Source: a virus. Taken from it: a DNA stretch of 64,000 nt. The stretch spans positions 32,001 to 96,000 of IMG/VR virus record IMGVR_UViG_3300044730_000313; one strand, written 5' to 3'. How positions within the stretch are numbered: the stretch's first letter is position 1; each line of letters begins with the position of its first letter. Below the pieces are notes generated by a model. That model was not told the origin of the DNA. It was given only the letters and a program-made list of their open reading frames with translations, and did no database searches. Shown piece after piece: positions 1-64,000 of this stretch. A program made the position numbers and the translations under genes.

Positions 1-2449
1 GACGCTTCTTTAGATTGTCTCTAAGGATGGTGTAATACTTACGATCTTTATCATTTAACTGAGATACATAAGCACTGTCATCCAAAGGCACACGTCTCAT
101 TAACCCTGTCTTAGGATCAACATACACCTTGAATGCTTCTTCTAAATCAATGTGTCCAGCTGTACCCTTGTCAGCTTTCATAGAATCAATAGCCTTCTGG
201 AACTCTGAGTCTGTCAGCTTCTTCTCTGTAAACCTGCGCTGATACCAATCATTCACTAGGTCTGTTACACGTTTTGGAACCTTCTTACCATTTACATAAT
301 ATCCGTCTCCACGTTTTTCAACAGCCATGGAGCCCCTCTTAATGGTGTCAAATATCTGCTGCTGTTTAGATTGCTGCAAGAACACCTCGTTCTCATTAGC
401 ACGAATGTCATCAGCTGTACCAATATCTTTACCAGAGATGATGTCCATAGCTGCCTGGTCAAACCCACTTCTTGAGAACAGCCCTTTGAGCCATTCCAAT
501 ATCTGGGCCCACCAGCTTTGCACCTTAGCTAGCTTCTCAGCGCTTTCTTTATTATTTTCATTCTGGTAGATGATAGTTTCAGAAAGCACCTTACCAATAG
601 CCTCGTCCTTGATTTTCAATACGTTAGGCTTACCATCTTTGGTTTGATAGAGAGGATTGTTGCTATACTCAGCAAATGTATCCTTCAATATCTGATAGCT
701 ATTAATCTCGCTAAGTAGTTTTTGGTAGAGCTTGGGATTGGTTTGCTTGATGATTTCTACAACAAAGTGCATAGCCTCCTCAGGAAGAGCTCTAGCCTCC
801 ATACCGTTCACCACCTGGATGAGCTTCTGTGTTACAATGGCTGCAGCGTTAGCATCCATCTGAACACCATTAACAATGATGCTGTCAACATTCTGTGTGC
901 TAACACCAATGCGCTTAAGGAAGTCCTTAATCATTGCAATGGTTCTAGGGGATGCTGTTGATAGTTCTGTTCCTTTCTTCTGCAAAAGAATAGGCTGTTG
1001 TTCTCTTTCAGGAACTATATCTATCTCGTTCCACTTATTCCCATATTCATCTGTAATCTCTTTTACATTCTGGGCACCATAAATCTTTTTAAGAGTGTTG
1101 GTTACAGTGTTCTCATAGAAGTTGAAGATGGGTTTAAGAGCTCCAAATCCTTCTCTCTCAACTCTTTCAAGTTCTTGTTTTAAAACAGCTATTTCTTTTT
1201 TAGGAAGTTCTTTATTTATTGCAACATTAGCACTTTCTAGAGTTCTATAAGAACCACGCATTTGTTCTTTTGTATCTTTAGTTTGAAGTCTATAATACTT
1301 TCCAGTAGAGTCTTCAACTTCAACCGCTTCAAGATTATCGTTTATTTTGATTTGATCCTCAAGTTCTTTGATCCTCTCTTCTTTCTGTCTTTTAAATTCT
1401 TCTAATGTTGAATGTCCTTCCACCTTACTAGCTGTATTTCCTTTAGGAAATAGTACCTTCTCATATCCTTTTTTAGCTGAGTCTTGAACAATAGATCTGA
1501 TGAAGAAGCTTACCCAATTGTTTCCTTTGTTTAAGAGTTGGAGGAATTGGTTTTCTTTATTTCCTTGTTGTAATCCTTCTACAACACGTCCTTGAGAATG
1601 GTCAAATTGTCTTTTTCCTGCTAATACATCTTTATCTCTACCCTTCTGAAACAAATCAGATTGTACTTCTAGTATTCTACGAGTTTTAGGTGTGGCATAT
1701 TTAGCTTTTCTATATTCTTCTTCTGATATGATTTCTCCATTCTTTTTATGTATAAATCCTTTGCTTAGAGAATACTCTTGTGTATATTTATTACCTGCAT
1801 ATTCAAAATCTTTTTCTTTATTTTGAACACTCATAGCTTGTTTAATAAAAGAAGCATCATCACTTCTAAACCATCCTATACCCTGATCTGTAGCAAACTG
1901 AGCATGTCCTCTGATAGCAGGTGTGATGGCTGGTGTAGCTATCTCATTCTCTGTATAGTTAGTACCACCTGGTACTGTTAGATTGGAATAGTATCGACTA
2001 GGTATGTATATTCTTTCTAAATTAGGAAATGCTCCAGGAGTAACTCTTGCTCCTCCTATGTCAGGTATCATTTCTTCCTCAGAAATATTAATCTCAATAG
2101 CAAAGCTATAATCAGCTAACATATTGGTAACCAATTCCTCACGATCTGTGGTGTTGTATTGCTTGAGAATATCAATCTGCTCTTTAGGTATCTGCAGATC
2201 AGCTTGCACCTTATTCCAGAAAGCATCCCCTGTCACCTTGTTTCTCTCAAGAGTGGAGAAAAGCTGAACAGCTTTTGGAGACTGAAGAATGTTTGTAGCC
2301 TTTATTCCAGATTTTACAACAGACTGTCTGCTCTCACTATCAGGAACATTTCCATCAAATTTATCCCATAGATAGTAAGCAACATCCTCGCCTCTAGCAG
2401 CTACAAGATTTTTCCAGGAGTCAAGATTGATATTTGGACAAGTTGCCAT
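1..2449 (-). CDS. Giant virion/ejected protein, partial (runs off left edge); zincin-like EExxH segment and start of a possible PD-(D/E)xK-like domain
   Basis: Not in the ORF track because it has no stop in the window. ATG at 2449-2447 overlaps the TAA of the upstream gene (TAATG). Reads MATCPNINLDSWKNL...; ALPEEAMHFVVE in frame at 767-781; KRVTDLV...KGTAGH near the left edge. Frame spot-checked only. Confidence 0.8.
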   Translation of the reverse strand, partial: MATCPNINLDSWKNLVAARGEDVAYYLWDKFDGNVPDSESRQSVVKSGIKATNILQSPKAVQLFSTLERNKVTGDAFWNKVQADLQIPKEQIDILKQYNTTDREELVTNMLADYSFAIEINISEEEMIPDIGGARVTPGAFPNLERIYIPSRYYSNLTVPGGTNYTENEIATPAITPAIRGHAQFATDQGIGWFRSDDASFIKQAMSVQNKEKDFEYAGNKYTQEYSLSKGFIHKKNGEIISEEEYRKAKYATPKTRRILEVQSDLFQKGRDKDVLAGKRQFDHSQGRVVEGLQQGNKENQFLQLLNKGNNWVSFFIRSIVQDSAKKGYEKVLFPKGNTASKVEGHSTLEEFKRQKEERIKELEDQIKINDNLEAVEVEDSTGKYYRLQTKDTKEQMRGSYRTLESANVAINKELPKKEIAVLKQELERVEREGFGALKPIFNFYENTVTNTLKKIYGAQNVKEITDEYGNKWNEIDIVPEREQQPILLQKKGTELSTASPRTIAMIKDFLKRIGVSTQNVDSIIVNGVQMDANAAAIVTQKLIQVVNGMEARALPEEAMHFVVEIIKQTNPKLYQKLLSEINSYQILKDTFAEYSNNPLYQTKDGKPNVLKIKDEAIGKVLSETIIYQNENNKESAEKLAKVQSWWAQILEWLKGLFSRSGFDQAAMDIISGKDIGTADDIRANENEVFLQQSKQQQIFDTIKRGSMAVEKRGDGYYVNGKKVPKRVTDLVNDWYQRRFTEKKLTDSEFQKAIDSMKADKGTAGHIDLEEAFKVYVDPKTGLMRRVPLDDSAYVSQLNDKDRKYYTILRDNLKKR

Positions 2450-5400
2450 TAACAGATTGATTTTAATAGTTTACCGATTTCTTTTGGTTTATATCCTATC
2501 TTCTCAAGAAGATCAGCATTGATATCGCTTATTAGATATTCTTTACCATCTTTAAGTTTCAGTTTACCAGAAGGTGTGGTAATTTTAGTGGCTGTTGTAG
2601 GTGTAGGAGACTGTTGTACAATATCATCCACCTTAATGTTCTGAGACAGAGCAGCAATGATGTCAGCATTAGGAATCTCGTTCTTGATTCTGAGCGTGTT
2701 ATTATCCACCACAGAAGGCTTGAAGTCTGTGTAGTATTCTGATCCAAAGGCTCCCTCACCATACAGGTTGATGAGCTTGTATACATACTTGTTCTCTATC
2801 TCGTTCTTGTAGTTCTTTACGCCAATTGTTACAGGTGTGCCATCTGGATAGGTAACCTTCTGGTAACCAAGGACTTGTGTAAGTATGGGATTACCAGCTT
2901 TTTTCATAAAGGCATATGCTTTACCAGAAACACCCACACCCTTTAGAACATCCACAAGTTCTCCTCCATTTTTGTTAGCCACTATCCTTCTTATTTTTAC
3001 GTAGTCACCACTATTGATAGCCTCATTGTCGTAGTTCTCGTCCAAATATAAGATTTTTCTGTCGCTTGACTTAATCTTAAGTGCTTCATTATTAGGGAAA
3101 ACAGGGGAGTAATATTCATACACTTCCTCACCAGCAATGTCTGAGAAGGTAGGTCTATCTGCAGTGGTTTTAAAGAACACCTCTCTTACGGGATAGAATA
3201 CATTATTATCATCCCAGTTGTTACGCTGGAACATTCCATCAGCAAATGCATCCATATCTTCTGTCACTTGTAGGCCTCCTATTACAGGAGCTACAATAGC
3301 ACTGTAGTCTTCAATAGGAATGATGTTCTTAATAGACACCCCTGTCTGGTATGTACCCTGAAGGATGGAGAGTGTAATCAGATCTTTGTAAAGCTGATTG
3401 GTCTTAGGGTTGTTTCTAAGTTCTCTCATCATACCAATGTACATGTTCTCACTAGCAGCATCCTTTACGTTAGCCATTAGCATCACTGTATGAATACCAT
3501 TGTCTCTATTAAACCTCACCTCAAGTTGTCTGAGGATTGGTAACTCATTGGCATACAACGTTTTAGCTTCAGCCAGACGTGTAGCTACAGATGTGTTAGC
3601 ATCAATAAGCAAAGGTTTGATTGCAGCGTTCAGACCTGTTTTGGTTTGAATGATGTAGTCTAAGAAGGATGCTCTTATTTTATTAGCTGTACGAGCATAG
3701 TCATCCTCAGACATATACTCTTTTCTCTTGTACTGATCAAGAATCTTGTCTGTAATACCTCTGAACCTATCTTGGTCTAATACAAAGATGGAACCAACAG
3801 CATCGTCAGACATATCAAGGATTCTCTTCTGTAGTCCGATGTGGGAGTTGTTGAGCACCTCTTCAGGAGATGTAAAGATGTTAGTCTCCTTAGCGATGTC
3901 ACTCTTCATAATCTTTCTACCCAAAGCATCAGAACTCTTGAACTTAGTAGTGTCAAAGTTGATGGCCTGTGTAAAGCTGAAATTATACTTGGCCATCATA
4001 GCCAGTCTCAAGAACTGGTCAAATATCAACTGCTGCTCAGCATTCTTCTTAAGGGTGCTAAGCTTACCGTTGTTTGCAAACTCACGAATGTTTTCTGCAA
4101 GTGCTTCTGTATCAATGGTTTTAGCCACCTCTACAGTTTGTTGATCTTTATCTTTAACAGGGAATCTGTTTCTGATGTTCTTCATGTTAGCAGCACGGAA
4201 CAATCCACGAGATCCTGTTCCTTCTACTAGCTCTAGGTATTGCTTAATAATGGGCTGGTTCATGAACAGAGCTGCTGTACGAATAGGAACACCAATTCTT
4301 TGCATGAGCATGAACGTACCTACAGCCTTATCACTTCTGATAATCTTCATGATGTAGGGGTCCTTAGCCACGTCCACAAAGGATGTGATGTATCCAGATA
4401 GACCATCAGAGATGTAGAGCTTGTTGTCTGCATCCATTACACCAGACATAGATATGTACTCTTTTCCATTGATAGTCACCTTGTTATGAGGTAACAGAAG
4501 AGTACCATCACCCAGAAACTTCTGGTCAAATGCAGGAGAGTCTTTTATTCTCTCAGGGTCCATGATCACTGTAACCTTCTGTGACAAAGACTGATTGGTG
4601 ATATTTACAGCACCAATACCCACCCAGCGCTTAGCAGTTAAGAACGCATGTCTAAGAGTGGCCATGTAGTTAGGATCAAGAATCTTATTCTTTACATCTG
4701 CTTCTCTATCATTAGTAAGATCTTCAATCTCTAAAGCAATTTCTTTCAGACCACCATCTCCTACAGGAGACAGCAAACGCTGGCGGTTCTCAGGAAGTGT
4801 AAGCAGCTCCTCAAAAGAGTCATAGTATTCATTCTCAAGGGAACGCTTGTACATATCCTCTACAAACTCTGTCTTAAGTTTATCGTTAAGGATTTTCTTT
4901 GTAAGCTTAGTTTTCTTATCTGCCAGATTCTCAACCTGTTGTGCAACGTATTCACTAGCATCCACATTAGCATCAGCAGCCTGTTTTACAATTTCTTTAA
5001 ACAGGTTTTTATGATTACGGAAGAAATCAATTTCTTGCTCATCCAACACTGCAGTGATACTTTCTGAAGAGTAGTCTTGTAAACCTTCCATCTTAAACAA
5101 CACATCATAGAGCTTGTCTCTAAACTCTTCAAATTTTTCTATTCTGTCAATTTCAGTTTGGATGGTATCCTCATACACCTTTGTAAAGAACTCTTTTGTA
5201 GCTTCCTCAGACCCTTTGTATTTAACCAGTCTAAGGTTACCTGTAGCATCTACATATACGTTTCTCAGGTAGGTGTTGAGTTTATCTATGTCAAAGTCAG
5301 ATCCTGCCTTGGTAACCAGCTCTGTTGGTACAATCACTGTATCACCCATGTATTGAGGGAGGAACCCTACCACCTTGAATGAGTCTATGGAAGACAAAGA

Positions 5401-8400
5401 CTGTGTAGGAATACGGAATCCAATACCTCTAAGTATCTTGGCACCATCAGGACTGTTATTAATGTAGTTAAGGAGTTCCTCTTCAGTTTTGAACTTCTTA
5501 GCAGCCAGCTTATCTTTAAACCAGTGAGGAAGTAACACCTCCATGTAAGGCTGATCCTTTGTATAGAACTTGAGGGTGTCACTTGTCATACGCACCTTCT
5601 TCTTCTTACTATCATCTAGTGCCTCATACGCTTCTCTAGATATCTTCTTCCACCCTTCATCAGTCTTTTGAACCAGGCTTCTTCCTTTCTCAGCATTCTC
5701 CCACATAGTTACAGGAGCCTGAACCAAAGGTTTACCACCCATTGATGGAGAAAGAATAGCCTTGTTAATCATCGAGTAGATGATATTTCTAATCTGTACG
5801 TAAGAAGGAGAAGCTTCAAAAGGAATGTTAAATTCATCTTCCTCATTAAGTCTCACTGTATCTTTGGCATTCTCAGAGAGCTCTCTACGGAACATCTCAT
5901 ATACCAACAGTTCAGATAGAGCTTGTTTATCTTCAAGAGTGAATCCCTGACCGTTATCTATAATACCCAGCTTCTTAAGCAAACGATTGTAGGCATTCAC
6001 ATGCATTCTATCTAGGTCTCTAACATTGCGTTTGTAGAGCTCCTTGATATATTCAGCACGCTGACCTGTAGCTGCAAACACCTGACCGTTAGCAAACAAG
6101 TCAATGCTAACAAGCTTAGTGGGCTGAGAACCACGGGTTTGTTCTTTACCCTCATCATAGATGTTCTCCACCTGAATACCATAAGCTTTCCAAGGAACAT
6201 CAACAAAGTTGTTAAATACTTCCTCGTTAAATGTACCATTAGGATTGTATAGATTGTGCAAGCCTTCAGCTCCGACCTTTCTTCCTGATTCTACGATAGC
6301 ATATCCATATCCTTGCTCCAACATTTGTATGTAGAACTTCTCCAAACTCTTTCCTTCCACCATACTATAGTAGATGGGCATCTGAGAGAACTTGTCCAAT
6401 ACCAGATTGATATTGTTTGCGTTGTATTTAACACCAGATACAATAGGCTTCAGCACCTCTAGTGTATATTTAGGAGAAGGTGTAGATGTAAGCTTCTCAT
6501 CGTAAGCCTTTAGTTCAGGACTACGATATGTATACTTACCCTTGGCAGCTAGCTTCTTTCTAGTGTAAGCCATTTGCCACTGGTGGAAGTTCTCAGCCTC
6601 ATCAGACCACTGACCATTCTTCAGCTTAATCTCTCTGAAGGTGTTATCCATTAACCAAGAGGCAGCATCAGCTTCCTTAATACCTACATACGCAGGAATA
6701 GTGTTAGCTAATACGCTAGCTATCTTAGGATCTACAAGAGTAACAGTTCTTGTATAAGCTTTGTGATTATAGTAACCAGGATCACCAGGCTGGAGCATAA
6801 TACCAGCCACCTCGTTCATATTGTCATTCAAGAAGTTATCAAACTCAGCCATGTCAAACGTAGTCTTACGTGGAGACAGGAAGCTCTTGATACGCTTAGT
6901 TTCGTCAAATTTACCATCCTCTGTAGAGAACTGTAGGGGATCACCAAAGAGCATCTTGTGATACTCAATGTTACTAATAGTGTAATTGGCAGTTCTGAAC
7001 AACAGAATTTGCTTTGCTACATCCTCTATAATAGGTTTGTTTTTATCAATCTTATTCTCGCGAGCAAACCCATTATCTAAACTCTCCCAAAACACACCAC
7101 CTTCAACATATGAAATCTGACTGTTACTTCTTAACAGGTTCATTGTTTTTGTAGCTATACCATCTATAAATGCAGCTACATCTTGATTGATTGATTCTTG
7201 GTTCTCGTTTACATACTTTGTAATCTCATCCATAGAAACTGACTTATCAGCTATCATGCTGTTTAGTTCGTTCAGTGTTTTAGGACGGAGGATGTCATTA
7301 AAAAAGCGCAGTTCTTTAGCTCTTTCTTTAACATTTTTCAGCTTGCCACGGTTCTTGAAGTCACGGGCTAGAGCAATGTCATCCATCAGATAACCCTTGT
7401 AGATTTTGTAGATCTTGTTCCAAGCCTTACCGTCTACAAACTCTTGATAACTAACTTGGTTACCCACATTCATCATCCATTCTGTAGAGCTATCTGCAGG
7501 GATGAGGATATAATAGTTACCATTTAGGTTCTGGTTTATTTCAAGAGACAGTCCCTCTCCAAGTCCAAGTTTGGAAATAGATTTACTATCACCAGCATCA
7601 CTATCATCTACCCCTTGGATGGTCATCACCTTGATCTCTCTGATTCTATTACCCTCTTTGTCAAAGTAGAGTCCACCCTTTTTCAGTATTTGAGAATTGG
7701 TAGAGAAGATATCTTTTAGCTCAGGACGTTTTTCAAGAAGTTCATCAAGTGTAGCAGACTCATTGAATTCATTTTCAAACACTGATGAAGTGTTGTTATC
7801 AATGTAAGCCTGCATTCTCTTTCTCTCAATACCAAAATAGGTGATGTCCTGGTTGGGATTGTTTGCATTTACATACAACCTACCCAGGGTGTTGAGTTGT
7901 GTGGTGATACCTAGTGTCTGGCCACTTATGCTAACCAGATCGTTTGCTTTCTGTAGGAAGGCACGAATGTCTTTTACAGCATTAGCAAACTGACTTTTCT
8001 GACTCTTGTCACCGCCATAAGTTTTTAGTTTCTTGTAGGTGTCCATATCAAAGGTGACACCAATCTGATTTAGAAACTCTATCATCTTTTTAGGAGACTC
8101 AATGGTCATCTCCTTAATCTTATCAACACTTGCTTTATATGTCTCAGTCTTAGCATTATAGAAAACAGCACCTTTATCTGTTCTAGCCAACACCTTCATG
8201 TTGGTCACCCATGTGTCAACTTGTTGTCTAGCAGCAGTTTGTATGTTTGCAGAGGTGGTGAAGGTTTGACCTCCAGCAACACGCTGCACCATAGCATCAG
8301 GTCTCTGTCTAGTGAAGGTTTGTATGAAGTTGATGAAGAATCTCCAATCTTCAGCTTTGAAGTTACCGTATGGAACAGACTTATCTTTCTTACCACCTAG

Positions 8401-11400
8401 ACGTGTGAACATGCGAACATAATCACTATCATTAGCAGCAAGCTCTATAAGCTTATCCATTGTATTATTCACCCCACTGGTGTTAGACAATCTCTCAAGA
8501 AGGGTGGCAAATGCTGTACTGAAGTTGAGTAGCTTATATCCCAGTACCTCTGGATCAATCTGAGCCTCAGGCATTTCTAGGGTGAGAGAGTTGCTCTGGT
8601 CCATAGCCTTAGCTTTGAACAGAGTGGCAAGAGTGAACTTAACATCAAATGAAGAGCTCTTTTTAACATCCACAGTGAATGGTTCTGGAGCGTAGTCATT
8701 CTTATTAGTTTCCTCGTTATTAAGACTCGGTCTATCTTCTATATCAAAGTTCACACCCATGGTGCGAAGCTTCTCTTTTGTTCTTTGTACAAGCGCGTTC
8801 CAACGAGCATCTCCAAGCTTGGTGCGTTTGTTTACACCAGTCCATCCTGGAGTTTCACCTTCCCTCAGATACATCTCTTCTACCTCTCCAAAGATTTGTT
8901 TACCAGTGAGTTTCTGTGGGCTATACAAAAACTTCTTTGCCTTGAGGAAGACTAGACCAGCAACCCTGGCTGTCATATCCTCAACAAACTTCTGGGCCTG
9001 TTGCTCAGACAGTCCTTCAATCTCCTTATACTCAGCAGCCTCATTCTTTACAGTGTCAGGGAGAACACTCTCCTTGAACTTACCCATATCAATTGCCTCA
9101 AACAATTGTTGCTTGAGTGTAGGCTTAGCGTTGAAGTTCTTAAAGAAGTTCATGATGGACCTAAAGAATCTGAGCATTAGTTCCTTAAGACTTCTAGCAG
9201 GAAGCTTACCCAGTCTGAAATCAGCAAAGTCATCAGCTATTCTTTCCTTAGCTTCTTTATCTGTAGCAGCAGCATACTCAATATCACGTCCACTAGCTCT
9301 ATCTCTAAAGGTGCCAGACTGACCCTTAAATTCATTTAGAAGATCTTGTCTTTCACCAGGAGACAGGAATCCTTTCCATATACCCTCAAAGATTTCATGG
9401 TATTCTGTACCGCGTGTAGCACTTCTGTAGAACTTAGCCACACCATTCTCGAACACACCCCAAGCTGTAATGTCTGGGTTTCTGCGGATGATGTTTTCTA
9501 ATATCTCAAAAGGAATACCAGGAACATTAGCAGCATGCCATTTCCTAAACTCAGCTAAGTCTAGGTTGTCTATCTTATCTTCTTTCTTCTCACCCTTAGC
9601 AATTACACGGAAGTCTGTGCTAGGCCCTGTTGTACCCTTATTGTTATAAGGTTGACCAGGTTTAGCTCCTTCTAAAGCAGCTAGTTCTGCATCATATTTA
9701 GCTTCTATTATCTCTTGAGGAGTAAATCTTGCATAGTGACTTCCACCCATTATTCCAACAGTAGATCCTTCAGGTAAATTTACTTCTAATCCATTTATAT
9801 CAAGCTCTGTTCTATTTCTTTCTTTTGAAACATATATACTATATCCTCTATTTCCTTCAAACTTCCATCCAAAATTATTTACAAAAAACTTACCTATTGC
9901 TTGTAATAAATCATTAGTAGATGAATGTCCTGAAAAAGCATCTCCTATTTCTTTTTTTAATGTATCAAGTTTAGCTAAATCTTGTTTTTTTCTTTCTTCT
10001 ATTTCAGCTTTCTTATCAGAAACAGGAGCTGCTGGAGATTTGTAGTTTATTTTAGTTACATCATTTCCCAAATGTGTGCTTCTATATTTTTCTCCATCTT
10101 TTTCAAACCTTCTTTGGTCAAATGTATTATAACCAATTTTTGGTTCTGTAGAGGCATCGATAGCAGCAAGTACTTTATCGTCTTTTATAATTGCAAGCTT
10201 TACATTTTTTCCTGCAACTTCAGAGTTTTTATTATAGATATTACCTTCAGCATCAATAACATATAGTTTCATTCCTCCTTGTCTATTCTGAGCAGATAAA
10301 AAGTCTTCCTCTTGATCAGAATTATCAAATTTAACAAAGACGATTAGTTCAGCAGGCTCATGTTTTTCATTTGCAGCTGTTTTAAATCTTTCAACTTTTC
10401 CATCAGGTAACACTGTATAAACACTTCCTTTAGAAGTTTCAAAGCTTTCTATATTAGAAAGATCTGTATTAGAAACAGGAGCTGCTGTTGGAGCTACAGG
10501 AGCTGCAGCAGGCTTTTCCTTTAGCTTCTGCCCTAATGATGTAGCAGCAACAAGGGAAACATAATCACCAGCAATCTCCTCATCTGTTTTTTCAACATCT
10601 CTTACAGGATCGTATATACCAAGTTCCTTAAGCTGTGGAACTATTTGATTATTGATGAGGTCTTTATTCTTTGCAATCCTGGCTAGTGTATCTTTAGTGA
10701 GTTGACTATCAACCAGTTCCACTGTTACAGAACCATTAGGTTCAACGCTTGCTGTAAATTCAACATCTCCAAACTCTTTTCTGAGAGAATATATACCAGT
10801 GGTTTTACCGTCTAGTACATAACCATCCACTGTAGGAACACCCTGAGCAGCAGCTTGTTGAGCAGGAGCTGTGTATTGTACATCCAACTCTAGTCCTTCC
10901 AACACAGCATATTTCTGCATGTAGGAATAAGGAATAGATGCTGTGGGTTTAGATACAGATGTGAATAGGGGAGTCTCTTTTACAGAACGTTTACTACCAT
11001 CAGGATAGCTAGCAGACAACAGATATGAGTTGTAGCTAGGCCATTCTCTGGAAGCAATTTGATCGTTCTGATCTATGAAGTATTCAGTGAACGCATAGTC
11101 ACTGAAGATAGTCTTGTTGTTTACATTAGAGAAGGTCTTTTGGAGTTCTTCCATTATCTCTGCTTCTCTATCAGCCACCTCAGATAGGGGTATATCCTTA
11201 CCTGCGATGCGGAGTTCCATGGTGTCAGGGTTGATGTACACCTGATTCTTGGAAGGACTCTTTCCTTGTTTCCAGTGCAGAACGTTCTGTAGGAAGTTTA
11301 CGTAAGACTCTTCTAGATTACTGTTTAATGCAAATCCTTTGGATAGCTCACTGAGTAGACGGAAGATTGTTTTAGCCTCAGCTTTGTTGAACGCCCTATT

Positions 11401-14400
11401 GTTTAGTACCTGTAGGGTGTCACCATATTGCAGGACAGGTGTACCTCTTAACACATTGACAGGCAACCCGTTATGTATAATCTCACCAGTGATTGATATT
11501 AAAATCAAACCCTTGTTACCCACCTTATCTTCAGGAACTAACACCTCACCTACATGGTTTCTCTCAAAGGTTAATATAGGTTTACCCTCAGCATTACGAA
11601 CAGGACTACCGTTCTCATCTAGGAGAGGAACATCATTTACAATTGGAATACCACGAGATATACGGAAGTCATAGATGGTGAATGCTGTAGCAGGAGCACC
11701 CATAAGTTGCTCTCTGTATTTAGCCCAAGCTTCTGAATAAGCCTTAGCCTCAGCCTCTTGACCAGCTCTGTAACGAGGGTTGCCCTTGCTATCATTGAGC
11801 TCAGGAGTGGGCATTGTTTGGAACACCACCTTGTTCAGGTCCACTTGTGTTCCCACCTCGTTCATAGGATTACCAGCCTCATCTGCAAAGAATAGCTTGT
11901 TGCCCTTTTGGACAACAAACACTTGGGCTATAAATCCTGTGTCAGGCTTTCTAATTGTTGCATTGAACTCTTTCAGTTCAGCCTCAGTCATCTTGGTGGT
12001 GTCCACCTTGTATGACAGAGCAGCCAGTCCTGTAAGTCCTAGACCAGCTTCCTGATTAGGTGTAACAAGGATGGCTTTAACATTAGCCCTGTTCTTGTTA
12101 TTCTTCACATTGTTCAGGAACCTTCTAGAACGTATAACATGGGGAGCTGACTTAGCAGGATCGTTATAAGTTTCTGATTCTGTAATACCACCAGTGAATA
12201 GAATAGACACCTCTCTTTTAGCAGGTTCTCTTTCACCAAACTCTTGAGAGGAGTCAATAGTGGTGACACCACCAGAGTTTTTCTCAATCTCATCTTGCTG
12301 ACGTGTAAGTTCTTCTTTCTTCTCAATCAGTTTCTCCTGAGCAGTTTGGATTCTTTCATACCCAGCCATTTGTGTAGGCTTGATATTTTGTATGTTACCA
12401 GCAAGGTCTTCCACCTTTATTGTACCATCCTCATTGATAGCCAACACCTTAACCTTCTGTAGGTCTTGGATGTTCTCATTCATATCCTCTGCAGCTTGAT
12501 CAGCATCCTCTTTATTACCATAGAATGTGCTCTCACCGAGTGGGGACACCACCTCATAGCGATCATCTGCAATCTTTGTCACCTTGGCCAGTTTGAGACC
12601 GTCCAACTGATATTCTCTATCTGTTTGAGGAATCTCTTTAAGACCTGCTTTATTTACAAACTCTAAAGGTTTTTCCTCAACTGCTTCTTCTTCCTCTTTC
12701 ACTTCTTGTTCTTCTACAGCAGCCTCTTGTTCTTCACTCATCTTTTCAGCCTGCTCAAAGAATTTGTTAAACCCTCCCTCGGTGGACAAAGCATCAACAG
12801 ACGCTTGAGCATCTTTCTTATGCTGTAAGAGTCCATTTATATCAGCCCCTAGTTTGTATATTTGTTCAATCTTATCTGAAGGAACTTGTTGATCCTCAAT
12901 ACTTTGCTGTCCACTTAGCTCAAAGTTAAGCAGTGTTCCAAAGGTTTTGAGGTCAAGATTGTTGTTATTAAGGGCAAGGTTGATACGCTCAGAAAGTGTG
13001 CGTAGAGTTTTAATTTGATTCCTAATAGACTTTTTATCTGCAGGGCTTGTGAACTCAGTAATGGTTTCTCCTAACATTTTAGCCTTCTGTTCGTATATGG
13101 AAGAAAGTTCCTTCAGGCCAGTTCTATTAGTGAGGGAAGATGCTGTGTTATTATTAAGGAGGGGATTGATTGCCACTAAGTCTTGCTCAATGTTTTTCAA
13201 TCTACCATCAACATCAGAAGCTACAGTGGAATAGTAGGCTAGGTTAGTCTTCCATTCATTTACAGTGTCATGCTTGAAGTTCTCAATAGCTTCCTCTTCA
13301 GTTTTAGGATCGTCGTAAGATACAAATGGATTTCTAAATGACTCGTTAATAGAGGTGATTGTACTGTTCATTTCGTTAGCCTTCTCAATCAGGCTATCTA
13401 CATAACTTGAAACAGTCTTCTTATTTGTCTCACTGAAGTCCATTCCAAAGGTCTTGGTGAACTCAGCCTCATTCAAATCTTTTAACATCTTTAGCTGCTC
13501 AACGGTTACATCATGCATCCCGTTTCTTGAGCGAGAGTTAACAAGATTGAAGAACATGTCGTGCTTCAGATTCTTGTATTTGAATACATTACCAGAATCT
13601 ACAGCATCTTGCATCTCTTGAGCAATACCCTTAGCATTGAGTGTATCAGAGTATTGATCTTGCAACATTCCTGTTATACCATATCTATTCAACAGATTAA
13701 CAGCACTTTGTAAACGCTCGTTATCTGTAGGAACACCCATAGCACGTTGAACTCTATTTGACATGCCACCCATGATAACAGAAGAGATACCCCCAATCAC
13801 CATGTTCTTCAAGCCTTCTGAACTAGTGAATTGTTCTGACAGTCCCTCTATTGTAGCAGCCATAACCTCATTAGTGGTTCTCCAGTTGTCTAGATTCCCT
13901 TCATCTTTGAGGTTCTTATACTTTCTTGTGTAGTAGTCAAATGTACCCTTCTCAGCAGCAAACTGTCCACCCTCTTCATATACACCCTCTGTAAGAACAT
14001 TCTTTAGGGTGGGTTTTACATAGTCCCAAACTTTACCTGTAGCGGTCTTTGCCACTTGTCTTTCAAACACATCCAGTGATCCTTCAGCAAGTCTTACACC
14101 ACCAGGTCCAACAGCTATGCCTCTTGCAGCAGCTCTTGCAGCAGCAGGAGCAGTGAATGCTCTAAGTAGGCTTCCATACTGAACAGCGTTTGAAACTGTC
14201 AGAAGCGCCATGTTAATTCCAAATCTTACATTCCTAGCATCAGCTGCTGTTTGTTTTATTTCTTCCAGATCAGCTCCTCCTGGAGACTCACCGTTATTTT
14301 TAGCTTTATAATCGTTAATTAAAGCTTCTGTAATTGTATGTTCTCCATCAGCAGCTTCAATAGCAGCTTCTGTTCTAGCAGAATTAAATAAACCTAATCC

Positions 14401-15321
14401 CCACTTAGCACCACTTGTCACCTTAGCTCCTTGGGCAGCATAGGCCAATCCTTGTAGTGTAATTAGTTGATTAGGGTTGGCACCAGCCAGTCTAGCTGCA
14501 TTAAGGGCATCATCTATTTTAGATGTACCTGTAGCAAGTTTGCTAAGGTAGACAGAAGTTTTACCAAGAGCACTGGTTACACCAGCTCCAAGTCTAGCAA
14601 GCTGAGCTCCTATCACTGGAAGTGTTGCAGCTCCTCCAGTGGCTGCTGTAATAGCAAGATCTGTTACAATAGCATTACCAATTGCACCCACTCCAAAGAA
14701 TAAGTTCTTGATTACACCATCTCCCCAGAAGTTTGCAGAACCTCTCGTGAATGGTATAACACCAGCCATTGGATTCTCACGTTCATACTTATCAATATAG
14801 TTTGGAAGAAGATCCTCAAATTGTCTTAGGTTCTCACTGATGTCTTTTTCCCATCCGTATTGTTTGGAAACCTCATCATATGATCCTTTTCTAATTGCAT
14901 CTATTCCATGAGGAATGCTAGCAAAACCTTGCAAGAAGGTTCCGCCCATTGTTCCAAGTCCTTTTACAACACCATTTGTAAGTTTATCAAGAGGACCTTG
15001 GTTCTGTGCATGTAAATCCTCCAGATCAATACCTCTGTCATACACATTGTATCGTCTGGAAGCATCGTTCAGTTCTGATTGAAAAACAAATTGACTAGGA
15101 GATCCAAATCCAAAGTCACGCTTTGGAATACTAGATAGCTGTTTAATCTCTTCTAAAGATATCCCACCTCTTGCAGGATTAGGATCAGCATACCCACCAA
15201 ATTTAGATGGACCTGGTATGTTAATATCCGAAGAGTAGGGAGAACTTAAATAGGAATTTATCCTAGGAAGATTTCCAGGTTGACGGAGATCACGCAATAA
15301 TTCTTCATCAAAAAGAGGCAT
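2449..15321 (-). CDS. Virion-packaged RNA polymerase polyprotein (crAss-like, 4290 aa)
   Basis: GSDFDIDKL (DFDID at 5284-5298) preceded by GFRIPTQ, the motif pair of crAss-like virion RNAPs such as phi14:2 gp66. Ala/Gly-rich hydrophobic N-terminal region; zincin-like HEIFE...ERIADDF segment. Confidence 0.9.
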   Translation of the reverse strand: MPLFDEELLRDLRQPGNLPRINSYLSSPYSSDINIPGPSKFGGYADPNPARGGISLEEIKQLSSIPKRDFGFGSPSQFVFQSELNDASRRYNVYDRGIDLEDLHAQNQGPLDKLTNGVVKGLGTMGGTFLQGFASIPHGIDAIRKGSYDEVSKQYGWEKDISENLRQFEDLLPNYIDKYERENPMAGVIPFTRGSANFWGDGVIKNLFFGVGAIGNAIVTDLAITAATGGAATLPVIGAQLARLGAGVTSALGKTSVYLSKLATGTSKIDDALNAARLAGANPNQLITLQGLAYAAQGAKVTSGAKWGLGLFNSARTEAAIEAADGEHTITEALINDYKAKNNGESPGGADLEEIKQTAADARNVRFGINMALLTVSNAVQYGSLLRAFTAPAAARAAARGIAVGPGGVRLAEGSLDVFERQVAKTATGKVWDYVKPTLKNVLTEGVYEEGGQFAAEKGTFDYYTRKYKNLKDEGNLDNWRTTNEVMAATIEGLSEQFTSSEGLKNMVIGGISSVIMGGMSNRVQRAMGVPTDNERLQSAVNLLNRYGITGMLQDQYSDTLNAKGIAQEMQDAVDSGNVFKYKNLKHDMFFNLVNSRSRNGMHDVTVEQLKMLKDLNEAEFTKTFGMDFSETNKKTVSSYVDSLIEKANEMNSTITSINESFRNPFVSYDDPKTEEEAIENFKHDTVNEWKTNLAYYSTVASDVDGRLKNIEQDLVAINPLLNNNTASSLTNRTGLKELSSIYEQKAKMLGETITEFTSPADKKSIRNQIKTLRTLSERINLALNNNNLDLKTFGTLLNFELSGQQSIEDQQVPSDKIEQIYKLGADINGLLQHKKDAQASVDALSTEGGFNKFFEQAEKMSEEQEAAVEEQEVKEEEEAVEEKPLEFVNKAGLKEIPQTDREYQLDGLKLAKVTKIADDRYEVVSPLGESTFYGNKEDADQAAEDMNENIQDLQKVKVLAINEDGTIKVEDLAGNIQNIKPTQMAGYERIQTAQEKLIEKKEELTRQQDEIEKNSGGVTTIDSSQEFGEREPAKREVSILFTGGITESETYNDPAKSAPHVIRSRRFLNNVKNNKNRANVKAILVTPNQEAGLGLTGLAALSYKVDTTKMTEAELKEFNATIRKPDTGFIAQVFVVQKGNKLFFADEAGNPMNEVGTQVDLNKVVFQTMPTPELNDSKGNPRYRAGQEAEAKAYSEAWAKYREQLMGAPATAFTIYDFRISRGIPIVNDVPLLDENGSPVRNAEGKPILTFERNHVGEVLVPEDKVGNKGLILISITGEIIHNGLPVNVLRGTPVLQYGDTLQVLNNRAFNKAEAKTIFRLLSELSKGFALNSNLEESYVNFLQNVLHWKQGKSPSKNQVYINPDTMELRIAGKDIPLSEVADREAEIMEELQKTFSNVNNKTIFSDYAFTEYFIDQNDQIASREWPSYNSYLLSASYPDGSKRSVKETPLFTSVSKPTASIPYSYMQKYAVLEGLELDVQYTAPAQQAAAQGVPTVDGYVLDGKTTGIYSLRKEFGDVEFTASVEPNGSVTVELVDSQLTKDTLARIAKNKDLINNQIVPQLKELGIYDPVRDVEKTDEEIAGDYVSLVAATSLGQKLKEKPAAAPVAPTAAPVSNTDLSNIESFETSKGSVYTVLPDGKVERFKTAANEKHEPAELIVFVKFDNSDQEEDFLSAQNRQGGMKLYVIDAEGNIYNKNSEVAGKNVKLAIIKDDKVLAAIDASTEPKIGYNTFDQRRFEKDGEKYRSTHLGNDVTKINYKSPAAPVSDKKAEIEERKKQDLAKLDTLKKEIGDAFSGHSSTNDLLQAIGKFFVNNFGWKFEGNRGYSIYVSKERNRTELDINGLEVNLPEGSTVGIMGGSHYARFTPQEIIEAKYDAELAALEGAKPGQPYNNKGTTGPSTDFRVIAKGEKKEDKIDNLDLAEFRKWHAANVPGIPFEILENIIRRNPDITAWGVFENGVAKFYRSATRGTEYHEIFEGIWKGFLSPGERQDLLNEFKGQSGTFRDRASGRDIEYAAATDKEAKERIADDFADFRLGKLPARSLKELMLRFFRSIMNFFKNFNAKPTLKQQLFEAIDMGKFKESVLPDTVKNEAAEYKEIEGLSEQQAQKFVEDMTARVAGLVFLKAKKFLYSPQKLTGKQIFGEVEEMYLREGETPGWTGVNKRTKLGDARWNALVQRTKEKLRTMGVNFDIEDRPSLNNEETNKNDYAPEPFTVDVKKSSSFDVKFTLATLFKAKAMDQSNSLTLEMPEAQIDPEVLGYKLLNFSTAFATLLERLSNTSGVNNTMDKLIELAANDSDYVRMFTRLGGKKDKSVPYGNFKAEDWRFFINFIQTFTRQRPDAMVQRVAGGQTFTTSANIQTAARQQVDTWVTNMKVLARTDKGAVFYNAKTETYKASVDKIKEMTIESPKKMIEFLNQIGVTFDMDTYKKLKTYGGDKSQKSQFANAVKDIRAFLQKANDLVSISGQTLGITTQLNTLGRLYVNANNPNQDITYFGIERKRMQAYIDNNTSSVFENEFNESATLDELLEKRPELKDIFSTNSQILKKGGLYFDKEGNRIREIKVMTIQGVDDSDAGDSKSISKLGLGEGLSLEINQNLNGNYYILIPADSSTEWMMNVGNQVSYQEFVDGKAWNKIYKIYKGYLMDDIALARDFKNRGKLKNVKERAKELRFFNDILRPKTLNELNSMIADKSVSMDEITKYVNENQESINQDVAAFIDGIATKTMNLLRSNSQISYVEGGVFWESLDNGFARENKIDKNKPIIEDVAKQILLFRTANYTISNIEYHKMLFGDPLQFSTEDGKFDETKRIKSFLSPRKTTFDMAEFDNFLNDNMNEVAGIMLQPGDPGYYNHKAYTRTVTLVDPKIASVLANTIPAYVGIKEADAASWLMDNTFREIKLKNGQWSDEAENFHQWQMAYTRKKLAAKGKYTYRSPELKAYDEKLTSTPSPKYTLEVLKPIVSGVKYNANNINLVLDKFSQMPIYYSMVEGKSLEKFYIQMLEQGYGYAIVESGRKVGAEGLHNLYNPNGTFNEEVFNNFVDVPWKAYGIQVENIYDEGKEQTRGSQPTKLVSIDLFANGQVFAATGQRAEYIKELYKRNVRDLDRMHVNAYNRLLKKLGIIDNGQGFTLEDKQALSELLVYEMFRRELSENAKDTVRLNEEDEFNIPFEASPSYVQIRNIIYSMINKAILSPSMGGKPLVQAPVTMWENAEKGRSLVQKTDEGWKKISREAYEALDDSKKKKVRMTSDTLKFYTKDQPYMEVLLPHWFKDKLAAKKFKTEEELLNYINNSPDGAKILRGIGFRIPTQSLSSIDSFKVVGFLPQYMGDTVIVPTELVTKAGSDFDIDKLNTYLRNVYVDATGNLRLVKYKGSEEATKEFFTKVYEDTIQTEIDRIEKFEEFRDKLYDVLFKMEGLQDYSSESITAVLDEQEIDFFRNHKNLFKEIVKQAADANVDASEYVAQQVENLADKKTKLTKKILNDKLKTEFVEDMYKRSLENEYYDSFEELLTLPENRQRLLSPVGDGGLKEIALEIEDLTNDREADVKNKILDPNYMATLRHAFLTAKRWVGIGAVNITNQSLSQKVTVIMDPERIKDSPAFDQKFLGDGTLLLPHNKVTINGKEYISMSGVMDADNKLYISDGLSGYITSFVDVAKDPYIMKIIRSDKAVGTFMLMQRIGVPIRTAALFMNQPIIKQYLELVEGTGSRGLFRAANMKNIRNRFPVKDKDQQTVEVAKTIDTEALAENIREFANNGKLSTLKKNAEQQLIFDQFLRLAMMAKYNFSFTQAINFDTTKFKSSDALGRKIMKSDIAKETNIFTSPEEVLNNSHIGLQKRILDMSDDAVGSIFVLDQDRFRGITDKILDQYKRKEYMSEDDYARTANKIRASFLDYIIQTKTGLNAAIKPLLIDANTSVATRLAEAKTLYANELPILRQLEVRFNRDNGIHTVMLMANVKDAASENMYIGMMRELRNNPKTNQLYKDLITLSILQGTYQTGVSIKNIIPIEDYSAIVAPVIGGLQVTEDMDAFADGMFQRNNWDDNNVFYPVREVFFKTTADRPTFSDIAGEEVYEYYSPVFPNNEALKIKSSDRKILYLDENYDNEAINSGDYVKIRRIVANKNGGELVDVLKGVGVSGKAYAFMKKAGNPILTQVLGYQKVTYPDGTPVTIGVKNYKNEIENKYVYKLINLYGEGAFGSEYYTDFKPSVVDNNTLRIKNEIPNADIIAALSQNIKVDDIVQQSPTPTTATKITTPSGKLKLKDGKEYLISDINADLLEKIGYKPKEIGKLLKSIC
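10018..10487. repeat. Identical 17-bp direct repeat AGAAACAGGAGCTGCTG (10018-10034, 10471-10487) encoding AAPVS, bracketing an AT-rich domain
   Basis: Read directly from the sequence. Confidence 0.9.
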
Positions 15322-15324
15322 GTC

Positions 15325-17682
15325 TTAGTTGTTTTTCTGATTAAAAGCCTGTACAGTTCTAGGACCGATTTGTTGTAGAACGGTGCCTAAAACATCCTCA
15401 TTAACATAGTCAGAAAGTTCTCCTTTCTTCCAGTTACCATTTTGCAAACTGTACATTATCACCTTGAATCTATCAAAGGGTCCACCGTTATTATCTTTAG
15501 ATCCTTCTATATCAATCCTTGTTGTAACATCAAAACCTGTTCCTACAAGACCTGGGATTTCAAATCCAAACATTCTAGCTCCTGCAGGGTTTCTATCTCC
15601 AAAGGAATTTGTTGTTTTTGTATCTGATTGAAGAACTTCTCTTTTTATCTCACCAATAGGGTTGGTGTAAGAAAACCTAGGGAAGTGCATCATCATCTCT
15701 TGGGCAGATAAAGGAAGTACTTGTTTTGTTACTGTTTTCTTAGACCCTTCACCACTAACAACATTTACAGTGAGCACTCCAGAACCGTCAGCATTCTTTT
15801 GTAATACAGGTACAGTTTTCTTAACATCCTCTGCTGCTACTGTTAAAGCGGCCTCGCTAGCTGTAGCATCTGTTCCCAAAGTTCCCAATCTCAACTGTTG
15901 AAGTTTATTAGATAGTATATTCCTAAGCGCTTTTTCTGTGGCTTTTCCTTCTGGGTTTAAGCCAGCATACTGACCACCACGTTGTACAGCAAGTCTTTGT
16001 GCAATATAGTCAGCCTCAAAATTCACTTGTTTTTCTGCAGCTTCAGCAGCACTAAGAGGTCCAAGTTTTTCAACTTCTCTTTGAGCCCAAGTTGTAGCTG
16101 AGTTTCCAAGATTACTTATGTTATCGTATTGACTTTCAATGTTTTTTCTAGCTTTGATGTAGTTGAGAGCGTCACTGTTTTTAAGCTGTGTTGGGTTTGC
16201 TAGATAGTCCATGTATAATACATCTAAGGCATCCTTCCTAGCATTACCTTTTAAGTTGGGGAATATTCTAGCTCCATAATCATTATTTAATGATCCAACA
16301 CCTAAGAGCATTTGTTGCCTAGCGTCTGTCTTAATCTCATCAGATGTAAACCTAACATCTTTAGGATCTAAAGGAAGCGGATAGGTTGCAGGATTATCTT
16401 TCTCTGCCTCATCTAAAAGCTCTTGTTTCTTTTCAGTGAGTTCAACAGCCCATTTTTGTTCTGCAAGATTTTGTGCTCTTTGTGCAAGACCTAGTCTTGC
16501 TTGTTGCATACTAGCACTAAACTCAAACTTCTTCTTATCAAAAAGGGCTCTCCAAATAGGATTGCTTACAATTTGTTCCTCACGATTAACTATCTGTAAG
16601 TCTTGAGATAGGTTGGTAAGGGTTTTCTCTGTATACACTTTATACTTATAGTCATTTAGGTCTGCTACATTTTCTATTGCTGTAGCACCCTGTGTATACA
16701 TCTTTTCAAATGACCCATCTGTTAGCTTAGCATTTCCCGTTGCTATGGCAGCCTCGTATTGTGCCACTTGATCAGCAGTGAGCTTGTCATTCTTTTCAAG
16801 CTCAACAGACATGTCTACAACATTGTCATGAAGCAGTTTCTTCTGACTGCTAACAGTGGTATACAAATCATTTATAAGGCTTTGTTTTGTAACACCCTTA
16901 TAATGATATCTTGCATCAATCATTAGTTGACGCTTGTCATTCTCTGTAAGGCTGCTCATGAAGTTGTTCAAAATCCTCTGGGCTGTAATGCCAGAGGTTT
17001 TGATACGTTGCATGGTTAGATCAAGTTCTTTCTGTCCACCACCAGATGGGTCAGTGGAAGCACTTATCACTCTACCTTGAGCATCCTTCTTGAAGAATAA
17101 GACATTACCTTTATCATCTGTCTTCCAGGGAATATCGGCAGAACTCTTTTCCTCTTTAAGCTTTTCATAAACCTTTCTTAACTTCTCATCCATGTTTGTA
17201 TAGGAAACATACTCACCTGTAAATAGGCTATTAACGTTCCCATCATTCAACCAACTGTTTTTCTGTTCTAGATAATAGTCTTCGTTTTGAACAGATGACT
17301 TACCTTCTTGTTTAGCCTTGTCTAGGATAGCATCTTGATTCTTAATCCTTTGTGTAGAAAGTACAGCGTTCTGGATGGTGGGGTCCTTGATAATTTGGTT
17401 CACCATTCCACCAACAGAGTTGACTAATTGGAAGTTAGAGAAGTCCCCAGCAGCTACAGTTTTGAGGTTGTTTCCAAGCTCATTGAGTTTAGACTGCAAA
17501 TACATCTTATGTAGGGGCTTAGAAATATCCAGTCCAGCAACAGTATCTATCTGAGACTGAATCTTTTGGATGCCCTCATCATAGCGCTTCTGTTTCTCCA
17601 TGCCCACCTGCACCATTGCCTCTACGGGCAATTGTTGCACATACGGGTTAAACTGGGGTATTATATCGGTAAATGAAGCCAT
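15325..17682 (-). CDS. Virion cargo/ejected protein (785 aa)
   Basis: Helical/coiled-coil-like ORF immediately upstream of the RNAP gene, matching crAss-like gene order. Confidence 0.6.
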   Translation of the reverse strand: MASFTDIIPQFNPYVQQLPVEAMVQVGMEKQKRYDEGIQKIQSQIDTVAGLDISKPLHKMYLQSKLNELGNNLKTVAAGDFSNFQLVNSVGGMVNQIIKDPTIQNAVLSTQRIKNQDAILDKAKQEGKSSVQNEDYYLEQKNSWLNDGNVNSLFTGEYVSYTNMDEKLRKVYEKLKEEKSSADIPWKTDDKGNVLFFKKDAQGRVISASTDPSGGGQKELDLTMQRIKTSGITAQRILNNFMSSLTENDKRQLMIDARYHYKGVTKQSLINDLYTTVSSQKKLLHDNVVDMSVELEKNDKLTADQVAQYEAAIATGNAKLTDGSFEKMYTQGATAIENVADLNDYKYKVYTEKTLTNLSQDLQIVNREEQIVSNPIWRALFDKKKFEFSASMQQARLGLAQRAQNLAEQKWAVELTEKKQELLDEAEKDNPATYPLPLDPKDVRFTSDEIKTDARQQMLLGVGSLNNDYGARIFPNLKGNARKDALDVLYMDYLANPTQLKNSDALNYIKARKNIESQYDNISNLGNSATTWAQREVEKLGPLSAAEAAEKQVNFEADYIAQRLAVQRGGQYAGLNPEGKATEKALRNILSNKLQQLRLGTLGTDATASEAALTVAAEDVKKTVPVLQKNADGSGVLTVNVVSGEGSKKTVTKQVLPLSAQEMMMHFPRFSYTNPIGEIKREVLQSDTKTTNSFGDRNPAGARMFGFEIPGLVGTGFDVTTRIDIEGSKDNNGGPFDRFKVIMYSLQNGNWKKGELSDYVNEDVLGTVLQQIGPRTVQAFNQKNN

Positions 17683-17697
17683 GACACATTAAGTTAG

Positions 17698-17729
17698 CAA
17701 ATGTAATATGAATAATTATAATTTCCAAG
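17698..17729 (-). promoter_or_regulatory. Bacteroidota housekeeping-sigma-type promoter CTTG-N20-TACATTTG
   Basis: Matches the -33 TTTG / -7 TAnnTTTG consensus, 15 nt upstream of the 785-aa gene start. Confidence 0.7.
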
Positions 17730-17734
17730 AGCTA

Positions 17735-17772
17735 TAACGAGTTTTGGTAAATCGCTATAACTGAATCAGTTA
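17735..17772. promoter_or_regulatory. Tandem TAAC-N7-GTTA palindromic boxes
   Basis: TAACGAGTTTTGGTA (17735-17749, one mismatch) and TAACTGAATCAGTTA (17758-17772); same arrangement at 32404-32440. Confidence 0.55.
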
Positions 17773-20700
17773 GAGATTTTTGAAAGCTTTGACCACTGAG
17801 CTATTTAGGCTCTTCTTTTTGCTCACACTTATTCCTTTTCTCCCACCTCTTTTGTATTGTTCTTCTATCTCCTCCGCTGTAAACATTTGATCATCAAGCT
17901 CTTGTTCAGTGATTGGGGCAGGGGCTTGAACTGCAGGTGCTGAAGGAGCTGCTGCTGGAACTTTTCCTTGTGAAACAATTGGAGGTGTGGCAGTAGTACC
18001 AGGAGCCATTACTTGGTACTGCTTTCCATCAGGACCAACATACACTGTAGGTATCTGAGGTTGGAAAGGAGCGTTCATATTGATGGTTCTGAAGCGTGGG
18101 TCATAGCGGAAGTTGTACAGATTCTCGTATGTGGCTAACTTCCTGTTTTCCAATTGGTTACGCATGAACTTATCTCCAATAGAACTCAAGGCAGACTGTG
18201 TAATAGCTTTAGTCTTAGACTTGGCAGTTTCTTGTCTTACGTACTGTCTGTCTAGTATTTCTAGGTTTTTCAGACCGAACTCATTCAAGAGGTTTCTATT
18301 CTCTCTGTATACAGCATCCTTCATAGCCTGATTAGCTCTGAACTGCTCACCTAGCACCTTTTGGTTAGCTGCATACTTTTGAGCGTTTAGCATAGACTGA
18401 GCAGCAGGGTTATATCCCAGCATCCTTTGTTGTGATCTGAAGGCAGCTTCGTTCTCATTCAAAATATCCTGATAGGATATATCATAAGGAACAGACAGCT
18501 GAGGTTGGAGTGTTTGAGCCTGTACAGGTTCTAACTGGTTATTAGCCAAGGCATACATCTCACCAATCAATTGTCTTGGATCAAGTTCTTCTGTATCTGT
18601 AGGTCTAACGTAAGGAAGCACCTGACCGATTATATCCAATAAGGGATTTCTCTTATAAGGAGTGATGGGAATGACAGATGGACGTGCGGTTGTTTTATCA
18701 TCTGTAGTGGTAGCAGTGGTCTTCTTCTCAACATTAAGCTCACCTGAAGCAATACTAGTTGGAGTTTTCTTTGGTAGAGCAGCAATGTATTGTTCAGTGC
18801 GAGGACCAAAGAACATATCTAAGTTGGTGTCAAGAATCTCATCTGTTGAAAGCTTCTTTAGGTCATCTAAAGAATTGATACCCTTTGCTTTAGCTCTTGC
18901 TGTTACAGTGCCAGCATCCAAGATTATTTTCTTAGCAATGTCAGGGAAATACGCATGGTATCTCTTTTGAAGCTCTAATATATATGGATTTTTCTTTCCT
19001 GGATTCTGAGCATTTGCTGCTTTAGCTTTTTCATACAGCTCCATTATTTGTCTCACCTTTGCCTCTTCAGTGGTGGCAATTGGATAGTCTGATGCATCAG
19101 CTACATCTGCAGCAATAGTATTTACAACAGGTGCTGCAGCAGCTCTTGTAGACAATGGAACTACCGCTGGAGTTATCACTTCTTCTTCTGTATCAGGAAA
19201 ATCTATAGGTGCTGCAACAGGAGCGAACGGAACAGTAGCTTTTGCAGGAGCTGCTGCAGGAGCTGTTTGTTGCATTTGTTGAGCTGTTGCTTTTGGAAGC
19301 GATGGTACTGACATAGGAATTCCTAAAGGACCAGTTGCTCCTGAGGGAAGCATCATCTTCATTGCGGGAGCCACTTGTCGTGCAGTTCTTGAAACTCCAA
19401 GAACAGGTGACAATATAGGTCCAAATAATCCTCCAAATTGAGCGTTTTGTTTTATAGCCTTCTTGTCCATCTTCACTTTACCTCTAGCCAAATCATCAGC
19501 AACCAATCCCATTTCTTCAGCTGTATCATTGATGGCATTCTGCAAGGATGCAGCAGTCATCTTCTTATCTGCAAGCTCTTTGAGTTTTTGATTAGCTCCT
19601 AACATAGTGTATTGCAAGGAGTTGAGTGTCATTTTATCTATAGGCGTGCTCACCTCAAAGTCTTCTAACATCTGCGTTGCTTTATCAAGCTTTTTGTTCT
19701 GCTTGTTCTCTTTCTTAGATAGATCAGCCACATAGGTTTTGAACTTCTTACCCTTAGCCTCTTCTCCAAGCATTGGAATATAAGACTTAGGTATCTTGAG
19801 ATTACCAAACACTACAAGGTTAGAATCACCACTTGTGCCATCTTGTAGCTTTACAGCAGGTTCACCTCTTTCCACCTCTACAGGGTTCTCACCATAGGTG
19901 ATACCAATACCAGTGTTTCCTCTTCCATCAGACTCATCGTGGGATTGACCTCTGAACATGATAGTTTCACCACCATCTGGTAGATAGGGATTCTGAGACA
20001 TTGTTTCTGCATATCCACCCCAGTGTGTCTGGAGCTCTCCACCCATTTGCATAGCTGGTCTTTCTGTAGACATAGCTCGTGCACTAGGAGGAGTGTAGGC
20101 TTTCAGGTGACCACCAGCTCTGAGCATATCTGCATCATGAGGAGGCTTTAGAAGGTCTTTTACATTGTGCCCTCCAAAGGATACAATCTTCTGTGGTTGC
20201 CATGTATGACTTACCCATTTGTATGGAGATGTCATTCCACCATCTTCCATGTTAGCACCAAACTGTTGCTGAACACCTATTCCAAAGTTTTGTCCTACAA
20301 TTTTGTTTATGTTTTGTCTAGACAAATCTTGTTGATTCTCAATCTTTTTCTCTTGTAGTCTATCAATTGCAGACCCTATGAACCTAGTTGCAAAACCGAT
20401 GGGTCCACCAAACAAACTACCAACACTACCAAGCACCTCACTATATCCACCAGTTGTACCTCCTCCAGCAATGTTAGCAAGTTGTTGACCTTGTGAACTT
20501 CCCAAAGCATCCATAAATGCTCCACCACCAGCAGCCTTATGCAGCTTACCACCATGATAGAATTGCTTGTAACGCTCACTATCATTCAAGGGTTCATATC
20601 CAAGATTGTCATAAAGTGTACCAGGAGCATAGGTGTTCATGATTTCTCCACCCCCTACAGATGCTCCAAACTCAGCAAGCACATTTGTACCTACGCCATA

Positions 20701-21423
20701 AGATGGGAACATTTGTTCTGGTTGAAATGCCATATCTTCTGGTCTAAGATATTGTCTTCTAGGCTCTTGTACAGGTCTACTAGCAGCAGCCTGACCCATT
20801 ACATCCGTTAAAGCAGTTTGCTGTTTTGCTGCTCTATATGCTTCTCTTTGAGCCTTAATGTTTTGAATACCACCAATCACCTGACCAATAACAGGGATAC
20901 CTTTTGCTAAGTTAGGCTTCTTTTTAGGGGACGGCATAGCTGGAACATTATAATCAGTTCCCCAGTTAAACTGTTGTTGCTGAAGGTTTTGTGCACTAGG
21001 TGTAAGTTGAGGGCCAGTAGGACCTAGTCCAGGAATCTCATTTCCTACCTGAGATTTTGCAACTTTCTTTCCTTTCTTGGCACCAGCCATTTCTGCAAAC
21101 TGTGCCACCTGGCCCATGTCCATTCCACCACCTTGACCACCACCACTCTGAGCTATTTGAGCTGCAGCTTGTTGAATAGCTTCCATTTTAGCACGGTCAG
21201 CACTGGTCATACCTGTAAACTGGTAATCAAGCTCATCATACATACCACGAACATCAGCAGGCTGATACATAGTGGAGGGTGCTTCACTGGTCATATACGT
21301 ACCTATCTGAGCCTTCTTAAGCTCTTTACCATGCTTGGCCATGAATGCTTCTTCTGTAGGAAACTTCTTGTAGAATTCCTTTTCAGACTTAACACCAGCG
21401 ATCTTTAGAATGTTCTTTTTCAT
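17770..21423 (-). CDS. Virion cargo protein (1217 aa), crAss C1-like
   Basis: RGQSH...GI...PVEVERGE segment, repeated xxGG motifs, low-complexity linkers; lies between the muzzle and RNAP genes. Confidence 0.6.
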   Translation of the reverse strand: MKKNILKIAGVKSEKEFYKKFPTEEAFMAKHGKELKKAQIGTYMTSEAPSTMYQPADVRGMYDELDYQFTGMTSADRAKMEAIQQAAAQIAQSGGGQGGGMDMGQVAQFAEMAGAKKGKKVAKSQVGNEIPGLGPTGPQLTPSAQNLQQQQFNWGTDYNVPAMPSPKKKPNLAKGIPVIGQVIGGIQNIKAQREAYRAAKQQTALTDVMGQAAASRPVQEPRRQYLRPEDMAFQPEQMFPSYGVGTNVLAEFGASVGGGEIMNTYAPGTLYDNLGYEPLNDSERYKQFYHGGKLHKAAGGGAFMDALGSSQGQQLANIAGGGTTGGYSEVLGSVGSLFGGPIGFATRFIGSAIDRLQEKKIENQQDLSRQNINKIVGQNFGIGVQQQFGANMEDGGMTSPYKWVSHTWQPQKIVSFGGHNVKDLLKPPHDADMLRAGGHLKAYTPPSARAMSTERPAMQMGGELQTHWGGYAETMSQNPYLPDGGETIMFRGQSHDESDGRGNTGIGITYGENPVEVERGEPAVKLQDGTSGDSNLVVFGNLKIPKSYIPMLGEEAKGKKFKTYVADLSKKENKQNKKLDKATQMLEDFEVSTPIDKMTLNSLQYTMLGANQKLKELADKKMTAASLQNAINDTAEEMGLVADDLARGKVKMDKKAIKQNAQFGGLFGPILSPVLGVSRTARQVAPAMKMMLPSGATGPLGIPMSVPSLPKATAQQMQQTAPAAAPAKATVPFAPVAAPIDFPDTEEEVITPAVVPLSTRAAAAPVVNTIAADVADASDYPIATTEEAKVRQIMELYEKAKAANAQNPGKKNPYILELQKRYHAYFPDIAKKIILDAGTVTARAKAKGINSLDDLKKLSTDEILDTNLDMFFGPRTEQYIAALPKKTPTSIASGELNVEKKTTATTTDDKTTARPSVIPITPYKRNPLLDIIGQVLPYVRPTDTEELDPRQLIGEMYALANNQLEPVQAQTLQPQLSVPYDISYQDILNENEAAFRSQQRMLGYNPAAQSMLNAQKYAANQKVLGEQFRANQAMKDAVYRENRNLLNEFGLKNLEILDRQYVRQETAKSKTKAITQSALSSIGDKFMRNQLENRKLATYENLYNFRYDPRFRTINMNAPFQPQIPTVYVGPDGKQYQVMAPGTTATPPIVSQGKVPAAAPSAPAVQAPAPITEQELDDQMFTAEEIEEQYKRGGRKGISVSKKKSLNSSVVKAFKNL

Positions 21424-21424
21424 G

Positions 21425-22966
21425 TTAGTTATATTTATCTAACCATCCACCCTTGGTTGGTTTGTTATAGTTTGTAAAGTTAAGCAATTGATCTAACTTC
21501 TTAAGTGGTTGAGCATCAGCATTGTTTACACTCACACCACCTTTAGCCACAGGATATTCTGTTACATATTCTCCATCAAACTCATAGTCTTCTCCTGGTT
21601 CCATGTATTGGACATCTCCTGTGTCAGATATTCCGAGGAGGGGTTGATCTACACCCTCCATAGTGATTACATTTGAAGGGATGATGACAGGCCCACCCAC
21701 GTTCTCAGGGTTCCAATATCCCATAGGATCTACAGGTATGTCCCCTCCATCTTGTAGGGTGCCTGTAGCAGATGCATAGTCAGCACCCTCCTGGTATGTA
21801 GCATCTCTAATACCTCCTACAAAAGACTTGAGAGCAGCTTTGCTAGGGAAGTACATAGTCTTCTGCTCATTGTATTTGCCTGTAGGATAGGTAAAGGTGT
21901 ATTTAGTTGGCTTGTTTTCAAACTGACTAGCTTTGAGAGGACTAGGCGCATTTGGTACAGGAAGCTCATATCCTAAGTCTATTGCTTCTCTAGGAATAGG
22001 GATAGGTTTTGCTAGTTTCTTACTTTCAGGAAGAGGAAAAGGTCCAATTGTTCTTGAAGTTTGTTGCTTCTTTACAGGTGGTTGTTTCTTTACAGGTGGT
22101 TGATACTTAAGACTTTTTCTTACAGGAGGATGATATATTTCTACAGCAGCACTATAAGGAAGAACATTTGTTTCTGTTAAATTTTTATTTTCCTCTAACG
22201 CTTCTGTTAACCCTTTAATTTTTCTAGATGTATCAAAACCAGGATCTCCAACCACTATAACATCTTTAGGCACCTGAGGATATTGGGATGGACCCCAATA
22301 CTGTCTAGGAAGAGATTGCTCTGTGTATTTAGGAAGAAATCTTCTTTTTCCTTGATAGTCTCCATGTATAAGATTACTGAATGCACCAACTAGACCAGAG
22401 CTGCTCATTAAAGAAAAGTTACTAAGGTTCTTTTTTACATCAGCTCTAGCTTTAGCAAGATCTTTCTGTCCTCTTATGTAGTTTCTAACGCTATCCTGCC
22501 AACGTCTGTAATCATTTATATCTGTTGTAATAGCGCTACCATTCTGACTAATAGTCTTAGGTTTGAAGTCTAGTCCAGCTTGGTAGTATTTCATCTCCTG
22601 TCCATTCTGTGCACTAGCCTTTGTCTTCTTAGCATAGGGACCGTTAGAAGGAGCAGGACTCTGTGTACGTGCGTAGGTGAATCCTACAGCACCAGGGAGA
22701 ACACCACCCATTTGCATTGTTCCACCCCATGCTCCGTTGTAGTTGAATCCAACATCCGTTAGACCTCCCATAGTTCCTTCTATGCCATTCTGTGCTTGGG
22801 GAGCGTCATACTTATCTAACCATCCTCCAGATTCAGCTTTGTAGGGCTTAGCGCCACCAGCAATAGCTCCAAAGAACTTACGTTGTTGTTCTGTCAGGGG
22901 ATGCCCATGCACCTCCTTATCGTGAAGGATTTTCCTTGCTTTTGTGGATGTGAGTTTCTTTGCCAT
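21425..22966 (-). CDS. Putative virion cargo protein (513 aa)
   Basis: GGWLDKY near both ends, repeated Q-x-G(G) motifs shared with the 1217-aa neighbour, QPPVKK tandem duplication. Confidence 0.55.
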   Translation of the reverse strand: MAKKLTSTKARKILHDKEVHGHPLTEQQRKFFGAIAGGAKPYKAESGGWLDKYDAPQAQNGIEGTMGGLTDVGFNYNGAWGGTMQMGGVLPGAVGFTYARTQSPAPSNGPYAKKTKASAQNGQEMKYYQAGLDFKPKTISQNGSAITTDINDYRRWQDSVRNYIRGQKDLAKARADVKKNLSNFSLMSSSGLVGAFSNLIHGDYQGKRRFLPKYTEQSLPRQYWGPSQYPQVPKDVIVVGDPGFDTSRKIKGLTEALEENKNLTETNVLPYSAAVEIYHPPVRKSLKYQPPVKKQPPVKKQQTSRTIGPFPLPESKKLAKPIPIPREAIDLGYELPVPNAPSPLKASQFENKPTKYTFTYPTGKYNEQKTMYFPSKAALKSFVGGIRDATYQEGADYASATGTLQDGGDIPVDPMGYWNPENVGGPVIIPSNVITMEGVDQPLLGISDTGDVQYMEPGEDYEFDGEYVTEYPVAKGGVSVNNADAQPLKKLDQLLNFTNYNKPTKGGWLDKYN

Positions 22967-23832
22967 TACTTGTAAGAGATTTGAGATGGTGTAATGATAA
23001 ACTGGCTAACTAGATGAGCATCATAGCGGTTGTCCAATATGTGTCTCACCTTCAACTCTTTAGCACGCAGAGGTTCTTTCTTGAAGGATCTCTTGCCATA
23101 GTCCATATTAGCCTGGTTTACCACCTTATCCAAAGATAGGGATTCACATGTACGTATGAATAATGGTTCCTGCTTATGCTTAACCAATGACCAGAATGTG
23201 TTATACTGGTAGAAGTTGTCACTCTTGGTGAATGTAATTGTCTTACTATCAGTGTTATATATTGGATACTTCAAGTAGTCCTTCAGGTTATTGATTGGTT
23301 TGGGAACCAGCTCAAGCACACCAGAAGACTGCTGACCGTTATACAAAACAGCTTTATTGAACCAAGCATCATCAGTTTCCACCTTACGGTTGTCATCAGA
23401 CACACCATCTGGATCAGAGAAGTATCTATATGCCTTAGTGTAATCTTGCACACTCTGAAGGATTTCATCTCTGTATTGGTAAGCAAAAGGATACTCAATG
23501 ATGTAAGGCTCAATGTTTCCGTAGAAGTAATTGTACACCACTGGGTTCTTCAGGTGCCTCCAGATACAAGCACTATAGGATTGCGTGTAGGTGGCTGCCA
23601 CCTGTTCATTAGGTGTCACTTGAGAAATAGGGAAGTTAATAGACTTTTTGCAGCCACCTGTGGATGTAATAGTAATTACACTAGCAGCACTATTCACGCT
23701 ATACACCACTCCATCAATCAGTTGACTCTTGGGTACATCTGTAGCTATTACATTTCCGAGGTTATCAGAAATGGTAAAAGGCCCGCTCCTGGGAGAGGCT
23801 TTCACTAGCTTTATGAATACGTTTTGAGGCAT
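22966..23832 (-). CDS. N-terminal 'GPF' domain fused to the probable C-terminal part of the muzzle/stabilisation protein
   Basis: N-terminus resembles that of the 32516-33115 protein; remainder IWRH...YNYFYG...PYIIEY...FNKAVLYNGQQSSG resembles crAss-like stabilisation-protein C-termini (recalled, not searched). Confidence 0.55.
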   Translation of the reverse strand: MPQNVFIKLVKASPRSGPFTISDNLGNVIATDVPKSQLIDGVVYSVNSAASVITITSTGGCKKSINFPISQVTPNEQVAATYTQSYSACIWRHLKNPVVYNYFYGNIEPYIIEYPFAYQYRDEILQSVQDYTKAYRYFSDPDGVSDDNRKVETDDAWFNKAVLYNGQQSSGVLELVPKPINNLKDYLKYPIYNTDSKTITFTKSDNFYQYNTFWSLVKHKQEPLFIRTCESLSLDKVVNQANMDYGKRSFKKEPLRAKELKVRHILDNRYDAHLVSQFIITPSQISYK

Positions 23833-23842
23833 TTATATCTTT

Positions 23843-26800
23843 TTATAATGGAGCTGTTGTAGTGGTAGTGGTAGTGGATGAACTGCTGGTAGTGGTTGTA
23901 GTTGTTGTACACTCTAAACAATCATCCTCACTTGTACAAGATGTGCCGCACAAAGCAATAATTACTCCTGGATCAGAATAGGGCACTGCTTCAGTGCTAA
24001 AGCACAAGTTTACAGTGGATGCTGGATTTACAGGAATGAATGATATGCTCTTGCTTCCACATACATACCCAGCTACATTATGAACCTCCTCTGTTGGGTT
24101 ATGAATAACATAACACTCACAAGGATATGCAGTTGTAGTGGTTGTGGTGGTGCTAGTGCTAGTTGTTGTTGTAGTGGTGATTTCACAAGCCACTCCCTCC
24201 AGATCACAGCCTGTATAATCTGTTGTTGTACTAGTTGTTGTGGATGTAGATGTACTTGTTGTGCTGGTACTAGTAGTAGTTGTAGTGTTTGGAATAGGAT
24301 TAGCTACAATAGCATCAAAGTCACCACAGCAATCATTTAGTCCTGAATAGAAGAAGTTGTTCTCACCAATATACCAGTTAGGGATGTAGCTATGAAAGCT
24401 TATCCAGCTCTTGGTATTGAAGTTAAAAGACACTGTCCAGCTCTTGTTACAGAAGTAGTCTGTGTCTGTAAGGAACACTTCTGTCTTGGTTAACTTCTCT
24501 GCACCACAGCAGTCTACAGGTTTCTCTAAGTAGAACTTCTTATCTACATCATCATATATGATACCTTCCACCTTTGGAACATAGTCAAGCTTGGTGATAA
24601 TCACCCTGTCATACTTGCTATCATATACACCATGCAGTCCTACACCATTAAAGTGATTATCCACATCCACCTTAGGGAAGTAACGTAATATCTCAAATGC
24701 CAGATGGTCTGTAAAGAACCTATTCATTCCTGAACCAAATCCTGATAAATCAACAGCTTCTGTACCAGTGATGAGGAACACTTGACCACGCTTAGCATCT
24801 ATAGTCACTTGTCCTTGTGGTATCTTGAGGAGCATCTTGTTCTGGGTTCCTACATATCCCAAGTCAGTTTCAGCAAAATCAATTGGAGGGGCTCCTCTAA
24901 ACAGCGATGGGTTACCAACATATGCTGCCTGAGGGTTGCTAGTATCAATGGTTAACAAGTTGTTGTACATCAACGTCTTGTTCTCAAATCTAGCCAGAAT
25001 AGCTCTGTTCTGAATTCCATCTAAAGAGATAAGGTCTCCAAAGTTTTGAGGGAAGTCAAAGTAAGATATGGCTCTGTAAACCAACCAGTTATTCACCCTA
25101 TTATCAGCATCTATGTTTTGAGGATCTGAGTAGATGGTTCTAAACGGATACTGTGTATAACATATTGTCTTCCAATCAAAAGGTAAGTGAGTGAATGTAT
25201 TCTCTCTGTTTTGCTTAGAGAAAGTTACATTATAGTAGTAGGTGTTGTCCTGAGCAATAGGGACATAGCTTTCTTGTACCCAGTCATCAGGAATACTTGT
25301 ACTTACATGTGGCCAGAAGTCACCCTCTCTGTTGTTAAAAGCTTGACGTAGATCTACGTTATAAGAACTCTCACAGTAGAAATAAGGAATACCATAAGCA
25401 AACTGATACATCTTACCATCGTAGAATGTTCTACCAGCACTTGTAATTGGAGTTTGCTCATTAGGACAATCAAGATTATTTGCCTTAATTGAGAAGAAGT
25501 TTGTTAATACAGCTGTCTCAATTGACGCATCTACAAGGATGGAACGTGCTGAGTGCCAGTATTCTGGGTAGGCCACATTACCAATCTCATCATAGAATAT
25601 ATCACTATCATCAGGAGCATTCACCCTGTTATCAATAAAGAAGGGCAGTTTGGTCTTGAAAGCAAACTTGCTGATGAACGTATCACCACCAAAGAACGTA
25701 GCTGTAGTAGTTGTTGCAGGAGTGATATCCACTTGAAATCCTGTATCCACTGTATCATAAGAGTATATCTGTCCATACTGATTGACAAATATGTTCTTAA
25801 GAGATCCGTAATAAGAGACAACACTTATGTATTCATCCTTAGCAGGAACAGGACAATTGTCTAGACTTCCATCAACACCCGCCTCACTAAGAGTCATTCT
25901 AGACCTATCGTTTACAGTGCCTGATATAGTGGGGGTTTGATTAGGGAATGGTAGAGGAGATCTAGGACCACCTGTATATGTTTCTTTAGTCTTTAGATAT
26001 ACAGAACTCTCTCTGTTCCAGTTGTTTATATCCTTGTTATCATTAACACCCTGTACACCAGGAATCAGGTATTGTTTGAGATCAAGCTCACGTTGCTTTA
26101 TTCCCAATCCATTAGCAATTGAATTACTATAGTCATAGCTAGCAATTGAGTTGTAGGAATAAGCGTAGTTTTGTCTGGTGATACCATTTATATAGATGGT
26201 GAGGTAGGCTTGATAGGCAGCAAACAGAGCGCTAGCGTTGTATGCACCAGTGGTGATGAGTGCTATTTGATTAGCGCTATCTAATGCATCCTGTTGAGCC
26301 TCAAGACTTACTAGTCTATACATGGCGTTATCTCTCACTTGTGTAAAGTGAGCTCTACCAGCACCAAATATTACATTCTCTAGTTTTAGTACACCACCTA
26401 AGAACGGTTGTCCAAAGGATGTTTCAGGAGAGTTAAATACATGTCTGTACTTTGCACCCTCCTCATCAAACGCATTTAGTTGAGCTGGAGCACACAGATC
26501 ATATCCAATTTCGTCTACTAATTCAATACTATAACCACCATCACCACTTGCATAAGTGGGAGGACTAAGAGAGGGTATAGTTCTAACACCACCAAACGTA
26601 GATCCATCTACTGTCCAGGTGCTTTGTTCTAAAGCTGCTTGAGGAGCATTACAACATCCGTTGCTCGGATTCTGAGCACAATATTCTGCCCAGTTAGCAT
26701 ATCCTACAGGAGGAAGTAATATAGATCCCGTAAGTGCATCTATTCCACAAGATATTCCTCCAGGAACAGGTGGATAATAATTAAATGTGGCAAGATCACC

Positions 26801-28897
26801 AGGTGCCACTGTAATTTTATACCAACTGTACGTGTTAGATATAATTGATCCTTGCGCTCCTCCACCAAATATAGGAGAGGGAAAACTTAACGCGCAAAGA
26901 TTAAATGATGTATTCAGAGGAAAATCACCACTAACACCAATTGTTTTTGTAACAGCTTCTCCTGAATAACAATCAATATACTTTATAGTGCCAGGCTGTG
27001 TTGCATATACAGTGAACTGTCTACATACAGAGGACGTACTTCTAGAAGCAAGAGGAATTGTGAAAGCATTGCTTTTCTCTAACAAGAACGGGTCTTGTCT
27101 TAAATCGTTGTAAGGATAGTTGGGGAAGTAATACTCTTGACCTTCGCGCTCATACTTACCCACATTTCTAAGTATACCCTTAGCTACAATGGATTTGTTT
27201 GTGCTTCTGTCACCACGGATAATCTTGAATCCAGCTATCTGACTCTTTTGTTCAGCTGTAAGATTGGAAGAGTTGATAAGAGACTGTACCTGTTGTACGT
27301 CTATTTTAACACCTAGTGGGAATATAGCGTCCTTTTGGATAGCCATAGAGTCTTGGCCTGCGAAGATGGCAGACTCAAATATGGGACTCACCAGGACATC
27401 TGGAAACTTATGGTGTCTAATGGGTTGACCAGCCAAGTCTCCCCATAGTTCTTCATTGCAAGGATATTCTTCTGTGGACTCCCAATAAGAAAACTCACCA
27501 AACTGGTAGGGTCCTTTGTACTCTGTTGCTGGAGAATAGCCAGGAGAGAACCCTGTCACTACAGCTGTATTATATATCTTCCAATAGGGGCTAGTTCCTG
27601 TTACAGGATCTGGATCACCTATAAAGTCATCATTTGTAGGAGAAACAGGAGATAGGTCTAACACATTTGCAATTCTACCAGGAATGTGGAAACCGTCAGT
27701 TTGCTTACCGTTAGTGAGCAAGAACACTATCTCAAAAGCATACACCTCATCCCTTAGATATCCTCTAAGGTTGGTGGCATTGAATGCATCAGCATAGGTT
27801 TCTGTATTAGGGATACGATAGGTTTCCCACTGCAGAGCGATACCGTTAGCTATCTTCTGGTAATTAATTCTTTCTACAGAAGTGAGTTGGTCCCACACCA
27901 GAATATCACGTACAGCTGTTATATCTTGAGCAATCTCGTAATATGGAAACTTCTCAAGTATGTCATTAATTGTCAGACGAACATTGGTTTTGTTCTGACC
28001 TGTGTAAGTAATCACCTGACTAGGACCATCAATAAAATAGGTGCCTATCAACTCAACGGAGGTAATGGCATTTACAGTTTTAATAACTGCTACATTAAAA
28101 TAATCGTACAGTCCTGTATTATCTAAGTTGCTGACAGTGAGCTCAATAGATTTACCCACCTGATAATTAAAATTAACAGTGGTGATACTGGGGTCAGCAA
28201 TAGGAGTGGGATTGGTAACAGAGTAGTAGGAAGTGAAAGGGTTTCCAGCAGGATCGGAATACTGAATAGCAAACTGATATGTACCTGCTTGAAGGTCACC
28301 CCCTGTGGTTATTCTAGTGACATCCAGCTGAGGAATAACAAAATCAGGCTGGACATTTAACCCGTTGCAATCTATCTCATTGCTGTACACAGGGTCGCAC
28401 GCAGGTGTACCTCCTATGAGAACATAGGGTAGGTTTTCTGGGTTGAGATCAATATATCTACGAGGATTGATTCCATCTGTCCAGTACACCTCTGTTGTGC
28501 ACTCTGTAATTCTGTGGACAGCCTTATGGATGGGATGATTAATGTTGAAATTGAGACAAGGAGCACTTACATAGGTGCGATAGATACAGTCGTTATTATC
28601 CATGTAGCCAATCTCAGAAGCACCTGTTTCTGGGTTGGTGATAAAGAATACATGTTTACTTCTCTCTTGGATGAAATGGGTACCTATTAATACAAAGCCA
28701 GGAGGGAACGTAACACAAAGTTCGTTCCCTGGCTCATTCTGATAGTTTACAGAATTAGCATCAAAGTTTTCTACAGCAGCATTCAGCGCATACGTTAGCT
28801 TACCCTTAGGAATCTGGTTGAGGGTCTGATCGAGGTTTAAGCCAGTGGTAGCGTTATTATACTCCTGTCTGATATTGCCTTGTTCTTGCTCAGCCAT
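23843..28897 (-). CDS. Tail stabilisation/muzzle protein (P22 gp10-like), with Thr-rich and Cys-rich C-terminal extension
   Basis: Beta-rich 1684-aa ORF directly after the ring protein; YWTDG..PRRYI, GYLRDEVY.F.I, FGGDTFI and WISFHSY motifs. Confidence 0.8.
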   Translation of the reverse strand: MAEQEQGNIRQEYNNATTGLNLDQTLNQIPKGKLTYALNAAVENFDANSVNYQNEPGNELCVTFPPGFVLIGTHFIQERSKHVFFITNPETGASEIGYMDNNDCIYRTYVSAPCLNFNINHPIHKAVHRITECTTEVYWTDGINPRRYIDLNPENLPYVLIGGTPACDPVYSNEIDCNGLNVQPDFVIPQLDVTRITTGGDLQAGTYQFAIQYSDPAGNPFTSYYSVTNPTPIADPSITTVNFNYQVGKSIELTVSNLDNTGLYDYFNVAVIKTVNAITSVELIGTYFIDGPSQVITYTGQNKTNVRLTINDILEKFPYYEIAQDITAVRDILVWDQLTSVERINYQKIANGIALQWETYRIPNTETYADAFNATNLRGYLRDEVYAFEIVFLLTNGKQTDGFHIPGRIANVLDLSPVSPTNDDFIGDPDPVTGTSPYWKIYNTAVVTGFSPGYSPATEYKGPYQFGEFSYWESTEEYPCNEELWGDLAGQPIRHHKFPDVLVSPIFESAIFAGQDSMAIQKDAIFPLGVKIDVQQVQSLINSSNLTAEQKSQIAGFKIIRGDRSTNKSIVAKGILRNVGKYEREGQEYYFPNYPYNDLRQDPFLLEKSNAFTIPLASRSTSSVCRQFTVYATQPGTIKYIDCYSGEAVTKTIGVSGDFPLNTSFNLCALSFPSPIFGGGAQGSIISNTYSWYKITVAPGDLATFNYYPPVPGGISCGIDALTGSILLPPVGYANWAEYCAQNPSNGCCNAPQAALEQSTWTVDGSTFGGVRTIPSLSPPTYASGDGGYSIELVDEIGYDLCAPAQLNAFDEEGAKYRHVFNSPETSFGQPFLGGVLKLENVIFGAGRAHFTQVRDNAMYRLVSLEAQQDALDSANQIALITTGAYNASALFAAYQAYLTIYINGITRQNYAYSYNSIASYDYSNSIANGLGIKQRELDLKQYLIPGVQGVNDNKDINNWNRESSVYLKTKETYTGGPRSPLPFPNQTPTISGTVNDRSRMTLSEAGVDGSLDNCPVPAKDEYISVVSYYGSLKNIFVNQYGQIYSYDTVDTGFQVDITPATTTTATFFGGDTFISKFAFKTKLPFFIDNRVNAPDDSDIFYDEIGNVAYPEYWHSARSILVDASIETAVLTNFFSIKANNLDCPNEQTPITSAGRTFYDGKMYQFAYGIPYFYCESSYNVDLRQAFNNREGDFWPHVSTSIPDDWVQESYVPIAQDNTYYYNVTFSKQNRENTFTHLPFDWKTICYTQYPFRTIYSDPQNIDADNRVNNWLVYRAISYFDFPQNFGDLISLDGIQNRAILARFENKTLMYNNLLTIDTSNPQAAYVGNPSLFRGAPPIDFAETDLGYVGTQNKMLLKIPQGQVTIDAKRGQVFLITGTEAVDLSGFGSGMNRFFTDHLAFEILRYFPKVDVDNHFNGVGLHGVYDSKYDRVIITKLDYVPKVEGIIYDDVDKKFYLEKPVDCCGAEKLTKTEVFLTDTDYFCNKSWTVSFNFNTKSWISFHSYIPNWYIGENNFFYSGLNDCCGDFDAIVANPIPNTTTTTSTSTTSTSTSTTTSTTTDYTGCDLEGVACEITTTTTTSTSTTTTTTTAYPCECYVIHNPTEEVHNVAGYVCGSKSISFIPVNPASTVNLCFSTEAVPYSDPGVIIALCGTSCTSEDDCLECTTTTTTTSSSSTTTTTTTAPL

Positions 28898-28902
28898 TGG
28901 TA

Positions 28903-29877
28903 TTAGTTATTGCGTCTCCAACCATACATTCCACCAACACGATTGGGTAGTTCGTACATATTAAATCTATTCAAGTCATTTTTAATCCTACGCTGCTTAG
29001 CCCAAGGATCTTGCTTCTTAATCTCAATATCAGCCATGATAAATGCTTCTTCAGATTGCTGCTTGTAATATGCGAGCTTCTGTTGGAGCTGGTTAAAGGT
29101 TTCATCATTGGTCTGGTTGGTGAGGGTTTCCATCATTTTAAACTTGATGAAAGCCTCAATATATTCCCTGATACGGAAGTTGTTGGGAATCAGTTGATTA
29201 CCACCAGCGTCATACTCTGTGGCATAGAAAATCAGGTGTACAATACCATTACGGAAGTTGGTGACAAACTTGTTATCCCTAATGTCAAATGAATCATACC
29301 CAGCAGAACCAGGGGTAAACTCACGAAGAGGGGGTGCCTCTTGATAGAACTCCCAGTTGTTTGTGTATTCCACACCGCAGTTCTTTTGTGCAGAGATGTT
29401 ACCAGGCTTGAGTAGATATTCCCTACGATATAGCACAGGAGCTTGGTTGTTTGTTTTGTATACTGTCTGAATAATCTCAGGCATACAAGACCCATCACAT
29501 CCTACATTACCACAACAAGGACTGGGAATAGGACAGTCTGTAACAATTGGACTCACCTGTATAGTGGTGGCTGTAGCAGCCTGGGAATAGAATGAGTTGG
29601 CTGTCTGATAGGGAAAGCCATTAATAGCTGTACAAAGCCACGCTTCACGAACAGCATAAAAGTTATCTGGGAGCCTAGCTTCATAGTCACAGATGTTTAA
29701 CACTTCCTCTTGAATAACATACGTTGCTCTACCCAACTTCAATAGACACTTGTCTAGGTAAGTGGGGAACATGAGGTCATCGATAGCCCCTGTATCGAAA
29801 TAGCTTTTAAACTCTTCCTTTACAGTGGAATAGATAATCTCAGGAGAGATGAAGTTATATTTGTAGTAGTATGACAT
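28903..29877 (-). CDS. Tail tubular/ring protein
   Basis: Position directly before the muzzle gene; NFRNG.VHL.FY...G..LIP motif typical of crAss ring proteins. Confidence 0.65.
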   Translation of the reverse strand: MSYYYKYNFISPEIIYSTVKEEFKSYFDTGAIDDLMFPTYLDKCLLKLGRATYVIQEEVLNICDYEARLPDNFYAVREAWLCTAINGFPYQTANSFYSQAATATTIQVSPIVTDCPIPSPCCGNVGCDGSCMPEIIQTVYKTNNQAPVLYRREYLLKPGNISAQKNCGVEYTNNWEFYQEAPPLREFTPGSAGYDSFDIRDNKFVTNFRNGIVHLIFYATEYDAGGNQLIPNNFRIREYIEAFIKFKMMETLTNQTNDETFNQLQQKLAYYKQQSEEAFIMADIEIKKQDPWAKQRRIKNDLNRFNMYELPNRVGGMYGWRRNN

Positions 29878-29882
29878 CTAGT

Positions 29883-30359
29883 TTACTTTTTCCATTCGTG
29901 ATAAATATGTTGATATCTGTTGTCGGTTTTTATGTAGTGAGACAACAATCTGGATGTTGTTCTGGAGGGTTTGAAATACCACAGTGCTGAGTGTCTGAAT
30001 CTAGCTGTATCTTTGAACCACACCCACCCAAAGAAATAACCCTCTGTATGGAAGTTGAAATTGTAGATACGCTTGCCCTTCTCTTTGGTCTTTTTCCAGT
30101 CTATAGGGAGATTGACAAACTCTTTACCATCCACCCCCTTCATCTTTCTACGCTTCTTTTTGTTTATGGAGAATTCACCAAACCCATAAGGAAGTCTTGC
30201 TCTCTCACCTGTCTCTAGGATGTACTCTTTGAAAGCATCGTTATAGGTGTAAACGATGTTTCTCCACTCGTCAAATGTTAATTTAACCGATGGATTTTTC
30301 TTACAGAAATGATTGTAGTTTTCTTTACTGGCGCTTCTCCAGTCTATTTTTACTCGCAT
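29883..30359 (-). CDS. IHF/HU-like DNA-binding protein
   Basis: ILETGERARLPYGFGEFSI HU/IHF-like motif; basic; conserved crAss tail-block position. Confidence 0.75.
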   Translation of the reverse strand: MRVKIDWRSASKENYNHFCKKNPSVKLTFDEWRNIVYTYNDAFKEYILETGERARLPYGFGEFSINKKKRRKMKGVDGKEFVNLPIDWKKTKEKGKRIYNFNFHTEGYFFGWVWFKDTARFRHSALWYFKPSRTTSRLLSHYIKTDNRYQHIYHEWKK

Positions 30360-31087
30360 TATCTAGTGTTTGGAACGTTGGGCGCTTGACCATCAACTCC
30401 ATCACTTGTAATGTCTGTCTTCAATTTGAAGTAGGTGGATAGTAACTTCTGGGAAGTTAACTCTAGCACTTGCTTCTCTAGGTAACCAGGAACAGGGGAC
30501 TCTTTGTCAAGAGGATTCTTGCAGAGCTCTTCTGTTGTATATTCTGGGCTACCACAGCCACACTCTGGGAACATAATGGAATTAGGAACATCCTCCTCGA
30601 ACAAAGCAACAAGTCTGATGGCTTTCAGAAGGGGGTTATTCACATACAGATATCCATTAGTAATCCAGTAGTATTCTTCCTTCTTGATGATAGGAAGCTT
30701 AAGCAAGTTAATATATCTATTGATGGTTATTTCTTTTAGCTTCTTTCCCTGACCACTCATTGCATTAATTGAGTATACACCCTGGATAACATACTGATAG
30801 TTACCCTCTGTGATGCGGGGAAGCTTGAACTTAGTTCTAGCTACAGAACAAGGATCAGAATATTCACAACATTCAGAAATAGGAACTTCCACCATCTCCA
30901 AACAGGGAATGGTCGTGAACACTGTATCAGTAGCCCAAAGCTTCCTCAGATTAGTCTCACGTTTGATAAGGAGGAAGGCATTGTTCTTAATCTCAGACAT
31001 GACAGCCCTATCCGTGATCAAGTTGTCTGTAGACAGCAACTTATGCATAGAGCGCACATCTGAAACTAATTTCCTAAAAGTTGACAT
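30359..31087 (-). CDS. Tail ring protein
   Basis: Size, position and TIPCLEM...YYWITNGYLY motifs. Confidence 0.6.
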   Translation of the reverse strand: MSTFRKLVSDVRSMHKLLSTDNLITDRAVMSEIKNNAFLLIKRETNLRKLWATDTVFTTIPCLEMVEVPISECCEYSDPCSVARTKFKLPRITEGNYQYVIQGVYSINAMSGQGKKLKEITINRYINLLKLPIIKKEEYYWITNGYLYVNNPLLKAIRLVALFEEDVPNSIMFPECGCGSPEYTTEELCKNPLDKESPVPGYLEKQVLELTSQKLLSTYFKLKTDITSDGVDGQAPNVPNTR

Positions 31088-32337
31088 TATAAATACTGTT
31101 TGAATATGTTTGTTATTCCATAATCAAAGTCTATGAGGAATCCAGTCACTTCACCTTTAGCTATTGTGTAGCCATTCTTATCATCCCAACCACTCTTGGC
31201 TGTAGAGAAAGCAGGAAGCTGGAAGAACTTAATACCGTTAAAATCCAAGCTCACCTCGTGGTGTTTATCTCCTGTGAAGATGTAGAAGTTATCATGGTCA
31301 GACCATGCTTCTTTATATTCCATAGGAAATAGACCAGCTAGTTTGGCAGGTTTCAAAGCATCCCCATGATTGAACATCATGGCTGAGCTTCCGTAGCTAA
31401 CATACTTCCTATATCTAGGAGAGATGTCAAAGGACACACGGTTTTCATTTCTGAAATAGATTTCTAACCAGCTAGCCAAGTGCCATCCTACAAACTCATC
31501 GTGGTTACCAGCTACAAATATCACCTCCACATCACCACCTCTTTGAAGAAGTAGGTTTATTACATTCACCTCATGATCACATATTGCCTGAAAAGCAGTG
31601 TGATAGGAAAGGATGTTCTGCTGAGGTGTACCCTTTGTAGTGGTGTTTGTGAACTCACTGTTGAATTCGTCAGACCCAATTATGTATTTAATTTCTGTAA
31701 CGTTGTTAGAAAGAATGGCTTGGTTAAGAATTGTTTCCACTTTTTGAATATAGGTGGCAAATCTTTCCAAAATATCATTGTTTCCTTCTATATCTAGCTT
31801 GTTCAGGTGGGAGTCCTGTTTATTAATTACCAAACAAGCATTTGCTTTAGACAGCTCAAATCTAGGACCAATTATCTCAGGAGATACTGGTTGGTAGGTC
31901 TCTAAAAACGAAATGAACGAGTCTTGGAAAACTTGTTCATTCTTCTTCTTACCCAACCAGGCTTTCACCTGGTAATAAGGGTGTTCAACATTTCCCCAGT
32001 AGTTTTGGACGTATTTAGTTATCTCCCACTTGTCCGTATCAATCTTACACTTTTCAATCAGGTCCTCTAAACTCTTAATCTCTTCCTTGGTGTTTACCAC
32101 TATCTCACCTGTCCCTTTCTGCACATCCTCAATAAACCTAACAATTGTGTCTTCTAGCTCTCCAATATAGTTTCCAATCTCTGCCTCATTTTCCACAGTT
32201 TCTACGTTTCTGAGTTCTCGCATCAACGTATCCACCTCATCCTCTGTAATGTTTAGTTTCTCTGCATAGAACTTCTTGCTCTTTTTCCAGTGTAGCATTT
32301 GCTCCATCTGGTGCAGAAGGGATTGATTTTCAGGCAT
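31087..32337 (-). CDS. Calcineurin-like metallophosphoesterase with N-terminal extension
   Basis: QDSH, GSD, AGNHD, NHGD and GDKHH motifs in the expected order. Confidence 0.8.
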   Translation of the reverse strand: MPENQSLLHQMEQMLHWKKSKKFYAEKLNITEDEVDTLMRELRNVETVENEAEIGNYIGELEDTIVRFIEDVQKGTGEIVVNTKEEIKSLEDLIEKCKIDTDKWEITKYVQNYWGNVEHPYYQVKAWLGKKKNEQVFQDSFISFLETYQPVSPEIIGPRFELSKANACLVINKQDSHLNKLDIEGNNDILERFATYIQKVETILNQAILSNNVTEIKYIIGSDEFNSEFTNTTTKGTPQQNILSYHTAFQAICDHEVNVINLLLQRGGDVEVIFVAGNHDEFVGWHLASWLEIYFRNENRVSFDISPRYRKYVSYGSSAMMFNHGDALKPAKLAGLFPMEYKEAWSDHDNFYIFTGDKHHEVSLDFNGIKFFQLPAFSTAKSGWDDKNGYTIAKGEVTGFLIDFDYGITNIFKQYL

Positions 32338-32365
32338 TTATGATTTAGTTTAGTTAAAATTGCCA

Positions 32366-32397
32366 TAAAGGTACGAAACTTTTTGATATTTTCCAAA
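32366..32397 (-). promoter_or_regulatory. Bacteroidota-type promoter TTTG-N20-TACCTTTA
   Basis: Consensus match just upstream of the phosphoesterase gene. Confidence 0.65.
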
Positions 32398-32403
32398 TTA
32401 TTT

Positions 32404-32440
32404 TAACCACTTAGGTTAGTGTGGATAACCAAGTTAGTTA
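32404..32440. promoter_or_regulatory. TAAC-N7-GTTA-N7-TAAC-N7-GTTA operator-like array
   Basis: TAACCACTTAGGTTA (32404-32418) and TAACCAAGTTAGTTA (32426-32440). Confidence 0.6.
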
Positions 32441-32444
32441 TAAA

Positions 32445-32477
32445 TAAAAAACTCCCAGGGGTAGAAACCCCCAGGAG
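32445..32477 (-). terminator. Intrinsic terminator after the tail-fibre/decoration cluster
   Basis: Minus strand CTCCTGGGGG-TTTCTA-CCCCTGGGAG followed by a T run. Confidence 0.75.
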
Positions 32478-32515
32478 AAAGCCCTGAAAACCAACAAACA
32501 GGGTTTTTTAATACA

Positions 32516-33115
32516 TTATAGTCCGCAAGGTCCTGTAGGCGTTATGCTTCCACTTCCTCCAGTTTGAACAACTGTTCCAGTTTCTGCACATATAAATATA
32601 CCGCCTGCTCCTACAGTTTGTGTAAAGGGTTCACCAGCACATGATAACCATTCTATACTAATAGAGGGGGTACCAACCACATTATATTCTGTACAGTTTA
32701 AAGGAGTCTCTGTGGTTGTAGTTGTTGTAGTGGGTGGAACCTCTGTAGTGGTGCTGGTTGTTGTAGTGGATGATGTACTTGTTGTTGTAGTGGTGCTACT
32801 ACTAGTAGATGTAGTGGTAGACGTACTAGATGTAGTGCTAGTGGTGCTAGTGGTACTAGATGTGCTGGACGTAGTGGTAGTGGTTGTACACTCCTTATCA
32901 ATTACAATATCTATAAAGTTGGTACACAGAGGATTAGCAGACATCACTCTTATAATAGTGGTGCCATTGGGAACTAATGTGCTAGTGTAGCCAGCCAGAA
33001 GAGCTGCTTTACTCACCCCTGTTTCAAATGCTGATACAAACCCATCAACATCTGAGTAGAGGTTGAATGGGCCTGTATCAGTTCCAGCTGTCGTTAATGT
33101 TATTGTTACAATCAC
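32516..33115 (-). CDS. Putative virion decoration protein: GPF domain + long Thr/Ser stalk + Cys-rich domain (about 199 aa)
   Basis: Start reassigned to GTG at 33115, overlapping the upstream TGA (GTGA). The track's His/Asn-rich N-terminus is the off-frame reading of the upstream poly-Thr. Confidence 0.7.
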   Translation of the reverse strand: MIVTITLTTAGTDTGPFNLYSDVDGFVSAFETGVSKAALLAGYTSTLVPNGTTIIRVMSANPLCTNFIDIVIDKECTTTTTTSSTSSTTSTTSTTSSTSTTTSTSSSTTTTTSTSSTTTTSTTTEVPPTTTTTTTETPLNCTEYNVVGTPSISIEWLSCAGEPFTQTVGAGGIFICAETGTVVQTGGSGSITPTGPCGL

Positions 33116-33672
33116 AATAGTGTAGTGGTTGTTGTGGTGGTTGGCAGTAGAGTGGTAGTGGTAGTTGTTGTTGTGGGACAAGCTCCTATATTAGCAGAAG
33201 ATACTCCTGGTAAAGGAGGAACTACCAATGTACCTGTACAAGCACAAACATAAATAGTACTAAAGCTACTCACTACAGCAGTTCTATAAGCACCACCACA
33301 AGCATAGTAATTAATGTTTACGGGAGTGATAGTGTTGTTAGTGATGGAGTAGAAATTACAAGAAGGACAAAGAATTGTTGTTGTACTGGTGGTAGTTGAA
33401 CTTGTAGATGTAGAAGTGGTAGTTGTGCAACAGATACCTAAAGCAGTTGACAAACTATCAATCTGATCTTGTAGGTCACAAATCTTTTCATCTACCTTCT
33501 GAAGAGCTACTGATAGGTTATTGCATGTAGCAATTCCTGTACAAGAAAGATTGGGACCACTGTACACAACTGATTGACTACCAATAGGTTGTGCTGAGCA
33601 GGGATCGTTTCCTCCACAAGGGGTTACTATGGGCTCTGGCGTACAACAAGGGTTCTGAGGAACGTAATACAT
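33112..33672 (-). CDS. Short tail-fibre-like protein with Thr stalks and Cys-rich domain
   Basis: N-terminal VVYSGPNLSCTGI...LSVALQKVD resembles VRYTGIDVPILGI...LSYVEQAL of the 373-aa fibre; coiled coil; two Thr runs. Confidence 0.6.
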   Translation of the reverse strand: MYYVPQNPCCTPEPIVTPCGGNDPCSAQPIGSQSVVYSGPNLSCTGIATCNNLSVALQKVDEKICDLQDQIDSLSTALGICCTTTTSTSTSSTTTSTTTILCPSCNFYSITNNTITPVNINYYACGGAYRTAVVSSFSTIYVCACTGTLVVPPLPGVSSANIGACPTTTTTTTTLLPTTTTTTTLL

Positions 33673-33692
33673 TATATGATGATTTTAAGCTA

Positions 33693-34814
33693 TTAAGGAA
33701 TATACATGATGTAGTAACAACCAAGACCAGGTTGGAAATTAGAGTGAGCTAATCCTCCTCCTGTAGAAGAAATTGCTTTATCAATAATGGTGATGCCAGT
33801 TGTTTTAGAGTTAGTGATTCCAATATCAGCAGTTCCCGCTGCACCAGCTAAAGAGTAACTAGTGTTACCTCCGTAGGTTGCAGTTTGAGCTAAAGGAGTA
33901 GTTGGTGTAAGAGTTACCTGACCACCAGAAAGCGTTGTAAAATGCGTGTGTCCAGGATCACTAATTTTAGGATCTGTCGTATGTGTGTGAGCAGGAATTT
34001 GAGCAGTGGTGAGTATCACTGTGTTAGAACCAGCTGTTCCTAGTAATGTATAAGTAGGATTTCCAGCAATCGTAGGATCAACAGCAGGATTTAGGGGTCC
34101 TCCAGCCATGCCTGTTGTAGCACCAACTGGCACACGTCCTCTTTTATCAGGGGTGCCATTTAAACCATTACAAAGATAGATTTTATCCCATGCTCCAAGA
34201 CCTTTACCAGTGTTGTCAAAATTACCAGGTATTGTACCATAGTATTCAACAACAGTGAAAGGCACCATTCTATCCTTGTAGGAAGTAGGAGGAGCAGGTG
34301 GTGTACAAGCTGCCACTAATGCACAGAGCTCTGATTTCTTTACATAGTTGGTTTGAACATCTAATACAAATGCGTTGAAGTCAACAATGTGTGCACAAAG
34401 CTTTGTAATCACTGCCTGAAGGATGGCATGTGTTCCAGAGGTTGATGTTACGCCTGTAAGACATCCAATTGTATAGGGTCCTTCTAGAGCAACAAATTTG
34501 TTTTCTACAACAACTAGTCTTGCATCAAGCTCACATACAGCTTTAATAATAGCACTAATTACATTAGGAAGTGAGAGGTCCTGACACTCTACTAGGTTTT
34601 TATTTACGATGTTACATATAATGGTGGGGTTAATCTCAAGGATAATCCCTGTACCGTTAAGCGTAGATGTGAGAAACTCAATCAGTGCTTGCTCTACATA
34701 AGATAGAGAGTCACCATTTTTGATTCCCAGAATGGGAACATCTATTCCTGTATATCTAACGCATTGATCTGATACAATCTCTGCGCATCCGTTAAAACAA
34801 TTAGAACAAGACAT
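33693..34814 (-). CDS. Tail fibre protein with tail-collar domain
   Basis: YLCNGLNGTPDKRGRVPVG collar motif; LTTAQIPAHTH...DPGHTH...GGGLAHSN.QP...YYIM C-terminus. Confidence 0.8.
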   Translation of the reverse strand: MSCSNCFNGCAEIVSDQCVRYTGIDVPILGIKNGDSLSYVEQALIEFLTSTLNGTGIILEINPTIICNIVNKNLVECQDLSLPNVISAIIKAVCELDARLVVVENKFVALEGPYTIGCLTGVTSTSGTHAILQAVITKLCAHIVDFNAFVLDVQTNYVKKSELCALVAACTPPAPPTSYKDRMVPFTVVEYYGTIPGNFDNTGKGLGAWDKIYLCNGLNGTPDKRGRVPVGATTGMAGGPLNPAVDPTIAGNPTYTLLGTAGSNTVILTTAQIPAHTHTTDPKISDPGHTHFTTLSGGQVTLTPTTPLAQTATYGGNTSYSLAGAAGTADIGITNSKTTGITIIDKAISSTGGGLAHSNFQPGLGCYYIMYIP

Positions 34815-35081
34815 TTATTTAGATTTTAGAATTTTAACTCTGCTTGCAATCATGTTTACAGTGAATGCAGCGGCATAATTTGGATTACAAAGTTTGTAAA
34901 CAAGTATTCTCCTGTAGTTGAGCAAGTCTAACATTGCTCCTCCAGGTATAGGTTGGTTCAGAATGTAAACAATATTGTTGTATAGATTACCTGCTAGATT
35001 GGCTAGCTTACAATCTATTTCAGCAATAAGTGCTGGAATACTAGCACATTCTGGACAATGCGTAAGCCTTGGTGATAACAT
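34815..35081 (-). CDS. Small structural (tail hub-like) protein
   Basis: 88-aa ORF tightly packed in the structural operon. Confidence 0.5.
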   Translation of the reverse strand: MLSPRLTHCPECASIPALIAEIDCKLANLAGNLYNNIVYILNQPIPGGAMLDLLNYRRILVYKLCNPNYAAAFTVNMIASRVKILKSK

Positions 35082-35193
35082 TTGTTATAATTTTTCGTCC
35101 TTGTTTAGTAGCTGCATTACACAGTCCACAAAGACCGTTTATCAATTGACACCCACATCCAACGTTAGCTCCGCAGTTTCTGCACTTAGCCAT
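35041..35193 (-). CDS. Small Cys-rich protein (50 aa), not in the ORF track
   Basis: MAKCRNCGANVGCGCQLINGLCGLCNAATKQGRKIITNVITKAYALSRMC; ATG 1 nt after the upstream stop. Confidence 0.65.
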   Translation of the reverse strand: MAKCRNCGANVGCGCQLINGLCGLCNAATKQGRKIITNVITKAYALSRMC

Positions 35194-35194
35194 A

Positions 35195-35758
35195 TTAGTA
35201 GAAGTTTATTACGTAGTTATTTCCAGAACATCCACAATTGTTTTTGAGGAAGTTATTAAGCATCATGTCAGCTTGATTGTACAACTTCATAGCTTCATCT
35301 ACAGCACAGTTGTTAGCAGCAGCTATAGAACCCTGTATAAAGAAATAGATGGTAGTGAGATCCACCTTTGCTTGTGTTTTGATTGCTCTATCACATTCCA
35401 TCATATCAAGCTTCATGAACGCATTGTCAAACTTCTCCTGTAGCTTTTCCACACGCATAATAGACTTCTCTACAAAGTTGATGTATGCAGGGGCTACAGA
35501 ATACCTCAAACGATAAACCCCGTCAGGTAGTGGTTGGTCCACTCCTACAGGGCTCAGTCCTAGGTTTGATGTTGTGAATACATTAAAGTCGTTAACACTG
35601 AACGGTTTAACTACCACTCCAAAACCAGGAACATTAATCTCAATCGTTGCTCCAGAAACAACAGGTGGGTCCGTGGGATATACAGACGCATCAGCAACTC
35701 CTAGTGTTTGTACATTGTATGTAGGAATCACCAATATGTCTAGTTTCAAGTCTGCCAT
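35195..35758 (-). CDS. Structural (tail hub-like) protein
   Basis: LPDGVYRLRYSV Ig-like motif plus helical C-terminus; crAss-like position. Confidence 0.55.
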   Translation of the reverse strand: MADLKLDILVIPTYNVQTLGVADASVYPTDPPVVSGATIEINVPGFGVVVKPFSVNDFNVFTTSNLGLSPVGVDQPLPDGVYRLRYSVAPAYINFVEKSIMRVEKLQEKFDNAFMKLDMMECDRAIKTQAKVDLTTIYFFIQGSIAAANNCAVDEAMKLYNQADMMLNNFLKNNCGCSGNNYVINFY

Positions 35759-35763
35759 GTTGT

Positions 35764-35816
35764 TTTAAATAAATAAGCCAGAGGATCTGAGTTTTAATCC
35801 TCTCACCTCTGGCTTA
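35764..35816 (-). terminator. Hairpin/terminator after the auxiliary capsid gene
   Basis: TAAGCCAGAGG (35774-35784) / CCTCTGGCTTA (35806-35816) inverted repeat, followed by T-rich sequence on the minus strand. Confidence 0.6.
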
Positions 35817-35850
35817 GGTTAATATAAATGTTTATATCTCTACCCTACTA

Positions 35851-37041
35851 TTATGGGATTCTGGTTGTCGTACTAGTAGTAGTGGTAGTTGGGGTGGCAG
35901 TGGTAGTAGATGTAGTGGTGATACAAGAGTTATCAGCAGTTACAGTACCAAGACCAGCCTCAAGAACATCCTCAATCAATCCACCAATAGGGTTAGCAGA
36001 ACCATTAGTTTGAGTTTGAGGAGTAGCAATGATTACAGTGCTATCTTCCATGATGTAGTCACCCCACTGGTAAGCAGACTTGTTATACTCGTTGAACTTG
36101 ATGTAATAAGTATCGTAGGTAGTACCATCAGATACCCAGCTCTCGAAGTTCTCGTTATAACCATTCATTCTGTAGAGGTGCTTCAAATATCCAGCTTGAT
36201 AGCTGTAGAAGTTCTTCTCCAGTTGAGCAATCTCAGCAGAAGTACCAACAGCGTAAGAAGAACGCTGAATGATTACAGGAACTGCTGAAATGTTACAAGC
36301 ATCAGCTACGATGAAGTCAGCTGTGGTTGCAGGTCCATTGATAATGAACGTACGGAACCACATGCGGTCATACTCGAAAGGAAATGCTGCCACATCACAA
36401 GGCTGGCCATATTTGGTAAGAGGCTTACCAGTGATACGGAGAACAGCGTTTTGGTTGTTACCAATTCTCTGGAACTCATAGAAGTCAGAGAATGTGATGT
36501 TGTCAGGATTGTTTCCAGGAGCTTGCAACAAGAAATGATAGATGATGTCATCAATCAAAGCAGGTACATCAACAATATCACAAGGATCACCACCACACTC
36601 GCAACAAGGAGCTTGTACGGTTACTGAACGAGTGAAACCATTGAAATACAGGGTATCCAGGTAGCTAGAGTGAGCACGCAGAGTTACGGTGATAACATCA
36701 CCACACTGTACGTTCCACTGTCCAACTTCTGTAATTTGAGTTACAGGTGTAGGACATCCAACCACTTTGTACCACTCAGTTACGTTGCTGTTGCAACCAG
36801 ATCCTGAAGGACAACCTTTAATCTTATCAGAACGCTTAGAGCCTTGCAGATAAGTATTAGTACGGCCCTGCGCAATATAGAAATAGGGAGCAGCGGCAAT
36901 ATTGCCAACTGTGGCAAGGGTGTAGTCATTTCTGAAGATACCCACTTGACCAGCGCTCAAGTTTTGCGTAGATCCAGAGCTAGGGAGCGCAGTTTGCCCT
37001 ACTGGTACTACGAAGAGCGTAGTTAATGAAAAATCAGCCAT
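35851..37041 (-). CDS. Auxiliary capsid/structural protein with C-terminal poly-Thr tail
   Basis: Third gene after MCP in the conserved crAss block; ends CITTTSTTTATPTTTTTSTTTRIP. Confidence 0.6.
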   Translation of the reverse strand: MADFSLTTLFVVPVGQTALPSSGSTQNLSAGQVGIFRNDYTLATVGNIAAAPYFYIAQGRTNTYLQGSKRSDKIKGCPSGSGCNSNVTEWYKVVGCPTPVTQITEVGQWNVQCGDVITVTLRAHSSYLDTLYFNGFTRSVTVQAPCCECGGDPCDIVDVPALIDDIIYHFLLQAPGNNPDNITFSDFYEFQRIGNNQNAVLRITGKPLTKYGQPCDVAAFPFEYDRMWFRTFIINGPATTADFIVADACNISAVPVIIQRSSYAVGTSAEIAQLEKNFYSYQAGYLKHLYRMNGYNENFESWVSDGTTYDTYYIKFNEYNKSAYQWGDYIMEDSTVIIATPQTQTNGSANPIGGLIEDVLEAGLGTVTADNSCITTTSTTTATPTTTTTSTTTRIP

Positions 37042-37069
37042 TTTGTTTTATTTTAGGTGATTAAAAAAT

Positions 37070-37801
37070 CTATTCGTTTGTTTGAATTCTGTATATCGAG
37101 TTTTGTACAGCAGATTGATTCTCAGTGTACATTGCAAGGTTTTGTACTGTTAAGTCTAACAGTTCATCCTCCAGATATAGTTCAAGTTCGCAGTCTTGAT
37201 CAAATGATGGTTGGCCATCTAGCATTACATATCCTGTCTTATTAATATATACAGGGTAACGCATATAGGACATATATATCTTACTTGGAGTGAAGGTACC
37301 ATCTGTGAAGATGGATATTTCATCTGTCGAAAGGAAGTTGAAAGTCTCTTGATATTCAAAAGAAGGCTTGTAGTGAGTGTTATTCAGGATGAACTGAAGG
37401 TCACCGTGTTTAGCCAAGTCTCTGTTAATCCAGATTTTTCTGTCCTTACACACCCCTTTGTCAGCCAGTACATATGCATCAATATAGAACATATACTTTG
37501 GAACAAGGAGATGTATATTAGCAAACCATTGATTTAGTTCAGCGTTCTTAAGAGTGAGATCAAGAGGTTGGTGGTTATAAGTGACCACTAAGCTTTGGAG
37601 GTCCTCGTAACGCTTCTTAAAAGCGTCAAGTCCCATCCCACTCACTACACTAAAACCATCAACCTTTTGTTTTATCAGCTTAATCTGGGCCTCATTGAGA
37701 GCCAGAATTTTATCTTCTAAGTTTATCTGCTGGTGTATGTTGGTCGATAGTTTATTTAGTTTTTGGTCAATCTTGTATAATAAACTATCTACTGGTATCA
37801 T
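37070..37801 (-). CDS. Ring/neck protein (crAss conserved gene)
   Basis: LNEAQ...GF...KRYEDLQSL and Y.RYP...CEL motifs; second gene after MCP. Confidence 0.65.
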   Translation of the reverse strand: MIPVDSLLYKIDQKLNKLSTNIHQQINLEDKILALNEAQIKLIKQKVDGFSVVSGMGLDAFKKRYEDLQSLVVTYNHQPLDLTLKNAELNQWFANIHLLVPKYMFYIDAYVLADKGVCKDRKIWINRDLAKHGDLQFILNNTHYKPSFEYQETFNFLSTDEISIFTDGTFTPSKIYMSYMRYPVYINKTGYVMLDGQPSFDQDCELELYLEDELLDLTVQNLAMYTENQSAVQNSIYRIQTNE

Positions 37802-38766
37802 ACTGCAGCTAATTTCTTAGATTTCAGCTTACCTTCGAGAGTGAGGAGCAAGTCCTGATTATCATCGTCAGCAAGCAATTTAATTAAATCATCTTCGTCC
37901 TTAGCTACTTCAAACTCACCCTCATAAATTTTACCATTTGGTCTTGCCCTATAGATTGAATGTGTGAGAGCTTGTTTCACTAAGTCTTTGATATGGAGTA
38001 AGTTATCCTTCATATCTGCGAAGCGTGTGAACACTTCGACAGGATTTAACCCTTGATACTTACCGTTCTTAAACTCGGTTTGTTTGAGGACATTGTCTAC
38101 AAGGTTGTAAACAGCTTCCTCCTTAGTATCATCAGTTACAGGTAATCCCAACAAGCGTGCCACTTTTCTTTTTCTCTCAGGAGTCATAGTGTCAAATTTG
38201 ACAATAGCCTTGTTGATAAGTTGCTTCTTCTTGAACATCACTGCGTTTTCAATATCCTCATCAGCCACATAAAACTGTGTATCTGCAGGATATTCACCAC
38301 GCTCCCAAGCTTGATAAGAGCTTGCAATTGTGGGGTGAACACGCAACCAAGAGAAGGCTATTTCCTGAAGAGGAATAGAAAGATCAAAGAAGTTGTCTCC
38401 ATCAAGCAGCTTTACAGGCTGAACGTGCAAAGTGTCATTTGTAGATGTGGACATTCCATAGTTCCAGAAACTAGAACGAGGACCTAGATCAACATCACCA
38501 AGAGCAGCTTGTAGCTTGTCTCTAAGTGCTGTTACACGCTCAGTCTCCATTTCTCTCTCTAGAGGATCAGAGATTCTGCGTATGTAAGCAGCATCAGGAT
38601 CAATACCTGTGCGATACTTACCATCAAGTTCTTTGTAAGGATACTTAAACACCCCTGTTCCAGGGATGCGTGTAAGTCCTCTTAAAGAAAGGCCACCTTG
38701 CATTGTTTGAAGTTGAGAGTTGTTATACTCCTTCTTAAGTGTTGAGATTTTACCTAACTTACCCAT
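37798..38766 (-). CDS. Conserved crAss-like protein following MCP
   Basis: Position; FW...V.L.DG...DL..P motif. Confidence 0.6.
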   Translation of the reverse strand: MGKLGKISTLKKEYNNSQLQTMQGGLSLRGLTRIPGTGVFKYPYKELDGKYRTGIDPDAAYIRRISDPLEREMETERVTALRDKLQAALGDVDLGPRSSFWNYGMSTSTNDTLHVQPVKLLDGDNFFDLSIPLQEIAFSWLRVHPTIASSYQAWERGEYPADTQFYVADEDIENAVMFKKKQLINKAIVKFDTMTPERKRKVARLLGLPVTDDTKEEAVYNLVDNVLKQTEFKNGKYQGLNPVEVFTRFADMKDNLLHIKDLVKQALTHSIYRARPNGKIYEGEFEVAKDEDDLIKLLADDDNQDLLLTLEGKLKSKKLAAV

Positions 38767-38791
38767 ATGTAGTTTATTTATTTGGTTTATT

Positions 38792-38852
38792 TGCAGAGAT
38801 GTGAGGTATGAACCTCATGGCAATTGGGAATTTCCCAATCCCCATCTCTGTA
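38792..38852 (-). ncRNA. tRNA-like three-way structure in the MCP 3' intergenic region
   Basis: CAGAGATG/CATCTCTG closing stem, ATTGGGA/TCCCAAT hairpin, TGAGG-TTCATA-CCTCA T-arm-like hairpin; not a canonical tRNA. Confidence 0.4.
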
Positions 38853-38856
38853 GTTT

Positions 38857-38900
38857 GAGAAGGCTCCCCCACCCTGAAAGTGGGGGGCATTCCTTCTCGG
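38857..38900 (-). terminator. GC-rich hairpin just after the MCP stop (attenuator or mRNA stabiliser)
   Basis: GAGAAGG...CCCCCAC...GTGGGGG...CCTTCTC; no clear U-tract. Confidence 0.45.
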
Positions 38901-38933
38901 TAGGTTATAAGAACAGCCTAAGCTGTAGTCTTA

Positions 38934-40487
38934 TTAGAATTGTGGGATTTCTTCAATCAACACTGTACGAGACAGGTCTTCAATGAATACATCACAACGA
39001 TCCTTCATCCAGATTTCGTATCCTGGGAATTTGTTCGCAGAGCTCATACCCTGAGACTTAGCAAAGCCTAAGTGGTGGCGAGTTCCATCGATATATCCCC
39101 AAGTCATAGAAGGAGCACCCTTCATACGCACCTCACGGATGTTATTAACCATAGAGCCATCAGACATAGGACTTACGTCAAACACCATGAATACAGGGGT
39201 TGACTTCTTGTTCTGTCCAAACTCCAGGTTAGTTTGAGGAAGGTCAAGTTCTTTCAGGTGAATCAGTTCAACACGACCAGTCTCACGAGTTACCATTGCA
39301 TCGAATGCAAAGTTGTAAGTGATGTGTTGTCCTTCTCCTTGCATGTAACGGTTTCCGCTATCAGCCATGAAGGTAAGACCGCTGTTCAAAGCGTCTGTCT
39401 TCAAAGCTTGCTGGAACACGTCAAAACCTGCTTCGTTAGTGTACATTTTAACACGACGGTCTTTAACATCCACACGACGATAGAACAGGTCACCAAACAC
39501 AGAACGAATCAGGTTGGCAGTAAATTCACCACGGTTGTATTGAACCAGGTTACCGTTGTTACGCATGCGGTGGTAAACACCAGCAGAAGTACGCTTAAGT
39601 TCTTGCTTAGATCCGTTGGTCTTTACAGTACCAGGACGAGACCAAATCATACGCTTAACTTTCAACTCAAGCATAGACTTACGCATCCAGAACTCAATAA
39701 ATGGCTCCCACTTAACATCGTTACGAGTTAAGGGAAGTTGGTTACGACGCTGAGGTGCATATACAAGGATATCCAAAGGACGTCCTGCAGAGTCACGCAT
39801 CATTTTGTCATCAGCCCACTCAGTGATTTTGTGCTCGAAACCATATGCAGAACCCAAAGATTCAAACATAGTGATTTGCTCACCCAAACGAGGAAGACCT
39901 AACAAATCTTGATCGAACTCACCAATTGCAGCATCAACCAACTCAAGCTCGATACCTACCTGCAAAAAGGTGGGGCTTACGAAATCTACAGTTGGGTTGT
40001 CTGTAACCAAAGTGAAGGTGTACAAGAATCCCATGTTCCAAGGAACGGGGTCCTTGATAACATAGAAACGAGGACCATACTGACGTGTACCAACAGAAAT
40101 GATAGCGTTCTTAGAGAACTCATTTGTGTCAATTACGAGTTGGAACTCTTGACCATCGATACCAGGCTTGCTCAACTCAAGAGTTGAGTTAGGTACATCG
40201 ATGATTTTGGGGAATTTGTAGGGAACAGCTACTTGCCATTTCCAAGCATCGCTATTATTATCAATGTAATAAGGCGTGCTTTTGTTGATCATGTCAAGAA
40301 AGTCATTGCTGTACAGAGAGCTCTGTGTATAGAGGCTGATGATCTTCTTGTCGTAATCAGCAGGCTCAGTTGAGTGAAAGCTCTCCAGGTGGTTAGCGTC
40401 AGTTAGCTTACCTACAGCACGCTTGTCCATAGAAGCGACACGAGCATACGTGAAGCCAGTTAGACCTGGGATTGTTTGAATTGCCAT
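38934..40487 (-). CDS. Major capsid protein
   Basis: 517 aa; portal-scaffold-MCP order; strongly biased codon usage (CGT/AAC/TTC) suggesting high expression. Confidence 0.85.
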   Translation of the reverse strand: MAIQTIPGLTGFTYARVASMDKRAVGKLTDANHLESFHSTEPADYDKKIISLYTQSSLYSNDFLDMINKSTPYYIDNNSDAWKWQVAVPYKFPKIIDVPNSTLELSKPGIDGQEFQLVIDTNEFSKNAIISVGTRQYGPRFYVIKDPVPWNMGFLYTFTLVTDNPTVDFVSPTFLQVGIELELVDAAIGEFDQDLLGLPRLGEQITMFESLGSAYGFEHKITEWADDKMMRDSAGRPLDILVYAPQRRNQLPLTRNDVKWEPFIEFWMRKSMLELKVKRMIWSRPGTVKTNGSKQELKRTSAGVYHRMRNNGNLVQYNRGEFTANLIRSVFGDLFYRRVDVKDRRVKMYTNEAGFDVFQQALKTDALNSGLTFMADSGNRYMQGEGQHITYNFAFDAMVTRETGRVELIHLKELDLPQTNLEFGQNKKSTPVFMVFDVSPMSDGSMVNNIREVRMKGAPSMTWGYIDGTRHHLGFAKSQGMSSANKFPGYEIWMKDRCDVFIEDLSRTVLIEEIPQF

Positions 40488-40515
40488 TTTTTATCCTTTT
40501 GTGTTTATGAAAAAA

Positions 40516-41808
40516 TTATAAAAACCATGAATTTTGTTTAGAAGGCTGAGAGCTACTGCCAGTTCCTGACTTAACTTTAGTCACTTGTCTAGCTACTTCC
40601 CCAAACAGTTCGTTTGATTTCTTAGAAACGCCTGTTCTTTGGATGGTAGATAGTGTAGGATCTTTTTCTAAGATCTTCAGTAGCAGTGCAACCTTCACTT
40701 TAGTTGCATGGTTTTCAGGTCTTTTCAACTCTAAGATGGTACGATCAAAATCTGTGAGAGTTTCTCCTGATGCTGTTTTATACTTATCTACCAGCAGGAA
40801 GTCTTGTAGTTCGTTTGCCAACTTAGGGTTGATGGGTATCCCGTCAAACTCCTTGGATTTCAGCTTATCCTGAAGGACTTGCTGAACGTTATTAATATAC
40901 TGATTCTTGACAGCTTGTTTCTGTTGTAGCTCTTGCTCAGCCTTTTGCTCCATTTGGGCAAGTTTCTGGGCTTCCTTCTTAACAAGCACTTTGTGGTGCT
41001 TTGTTGCTACGCTTTCCAGATCGCCATAGTTTTTAAGCCTTTCCACCTCTGTATTGATGTCATCAGGCTCAAACCCTTGATCAGATAGAGCTTGCTTAAT
41101 TACTGTCACTTGATTATTCTCCTGTGACAAGTCCATATCAGCGAAGCTCACAACATTGTTATATGCACCAAAGTATTCCTTTGGATTAACACCTTTTACG
41201 AATATAGCATCGAACGCTTGTTGATAGTCTTCACCAAATTGACCAATGAAGTTCTGTACCATTTCAACAGCCCCTTTCTTCTTCTCATTCTGGAATCTTT
41301 CCAGAAACTCTTCAGGAGTAGAGATGTTCACTTCTTCTTCATCTTCATCCTGTGAGAAAACACCTAGTTTGAAAAGGTCGCGAGACAGAGCTGTGAATTG
41401 ACTCACTTGCTCATCCACTTCTGTATTTTCATCAGAGTTAGCTTCTTCTGTTGCAGCAGGTTTAGCTTCTGCAGCAGGAGCTTTCTTTTTAACTGGTTGA
41501 GGATCAGCTTCTTGTGCTTCTTCCTCATCCCCAGCGTTGTCTCCCAGGAAGCTAGAAATCAGGTCTTGACCTGAAAGTTCTTTACCATCTTCTTTGGGAA
41601 CAACCTCTTTACCTTTTGGAACATCAGGTTTTGTATCTGGTGTAGGGGGTGTAGCCTCTTTTACAATCTCCTGAAGTTGATCAGGACTGCTTGTAGAGGT
41701 TTCAGGAGACAGAAGATCATTCAAAAGTTCTGCTCCACCAGGTCCCATCTCCATAGTGTTCTCAATACTAAAGTTGCCAAATGATGGCGTCTCAAGGTTC
41801 TCAGCCAT
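40516..41808 (-). CDS. Acidic protein upstream of MCP, putative scaffold
   Basis: Acidic disordered N-terminus, helical C-terminus, conserved crAss position. Confidence 0.6.
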   Translation of the reverse strand: MAENLETPSFGNFSIENTMEMGPGGAELLNDLLSPETSTSSPDQLQEIVKEATPPTPDTKPDVPKGKEVVPKEDGKELSGQDLISSFLGDNAGDEEEAQEADPQPVKKKAPAAEAKPAATEEANSDENTEVDEQVSQFTALSRDLFKLGVFSQDEDEEEVNISTPEEFLERFQNEKKKGAVEMVQNFIGQFGEDYQQAFDAIFVKGVNPKEYFGAYNNVVSFADMDLSQENNQVTVIKQALSDQGFEPDDINTEVERLKNYGDLESVATKHHKVLVKKEAQKLAQMEQKAEQELQQKQAVKNQYINNVQQVLQDKLKSKEFDGIPINPKLANELQDFLLVDKYKTASGETLTDFDRTILELKRPENHATKVKVALLLKILEKDPTLSTIQRTGVSKKSNELFGEVARQVTKVKSGTGSSSQPSKQNSWFL

Positions 41809-41839
41809 ATGTAGTTGTTTTTGATTGGTTTATGAAAAG

Positions 41840-41870
41840 TAAAAGTATATAATACCTATTGAATAACAAA
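41840..41870 (-). promoter_or_regulatory. Bacteroidota-type promoter TTTG-N19-TACTTTTA for the capsid operon
   Basis: Consensus match upstream of the scaffold gene. Confidence 0.6.
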
Positions 41871-41937
41871 GAGTTAGATGGCTATATAGGCTGTTTTCGT
41901 AGATAATATAGCATTAATGTAATTCACTCTAACCAAA

Positions 41938-42207
41938 TTACTTTAACTCCACCCATCTGAAACCCAGTTTCCATAGGAATCTGGCTGTCTTGGAGGACTC
42001 TTTACTCACCTTTGTCTCGCTCCAATCAGGGTGTTTTAGGTGGAAATGCTCATGCAAGGCGGTGAGTAAATACCTATACCCACTCAATCTTACGTCTAAT
42101 TCTATCTTATTCTTATCATCCCAAGCCAATCCATGAGCCTTTTCTCTACCTAATTTACGGTGTTCAACTTTGTGTGGGTTTGTTATTTCCATATTGACTT
42201 GCCTCAA
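41938..42207 (-). CDS. Small HExxH zincin-like protein
   Basis: HGLA...IELD...LTALHEHFH...WSE motif. Confidence 0.55.
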   Translation of the reverse strand: MRQVNMEITNPHKVEHRKLGREKAHGLAWDDKNKIELDVRLSGYRYLLTALHEHFHLKHPDWSETKVSKESSKTARFLWKLGFRWVELK

Positions 42208-42403
42208 ATATCTCTTTAAGAGCTTGATAAGTAATGAGTAATGACATCCTCTTTATCTTTTCCACCATCTCAGCTTCATCCTCAGACAGCAAAACAGTGT
42301 CCATATCCTCAACAACACCCATTGCCTGTATGCAGGCTGTGATGTCTTCATGAGGGGTGGGGTCAAATTCTAGAGTGTCATCTAATATCTCGTTGATATC
42401 CAT
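42164..42403 (-). CDS. Hypothetical acidic protein
   Basis: Start overlaps the portal stop codon. Confidence 0.55.
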   Translation of the reverse strand: MDINEILDDTLEFDPTPHEDITACIQAMGVVEDMDTVLLSEDEAEMVEKIKRMSLLITYQALKEIFEASQYGNNKPTQS

Positions 42404-44997
42404 TATTCTTTCTTAGGTTTCTTTGCTCTTCCTTTTGCGTTCTCTTTAGCTATGGCCAAATCATTTTTCTGATTCTCACGAGCCACTTGCAGTTTCTCCC
42501 TTTCGAGAGCAAGCTTTTCAGCAGCCAGTCTGTTCTTTGTACCAATGTCTGCCATCTTTATTTGGTAATCCTTATCTGTTCTTTCTCTTTCTGCAGCTAA
42601 CTTACTGACTTCCAACACATCAGGAACTCCTGACTCATCTACATCAGAGAGCCCCATACCCATGGATTTAGCTTCAGCATTAATCAGGGCAATCTCTTTC
42701 TTGTTGATACGGTCAAGCTCGTTCTGGTAGTTTTCGTTAGCAATGTCTTGTTCCTTCTGTATTTGAGCTTGTTGAATCTGGGCTTGAGCAATCTGACCTT
42801 GTTGTTCAACTTGTTGTTGCTGGATTTGCAACTGTTGTTCTTGCATAGCCTGTTGTCTGTCACGCAAGTCTTTGAACACTTTCTTCATAGCTCTCATAGA
42901 CTTGGTGCTGTACAGCTCAATCACATCATATAGAGATCCACCATTCTGCATCAAAGGTTGGGCCAATTGACGAAGCTCATTGAACATTTGTGTATCCTCA
43001 GGACGATTTGTCAAGAACACCTTTAGGTCACGAAACTTAAGGTCTGATCCATTAACAGAAACAAAAGCTGATTCACCCTCGTTAGTAATATAGCTGAGTG
43101 TGGATTGAGGCTTCTTACTTTCTACATACAGAGCTGCATCAATGATTGCTTGATAGAGCTGACCCATTACATATTCGTGTGCTATAAACAGAGGTTCTGT
43201 CTGAGCATAAGATTGTTGTACAGCCGTGTTTACACCTGTAGCAGATTCACTAGCTGTAATAGATCCCATACGTTGTCTACTCATCCCTACGAGTTCCCAA
43301 CACTCATTCTTAAGCTGTTGGGCTAATGTATAACGAGATTGGATTTCCTGTGTTCTGGTGAGGTCAATATCTCTAAACTGGTTGAAGCTAGATGGACTCT
43401 TCAGGTTCTCAGGAGAGTCATCAATAAACACAACACCACGGTTGCGTGCTTCCATTTCCCAGATGTCTAATGCATCTTGACCATCACCATCCTTTGGAAC
43501 AGGGATGTGCCTGATGGATGTCAAATACACCTTACCCACTTCCTTCTCTAGTAACTTATAAAGCTGGTTCATACATACATTGTACAACACTTGGAAAGGC
43601 TTCATTAAATCAACCAGAGATTTAGCTTCTGTATTCTTCACCTCAAAGGTGATACCAATAATAGGGCAGTAGTTAAGAAGCTTAAATGGTTTAACATGAT
43701 ATATGTCTGGACCAATCTTTGTTCCCTGATACCATTGATTAATCCATCCCCATTCTAGTGATTGTTGTGTAGGAACAGTGCCACTTTTATAATTTTCATC
43801 TACGAGAACAGATTGTTCGTTACCAAGTTCATCTAAATAAATGAGTTTACCAATCTTCTTCTTGCTCATCCAATAACAACGAACAACAACATATTTATAT
43901 CCAAATGAACTAACGTTTGATGTTAGCCCTAAGAAGTCTTTTAGTCCATCACTATTCTCCTTCATTTCTGATTCAATAATCATACGCGTTTGAAGGACCA
44001 GTGGGTCAAATGTATCGTATGTTACTGAGTCAATACCAGGCACCACATTTGGATTGCCCAAATTAGACTCACGTACATTGATAAGTCCATAGTCTTGAAG
44101 TGAGCTCCTAAGGTGATCAATTTCTTCTTTAGTGAGGTCAGGAATACTTTCAATGATTTCTGAAAGCTCCATAACTTGCACTGTACCAGCGGCATAAGCC
44201 CCCTGAGCTCTACCTGTAGGATCAGAGATATACTTACGATCAGGAGTTGTAAGAAACCAAGTGTTCTTAGGGTTAGCCACCTCAACATTAAATCCAAGCT
44301 TTGAGTTGTCTTCATATATGTGATAGAATTCTCTTCCAGAAATCAACATGTCACGAAATGCATCTTCACTCTTTTCCTTCATGTTGAATTCAGCTTTCTG
44401 ACAAGTGAGTACGTGGTTAGCCCACTTCTCAGCCACAGAGGTGTAACTGTCTAACACCTCTTTCACTTCATCCATTGTCATTTGCTGCACCTCATCATCA
44501 GAAAGCTCTTGACCATTTATAGCAGCATTTGCTAGGATTTGTTGTCTAGCTCTTCCAATCACGTATTGCTGAAGGATTTCTGTTTTGAACTCGAGCTCTT
44601 CAGACTTACTATCATCATCAAATGCTTTCACCCTGAATGTATCAGGGCGTTTACTTATTTCACCCACTAGTTCATTAACAGGGGTGGTGATGATGGAATA
44701 CATCTTTACATATGCAGGAAGTTGAAGGTCAGCTGTAAGTACATCTGTAAAGCTTCTCACCTGTGGTTCTTGATAGAAGTCTTCCATCCTCAGGATGCCC
44801 TTCATTAGGTCATAGTTCTTTACAAACGTGTCACGGTTCTTTACAAACTCAGCATAAGCCTTGTTTGCAAAGTAGTCCATAGTGTTCTTTATCCAGCTTT
44901 CGTCCTGCTTTTCCTTGTCCGTTTTAAACTGGTCAGGAAATATGTTAAGATAGGCATACCTAATGGTAGCATCTTTCGTATATCTAATAATTGCCAT
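42403..44997 (-). CDS. Portal protein
   Basis: 864 aa directly after TerL; NELVGE..KRP, SLVDLMKPFQ.LYN and G.SRQR.G motifs; Gln-rich coiled-coil C-terminus. Confidence 0.9.
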   Translation of the reverse strand: MAIIRYTKDATIRYAYLNIFPDQFKTDKEKQDESWIKNTMDYFANKAYAEFVKNRDTFVKNYDLMKGILRMEDFYQEPQVRSFTDVLTADLQLPAYVKMYSIITTPVNELVGEISKRPDTFRVKAFDDDSKSEELEFKTEILQQYVIGRARQQILANAAINGQELSDDEVQQMTMDEVKEVLDSYTSVAEKWANHVLTCQKAEFNMKEKSEDAFRDMLISGREFYHIYEDNSKLGFNVEVANPKNTWFLTTPDRKYISDPTGRAQGAYAAGTVQVMELSEIIESIPDLTKEEIDHLRSSLQDYGLINVRESNLGNPNVVPGIDSVTYDTFDPLVLQTRMIIESEMKENSDGLKDFLGLTSNVSSFGYKYVVVRCYWMSKKKIGKLIYLDELGNEQSVLVDENYKSGTVPTQQSLEWGWINQWYQGTKIGPDIYHVKPFKLLNYCPIIGITFEVKNTEAKSLVDLMKPFQVLYNVCMNQLYKLLEKEVGKVYLTSIRHIPVPKDGDGQDALDIWEMEARNRGVVFIDDSPENLKSPSSFNQFRDIDLTRTQEIQSRYTLAQQLKNECWELVGMSRQRMGSITASESATGVNTAVQQSYAQTEPLFIAHEYVMGQLYQAIIDAALYVESKKPQSTLSYITNEGESAFVSVNGSDLKFRDLKVFLTNRPEDTQMFNELRQLAQPLMQNGGSLYDVIELYSTKSMRAMKKVFKDLRDRQQAMQEQQLQIQQQQVEQQGQIAQAQIQQAQIQKEQDIANENYQNELDRINKKEIALINAEAKSMGMGLSDVDESGVPDVLEVSKLAAERERTDKDYQIKMADIGTKNRLAAEKLALEREKLQVARENQKNDLAIAKENAKGRAKKPKKE

Positions 44998-47021
44998 TAT
45001 GAGAACAATTTACTTTTTTTTCTTGGGAATAATCCTCTTGATTCTGTGAATAGCTGGTTTTTCTTATTTGGTCTAAAGAATGCTTTTAATCTGTCATCTC
45101 CTGACCCACCCACCTTTCCAAGTATGGGGTCCATTTTAAGAGCCTGTGCAATAGCTAGCTCTGCAGCCACAATACGGTCAAAGTTACCCTGATCGTTATA
45201 CTGAATTATCTCTTCCAGCAGAACAGGATCAAATATCTTAGACACACCTGTCACCTCTTTAATAATGTCACCATCTTCATTCTTTTCCTGATATACAACA
45301 GCCTCCATATACTTCTTGAGACAGTTGTGCAGATAGTCTCTTATCTTATCTGCTGAGCGGTGCACTCCATACTCACGTTTGACGGTAGTACCAGGCACCA
45401 CTTCTTTCAACCATTCAGGTTGTTTCTCAAGGTAGTGTGCATCTCCTTTAGCTTTCATATATTCTATAAAGGAGATGTCATCATTTTCACACAGTGTTCG
45501 TGCGTTATAATACTTGATTAGAAGTCTAGCCTGTTCTTCCCAGGTTTCCTTCTTATCAGGTCTTGCACAATACGAAGCTACGAACATATCTTGGTATTTC
45601 TCACCAGTGATGTCGTGCATTCTCTTATAAATATATACAGACCCCAAAGATGTAGAATAGGCAGCTTGTCCTTGTCTATAAGGGTCAACTCCTGCTACAT
45701 AGAGTCCGTATGGTGGGTTTTCTAAAGGAAACTCATATATCACTACAGGGGCATCCTTTAAATCACTGCTTTTCAGAGGGAAGTTGGTAATGGGTTGTTT
45801 ATCTGTAAACTCATGACTAATCTTCTCTCCATCATGGAACAATATAACAGGGGTGCCTGTACGTTCTTGACCAATAAGTCTAGCTTTCTGACGTTTAGCT
45901 GCTTCTATGTCAAATATGTTGGTGTCCTCATTTAGGAAGATGTCATCCACCTCAAGTGGGTAGTACATCTTCTCTTTTAGGTAGGCCACTCTATCTCCAG
46001 CCTTTTTAAGGCGTTCTAAATTACCCTCTGTAATTTCTTTAGCCTTATCCTCATTGCTCACCAGCATCCTTACATTATGTAGGTCGCTGTCCTTGGGCTG
46101 ATCTAGGAATGCTCCAAGTGTACTTTCTTCCTTAGCCTCCATTCGATATTTATACGAAATAAACAGGCCATGAATACGTTTCTCATCCTTCTCATTGTTA
46201 TACGTAAGGAAGTTAAAGTTGTCTACATCAAACATGAGGCTCTTGGCATCCATGAATCGCTTCATGTCACCACCAGTCCCAGTAAGAATTGGAGAGCACC
46301 CCCATCCATAAGGAGTTGTAAAACCTGGCACAGCTGCCTGAAATCCTCGGAGAAAATTACCCTTACCAATCTCATCTATAATTAATTTACGGGGTTTGGT
46401 ACCAGCAATAGCTTCCTCATTGTTACCCTCATCCAGGTTACGGATGAGAATCTGAGAGAAGGGTATACGTTCTCCTGATTTGGTCTTAATACCTAGGGTG
46501 ACTTGGTTTTTCCAGTTATCCTCAACCCTTTGCCATCTCCATGCTTCAGGCAAAAAGTTAAGGCCCTTGTCCAGCTTATCCGTGATCAGCTTTATATCGG
46601 GGGCATTCAACCCAGCGATCACATTCTGGGAATTCTCATCAAATGTAGCGCCCCACCCTATGTAAGAAGCCTCGAGTACAGACTTGGCAAAACGTCGAAT
46701 TCCTAGTATCACTAGTCCTTTCTTGTCTTGTTGAGCCCTCTCTATTTCGTTTGTCACAATCCACTCATTATCACGAAGGAGTGGGTTGGCATATTTCTGT
46801 GATATTCTACCACGTTCATCAATAACATCCACCTCTGTGTGCCATATGTTTAGGTGCCAGTAGAGGAAAGGGTTGATAAACACCCCGTTCATCATAGCAC
46901 CGTTTAAGCATATATTCCTATGGAAGTCAAAAAAGGGTTTGTATTCTGCAGACTCACGGTCAGGAATACGCCCCTGGTTTATATACCAGTCTTTGTAATC
47001 TATGCTTTGTATGTCACTCAT
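44997..47021 (-). CDS. terL: Terminase large subunit
   Basis: RRFAKS Walker A variant, IIDEIG Walker B, TGTGG coupling motif, GVDPY and NFDRI nuclease motifs. Confidence 0.9.
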   Translation of the reverse strand: MSDIQSIDYKDWYINQGRIPDRESAEYKPFFDFHRNICLNGAMMNGVFINPFLYWHLNIWHTEVDVIDERGRISQKYANPLLRDNEWIVTNEIERAQQDKKGLVILGIRRFAKSVLEASYIGWGATFDENSQNVIAGLNAPDIKLITDKLDKGLNFLPEAWRWQRVEDNWKNQVTLGIKTKSGERIPFSQILIRNLDEGNNEEAIAGTKPRKLIIDEIGKGNFLRGFQAAVPGFTTPYGWGCSPILTGTGGDMKRFMDAKSLMFDVDNFNFLTYNNEKDEKRIHGLFISYKYRMEAKEESTLGAFLDQPKDSDLHNVRMLVSNEDKAKEITEGNLERLKKAGDRVAYLKEKMYYPLEVDDIFLNEDTNIFDIEAAKRQKARLIGQERTGTPVILFHDGEKISHEFTDKQPITNFPLKSSDLKDAPVVIYEFPLENPPYGLYVAGVDPYRQGQAAYSTSLGSVYIYKRMHDITGEKYQDMFVASYCARPDKKETWEEQARLLIKYYNARTLCENDDISFIEYMKAKGDAHYLEKQPEWLKEVVPGTTVKREYGVHRSADKIRDYLHNCLKKYMEAVVYQEKNEDGDIIKEVTGVSKIFDPVLLEEIIQYNDQGNFDRIVAAELAIAQALKMDPILGKVGGSGDDRLKAFFRPNKKNQLFTESRGLFPRKKSKLFS

Positions 47022-47353
47022 CGTCTGCTTCTAAGAAAGTCTTCAGCCATTGAGCTCAACTCTCCGTTACCTCTCACCTCCACCTTAGCTTCTTCTTTCT
47101 CACGCAGTTTTTCTACAACCTCCAGAAGAGCAAGGTAGTTTTTCATCGTTTCTTGGATGAACTTACCCTGTGCCTCAATGGAGGCAATCACCATGGGTAT
47201 CATTCCTCCTTTAGACGTTGGTTTCCACTCTACACGGTCTTTTAGTTCGTGCAGAGGATTAGCATCCACATAAGCCTTCCAGCTTCGTAGTTGCTGCTCA
47301 GCCCAATCGAGCTCAGCATTTATGTATGTAGTTTTCTTAATAGTCTTCGCCAT
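47018..47353 (-). CDS. Hypothetical protein, possible terminase small subunit
   Basis: Helical ORF overlapping the TerL start; function inferred from position only. Confidence 0.4.
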   Translation of the reverse strand: MAKTIKKTTYINAELDWAEQQLRSWKAYVDANPLHELKDRVEWKPTSKGGMIPMVIASIEAQGKFIQETMKNYLALLEVVEKLREKEEAKVEVRGNGELSSMAEDFLRSRR

Positions 47354-47618
47354 CTTGCTCTTTTAAAATGTCATCCAGATTCATGCCATCTTTTATAATC
47401 TGGTCAAGTTCACTGTCATCTGTATGAGGAACATCTAGCTCTAGCTGTGACTTATACTTGTCTAGAGCAAAAAGTATCTCTTTATCTGTCAGCCCCCATA
47501 TATCTCCATACTCATCTAGCGCTGTGGCTAGGTGTCTACCCATATTATAATTGGGATAGGCAGTGTGTAGTTGTTGGAGAAGTGTGAGTATCTGACTATA
47601 ATAACTTGCCTTTCTCAT
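47337..47618 (-). CDS. Hypothetical protein
   Basis: Tightly packed ORF. Confidence 0.6.
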   Translation of the reverse strand: MRKASYYSQILTLLQQLHTAYPNYNMGRHLATALDEYGDIWGLTDKEILFALDKYKSQLELDVPHTDDSELDQIIKDGMNLDDILKEQDGEDY

Positions 47619-47622
47619 CAGC

Positions 47623-47805
47623 TTATTTTACTATCAAGCCAGCGCTTGCAGCAGATAGCCTATCTAATCCTGGTGAAACAACACTCTTGATTAGTTTAGC
47701 TATTTCTTCATTAGCTAGCGTTTTTACATCATCTGAAATACCTGGTGTGGCAACTAGAGCTCCTAGTTTTTCAATAACCACCCATGCTTCTACTACTGGA
47801 TTCAT
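47623..47805 (-). CDS. Hypothetical protein
   Basis: Tightly packed ORF. Confidence 0.55.
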   Translation of the reverse strand: MNPVVEAWVVIEKLGALVATPGISDDVKTLANEEIAKLIKSVVSPGLDRLSAASAGLIVK

Positions 47806-48059
47806 ATTAATTGGTTTAAATCTTCGTCATCAAGTTTTTTAGAAGGGTCAATTTCCACCTCTACGTCAAAGTTAATATCCTCTTTATCACCCTTGGTGTA
47901 ATAGTCTTCCTTGATAGCAATTCCTATATTATCTTGCAGCTCGTCAGGAACTCCTATAATATCCACAAAATCAGCGCCTTTATTCCAAGCGTCTGTAAGC
48001 ACCTCAATGAATAGCTTCAGAGGTATCTTCTTAAGGGTGATTTCTTGTCTATTTTCCAT
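47802..48059 (-). CDS. Hypothetical acidic protein
   Basis: Tightly packed ORF. Confidence 0.6.
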   Translation of the reverse strand: MENRQEITLKKIPLKLFIEVLTDAWNKGADFVDIIGVPDELQDNIGIAIKEDYYTKGDKEDINFDVEVEIDPSKKLDDEDLNQLI

Positions 48060-48339
48060 TGCTTTTCATTTCTTCTTCCTGGTCTGGTGTAACCAACGCT
48101 ATCCACTTTTCTAATGGACAGGCACATGAGAGGCATTTGGTTTTAGCAGACAGGGTGCACCCACAATGTGTACAATGTGCATCTGGTCTGACGCTTTTAT
48201 AATTCTTTCTGTTTCTGGAGTGGTATTCACACCCCTCACAGATGGTCAACCTTTGTTCACTCGTCTCTTTTATCGTGCTCCTCAACTTTTTGGGCGGCAG
48301 CAGGTTGTTCCTCCACCCCTCGTAAATCTGGGAAATCAT
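48049..48339 (-). CDS. Cys-rich metal-binding protein (DUF6171-like pattern)
   Basis: RL.ICEGC...CTHCGC.L.AK...CP..KW. Confidence 0.6.
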   Translation of the reverse strand: MISQIYEGWRNNLLPPKKLRSTIKETSEQRLTICEGCEYHSRNRKNYKSVRPDAHCTHCGCTLSAKTKCLSCACPLEKWIALVTPDQEEEMKSNGK

Positions 48340-48715
48340 ATGTCTTTGGTTTTAAGTCTCTTATGTTATCCAGCGCTGTTTGCAGCTTTAATCCAGCTGC
48401 CCTTCTTTTGGCTTCTGGCAATGTTTCGTCCACCGCCTTCTTCTCAAACAGGGCCTTTTGGCTTAAGTATTTCTGCATGGTTTTCACTGCCTTCCCATCA
48501 TTAAAAAAGAACTTCCCAAACCCACTGATTTCCAAGCTCTTGTGTTGATGTGTAGCCTCGTTAGCGCTTTGGAACTGGTGATTGACAACAGCCTCAATGG
48601 TTTTTTCACTAATCATAAGCTTTACAGCCATCTTCCTAATCAGATAGTCTTTGACAGACAGACTAATAGGCTTATCCGTGAACAAGTCTGATTTCAAGGG
48701 TGATGTCATTGTCAA
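48257..48715 (-). CDS. HU/IHF-like protein (start uncertain)
   Basis: SEKTIEAVV...SLEISGFGKF motif. Confidence 0.7.
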   Translation of the reverse strand: MTMTSPLKSDLFTDKPISLSVKDYLIRKMAVKLMISEKTIEAVVNHQFQSANEATHQHKSLEISGFGKFFFNDGKAVKTMQKYLSQKALFEKKAVDETLPEAKRRAAGLKLQTALDNIRDLKPKTYDFPDLRGVEEQPAAAQKVEEHDKRDE

Positions 48716-49019
48716 AGTTTAATGTGATGCGTGGATTCACCTTCACCTTTGTCCCATCCTTCACCAACACCCCCAGTTTTTTAAGCCTAGAAATGATGTT
48801 ATTTATGGAGGCATTGGTGGTGCCATATCTCTCACAGAAGTCCTTGCGTATATTGGCATAAGAGATGTTGCCCCTTACAGCAGCAAAGGCTAAGAGCTGT
48901 AATTCCCTTTGTGTCAGCTTTAAATCGTTCACAGCAGACAGAATGGTGTAATACCTCTCAGCTAGAAGGACATTATCCCCTTCTTGTTTCCTTAGCTTCT
49001 GTAATACAATGTTCTTCAT
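48672..49019 (-). CDS. Winged-helix DNA-binding protein, first late-operon gene
   Basis: LTQRELQLL...TTNASINNIISRLKKLGVLVK...VNP. Confidence 0.65.
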   Translation of the reverse strand: MKNIVLQKLRKQEGDNVLLAERYYTILSAVNDLKLTQRELQLLAFAAVRGNISYANIRKDFCERYGTTNASINNIISRLKKLGVLVKDGTKVKVNPRITLNFDNDITLEIRLVHG

Positions 49020-49033
49020 AGATTTAGTTAGTA

Positions 49034-49065
49034 CAAAGATAGGAACTATTTATAACATGGTCAAA
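49034..49065 (-). promoter_or_regulatory. Late-operon promoter TTTG-N20-TATCTTTG
   Basis: Perfect Bacteroidota consensus 14 nt upstream of the first late gene. Confidence 0.8.
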
Positions 49066-49182
49066 TACAATCTTTTATGCTATTGCTATATTATGTCTTA
49101 TTTCCCTTATTCCCGTCTACCAGAAGCCATAAAAAAGCTTTATATCTAAAGGATGTATAGAATAATAACCCGCCCTCCACCC

Positions 49183-49215
49183 CAAAGTTACAACATCCTT
49201 CAGATAGGTTCCAAA
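49183..49215 (-). promoter_or_regulatory. Second late promoter TTTG-N21-TAACTTTG
   Basis: Consensus match. Confidence 0.6.
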
Positions 49216-49275
49216 TTTATTTTTTGCACACGGTAGTGAAAAACGCTACCTAGCGCAAAATTTTAGTCAACCTAT

Positions 49276-49455
49276 CCCTTGACAAACACTCCCCTATAGT
49301 AAAGCTCTAGCTTGACATTCCCCCCTACCAGGTTCCACGTGAAACAGATCCCCCCTGTTTTTTACCCCCTGGAAAAACCCCCCTATCCGTGAGGGGGGAG
49401 CTTACTCCACACCAAGGACCGGGGGGCAATGTGCGCGGTGGGAGCCACCCCCCGT
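49276..49455. repeat. C-tract/G-tract-rich non-coding region at the strand switch (possible genome end or origin)
   Basis: Repeated CCCC(C)T tracts, two CTTGACA-N-CCCCTA units, then G-tracts; late and early transcription diverge here. Confidence 0.55.
49331..49346. promoter_or_regulatory. parS: parS-like site GGTTCCACGTGAAACA
   Basis: 15/16 match to the chromosomal parS consensus TGTTNCACGTGAAACA. Confidence 0.6.
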
Positions 49456-49501
49456 GTAATTCGTTAACAAGGAGCCACCTTGTAAAAAACTGTCGAATTT
49501 T

Positions 49502-49948
49502 ATGTCACAAGAACTGCGTGTTAAATCAGGTGTTTGGTCAGCAAAAGGCAACTTCACAGCTCGTACAGCTTATGGCCAAACTTTCTTCGTCCACAGAAAC
49601 CAAATGACCGAGTTGGGTTATGAGAACAAACAGGACGAAAGTGGGAAATGGTCTAATCCTACAGTTAAGTTCCCATTCTATGCTGTCGTAGACACAAGCA
49701 TGATTGGTCAGCTTGACAAGGATGGCAATCCTGCGGTTGGAGAAGATGGCAAGCCTGTCCAAGTTGCTCGCATCAACGCACTCTCAGTGTTCAAAGACCT
49801 CGATGAGTTGAAAGCTTGTGCAATCGAAGAGCGTACTATTGGTTCAGACATCGAACTTGCAGTACAGCAGCACATTCGCAGCAAGGCTAGCACAGCTGGT
49901 CTCAGCGAGCAGGCTATCAGCAGCATTCTTGCTAACTCACTCGTGTAA
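49502..49948 (+). CDS. First early gene, hypothetical protein
   Basis: 148-aa ORF followed by a strong terminator. Confidence 0.75.
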   Translation: MSQELRVKSGVWSAKGNFTARTAYGQTFFVHRNQMTELGYENKQDESGKWSNPTVKFPFYAVVDTSMIGQLDKDGNPAVGEDGKPVQVARINALSVFKDLDELKACAIEERTIGSDIELAVQQHIRSKASTAGLSEQAISSILANSLV

Positions 49949-49956
49949 TGATTTAC

Positions 49957-49990
49957 GAAAGTGTCCTCAATCAGGGGACACTTTCTTTTA
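49957..49990 (+). terminator. Intrinsic terminator
   Basis: GAAAGTGTCCTC-AATCA-GGGGACACTTTC-TTTT. Confidence 0.8.
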
Positions 49991-50342
49991 TTCATTATAT
50001 ATATGGGTGGGTAAACATGAAATGTTGATTGGGTGGGACTATAATCGATGCACAATGTATTGATTTTGTGTGAGTTAGAGAGTGGCTGTGTAACCCATTG
50101 CACCTTTTAGGGGGTAAAACCAGACATTGCTAATATGCATGTCTACAAAGAATATATATAGCATTAACCTAGCTAGCATATACATGGGAGAAATTTATTG
50201 TCACATTCTATGTATGTTAACAAACCAGCCACTGTATAGTCTACGGGCTAGGTGTGGAGACAGTTGAGTGTAATGGAAACTATTACTATCTATCGCCATT
50301 ATGCAATATAACCAGAATGATAGTGGGCAGCCTGGGAAGACA

Positions 50343-50498
50343 GGCATTAATGCACCATCCTAGCTTCCCAAGGGCTAGCGGTTGTAATATCCAATTGGAG
50401 GTAAAGATGCGAGTAGGACAATGCTGCCTTTAACCCAGCGAGCCCTCGATTTCAAGAACGCCAGTTCTTGTATTACAACTGAGTGCAGAGGGATATGT
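50343..50498 (+). ncRNA. Twister-like self-cleaving ribozyme (P1-type layout) with a large P5 insertion
   Basis: T^AA-TGCA(P2)-CC...CTAGC-TTCCCAAGG-GCTAG(P4)-[CGGTTGTAATA...TATTACAACTG]-AG-TGCA-GAGGG; both pseudoknots can form (CCC/GGG and CC/GG). Confidence 0.65.
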
Positions 50499-50603
50499 AT
50501 AGGTGTTCATCTGTTCTACTTCATAGAATAGAGGCTTTTTGGTGATGCAAAACCATATATTTTTATCTAAATCCTTATTAATCAATCATTTAAACTAATT
50601 AAC

Positions 50604-50813
50604 ATGAAGTATTTGTTAAAGCTACTGTTCATGACAGTGGCATTCCTTGTTGTAGCACCAGGTGTATTGTTATATTGCCTGTGGCACCTTGATCTCAGCA
50701 CATTTAGAATCATGTGGTTTGATCAGAAAATGATCATTAGAGAGCCTATGTACAAATTGTTTAACATTAAAATTATGGGTTATGGCACTAAGCCTCAATC
50801 ATTCAGAGCATGA
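50604..50813 (+). CDS. Small membrane protein
   Basis: Hydrophobic N-terminus, A-rich leader. Confidence 0.6.
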   Translation: MKYLLKLLFMTVAFLVVAPGVLLYCLWHLDLSTFRIMWFDQKMIIREPMYKLFNIKIMGYGTKPQSFRA

Positions 50814-50964
50814 TGAAGCACTCATCACCTATCCTTTGCCATTAGCTCAGGATGGGGACAAGAAACTGTGGATTATTAATAGCTGTCAAATATGGGCCTT
50901 AAACTATGAATCAGCTCTTGAGCTGGCTTATATGGCACAATCAGCATATGAAGAGTTTTCATAA
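50782..50964 (+). CDS. Hypothetical protein
   Basis: ORF followed by a terminator-like hairpin. Confidence 0.5.
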   Translation: MALSLNHSEHDEALITYPLPLAQDGDKKLWIINSCQIWALNYESALELAYMAQSAYEEFS

Positions 50965-50980
50965 AAGCAAGCAATCGTAC

Positions 50981-51015
50981 GGGCCTGCATTTCTATGCTG
51001 GGCCCTTTATTTTTT
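50981..51015 (+). terminator. Terminator-like hairpin
   Basis: GGGCCTGCA...TGCTGGGCCC followed by TTTATTTTTT. Confidence 0.5.
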
Positions 51016-51035
51016 AACTAATTCAATCAACAAAC

Positions 51036-51185
51036 ATGGAAAAGATAGCAAAAATAGTTGTACTAATGATTGTCCTTCTGGCAGTAATTGGTGGTCTCAT
51101 GTCTTGTGCAACCAATGGATATGGGTGCAAAGGCAGAGCTAAAGAGCCTACAGGCACTGTTGGTAAGAGATGGAAAGCAATGTAA
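51036..51185 (+). CDS. Small lipoprotein (49 aa), not in the ORF track
   Basis: MEKIAKIVVLMIVLLAVIGGLMS-CATNGYGC...; signal peptide ending in a lipobox-like LMSC. Confidence 0.65.
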   Translation: MEKIAKIVVLMIVLLAVIGGLMSCATNGYGCKGRAKEPTGTVGKRWKAM

Positions 51186-51218
51186 GATTTGACGAGTTGG
51201 GTTACTAAGGATGAAAGG

Positions 51219-51249
51219 ACAGCCTTGAAATACAGGCTGTTCCTTTTTT
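51219..51249 (+). terminator. Intrinsic terminator
   Basis: ACAGCCT-TGAAATAC-AGGCTGT followed by TCCTTTTTT. Confidence 0.6.
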
Positions 51250-51406
51250 AACATGTCGTAAAAAGGACAAAAATACACCATAAAGTGCTTTTTATGACAC
51301 ATTTATATGCAACACCATCCATTTTACTGCATTTCTGCATTATTATATGCATTCTAATGCACTTTATCGCTCACTTGAACTAATTTTATCGCTTAAAATA
51401 CTCATT

Positions 51407-51691
51407 ATGGAACCTTTAAATCCAAGAGAAAGGGCTTTTATTGTCCTTCTAGCATTATGTTTAGTTTTTTTATATCAACAAGTGAACAGTGTACAACCGC
51501 TTAAACAAGCTGCTGCAGACTGTCAAACAAAACTTGATGTACAAACAAAAAGAGCTGACTCATTGGAGGTTGAGTTGTTTCCTTTAGAGACACAGCTTGG
51601 CAGATATGAGATGGCTTTTACTATAATGGCAAGACGATATCCTAAATGTGCTGATATATACAGCATGATAATATCGGAGGAAACAGAATGA
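51407..51691 (+). CDS. Membrane-anchored coiled-coil protein
   Basis: Start reassigned to MEPLNPRE; N-terminal hydrophobic helix. Confidence 0.6.
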   Translation: MEPLNPRERAFIVLLALCLVFLYQQVNSVQPLKQAAADCQTKLDVQTKRADSLEVELFPLETQLGRYEMAFTIMARRYPKCADIYSMIISEETE

Positions 51692-51768
51692 TAGCTAATC
51701 TTAAACGCTACGCCATGCGTAGAATAAACCTAAAGTGGTCAGATTCGACCACTTTAAAAACAAATAAT

Positions 51769-52035
51769 ATGGCACAACAAACAGCAGTTAATTGGTTATT
51801 GTCTGAATTGCAGATAAGACTTTTGAAAATCAAATCAGAACCTGATGGGATTGTAAGAGAAAAAATGATAAATAGTTTTCTCATTGATGCAGAACAAGCC
51901 GAAGCAATGGAGGAGGAACAGATAGTAGAGTCTTGGCATAATGGATATGCTAATCAATCTCCTATGATAGACGAAGCTAATTGTGGACAGACATACTATA
52001 ACGAAACATATGGAGGGATGTCAGGGAAGTTCTGA
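51769..52035 (+). CDS. MAQQTA...YYNETY family protein, copy 1
   Basis: Start reassigned by identity of leader and N-terminus with copy 2. Confidence 0.7.
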   Translation: MAQQTAVNWLLSELQIRLLKIKSEPDGIVREKMINSFLIDAEQAEAMEEEQIVESWHNGYANQSPMIDEANCGQTYYNETYGGMSGKF

Positions 52036-52077
52036 CACCACAACTTCCCCCACCAAATAACACACAAAACAAATAAT

Positions 52078-52311
52078 ATGGCACAACAAACAGCAATGCA
52101 GACATTTATTGCTTGGGGTGACGAGATGTTACTAAAGCACCCACAAAAGATTTTATCTTTCGGAGAAGCAATAGATAAAGCTGTTGAGTTATTACAAATG
52201 GAGAAGGAGCATATAGTTGAAGCATTCTATGAAGGAATGAAAACAAACCCATTTGACCCTAATAGAGGTAGAGGAACAATGTATTACAACGAAACCTATA
52301 AAAAACAGTAA
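52078..52311 (+). CDS. MAQQTA...YYNETY family protein, copy 2
   Basis: Shares MAQQTA, ME.E.IVE and YYNETY with copy 1. Confidence 0.7.
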   Translation: MAQQTAMQTFIAWGDEMLLKHPQKILSFGEAIDKAVELLQMEKEHIVEAFYEGMKTNPFDPNRGRGTMYYNETYKKQ

Positions 52312-52312
52312 T

Positions 52313-52531
52313 ATGGTAGGAACAATCTTCAGAAAACACGTAGAAAGACATGAAATGGGCACTGCTGGTAAGTCTATGTATCAAGACTGGAAGGTGGTGG
52401 CTGATTTGGGTAATGATATCTACAGCTGTGTACGCGTAGATAATACACAAGATCCAATGGGTGCAGCTAGTCCTCAAAAGCGTACATTTAGAGGGTCTGA
52501 CATTCAAAAACACCTCAAAAACAAGCAGTGA
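52313..52531 (+). CDS. Hypothetical protein
   Basis: Start reassigned to MVGTIF, 1 nt after the upstream stop. Confidence 0.6.
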   Translation: MVGTIFRKHVERHEMGTAGKSMYQDWKVVADLGNDIYSCVRVDNTQDPMGAASPQKRTFRGSDIQKHLKNKQ

Positions 52532-52532
52532 T

Positions 52533-53051
52533 ATGTATTTCACCGTCGAACTTGTGCTTAAGAGTTATATGCCTAGGCAATTAGAGCCTGGAATGTGGTT
52601 TATCACTAAACTCAATCCTGGCACTAGAAAAGAATACACAGAAATATGGGCGCTTGACAAAACTCCTTTAGAACCCCTAGAAGAATTTATCACCAAAAAT
52701 GGTGCACCAGTCGAGCCCTATATCATCTATGATGAACAAGTGCTAGCTGAACCACATGAAATAGGGTGGTGGGATGATGGTCCACAGTTTGAAGAGCTTA
52801 GAGATATAGAGCTCAAAGACATCAACCTCATTCTAGAAGAATACGACGGGTATATTGATATCATGATTGACGATTGGGATTTTGCTCATGAGGATGAGGC
52901 TAATCCTGTTCTCAATGCTGATCCTATTACTAAAATTGAAAAGGTCACGCTATGCATTCCAGGTCTTTATGATGAGGAGGAAGAAGATGATGAGGATGAT
53001 CCAGATGGAGACTGGGATGATATGGATGATGACACATGGAAAGAAGATTAA
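52533..53051 (+). CDS. Hypothetical protein with highly acidic C-terminus
   Basis: Start reassigned to MYFTVE; ends DEEEEDDEDDPDGDWDDMDDDTWKED. Confidence 0.65.
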   Translation: MYFTVELVLKSYMPRQLEPGMWFITKLNPGTRKEYTEIWALDKTPLEPLEEFITKNGAPVEPYIIYDEQVLAEPHEIGWWDDGPQFEELRDIELKDINLILEEYDGYIDIMIDDWDFAHEDEANPVLNADPITKIEKVTLCIPGLYDEEEEDDEDDPDGDWDDMDDDTWKED

Positions 53052-53052
53052 A

Positions 53053-53232
53053 ATGAAAACACTCATGAAACTAATCAAAGAATTCATCTTTGGCAGGCGT
53101 GCAGATGCTGTCTGTCAGATTAAACCAGGCTTTAAAACCACCTATCCACCTAACCAGCCAGATGAATGGGCTTGGAAACAGGAGTTTAAGGTGGGTATGA
53201 TGTGTGGTAAAAAAGCAATCTATTTAAACTAA
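53053..53232 (+). CDS. Hypothetical protein
   Basis: Start reassigned to MKTLMK. Confidence 0.55.
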   Translation: MKTLMKLIKEFIFGRRADAVCQIKPGFKTTYPPNQPDEWAWKQEFKVGMMCGKKAIYLN

Positions 53233-53238
53233 TAGTCT

Positions 53239-53814
53239 ATGGGAATGGATGTACATGGTATTGCTCCTCAAACAGTTGGGGACAAACCTGAGAGACCAGA
53301 AAACTGGGACTCTCTAACAGAATATGAACGTAGTATGTATTACAATGAACTAAATAGCTGGGAAGCTCACAATCCTGGTGTTTATTTCAGAGCTAGTGGA
53401 TGGGCTTGGATACCTATTCACGCTATATGTGACTTTGCTATATACATTGCAAAGCTTCCTTTTAATACTAAAGGATGGGGAGAAAACAATGGATATGGTC
53501 TAAAGACACAGCAAGAGTGTGATGACCTAGCTAATGCTATTGAGCTCTATCTAGAGCTTAATAACGCTAATATGCATGATATGGATGACAGAATGTATCT
53601 GTGTCTTGGTTCATGGACCACTGCAAATAGTCGTTTCATGCCTAAAGAACTTGAGGATGAGCTTAATGAAGTGTATCCTCGAGGCACAATCCTATACAAT
53701 GGTGTTGTTACAAAGGATGGCACATTAGCTTATTCAGCACACAGTTGTCCTCTCTATCACATACAAAACTTTGTCACATTCCTTCGCAAATGTGGAGGAT
53801 TTGAAATCTTGTAA
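53239..53814 (+). CDS. Hypothetical phage protein (MGMD...YFR...W.W.P...CGGF type)
   Basis: Intact ORF in the operon. Confidence 0.7.
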   Translation: MGMDVHGIAPQTVGDKPERPENWDSLTEYERSMYYNELNSWEAHNPGVYFRASGWAWIPIHAICDFAIYIAKLPFNTKGWGENNGYGLKTQQECDDLANAIELYLELNNANMHDMDDRMYLCLGSWTTANSRFMPKELEDELNEVYPRGTILYNGVVTKDGTLAYSAHSCPLYHIQNFVTFLRKCGGFEIL

Positions 53815-53845
53815 CCAATTAAATCACAAATAAAAATCAAAGCAC

Positions 53846-54136
53846 ATGTCAAGAAAATCAATGTTCACAGATGAACAAATCAAGCAAATGAAGCAAGAAA
53901 TCCGTACAGGAGAACCTATTGTAATGTTGGCAGAAAAACTTGCTCCAAGGTACAATGTATCAGAGAATAGCATGCGTATAAAGCTGTACAGCTTAGCTAG
54001 ACGCACGTACAAGATTGCAGAATGGACTGGTCCAAAGCAACGTAGAAGAAGAATAGATAACACTCTTACAGTTCCCACACAGGTGACAGGTAAGAAAGTG
54101 GTTATGTATGATGATCACATCCGTATTTATTTCTAA
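53846..54136 (+). CDS. Putative HTH-like DNA-binding protein
   Basis: FTDEQI...LAEKLAPRYNVSENSMR pattern. Confidence 0.45.
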   Translation: MSRKSMFTDEQIKQMKQEIRTGEPIVMLAEKLAPRYNVSENSMRIKLYSLARRTYKIAEWTGPKQRRRRIDNTLTVPTQVTGKKVVMYDDHIRIYF

Positions 54137-54156
54137 ACATGTAAATACACATCCTT

Positions 54157-54369
54157 ATGCCTACACTCGTCTATCGCTCTGCCTGGAGCACAGTAACACC
54201 CTTAGTTTATTGTGATGGTTCTCATGATGCAGCTGTTAATGAATTCATTGACAGACTTATGAAAGCCAAGCTACGTACAACAAGATTGGTTCTTGATAAC
54301 AACAAGATGTATTACAAACCTAGTAACCAATACAAAAGATTTGTTGTTCGTATGCGAAAAATTAAGTAG
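54157..54369 (+). CDS. Hypothetical protein
   Basis: ORF in the operon. Confidence 0.55.
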   Translation: MPTLVYRSAWSTVTPLVYCDGSHDAAVNEFIDRLMKAKLRTTRLVLDNNKMYYKPSNQYKRFVVRMRKIK

Positions 54370-54380
54370 ATTTGGGCTAC

Positions 54381-54416
54381 GGTTCCTATCCTCATTTAAG
54401 AGGGTAGGAACCTTTT
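54381..54416 (+). terminator. Intrinsic terminator
   Basis: GGTTCCTATCCTC-ATTTAA-GAGGGTAGGAACC-TTTT. Confidence 0.7.
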
Positions 54417-54429
54417 AAATCCAAACTAT

Positions 54430-54660
54430 ATGGCAAAAGACAAATGCGTACTATGTGGCGCTGAAACTCCATATGATGAGAGTTTGCACATAGATTATAG
54501 ACATGGGTATATTGAAGGAGCTGGACAGCTCTGTAAAGCATGCTATGATAGGGGAACCAAACGAACGCACATTCTTATTCCTGCGGACGTTATCTATAAT
54601 ACCCCGAATGATCAAGAACTAGGCAACAAGGTGAGAACTATTTACAATCAAAGCATTTAA
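54430..54660 (+). CDS. Small zinc-finger-like protein
   Basis: CVLC...YIEGAGQLCKAC. Confidence 0.65.
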   Translation: MAKDKCVLCGAETPYDESLHIDYRHGYIEGAGQLCKACYDRGTKRTHILIPADVIYNTPNDQELGNKVRTIYNQSI

Positions 54661-54661
54661 A

Positions 54662-54925
54662 ATGGCAACTAAAAAATCAGTGGTAAAAGAAACAGCTCGT
54701 TTAACTATCATATGTGATTCAAATCAAGAATCTACAGTGAAAATCAAAGGAGACATACATACTCTTACAGCAGCACTTGCTTCTCTAATGGCACATGAAG
54801 ATGAAGATAATGTGTTTCGTGAGATGATGGCGTTAGCTATTCGTGTTGTTTTAGATGAAGACAAACAAAAGAAGAAGAAGAAATCTGCAACTAAAAAGAA
54901 AGCAGCTCCTAAAAAGAAGAAATGA
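54662..54925 (+). CDS. Hypothetical protein with Lys-rich histone-like tail
   Basis: KQKKKKKSATKKKAAPKKKK C-terminus. Confidence 0.65.
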   Translation: MATKKSVVKETARLTIICDSNQESTVKIKGDIHTLTAALASLMAHEDEDNVFREMMALAIRVVLDEDKQKKKKKSATKKKAAPKKKK

Positions 54926-56880
54926 TGAATGTAATCATTTATGATATCGAAACCTTAAAAGAATATTTTCTAGTGGTGTGTCTTATTCCTCAAGAACCAT
55001 ATAGGGTTTTTAAGGTGAATCAAGAAGACAACAATCTGGATGCGTTTATCAACTTCACAGAGAAACACAGAGACTATTATTGGGTGGGTTATAACAATCT
55101 ACGCTTCGATAGTCAGGTGGTAGAGTGGGTGATACGCAACAATGAGTATTGGCATGAACTTTCCAATTTGGAAATAGCTGCTAAGATTCATCAAAAGGCT
55201 GCTGATGTCATACATGACGCTAATTTCGATGTGTTTCCTGAATTTAGGGAGTATGAGCTCAGCCTTAAACAGATTGATCTATTCAAGATACACCACTTTG
55301 ACAACAAGAATAGACGTGTGAGTCTGAAGAGGCTTGAGTTTGAGATGGACCTAGAGAACATTGAAGAGATGCCCATTCATCATGACACTGTAGGGATGAC
55401 TAGAGATGATATCATCCTTACGACAGAATACTGTCTCAATGATGTGTGGGCTACCTATCAGTTCTACAAGGTGACCATTGGTGATACGGACCATCCTTTG
55501 TATAAAGGTGACAATAGAATACAGCTCAGACAGGACATACAAGAAGAATTCAACATCCCTTGTCTTAACTATTCTGATAGTAAGATTGGAGATGAGATGA
55601 TTAAAAAGTATTACTGTGAACAGAAGGGTATAGACTATCGTGATCTGCCTAAAAAGGGTAAGTTTGAGAAGAAAACCCATGTAAAGAACTGTATCGCAGA
55701 CTATGTAAAGTTCCAAACGCTCGAGCTGCAAGAGTTCCTATCACGCATTAGGAAGATGAGTTTGGGTATGCAGGATGATTTCAAAGAGGAACTACACTTC
55801 TATGGTAATGTGTATTCCTTTATGAAGGGTGGTTTGCATACAGAGAACAGTCCCAAGATCTTTGAAGCTGATGAGGAGCACGAGATTATTGACTGGGATG
55901 TATCCAGCTATTATCCAGCCATTATCATCAACAATGATCGCTATCCAAGACATTTGGGTAAAGAATTCCTTCAGGGCTATAAGACAATGTTTGAGAAGAG
56001 GTTGGAACTCAAGCCTTTAGCTAAGAAGGACAAGAAAATCAAGGGTATTGTAGGGGCTCTAAAGCTTGCTGTAAACTCTGTTTATGGTAAGAGCTCTGAC
56101 ATACAGTCCTGGATTTATGATAGACAGCTCACTATGTTCACCACTATAACGGGTGAGCTTAGCCTAATGATGCTCATAGAAGCTTATGAACTAGCTGGTA
56201 TTAACGTAATAAGTGCAAACACTGATGGTGTCACTATTAGGATTAAAAAGAATCTAATAGACAAAATGCACGAGATAAACAGCTGGTGGAGTGAGCTAAC
56301 ACAATATGAGCTCGAGAGGGCTGACTATCAAAAGATTATATTTTCCACGGTAAATGACTATCTTGCGATAAAAACAGATGGTGAAATCAAGAAGAAAGGC
56401 GATTTCCTCACTGATTTTGAGCTACATAAGAACAAGTCAGCGCGCATTGTACCAATGGCTCTCGAACAATATTTTGTTCGTAATATACCTGTTGATACTA
56501 CTATTCGCAGTCATAGTGTTATCTTTGACTTCTGTCTCAGACAGAAAGCTTCCAAAGACTTCCACTACGAAGGAATAGATAGGTCCACGGGTGTTAAGAC
56601 TGTGTACAATAAGCTGATTCGTTATTACATCTCCAACACTGGAGAAAAGCTCCTGAAAATCAAGAATGAGGACTCTACAAGTGGTGCTGCAGCTGTTTCC
56701 CAAGTGGAAGCTGGTGAGTGGCTGGCCACTGTATGCAATAAACTTGATAAAAACCATCCTCTGGACAACATCAATTATGCCTATTACATTGAGCGTGCTG
56801 AGAAGCTCATTAGGAAGATTGAAACAGAGGGTAAAGCCCGCAATGTAGTTGTAAATCCTAATCAGTTAAGTTTGTTCTGA
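54922..56880 (+). CDS. polB: Family B DNA polymerase with 3'-5' exonuclease
   Basis: YDIET (ExoI), GYNNLRFD (ExoII), YCLND (ExoIII), DVSSYYP, KLAVNSVYGK, NTDG. Confidence 0.92.
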   Translation: MMNVIIYDIETLKEYFLVVCLIPQEPYRVFKVNQEDNNLDAFINFTEKHRDYYWVGYNNLRFDSQVVEWVIRNNEYWHELSNLEIAAKIHQKAADVIHDANFDVFPEFREYELSLKQIDLFKIHHFDNKNRRVSLKRLEFEMDLENIEEMPIHHDTVGMTRDDIILTTEYCLNDVWATYQFYKVTIGDTDHPLYKGDNRIQLRQDIQEEFNIPCLNYSDSKIGDEMIKKYYCEQKGIDYRDLPKKGKFEKKTHVKNCIADYVKFQTLELQEFLSRIRKMSLGMQDDFKEELHFYGNVYSFMKGGLHTENSPKIFEADEEHEIIDWDVSSYYPAIIINNDRYPRHLGKEFLQGYKTMFEKRLELKPLAKKDKKIKGIVGALKLAVNSVYGKSSDIQSWIYDRQLTMFTTITGELSLMMLIEAYELAGINVISANTDGVTIRIKKNLIDKMHEINSWWSELTQYELERADYQKIIFSTVNDYLAIKTDGEIKKKGDFLTDFELHKNKSARIVPMALEQYFVRNIPVDTTIRSHSVIFDFCLRQKASKDFHYEGIDRSTGVKTVYNKLIRYYISNTGEKLLKIKNEDSTSGAAAVSQVEAGEWLATVCNKLDKNHPLDNINYAYYIERAEKLIRKIETEGKARNVVVNPNQLSLF

Positions 56881-57140
56881 TGGCACATAAGAAACAAAGA
56901 CCACTATCTAGTGATCATCCTAAGCTAAAGATACTAGCTGAGTTGGAAGAGACTAAAGGACAGGGTGCAAAGTTTCCTGATTACAATCCTCCTCCTAAAA
57001 GAAAGACAGAAATGAGGAAGGATGAAAGAAAAGCATATAAACTTCTCAAGGAAAGGGAACAGAAGAGAAACACTCCAATAGCAAAATCATTTGTTGGTTG
57101 GGAGTATAAAGATAGATATGCACACAGAAAAACAGAATAG
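56880..57140 (+). CDS. Hypothetical basic protein
   Basis: Start overlaps the polB stop. Confidence 0.55.
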   Translation: MAHKKQRPLSSDHPKLKILAELEETKGQGAKFPDYNPPPKRKTEMRKDERKAYKLLKEREQKRNTPIAKSFVGWEYKDRYAHRKTE

Positions 57141-57141
57141 C

Positions 57142-57573
57142 ATGAACATTAAGAAAGGAGACAAGTTCAAGGATTACATAGGAACTCCTTGCTTCATTAG
57201 CTATATCAAGGGAGACATCATAAAGCTGTCATTCATAGAAGAGCGTCCACACATGGAGACCTGGGATAAGAAAGAGTTTCTAGCTGAGATTAGCAAGAAC
57301 AGATTCTTTCCACAACCCAAGGTGACTATCAATAGAACAAACATCTCAGAACATCTAGTTGAGTATCAACTCAATATGATAGGCAAAACAGTAGAACAAG
57401 CTCGTGAGTTGGAAGATTGGTATCACCAGTGGACCATGACTACAAAACAGTTTGAACTATTTAAAGCATACGCCATTCCTTTGTTACGTAAGGTATTTAA
57501 ATTTAACAAACGAGCTGCGGAGAATACATTTGACTGGTTTAATCTAGGCTATGGTCTTCGCATAAAAGACTAA
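57142..57573 (+). CDS. Hypothetical protein
   Basis: Start reassigned to MNIKKGD. Confidence 0.65.
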   Translation: MNIKKGDKFKDYIGTPCFISYIKGDIIKLSFIEERPHMETWDKKEFLAEISKNRFFPQPKVTINRTNISEHLVEYQLNMIGKTVEQARELEDWYHQWTMTTKQFELFKAYAIPLLRKVFKFNKRAAENTFDWFNLGYGLRIKD

Positions 57574-57578
57574 CACCC

Positions 57579-57746
57579 ATGTTCTGGATAATTTTAATTG
57601 TAGGCCTCACATTTGCAGGCATAATAGCATATGAGCTTTATCGAGCTCCTAATATAGAGGATGATGATAGTTCTATATATGACCCAACCACTACATGTTG
57701 GGATGATGATGATGAAAACAAAAATCACACAGAAGGTCACTTTTAA
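57579..57746 (+). CDS. Small membrane protein with acidic tail (55 aa), not in the ORF track
   Basis: MFWIILIVGLTFAGIIAYELYRAPNIEDDDSS...; fills the gap between its neighbours. Confidence 0.6.
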   Translation: MFWIILIVGLTFAGIIAYELYRAPNIEDDDSSIYDPTTTCWDDDDENKNHTEGHF

Positions 57747-57755
57747 AACAATTTT

Positions 57756-58313
57756 ATGGGAGCACAACAATTCACCGTTATCAGCAGAGGTATGTCTGCT
57801 AAAGAAGCATATGAAAGAGCTGTGGCTGAAGCTGATGACTATCACGGTCATCAAGAAGGCTATTCTGGAGCAATTAACGCTACACCAGGATTTAGTGATG
57901 CCACTGCTAAGTATTTGGCTAGCAAACTTCCTAGGTATAACTTCATAGAAGAGCGCCTAGACAAACTTACTAAGTTCCAAGGTGCTGAGTGTATTTGTAT
58001 TAAGAAACCTAAGCCTAATACTAACAGGATTAAGACACAAGTGGAGCACATTGTTGAAGCTGGCACAAAGAAATGGGTGCTATTGTATTGTGTCTATGAA
58101 GCCTGGAGCGATAAGTTTATAGCCTCTTTTGAGAAAAAAGGAGAAGCTGTAGCTAGAGCTCGTCAGCATACAGAGAACACAAAAGCAGAGACACATGTAA
58201 GAATAGAGAAGAAGCTTCACAAAGGAATACCACTAACAGCTAAAATCACCTACAAAAAAGCAAAAGATGAAGCAGAAGGAGAATGGGAATTCTACGGTTG
58301 GGCAAGCTGCTGA
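57756..58313 (+). CDS. Hypothetical phage protein
   Basis: GHQEGYSGAI...W.FYGWASC; intact ORF. Confidence 0.7.
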   Translation: MGAQQFTVISRGMSAKEAYERAVAEADDYHGHQEGYSGAINATPGFSDATAKYLASKLPRYNFIEERLDKLTKFQGAECICIKKPKPNTNRIKTQVEHIVEAGTKKWVLLYCVYEAWSDKFIASFEKKGEAVARARQHTENTKAETHVRIEKKLHKGIPLTAKITYKKAKDEAEGEWEFYGWASC

Positions 58314-58551
58314 TTATCTCTACCATTTGACAGATGAGACAGGAGAGGTTTATTACAACTACATAATTATATGTGGAGAACCTTGGCCACACAGAGAGGT
58401 GAGAAAACATCACGCTGCTTTGTACACTTATGGAGAGATGCTTGTAGCAAAAGCTTATTTTTCTAGAAGGAAAATAAGAACATTTGAGAAAATGATTATG
58501 AAACCTGGATACAGAAAGAAAACAAATGACAAACCAACAAAAATTTCCTGA
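58267..58551 (+). CDS. Hypothetical protein (start uncertain)
   Basis: Fills the gap in the operon. Confidence 0.4.
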   Translation: MKQKENGNSTVGQAADYLYHLTDETGEVYYNYIIICGEPWPHREVRKHHAALYTYGEMLVAKAYFSRRKIRTFEKMIMKPGYRKKTNDKPTKIS

Positions 58552-58723
58552 GGACTTTGAGCGGGAAGCACTGAAAGATTCTGTATATTTGCTGGAAGAA
58601 CAACAAAGAATAATGCAGGAGATCAATGAAGAAGAAAATCGCCTGCCTGCAAAGATTACACTTCTTACACCACTCCCTGAACCCAAGCAAGATGAATCTC
58701 AAGTTAACACCCTACCATTTTGA
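58526..58723 (+). CDS. Hypothetical protein
   Basis: Acidic, ends ...NTLPF (resembles an SSB-type tail). Confidence 0.55.
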   Translation: MTNQQKFPEDFEREALKDSVYLLEEQQRIMQEINEEENRLPAKITLLTPLPEPKQDESQVNTLPF

Positions 58724-59318
58724 AGAGCTGATTAAAAAGAGTTATTCTCTCGATCTAATTTTCTTACTAAAGCTGATTGAGGAGCAACATGACATCACAC
58801 CTCTCTGTGAAGGGAGTGTAAAGATTGCTGCGCTTCGTCAGACTTTAGTGAGAAAAGGTCTCATTACAGAGGCAGAAGAGAAACTAACTACCATTGGTCA
58901 AGAGCTCATTAAGTTTATTGACACCAAAGAACCAAAGAAGATTGTAAAGAAGAAGCCTGCAACCACAGAGTTTGAAGAGTGGTGGAAAGCATATCCAGGC
59001 ACAGATACCTTCAAGCATAATGGTAAGAGTTTTACAGGTGCAAGAAGCTTGAGACAAAACAAGGATGAATGCAGACTGAAGTTTGATAAGATTCTTCTTG
59101 AGGGTGAGTATACAGCAGCTGAGATGATAGAAGCACTAAAGTTTGACGTGTTACAGAAGAAAGAAAGTTCTGTGAAGAGTGGGACCAATAGGCTCACTTA
59201 CATGCAAAACAGTCTCACCTATCTGAATCAGCGTAGCTATGAACCATTTATTGAACTAATTAAAGACGGTGTTAAAATTGAACAAGCACCTAAAATTGTA
59301 GGAGGAACCGATATATGA
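58692..59318 (+). CDS. Putative replication initiator/helicase loader
   Basis: N-terminal wHTH-like part, FEEWWKAYP and YMQNSLTYLNQ motifs; upstream of the DnaB-like gene. Confidence 0.55.
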   Translation: MNLKLTPYHFEELIKKSYSLDLIFLLKLIEEQHDITPLCEGSVKIAALRQTLVRKGLITEAEEKLTTIGQELIKFIDTKEPKKIVKKKPATTEFEEWWKAYPGTDTFKHNGKSFTGARSLRQNKDECRLKFDKILLEGEYTAAEMIEALKFDVLQKKESSVKSGTNRLTYMQNSLTYLNQRSYEPFIELIKDGVKIEQAPKIVGGTDI

Positions 59319-59701
59319 ATACAGTAGTAAAACAAATCGTTAGTTGGGCAGACAAAACAGATATGAAAACTATACCTGTTGGCATGCTGAAAGATTGGGT
59401 GTTAGAAATGGAACAACTAGAGGAAGAAGAAAAAGAGTCTCATGAAGCAGAAAATGACTATCTGCCAGATGTTGCGGTATTAAAACTTGTTTATTCTTAT
59501 CTAACTGACCAAGTAGATCCTCAGCCAAGTTTAGATTTAAAAGACATATCTCATTTAAAACCTGAAGATCTTATTAATTATGAAATCCCTTCAGAATTAA
59601 TTACTTATCAGGAGTATACACCTGCTCACATGAAGAAAATGATGGGCATGTTATCTAGAATTATAATTAGAATGGAAGATAAACGTATAGACACTGTATG
59701 A
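59315..59701 (+). CDS. Hypothetical protein (AT-rich)
   Basis: ATGA overlaps at both ends. Confidence 0.6.
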   Translation: MNTVVKQIVSWADKTDMKTIPVGMLKDWVLEMEQLEEEEKESHEAENDYLPDVAVLKLVYSYLTDQVDPQPSLDLKDISHLKPEDLINYEIPSELITYQEYTPAHMKKMMGMLSRIIIRMEDKRIDTV

Positions 59702-60759
59702 GCTTTGATCAACTAAAACAGGAGGTGCAGCTAGGCCTTGATGGCAGAAATGGAGGTATTCCTATGGGCTTTGATAGGCTTAATAGGTATATTGGCATCC
59801 GTAAGAGCATGTACTTTCTAGTGGGTGGTTTGACAGGCTCTGGTAAGACATCCTTCATAGATGATGCATTCGTGCTCAATCCTTTTGACTGGTATATCAG
59901 TCAGAAAGACCCAAAACTCAAGCTACGTATCATATATCGTTCAATGGAGCGATCTAGAACGTATAAACTAGCAAAATGGGTTGGCAGGAAGATATTTCTA
60001 GACCATGGTGTCATCATCCCTGTTCCTAAGCTATTGGGCTGGACAGAGAAGATGAATCATGATGAGCATGATTTGTTCCTGATGTATGAAGACTACATGA
60101 ATAGGATGGATGATGTTATCACCATCATTGATGGACCAGAGAATCCTGTAGGTATAGCCAAGGAACTAAAGGCGCATGCTCTTAAGAACGGGCGCATTGA
60201 GCAAGTGGATGAGTTTAATAAGCGCTATTTCCCTAACAATGAAAGTGAAATAACCATTGTTGTTATTGATCACATAGGCCTACTAAAGACCACTAAGGAC
60301 CAAACCACTAAAAAGCAAGCTATAGATAAAATGTCAGATGAGCTCAGATTTGCTCGTGACTTTTATGGATATACACCTGTTGTAGTGAGTCAGTTCAATC
60401 GTGACATTAGTAATCCTATAAGAATAAAGAACGGTGATGTAGAGCCTCAGCTCGAGGATTTTGCAGAATCATCTAGCACCCAAAATGACTCAGATATTGT
60501 GCTAGCACTATTTGATCCTATTCGCTACAAGGTGGCTGACCCTAGTGGTTATGACCTAGAGAAGCTTAAGGATGAATTCGGTGCTAAGTATTTCAGGAGT
60601 CTTAGGCTAATAAAGAATAGCTATGGCGAAGATGATGTAAGAATAGGCCTAGGTTTTATGGGCCAAATAGGTATGTTCAAAGAACTGCCCAGGCGTAAGG
60701 ATATGACAGATGCTGATTATGAGTCAGTGGTGAACAAGTCCTTTTTTCTAAACAAATAA
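59698..60759 (+). CDS. DnaB-like (SF4) replicative helicase
   Basis: GGLTGSGKTS, VVIDHIGLL, VSQFNR and LIKNSYG motifs. Confidence 0.85.
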   Translation: MSFDQLKQEVQLGLDGRNGGIPMGFDRLNRYIGIRKSMYFLVGGLTGSGKTSFIDDAFVLNPFDWYISQKDPKLKLRIIYRSMERSRTYKLAKWVGRKIFLDHGVIIPVPKLLGWTEKMNHDEHDLFLMYEDYMNRMDDVITIIDGPENPVGIAKELKAHALKNGRIEQVDEFNKRYFPNNESEITIVVIDHIGLLKTTKDQTTKKQAIDKMSDELRFARDFYGYTPVVVSQFNRDISNPIRIKNGDVEPQLEDFAESSSTQNDSDIVLALFDPIRYKVADPSGYDLEKLKDEFGAKYFRSLRLIKNSYGEDDVRIGLGFMGQIGMFKELPRRKDMTDADYESVVNKSFFLNK

Positions 60760-60765
60760 TAACAT

Positions 60766-60936
60766 ATGAGTATTAAATTATTTAGCACAGCTCCCACGGA
60801 AGGTGATGTGTTTTGGCAAGTTGTGCTATTTCCAACAATCACTGTCCTAAGGAACCGTGAGTTTGATGGAGCATATTATGCAGTGAGCGTTGAATGGCTA
60901 TTTTGGTCTGTAACAACTATTTTAAATGACAATTAG
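60766..60936 (+). CDS. Small hypothetical protein (56 aa), not in the ORF track
   Basis: MSIKLFSTAPTEGDVFWQVVLFPTITV...; fills the gap between the two helicases. Confidence 0.55.
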   Translation: MSIKLFSTAPTEGDVFWQVVLFPTITVLRNREFDGAYYAVSVEWLFWSVTTILNDN

Positions 60937-62002
60937 AGATCAGAGACAACAGGAGTTTGCTAACATTTGGATAAACAGCGGTAAACATGGTATACTTAAT
61001 CTGTGCCCTAGATTTGGCAAGATTTACACCACCATCAATATAATTGAGAAGCTGAAGCCAAAGAGCATTCTTATTGCCTATCCAGACAACAAAATCAAGG
61101 ACTCTTGGAAGACAGACTTTGAAAAGCGTGGGTTTGATGACAGTGGTGTTACATACACTACGCACCTGAGCCTGAAGAAGTACACAGAGAATCTGTATGA
61201 TCTTGTAGTGCTCGATGAGATACACCTGCTGTCTGAGGCTCAAATAGAGGCTGCTGCAGAGCTCCTAGAGATAAACATCAATGTCCTGGGGCTCACAGGC
61301 ACTATAACTAGCTGGACAGAGCGTACACTAGCAGAAGAGCTTGATTTGTCTGTTGTAGCCACCTATTCAATAGAGAAGGCTATAGAGGAAGGGGTAATTG
61401 TGGATTATGAAATCACGGTGGTCCGTGTTCCTCTAGATAACAAACGTAAGAATAACTATAAGGGTAAGTTGCGCACTGAGAAGGCACAGTTTGATGCATA
61501 TGGATATGTAATAAACAGCCTAGAAGCGCAGGGCAAATCCACCATGTTTCTTAGACTCGCAAGGATGCGTGTTATCCAGAACAGTATAGCTAAGATGGAA
61601 AAGACTAGAGAACTACTCAAAAAGCATAAGGATGAACGAGTATTAGTGTTCTGTGGTGTCACCAAGATAGCTGACCAACTGGGCATCCCGTCCTATCATA
61701 GCAAGAAGGAAGAGAAAAAGATATTTGATGATTTTGTGAGTGGTAAGGGTAATCATTTAGCTGTTGTAAAGATTGGTAATACAGGAGTGACATACAAACC
61801 ACTCAACCGCGTGATTATCAATTATTTTGACAGCAATGCAGAAAACCTGGCTCAGAAGATCAACAGATGTATGGCTATGGAGTACAACAATCCCGAGAAG
61901 AAAGCACAGATATACATCGTGTGTTCTAATGAGGATGTTGAAGCAAAGTGGCTCAAAAAAGCGCTAGAATTCTTTGAAAAAAGCAAGATAAAATTTGTTT
62001 AA
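60926..62002 (+). CDS. Superfamily 2 (DExH) helicase
   Basis: PRFGKI, LDEIH, GLTGT and QKINR motifs. Confidence 0.85.
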   Translation: MTIRDQRQQEFANIWINSGKHGILNLCPRFGKIYTTINIIEKLKPKSILIAYPDNKIKDSWKTDFEKRGFDDSGVTYTTHLSLKKYTENLYDLVVLDEIHLLSEAQIEAAAELLEININVLGLTGTITSWTERTLAEELDLSVVATYSIEKAIEEGVIVDYEITVVRVPLDNKRKNNYKGKLRTEKAQFDAYGYVINSLEAQGKSTMFLRLARMRVIQNSIAKMEKTRELLKKHKDERVLVFCGVTKIADQLGIPSYHSKKEEKKIFDDFVSGKGNHLAVVKIGNTGVTYKPLNRVIINYFDSNAENLAQKINRCMAMEYNNPEKKAQIYIVCSNEDVEAKWLKKALEFFEKSKIKFV

Positions 62003-62025
62003 TTGAAAGGAATTTCTTATCTTTA
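61994..62025 (+). promoter_or_regulatory. Bacteroidota-type promoter TTTG-N20-TATCTTTA
   Basis: Consensus match upstream of the AAA ATPase gene. Confidence 0.6.
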
Positions 62026-62058
62026 TAGCTATTAAATCACAATAAACCCTTAAAGCAC

Positions 62059-62730
62059 ATGGCAAGTAAATTAATCGGAATTGTAGGTCAAACAGGCACA
62101 GGAAAATCCACAGCTATTAAACACCTAGATCCAAAAGAAACGTACATCATCAATGTAGCAAAGAAAGAACTCCCGTTCAAAGGCTCAGAGAAACTGTACA
62201 ACACAGAGAACAAGAATTACAAGGAGGTGGATGATGCAAACGAAATTACACGTTTGCTCAGGACCATCTCAGACAAAGCTCCTCACATCAAGAATATCGT
62301 TATTGAGGACAGCAATTACATCATGGGATTCAACATTGTATCTAAGGCCACAGAAGTGGGCTACACCAAGTTTAGCTTGATGGCAAAAGATATGGTGGAC
62401 CTATTCAGAGAGTCCCGCAAGCTTCGTGAAGACATTACAGTGTTCTACCTCACTCATCCCGAGACTATTGAGGATGGTGGTGATATTGTAGGATATAAGA
62501 TTAAGACCGCTGGTAAGCTGATTGACAATCAGGTGTTACTAGAAGGACTTATGACTGTGTGTCTATACACGTATGTTGATGAGAATAAAGATGGCACAGC
62601 TAGCTATCATTTCATCACCAACAGGTTTAAAAAGATGCCTGCAAAGAGCCCAGATGGTATGTTTGCAGAGGTTAAAATCCCTAACAACTTACAGTTGGTA
62701 GTGGACAGAGTAAAAGAGTATTATAATTAA
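62059..62730 (+). CDS. AAA ATPase (Sak4/AAA_24-like)
   Basis: GQTGTGKST, IVIEDS, AKSPDGMF. Confidence 0.8.
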   Translation: MASKLIGIVGQTGTGKSTAIKHLDPKETYIINVAKKELPFKGSEKLYNTENKNYKEVDDANEITRLLRTISDKAPHIKNIVIEDSNYIMGFNIVSKATEVGYTKFSLMAKDMVDLFRESRKLREDITVFYLTHPETIEDGGDIVGYKIKTAGKLIDNQVLLEGLMTVCLYTYVDENKDGTASYHFITNRFKKMPAKSPDGMFAEVKIPNNLQLVVDRVKEYYN

Positions 62731-62753
62731 ATCACAAATAAAAACAAAGCACA

Positions 62754-63617
62754 ATGGCAATTCAAGGAGACAAAAGAGAAAGACAAGCATTACCTGAGGT
62801 GAGCAAAAAGGTGGGATTGTTTGAAGCACGTGTAGTGGCTATCAATCCTACAACAGAAGAGTTCAAAGAAGTGTTAAACATTGAACTTCCTGAGGACAGC
62901 AAAGCAACTGAGTATCTAGGTACAAGCAGAGATGGTAACACCTTCCTGCGTATAGATATCTGGTTGCAAGAAGTCAAAAAGGGAGATAAGTTCAAAGTGA
63001 CATTCTTCCTAGAGAACAAAGAGCGTGAGAACAAAGATGGCAGCAAAAAGCAGTATATCGATAATATTGGTAGATGTGCTTGGGCTGATGATCCAAACAA
63101 TCTCGCTGACTGGTTTACAAAGCGTGACTATCGCGTAGCGTTTGTAGGTGAAGAAGAACTCTATGGTTTTATGCGTACATGGTTAGAGCTTGATTATTCA
63201 CAACCTAAGGCAGACTTATCGTTAGAGTGGAAGAAGCTTATGAAAGGAAACGTTAAGGAGCTTAAAGAACAAGTGAATGGTGCTTATTGCACAAATGTAG
63301 CAGCTCTTGCCACCATCACCGTTAAGCAGAAAGATGGTGAGAACAAAGAATATCAGAGCATTTACAATAAAGCATTCCTGCCTGCCTATTATCTGAAGAA
63401 CTTCCGTCTTATCGATTACAATGATCCCACAGTACAAAGTGGTTTGCGTGGTAAGAAGTCTAAGGACCTCAAGCCTCACGAGCGCTTTGTGGTGAACGTT
63501 ACAGGAGAGTATGGTTGTAAAGACTATTACACTCTGCGTGACTTACAGGAGTATAACCCAGATGACAATCTGGTAGCTTCTGATAAGGCACTCTCTGATG
63601 ACGGTAGTGATTTCTAA
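62754..63617 (+). CDS. Putative ssDNA-binding protein
   Basis: Follows the Sak4-like ATPase; beta-rich; acidic C-terminus ending DF. Confidence 0.55.
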   Translation: MAIQGDKRERQALPEVSKKVGLFEARVVAINPTTEEFKEVLNIELPEDSKATEYLGTSRDGNTFLRIDIWLQEVKKGDKFKVTFFLENKERENKDGSKKQYIDNIGRCAWADDPNNLADWFTKRDYRVAFVGEEELYGFMRTWLELDYSQPKADLSLEWKKLMKGNVKELKEQVNGAYCTNVAALATITVKQKDGENKEYQSIYNKAFLPAYYLKNFRLIDYNDPTVQSGLRGKKSKDLKPHERFVVNVTGEYGCKDYYTLRDLQEYNPDDNLVASDKALSDDGSDF

Positions 63618-63634
63618 TTTCCATTCCCCTTCAC

Positions 63635-63673
63635 AGCCCTCATCAGAGCAATCTGGTGGGGGCTTTATTTTTA
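63635..63673 (+). terminator. Intrinsic terminator
   Basis: AGCCCTCATCAGA-GCAA-TCTGGTGGGGGCT followed by TTATTTTT. Confidence 0.75.
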
Positions 63674-63677
63674 TTCT

Positions 63678-64000
63678 ATGATAGCAATTCCTGTTAGCGT
63701 AGGTGAGCTGATTGATAAATACACCATCCTACAAATCAAACGTTCTAAGGTGAGTGCTGATAAGCTTGCAAAGGTGCAGCATGAGATGGGTGCCCTTTTA
63801 CCTTTAGTGGGACCATTTATTGGCATTGATACAATTGCCAGGCTCTACGAAGATTTAATAGGGGTAAACACTCAGCTTTGGGATGTGGAAGATAAAATTA
63901 GGAGATTGGAAAAGGATAAGAGTTTTGGTGATGAGTTTGTAGGACTTTCTAGAGCTGTCTATCATCTAAACGATGAACGGTTTGCTATCAAGAATAAAAT
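63678..64000 (+). CDS. DUF6165-like protein, partial
   Basis: MIAIPVSVGELIDKYTILQIK...NTQLWDVEDKIR...F...SRAVYHLNDERF.IK; runs off the right edge. Confidence 0.7.
   Translation, partial: MIAIPVSVGELIDKYTILQIKRSKVSADKLAKVQHEMGALLPLVGPFIGIDTIARLYEDLIGVNTQLWDVEDKIRRLEKDKSFGDEFVGLSRAVYHLNDERFAIKNK

Follow-up and report, generated by a model that had tools for sequence, protein, structure and literature searches.

The window analysed here covers 64,000 nucleotides (positions 32,001 to 96,000) of IMG/VR virus record IMGVR_UViG_3300044730_000313, which is 113.7 kb long and 98% complete. Judged from its gene content, the genome that carries the element described below is that of a crAss-like phage: PHROG terminase and portal families and the Pfam domain "Crassvirus muzzle protein" were recognised, and the closest terminases are those of Cellulophaga phages and of Leptolyngbya phage Lbo-JY46, the latter with 40.8% identity. 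Leftward structural genes diverge from rightward small-gene and replication genes, and at this divergence, at the head of the rightward genes, a twister-type element of about 150 bases occupies window positions 50343-50498 on the + strand. A preliminary description had placed it just upstream of the small genes, and both the position of the first small ORF (50604) and the family comparison agree with this. The features of the locus are as follows (all on the + strand).

49502-49948, 148-aa ORF upstream of the element, taken from the ORF list.
49957-49985, terminator-like hairpin closing the 148-aa ORF; 12-bp stem followed by a U tract.
50344-50347, 5′ strand of P1 (GCAU); weak here, with its partner at 50495-50498 past a 2-nt bulge.
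50348-50350, predicted cleavage site U50348/A50349, together with A50350 (5′ strand of L1), from conservation in 93 aligned copies.
50351-50355, 5′ strand of P2 (UGCAC), pairing with 50483-50487; RNAalifold gives the same 5 bp de novo.
50356, C of the remaining T2/PK1 pair, with L4 G50372 as partner; CG in 91 of 93 copies and UG in 2.
50357-50359, J2/4 linker (AUC); the first A is present in 93 of 93 copies, the remainder varies in length and sequence.
50360-50378, P4 hairpin, CUAGC (50360-50364) with GCUAG (50374-50378); all five pairs covary.
50365-50373, loop L4, UUCCCAAGG, 9 nt; its AAG is invariant in the aligned copies.
50367-50369, CCC of L4, the 5′ strand of pseudoknot T1/PK2; its partner is G50490-50492.
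50379-50481, P5 arm; 11-bp closing stem (50379-50389 with 50471-50481) and an 81-nt interior (50390-50470).
50482-50487, junction A50482 and 3′ strand of P2 (GUGCA, 50483-50487); the junction A is present in 93 of 93 copies.
50488-50492, GAGGG; candidate general-base G50488, A50489, and GGG as the 3′ strand of T1/PK2.
50493-50600, leader behind the putative ribozyme, including the 3′ strand of P1 (50495-50498); conserved among related loci.
50604-50813, first small downstream ORF (69 aa), which opens the rightward gene block after a 111-nt leader.

No PHROG match was obtained for the 69-aa ORF. The earlier idea that the RNA is part of the first transcript and is made by a virion RNA polymerase is conjecture; no RNAP domain was recognised by Pfam or PHROGs in the 4290-aa ORF. 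Upstream of the 148-aa ORF, window positions 49150-49470 are non-coding and contain many runs of five to seven C, with G runs on the other arm and a G+C content above that of the neighbouring sequence; the minus strand carries a terminator-like hairpin at 49378-49398. A coding reading of the element itself was ruled out, as only short overlapping ORFs are present and the arm lengths of orthologues differ by non-multiples of three.

The core motifs of twister that had been reported for this locus were all read in the window sequence, in the order and at the positions listed above. The description of P1 as weak was likewise borne out, since it consists of 2 adjacent pairs, or of 4 pairs (50344-50347 with 50495-50498) if a 2-nt bulge is allowed, and the P5 arm of about 100 nt is present as an 11-bp closing stem around an 81-nt interior, with which the comparative data agree. 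For P2, given previously as UGCA/UGCA, both strands are in place (50351-50354 and 50484-50487, the former followed by CC at 50355-50356), and the length of the helix had to be corrected to 5 bp. The single-sequence minimum-free-energy fold of the window element was uninformative, with a z score of -0.58, and missed P2 and P4, because pseudoknots lie outside the folding model.

Relatives were collected from uncultured viral contigs and lake metagenome bins, and the same core was found throughout. The exact P4/L4 21-mer of the window is present in 6 other viral contigs, and a 14-mer from the 3′ part of the element in more than 119 loci; this search used the 3′ half alone, and 75 distinct elements among the matches listed carry the same 5′ half, which was the unsearched part. 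By combining the 14-mer scan with three targeted scans and prokaryotic genome bins, at least 107 distinct elements in 110 loci were obtained. Ten of the copies are on contigs placed in lake metagenome bins, several of which are labelled Bacteroidia or Chitinophagaceae, and the twister-variant family is so far limited to lake contigs of uncultured crAss-like phages. No match to the region or to a typical copy was found by blastn in 50,697 GenBank phage records.

The copies occupy non-coding gaps on the coding strand, and a hairpin with a U tract often abuts them, the last U's forming the 5′ strand of P1 and the U of the putative cleavage site. For the next ORF beginning with ATG the median length is 69 aa, and its start often lies 32-40 nt, or a few hundred nt, past the element. 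Two or three copies per contig are common in the family; the window genome has one only, as determined with the covariance model described below on the whole 113.7-kb sequence. In L133 (9839-10866) three copies lie inside 1.1 kb, and the longest ATG ORF noticed between them is of 19 aa; if all three cleave, RNA units of 385 and 525 nt with 5′-OH and cyclic-phosphate ends would be released. P5 ranges from 10 to 159 nt in the family. A natural minimal copy of about 54 nt (L242:1500-1553) has a P5 reduced to a 4-bp stem and a tetraloop and a P2 of UGUAC/GUACA; it directly follows a terminator-like hairpin on a contig binned with a Bacteroidia MAG. Expansions of L4 by 60-270 nt were observed in L085, L093, L213, L218 and L198 between the 5′ strand of P4 and CCCAAG; they begin with a conserved GUGGAUAUAAAGAC-like motif and contain two hairpins.

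For comparative analysis, 42 copies were aligned (alignment A1) and used to build a covariance model (R1) from which the pseudoknots were left out, and 93 distinct hits were then aligned to R1 (alignment A2). R1 scores the window copy at 90.5 bits, the window copy itself being among the training sequences. Applied to Leptolyngbya phage Lbo-JY46, R1 found nothing, and on Cellulophaga phage phi17:2 it gave a chance-level match alone (E 0.38). In A2, 94% of cells are paired, compared with 79.5% after shuffling of columns and 51% or less after sliding of the partners by 1-3 columns. Changes on both sides were found for 24 pairs, and the observed values were reached in 0 of 500 shuffles; these covariation counts are of sequences, not of independent events, since the members are related. 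P4 covaries at five of five pairs, with 99.4% of cells paired and eleven different stems, the base of P5 at nine of ten pairs, and P2 shows compensatory changes at three of five. P1, which adjoins the core, covaries at five of five pairs with 72.7% of cells paired, and its contiguous complementarity averages 2.95 bp vs 1.92 ± 0.14 in 200 permutations of the flanks. The stems follow the canonical order P1, P2, P4, with compensatory changes in all three. RNAalifold supplied with no structure recovered P2 (5 bp), P4 and P5, and the frequency of G-U pairs indicates that the structure is specific to the + strand. The preliminary description had named a lack of covariation in homologues as evidence against a ribozyme; among these 93 sequences covariation was found in P1, P2, P4 and P5.

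The contact between L4 and the 3′ strand is the decisive test of the twister fold. As T1/PK2 is absent from R1, the alignment was not fitted to it. CCC, CAC or CCA in L4 is matched by GGG, GUG or UGG, respectively, on the 3′ side in 103 of 107 copies, and in A2 two of the three pairs alternate between C-G and A-U (CG 68, AU 24 and other 1; CG 86, AU 6 and other 1), so that L4 pairs with the 3′ strand of L1 as in twister. A scan anchored on L4 variants and the base of P5 alone yielded about 30 copies with the L4 sequence UUCACAAGG, and in all but one of these GAGUG stands in place of GAGGG; in copies with the L4 sequence UUCCAAAGG, the 3′ block is GAUGG.

The second pseudoknot, T2/PK1, differs from what had been proposed for it, namely a covarying contact of CC (50355-50356) with the GG of AAGG. 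The first C (C50355) covaries with G50483 (CG 70, UA 21 and UG 2 in A2) and not with the last base of L4, which is still G where the equivalent of C50355 is U and is A in some copies that keep C; with the canonical L4 partner, the C50355 position forms a wobble or a mismatch whenever either side changes. It follows that C50355-G50483 is a fifth pair of P2 and that only C50356-G50372, which is essentially invariant in A2, is left for T2. A targeted scan for copies in which the equivalent of G50372 has changed gave chance matches alone. T2/PK1 thus appears to be reduced to one pair, and the stack of P2 and T2 would keep its canonical six layers as 5+1 vs 4+2. Nor is CC after P2 by itself a departure from typical twister, as had been assumed, because the published descriptor writes "NC" for that strand (PMC11662667). 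According to the same study, an imperfect PK1 goes with lower activity in tested twisters.

The bases at the putative active site are nearly invariant. In the 93 aligned copies, the nucleotide before the site (N-1) is U in 89, the first A (A1) is present in 91 and the second (A2 position) in 92; the G directly 3′ of P2 (G50488) is present in 92, and the A that follows it and the AAG of L4 in all 93. As in twister, an N-A followed by a second A (U50348-A50349-A50350) stands directly 5′ of P2, and a conserved G directly 3′ of its 3′ strand. The first A at the twister site is the general acid and the second is essential; activity is lost or strongly reduced when either A or that G is changed, whereas twister tolerates changes at N-1 and in P1 as well as insertions at position 1 of L4 (PMC11662667). 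The cut is therefore placed, as a prediction, between U50348 and A50349, and the site 50348/50349 given in the preliminary description is well supported in this sense by the conservation of A1, A2 and the putative general-base G.

Twister of type P1 may carry an optional P5 (Rfam RF03160; Roth et al. 2014, as described in PMC6154101 and PMC11662667). Shared with twister are the succession of P1, N-A-A, P2, a C pairing with a G of L4, P4, the L4 core CCCAAG, P2′, G-A-G-G-G and P1′; the pseudoknot from L4 to the 3′ strand; the candidate general acid A and general base G, with U at N-1; a P1 that is dispensable or variable; and an L4 whose 9 nt lie within the insertions tolerated at its position 1. 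A canonical twister sequence (bioRxiv 10.1101/2020.06.20.162982) has the same blocks in the same order, with the GAGGG block directly 3′ of P2. The resemblance is judged to be far beyond chance, and by the published structural descriptor the element is a twister except for the rewired T2. There are differences as well. P5 is reported in about 1% of twisters, whereas here it is obligatory, with a conserved sequence at its base and a hypervariable interior; the base that pairs with the last nucleotide of L4 in the canonical fold pairs locally here, which gives a P2 of 5 bp and a T2/PK1 of one G-C; and, unlike canonical twister, some relatives carry the two-hairpin expansion inside L4.

A further difference is that no member tested here was scored by any Rfam twister model, a result that is uncontrolled because no twister for use as a positive control was found in 151 Bacteroidota genomes. 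The Rfam 15 twister models were applied to the copies of the window, L006, L082 and L242, among them a relative whose arm has 50 nt, a copy of 82 nt and the natural 54-nt copy, and gave no match at the gathering threshold, nor at E ≤ 10 with very short inputs. A genome search with RF03160, likewise uncontrolled, also gave no match, and the family is thus not recognised as twister by the curated models RF03160, RF02684 and RF03154. There was also no Rfam match to twister-sister (RF02681). Twister-sister resembles the element in the sequence of its P4 loop and in its multi-stem layout (PMC6154101). It was called unable to form Watson-Crick pseudoknots in that 2017 review, which predates any structure; unlike twister-sister as so described, the present element has a covarying L4 pseudoknot, and its cleavage-site block is that of twister. 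In the full-text literature searched, neither core strings of the family nor a twister in crAss-like phages was found.

Hatchet ribozymes share phage small-gene arrays, and the strand, with twister-type copies. Matches to Rfam RF02678 of 78-82 bits vs a gathering score of 51 were obtained at L029:191-325, L019:6387-6553 and L009:5635-5767, so that in 3 of 13 related loci a hatchet precedes a twister-type copy by about 1 kb; the interval between the two contains ORFs in L029 and L019. Hatchet is unrelated to the twister-type element in sequence and fold and is absent from the window genome. It cleaves at its 5′ edge, so the ribozyme remains on the downstream RNA. On one of these related phage contigs, region L029:8424-8820 contains several tRNAs as well as a tmRNA gene (Rfam RF00023, 62.7 bits).

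Over its first 94 nt, the leader of the window shows 97-98% identity to those of L004 and L005 and 87-88% to those of L002 and L045. In the window, L004, L005 and L045 the leader is near-identical, the P5 arms have nothing in common, and the upstream flanks and downstream ORFs differ. The arms of orthologous loci, of about 22-100 nt, are completely different, and no relative of the window P5 interior was found in any fetched locus. The leader at 50493-50600 may be a promoter or a leader for translation initiation. Its last 27 nt recur ahead of other small ORFs in L002 and L004, and no repeat of this motif was found within the window.

A small minority of relatives (class B: L027:11806-11933 and 12497-12647, L040:247-442, L047:6532-6653, L110 and L237) is without the L4 CCCAAG, and most of these are also without the U-AA loop, AA being kept in L110 and L237. 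In class B a 5′ strand containing CCC and a 3′ GUGCAGAGGG strand join into one long helix, with complete pairing in L027 and L047 and covariation on comparison of L047 with L110; P5, the junction and a short P4 hairpin are kept. These copies look like ribozyme-dead derivatives. As class B retains P5 and the helices, the RNA may have a function that does not depend on cleavage, and class B is the main reason for keeping a non-catalytic function in play.

Taken together, the data argue for a self-cleaving ribozyme of the twister class, type P1, that represents a large phage-specific variant subfamily, a reading to which a probability of roughly 0.75 is given on the basis of sequence comparison. 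In this reading the RNA would fold into P1, an internal loop, a 5-bp P2, the P4 hairpin and the P5 arm; pairing of the L4 CCC with the GGG of GAGGG (T1/PK2) and of L4 G50372 with C50356 (one-pair T2/PK1) would place A50349 and G50488 at the scissile phosphate, with scission of the chain between U50348 and A50349. This would leave a 2′,3′-cyclic phosphate at the end of the upstream RNA, while the downstream RNA, with a 5′-OH, would retain the folded ribozyme, the conserved leader of about 110 nt and the small genes. The comparison shows the fold, the covariation in it and the constancy of the catalytic bases; from these we infer cleavage and its biological effect, which is likely to be that the rightward gene block is freed of upstream or read-through transcripts and obtains a uniform, structured 5′ end.

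That the element is a conserved twister-like structured RNA which does not cleave, for example a 5′-UTR element that binds a phage or host protein or protects the 5′ end and has P5 as its working part, is considered unlikely. The silence of the Rfam twister models and the rewiring of T2/PK1 to one pair are in line with it, as is the exchange of the pseudoknot for a contiguous covarying helix in class B with retention of P5 and the junction; however, class B accounts for only a small share of the relatives, three bases needed for catalysis alone (A1, A2 and the G 3′ of P2) are invariant in 91-92 of 93 copies despite being unpaired, P1 abuts the predicted cleavage site and covaries, and the gene arrays also contain hatchet, a proven self-cleaving class. 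It is hardly credible that the element is a signal at the DNA level (promoter, origin or recombination site) or resembles twister by chance: the location in a divergent non-coding region between leftward structural and rightward genes would suit such a signal, but the conserved halves are split by 10-159 nt of unrelated sequence, there are more than 100 independent copies, and the compensatory changes, strand-specific G-U pairs and pseudoknot already contradict it.

An active ribozyme might also be there for a small RNA rather than for mRNA processing: the hypervariable P5 arm would be cut out or presented as such, and tandem copies would release RNA units with ligatable ends. Such a purpose is regarded as quite unlikely, even though orthologous loci with leader identities of up to 97-98% have completely different arms, the interiors of the arms are on average more stably folded than mononucleotide shuffles (mean z -1.18 in 84 arms, which are related sequences), and the three L133 copies have very short ORFs between them. 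The window arm alone, with z -0.88, is not significantly structured; with just one copy in the window genome, there is no excised unit in this case; natural copies with a P5 of 12 or 24 nt indicate that a cargo is not required; and most copies stand 32-40 nt or a few hundred nt ahead of a small ORF.

If the twister-class ribozyme is accepted as the best explanation, the class would gain a large phage-specific branch that annotation with Rfam covariance models misses entirely, and ribozyme counts in viral metagenomes would consequently be underestimated. The family would offer a natural test of the need for T2 in twister, as one tertiary pair has apparently been swapped for a local pair at the same helical position. 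The 54-nt copy and arms of up to 159 nt indicate that P5, and L4 in relatives, accept large insertions, which may be useful for ribozyme engineering. In a broader and improbable picture, crAss-like lake phages would run "ribozyme-punctuated" early operons, in which the rewired twister and hatchet are interchangeable and cut ahead of cistrons, P5 is a selected, fast-diversifying RNA payload, such as a decoy or guide aimed at host functions, and class B copies are ribozyme-dead keepers of this payload. The position before small genes, often behind a terminator and near hatchets, would make the role of ribozymes in phages testable in a defined system.
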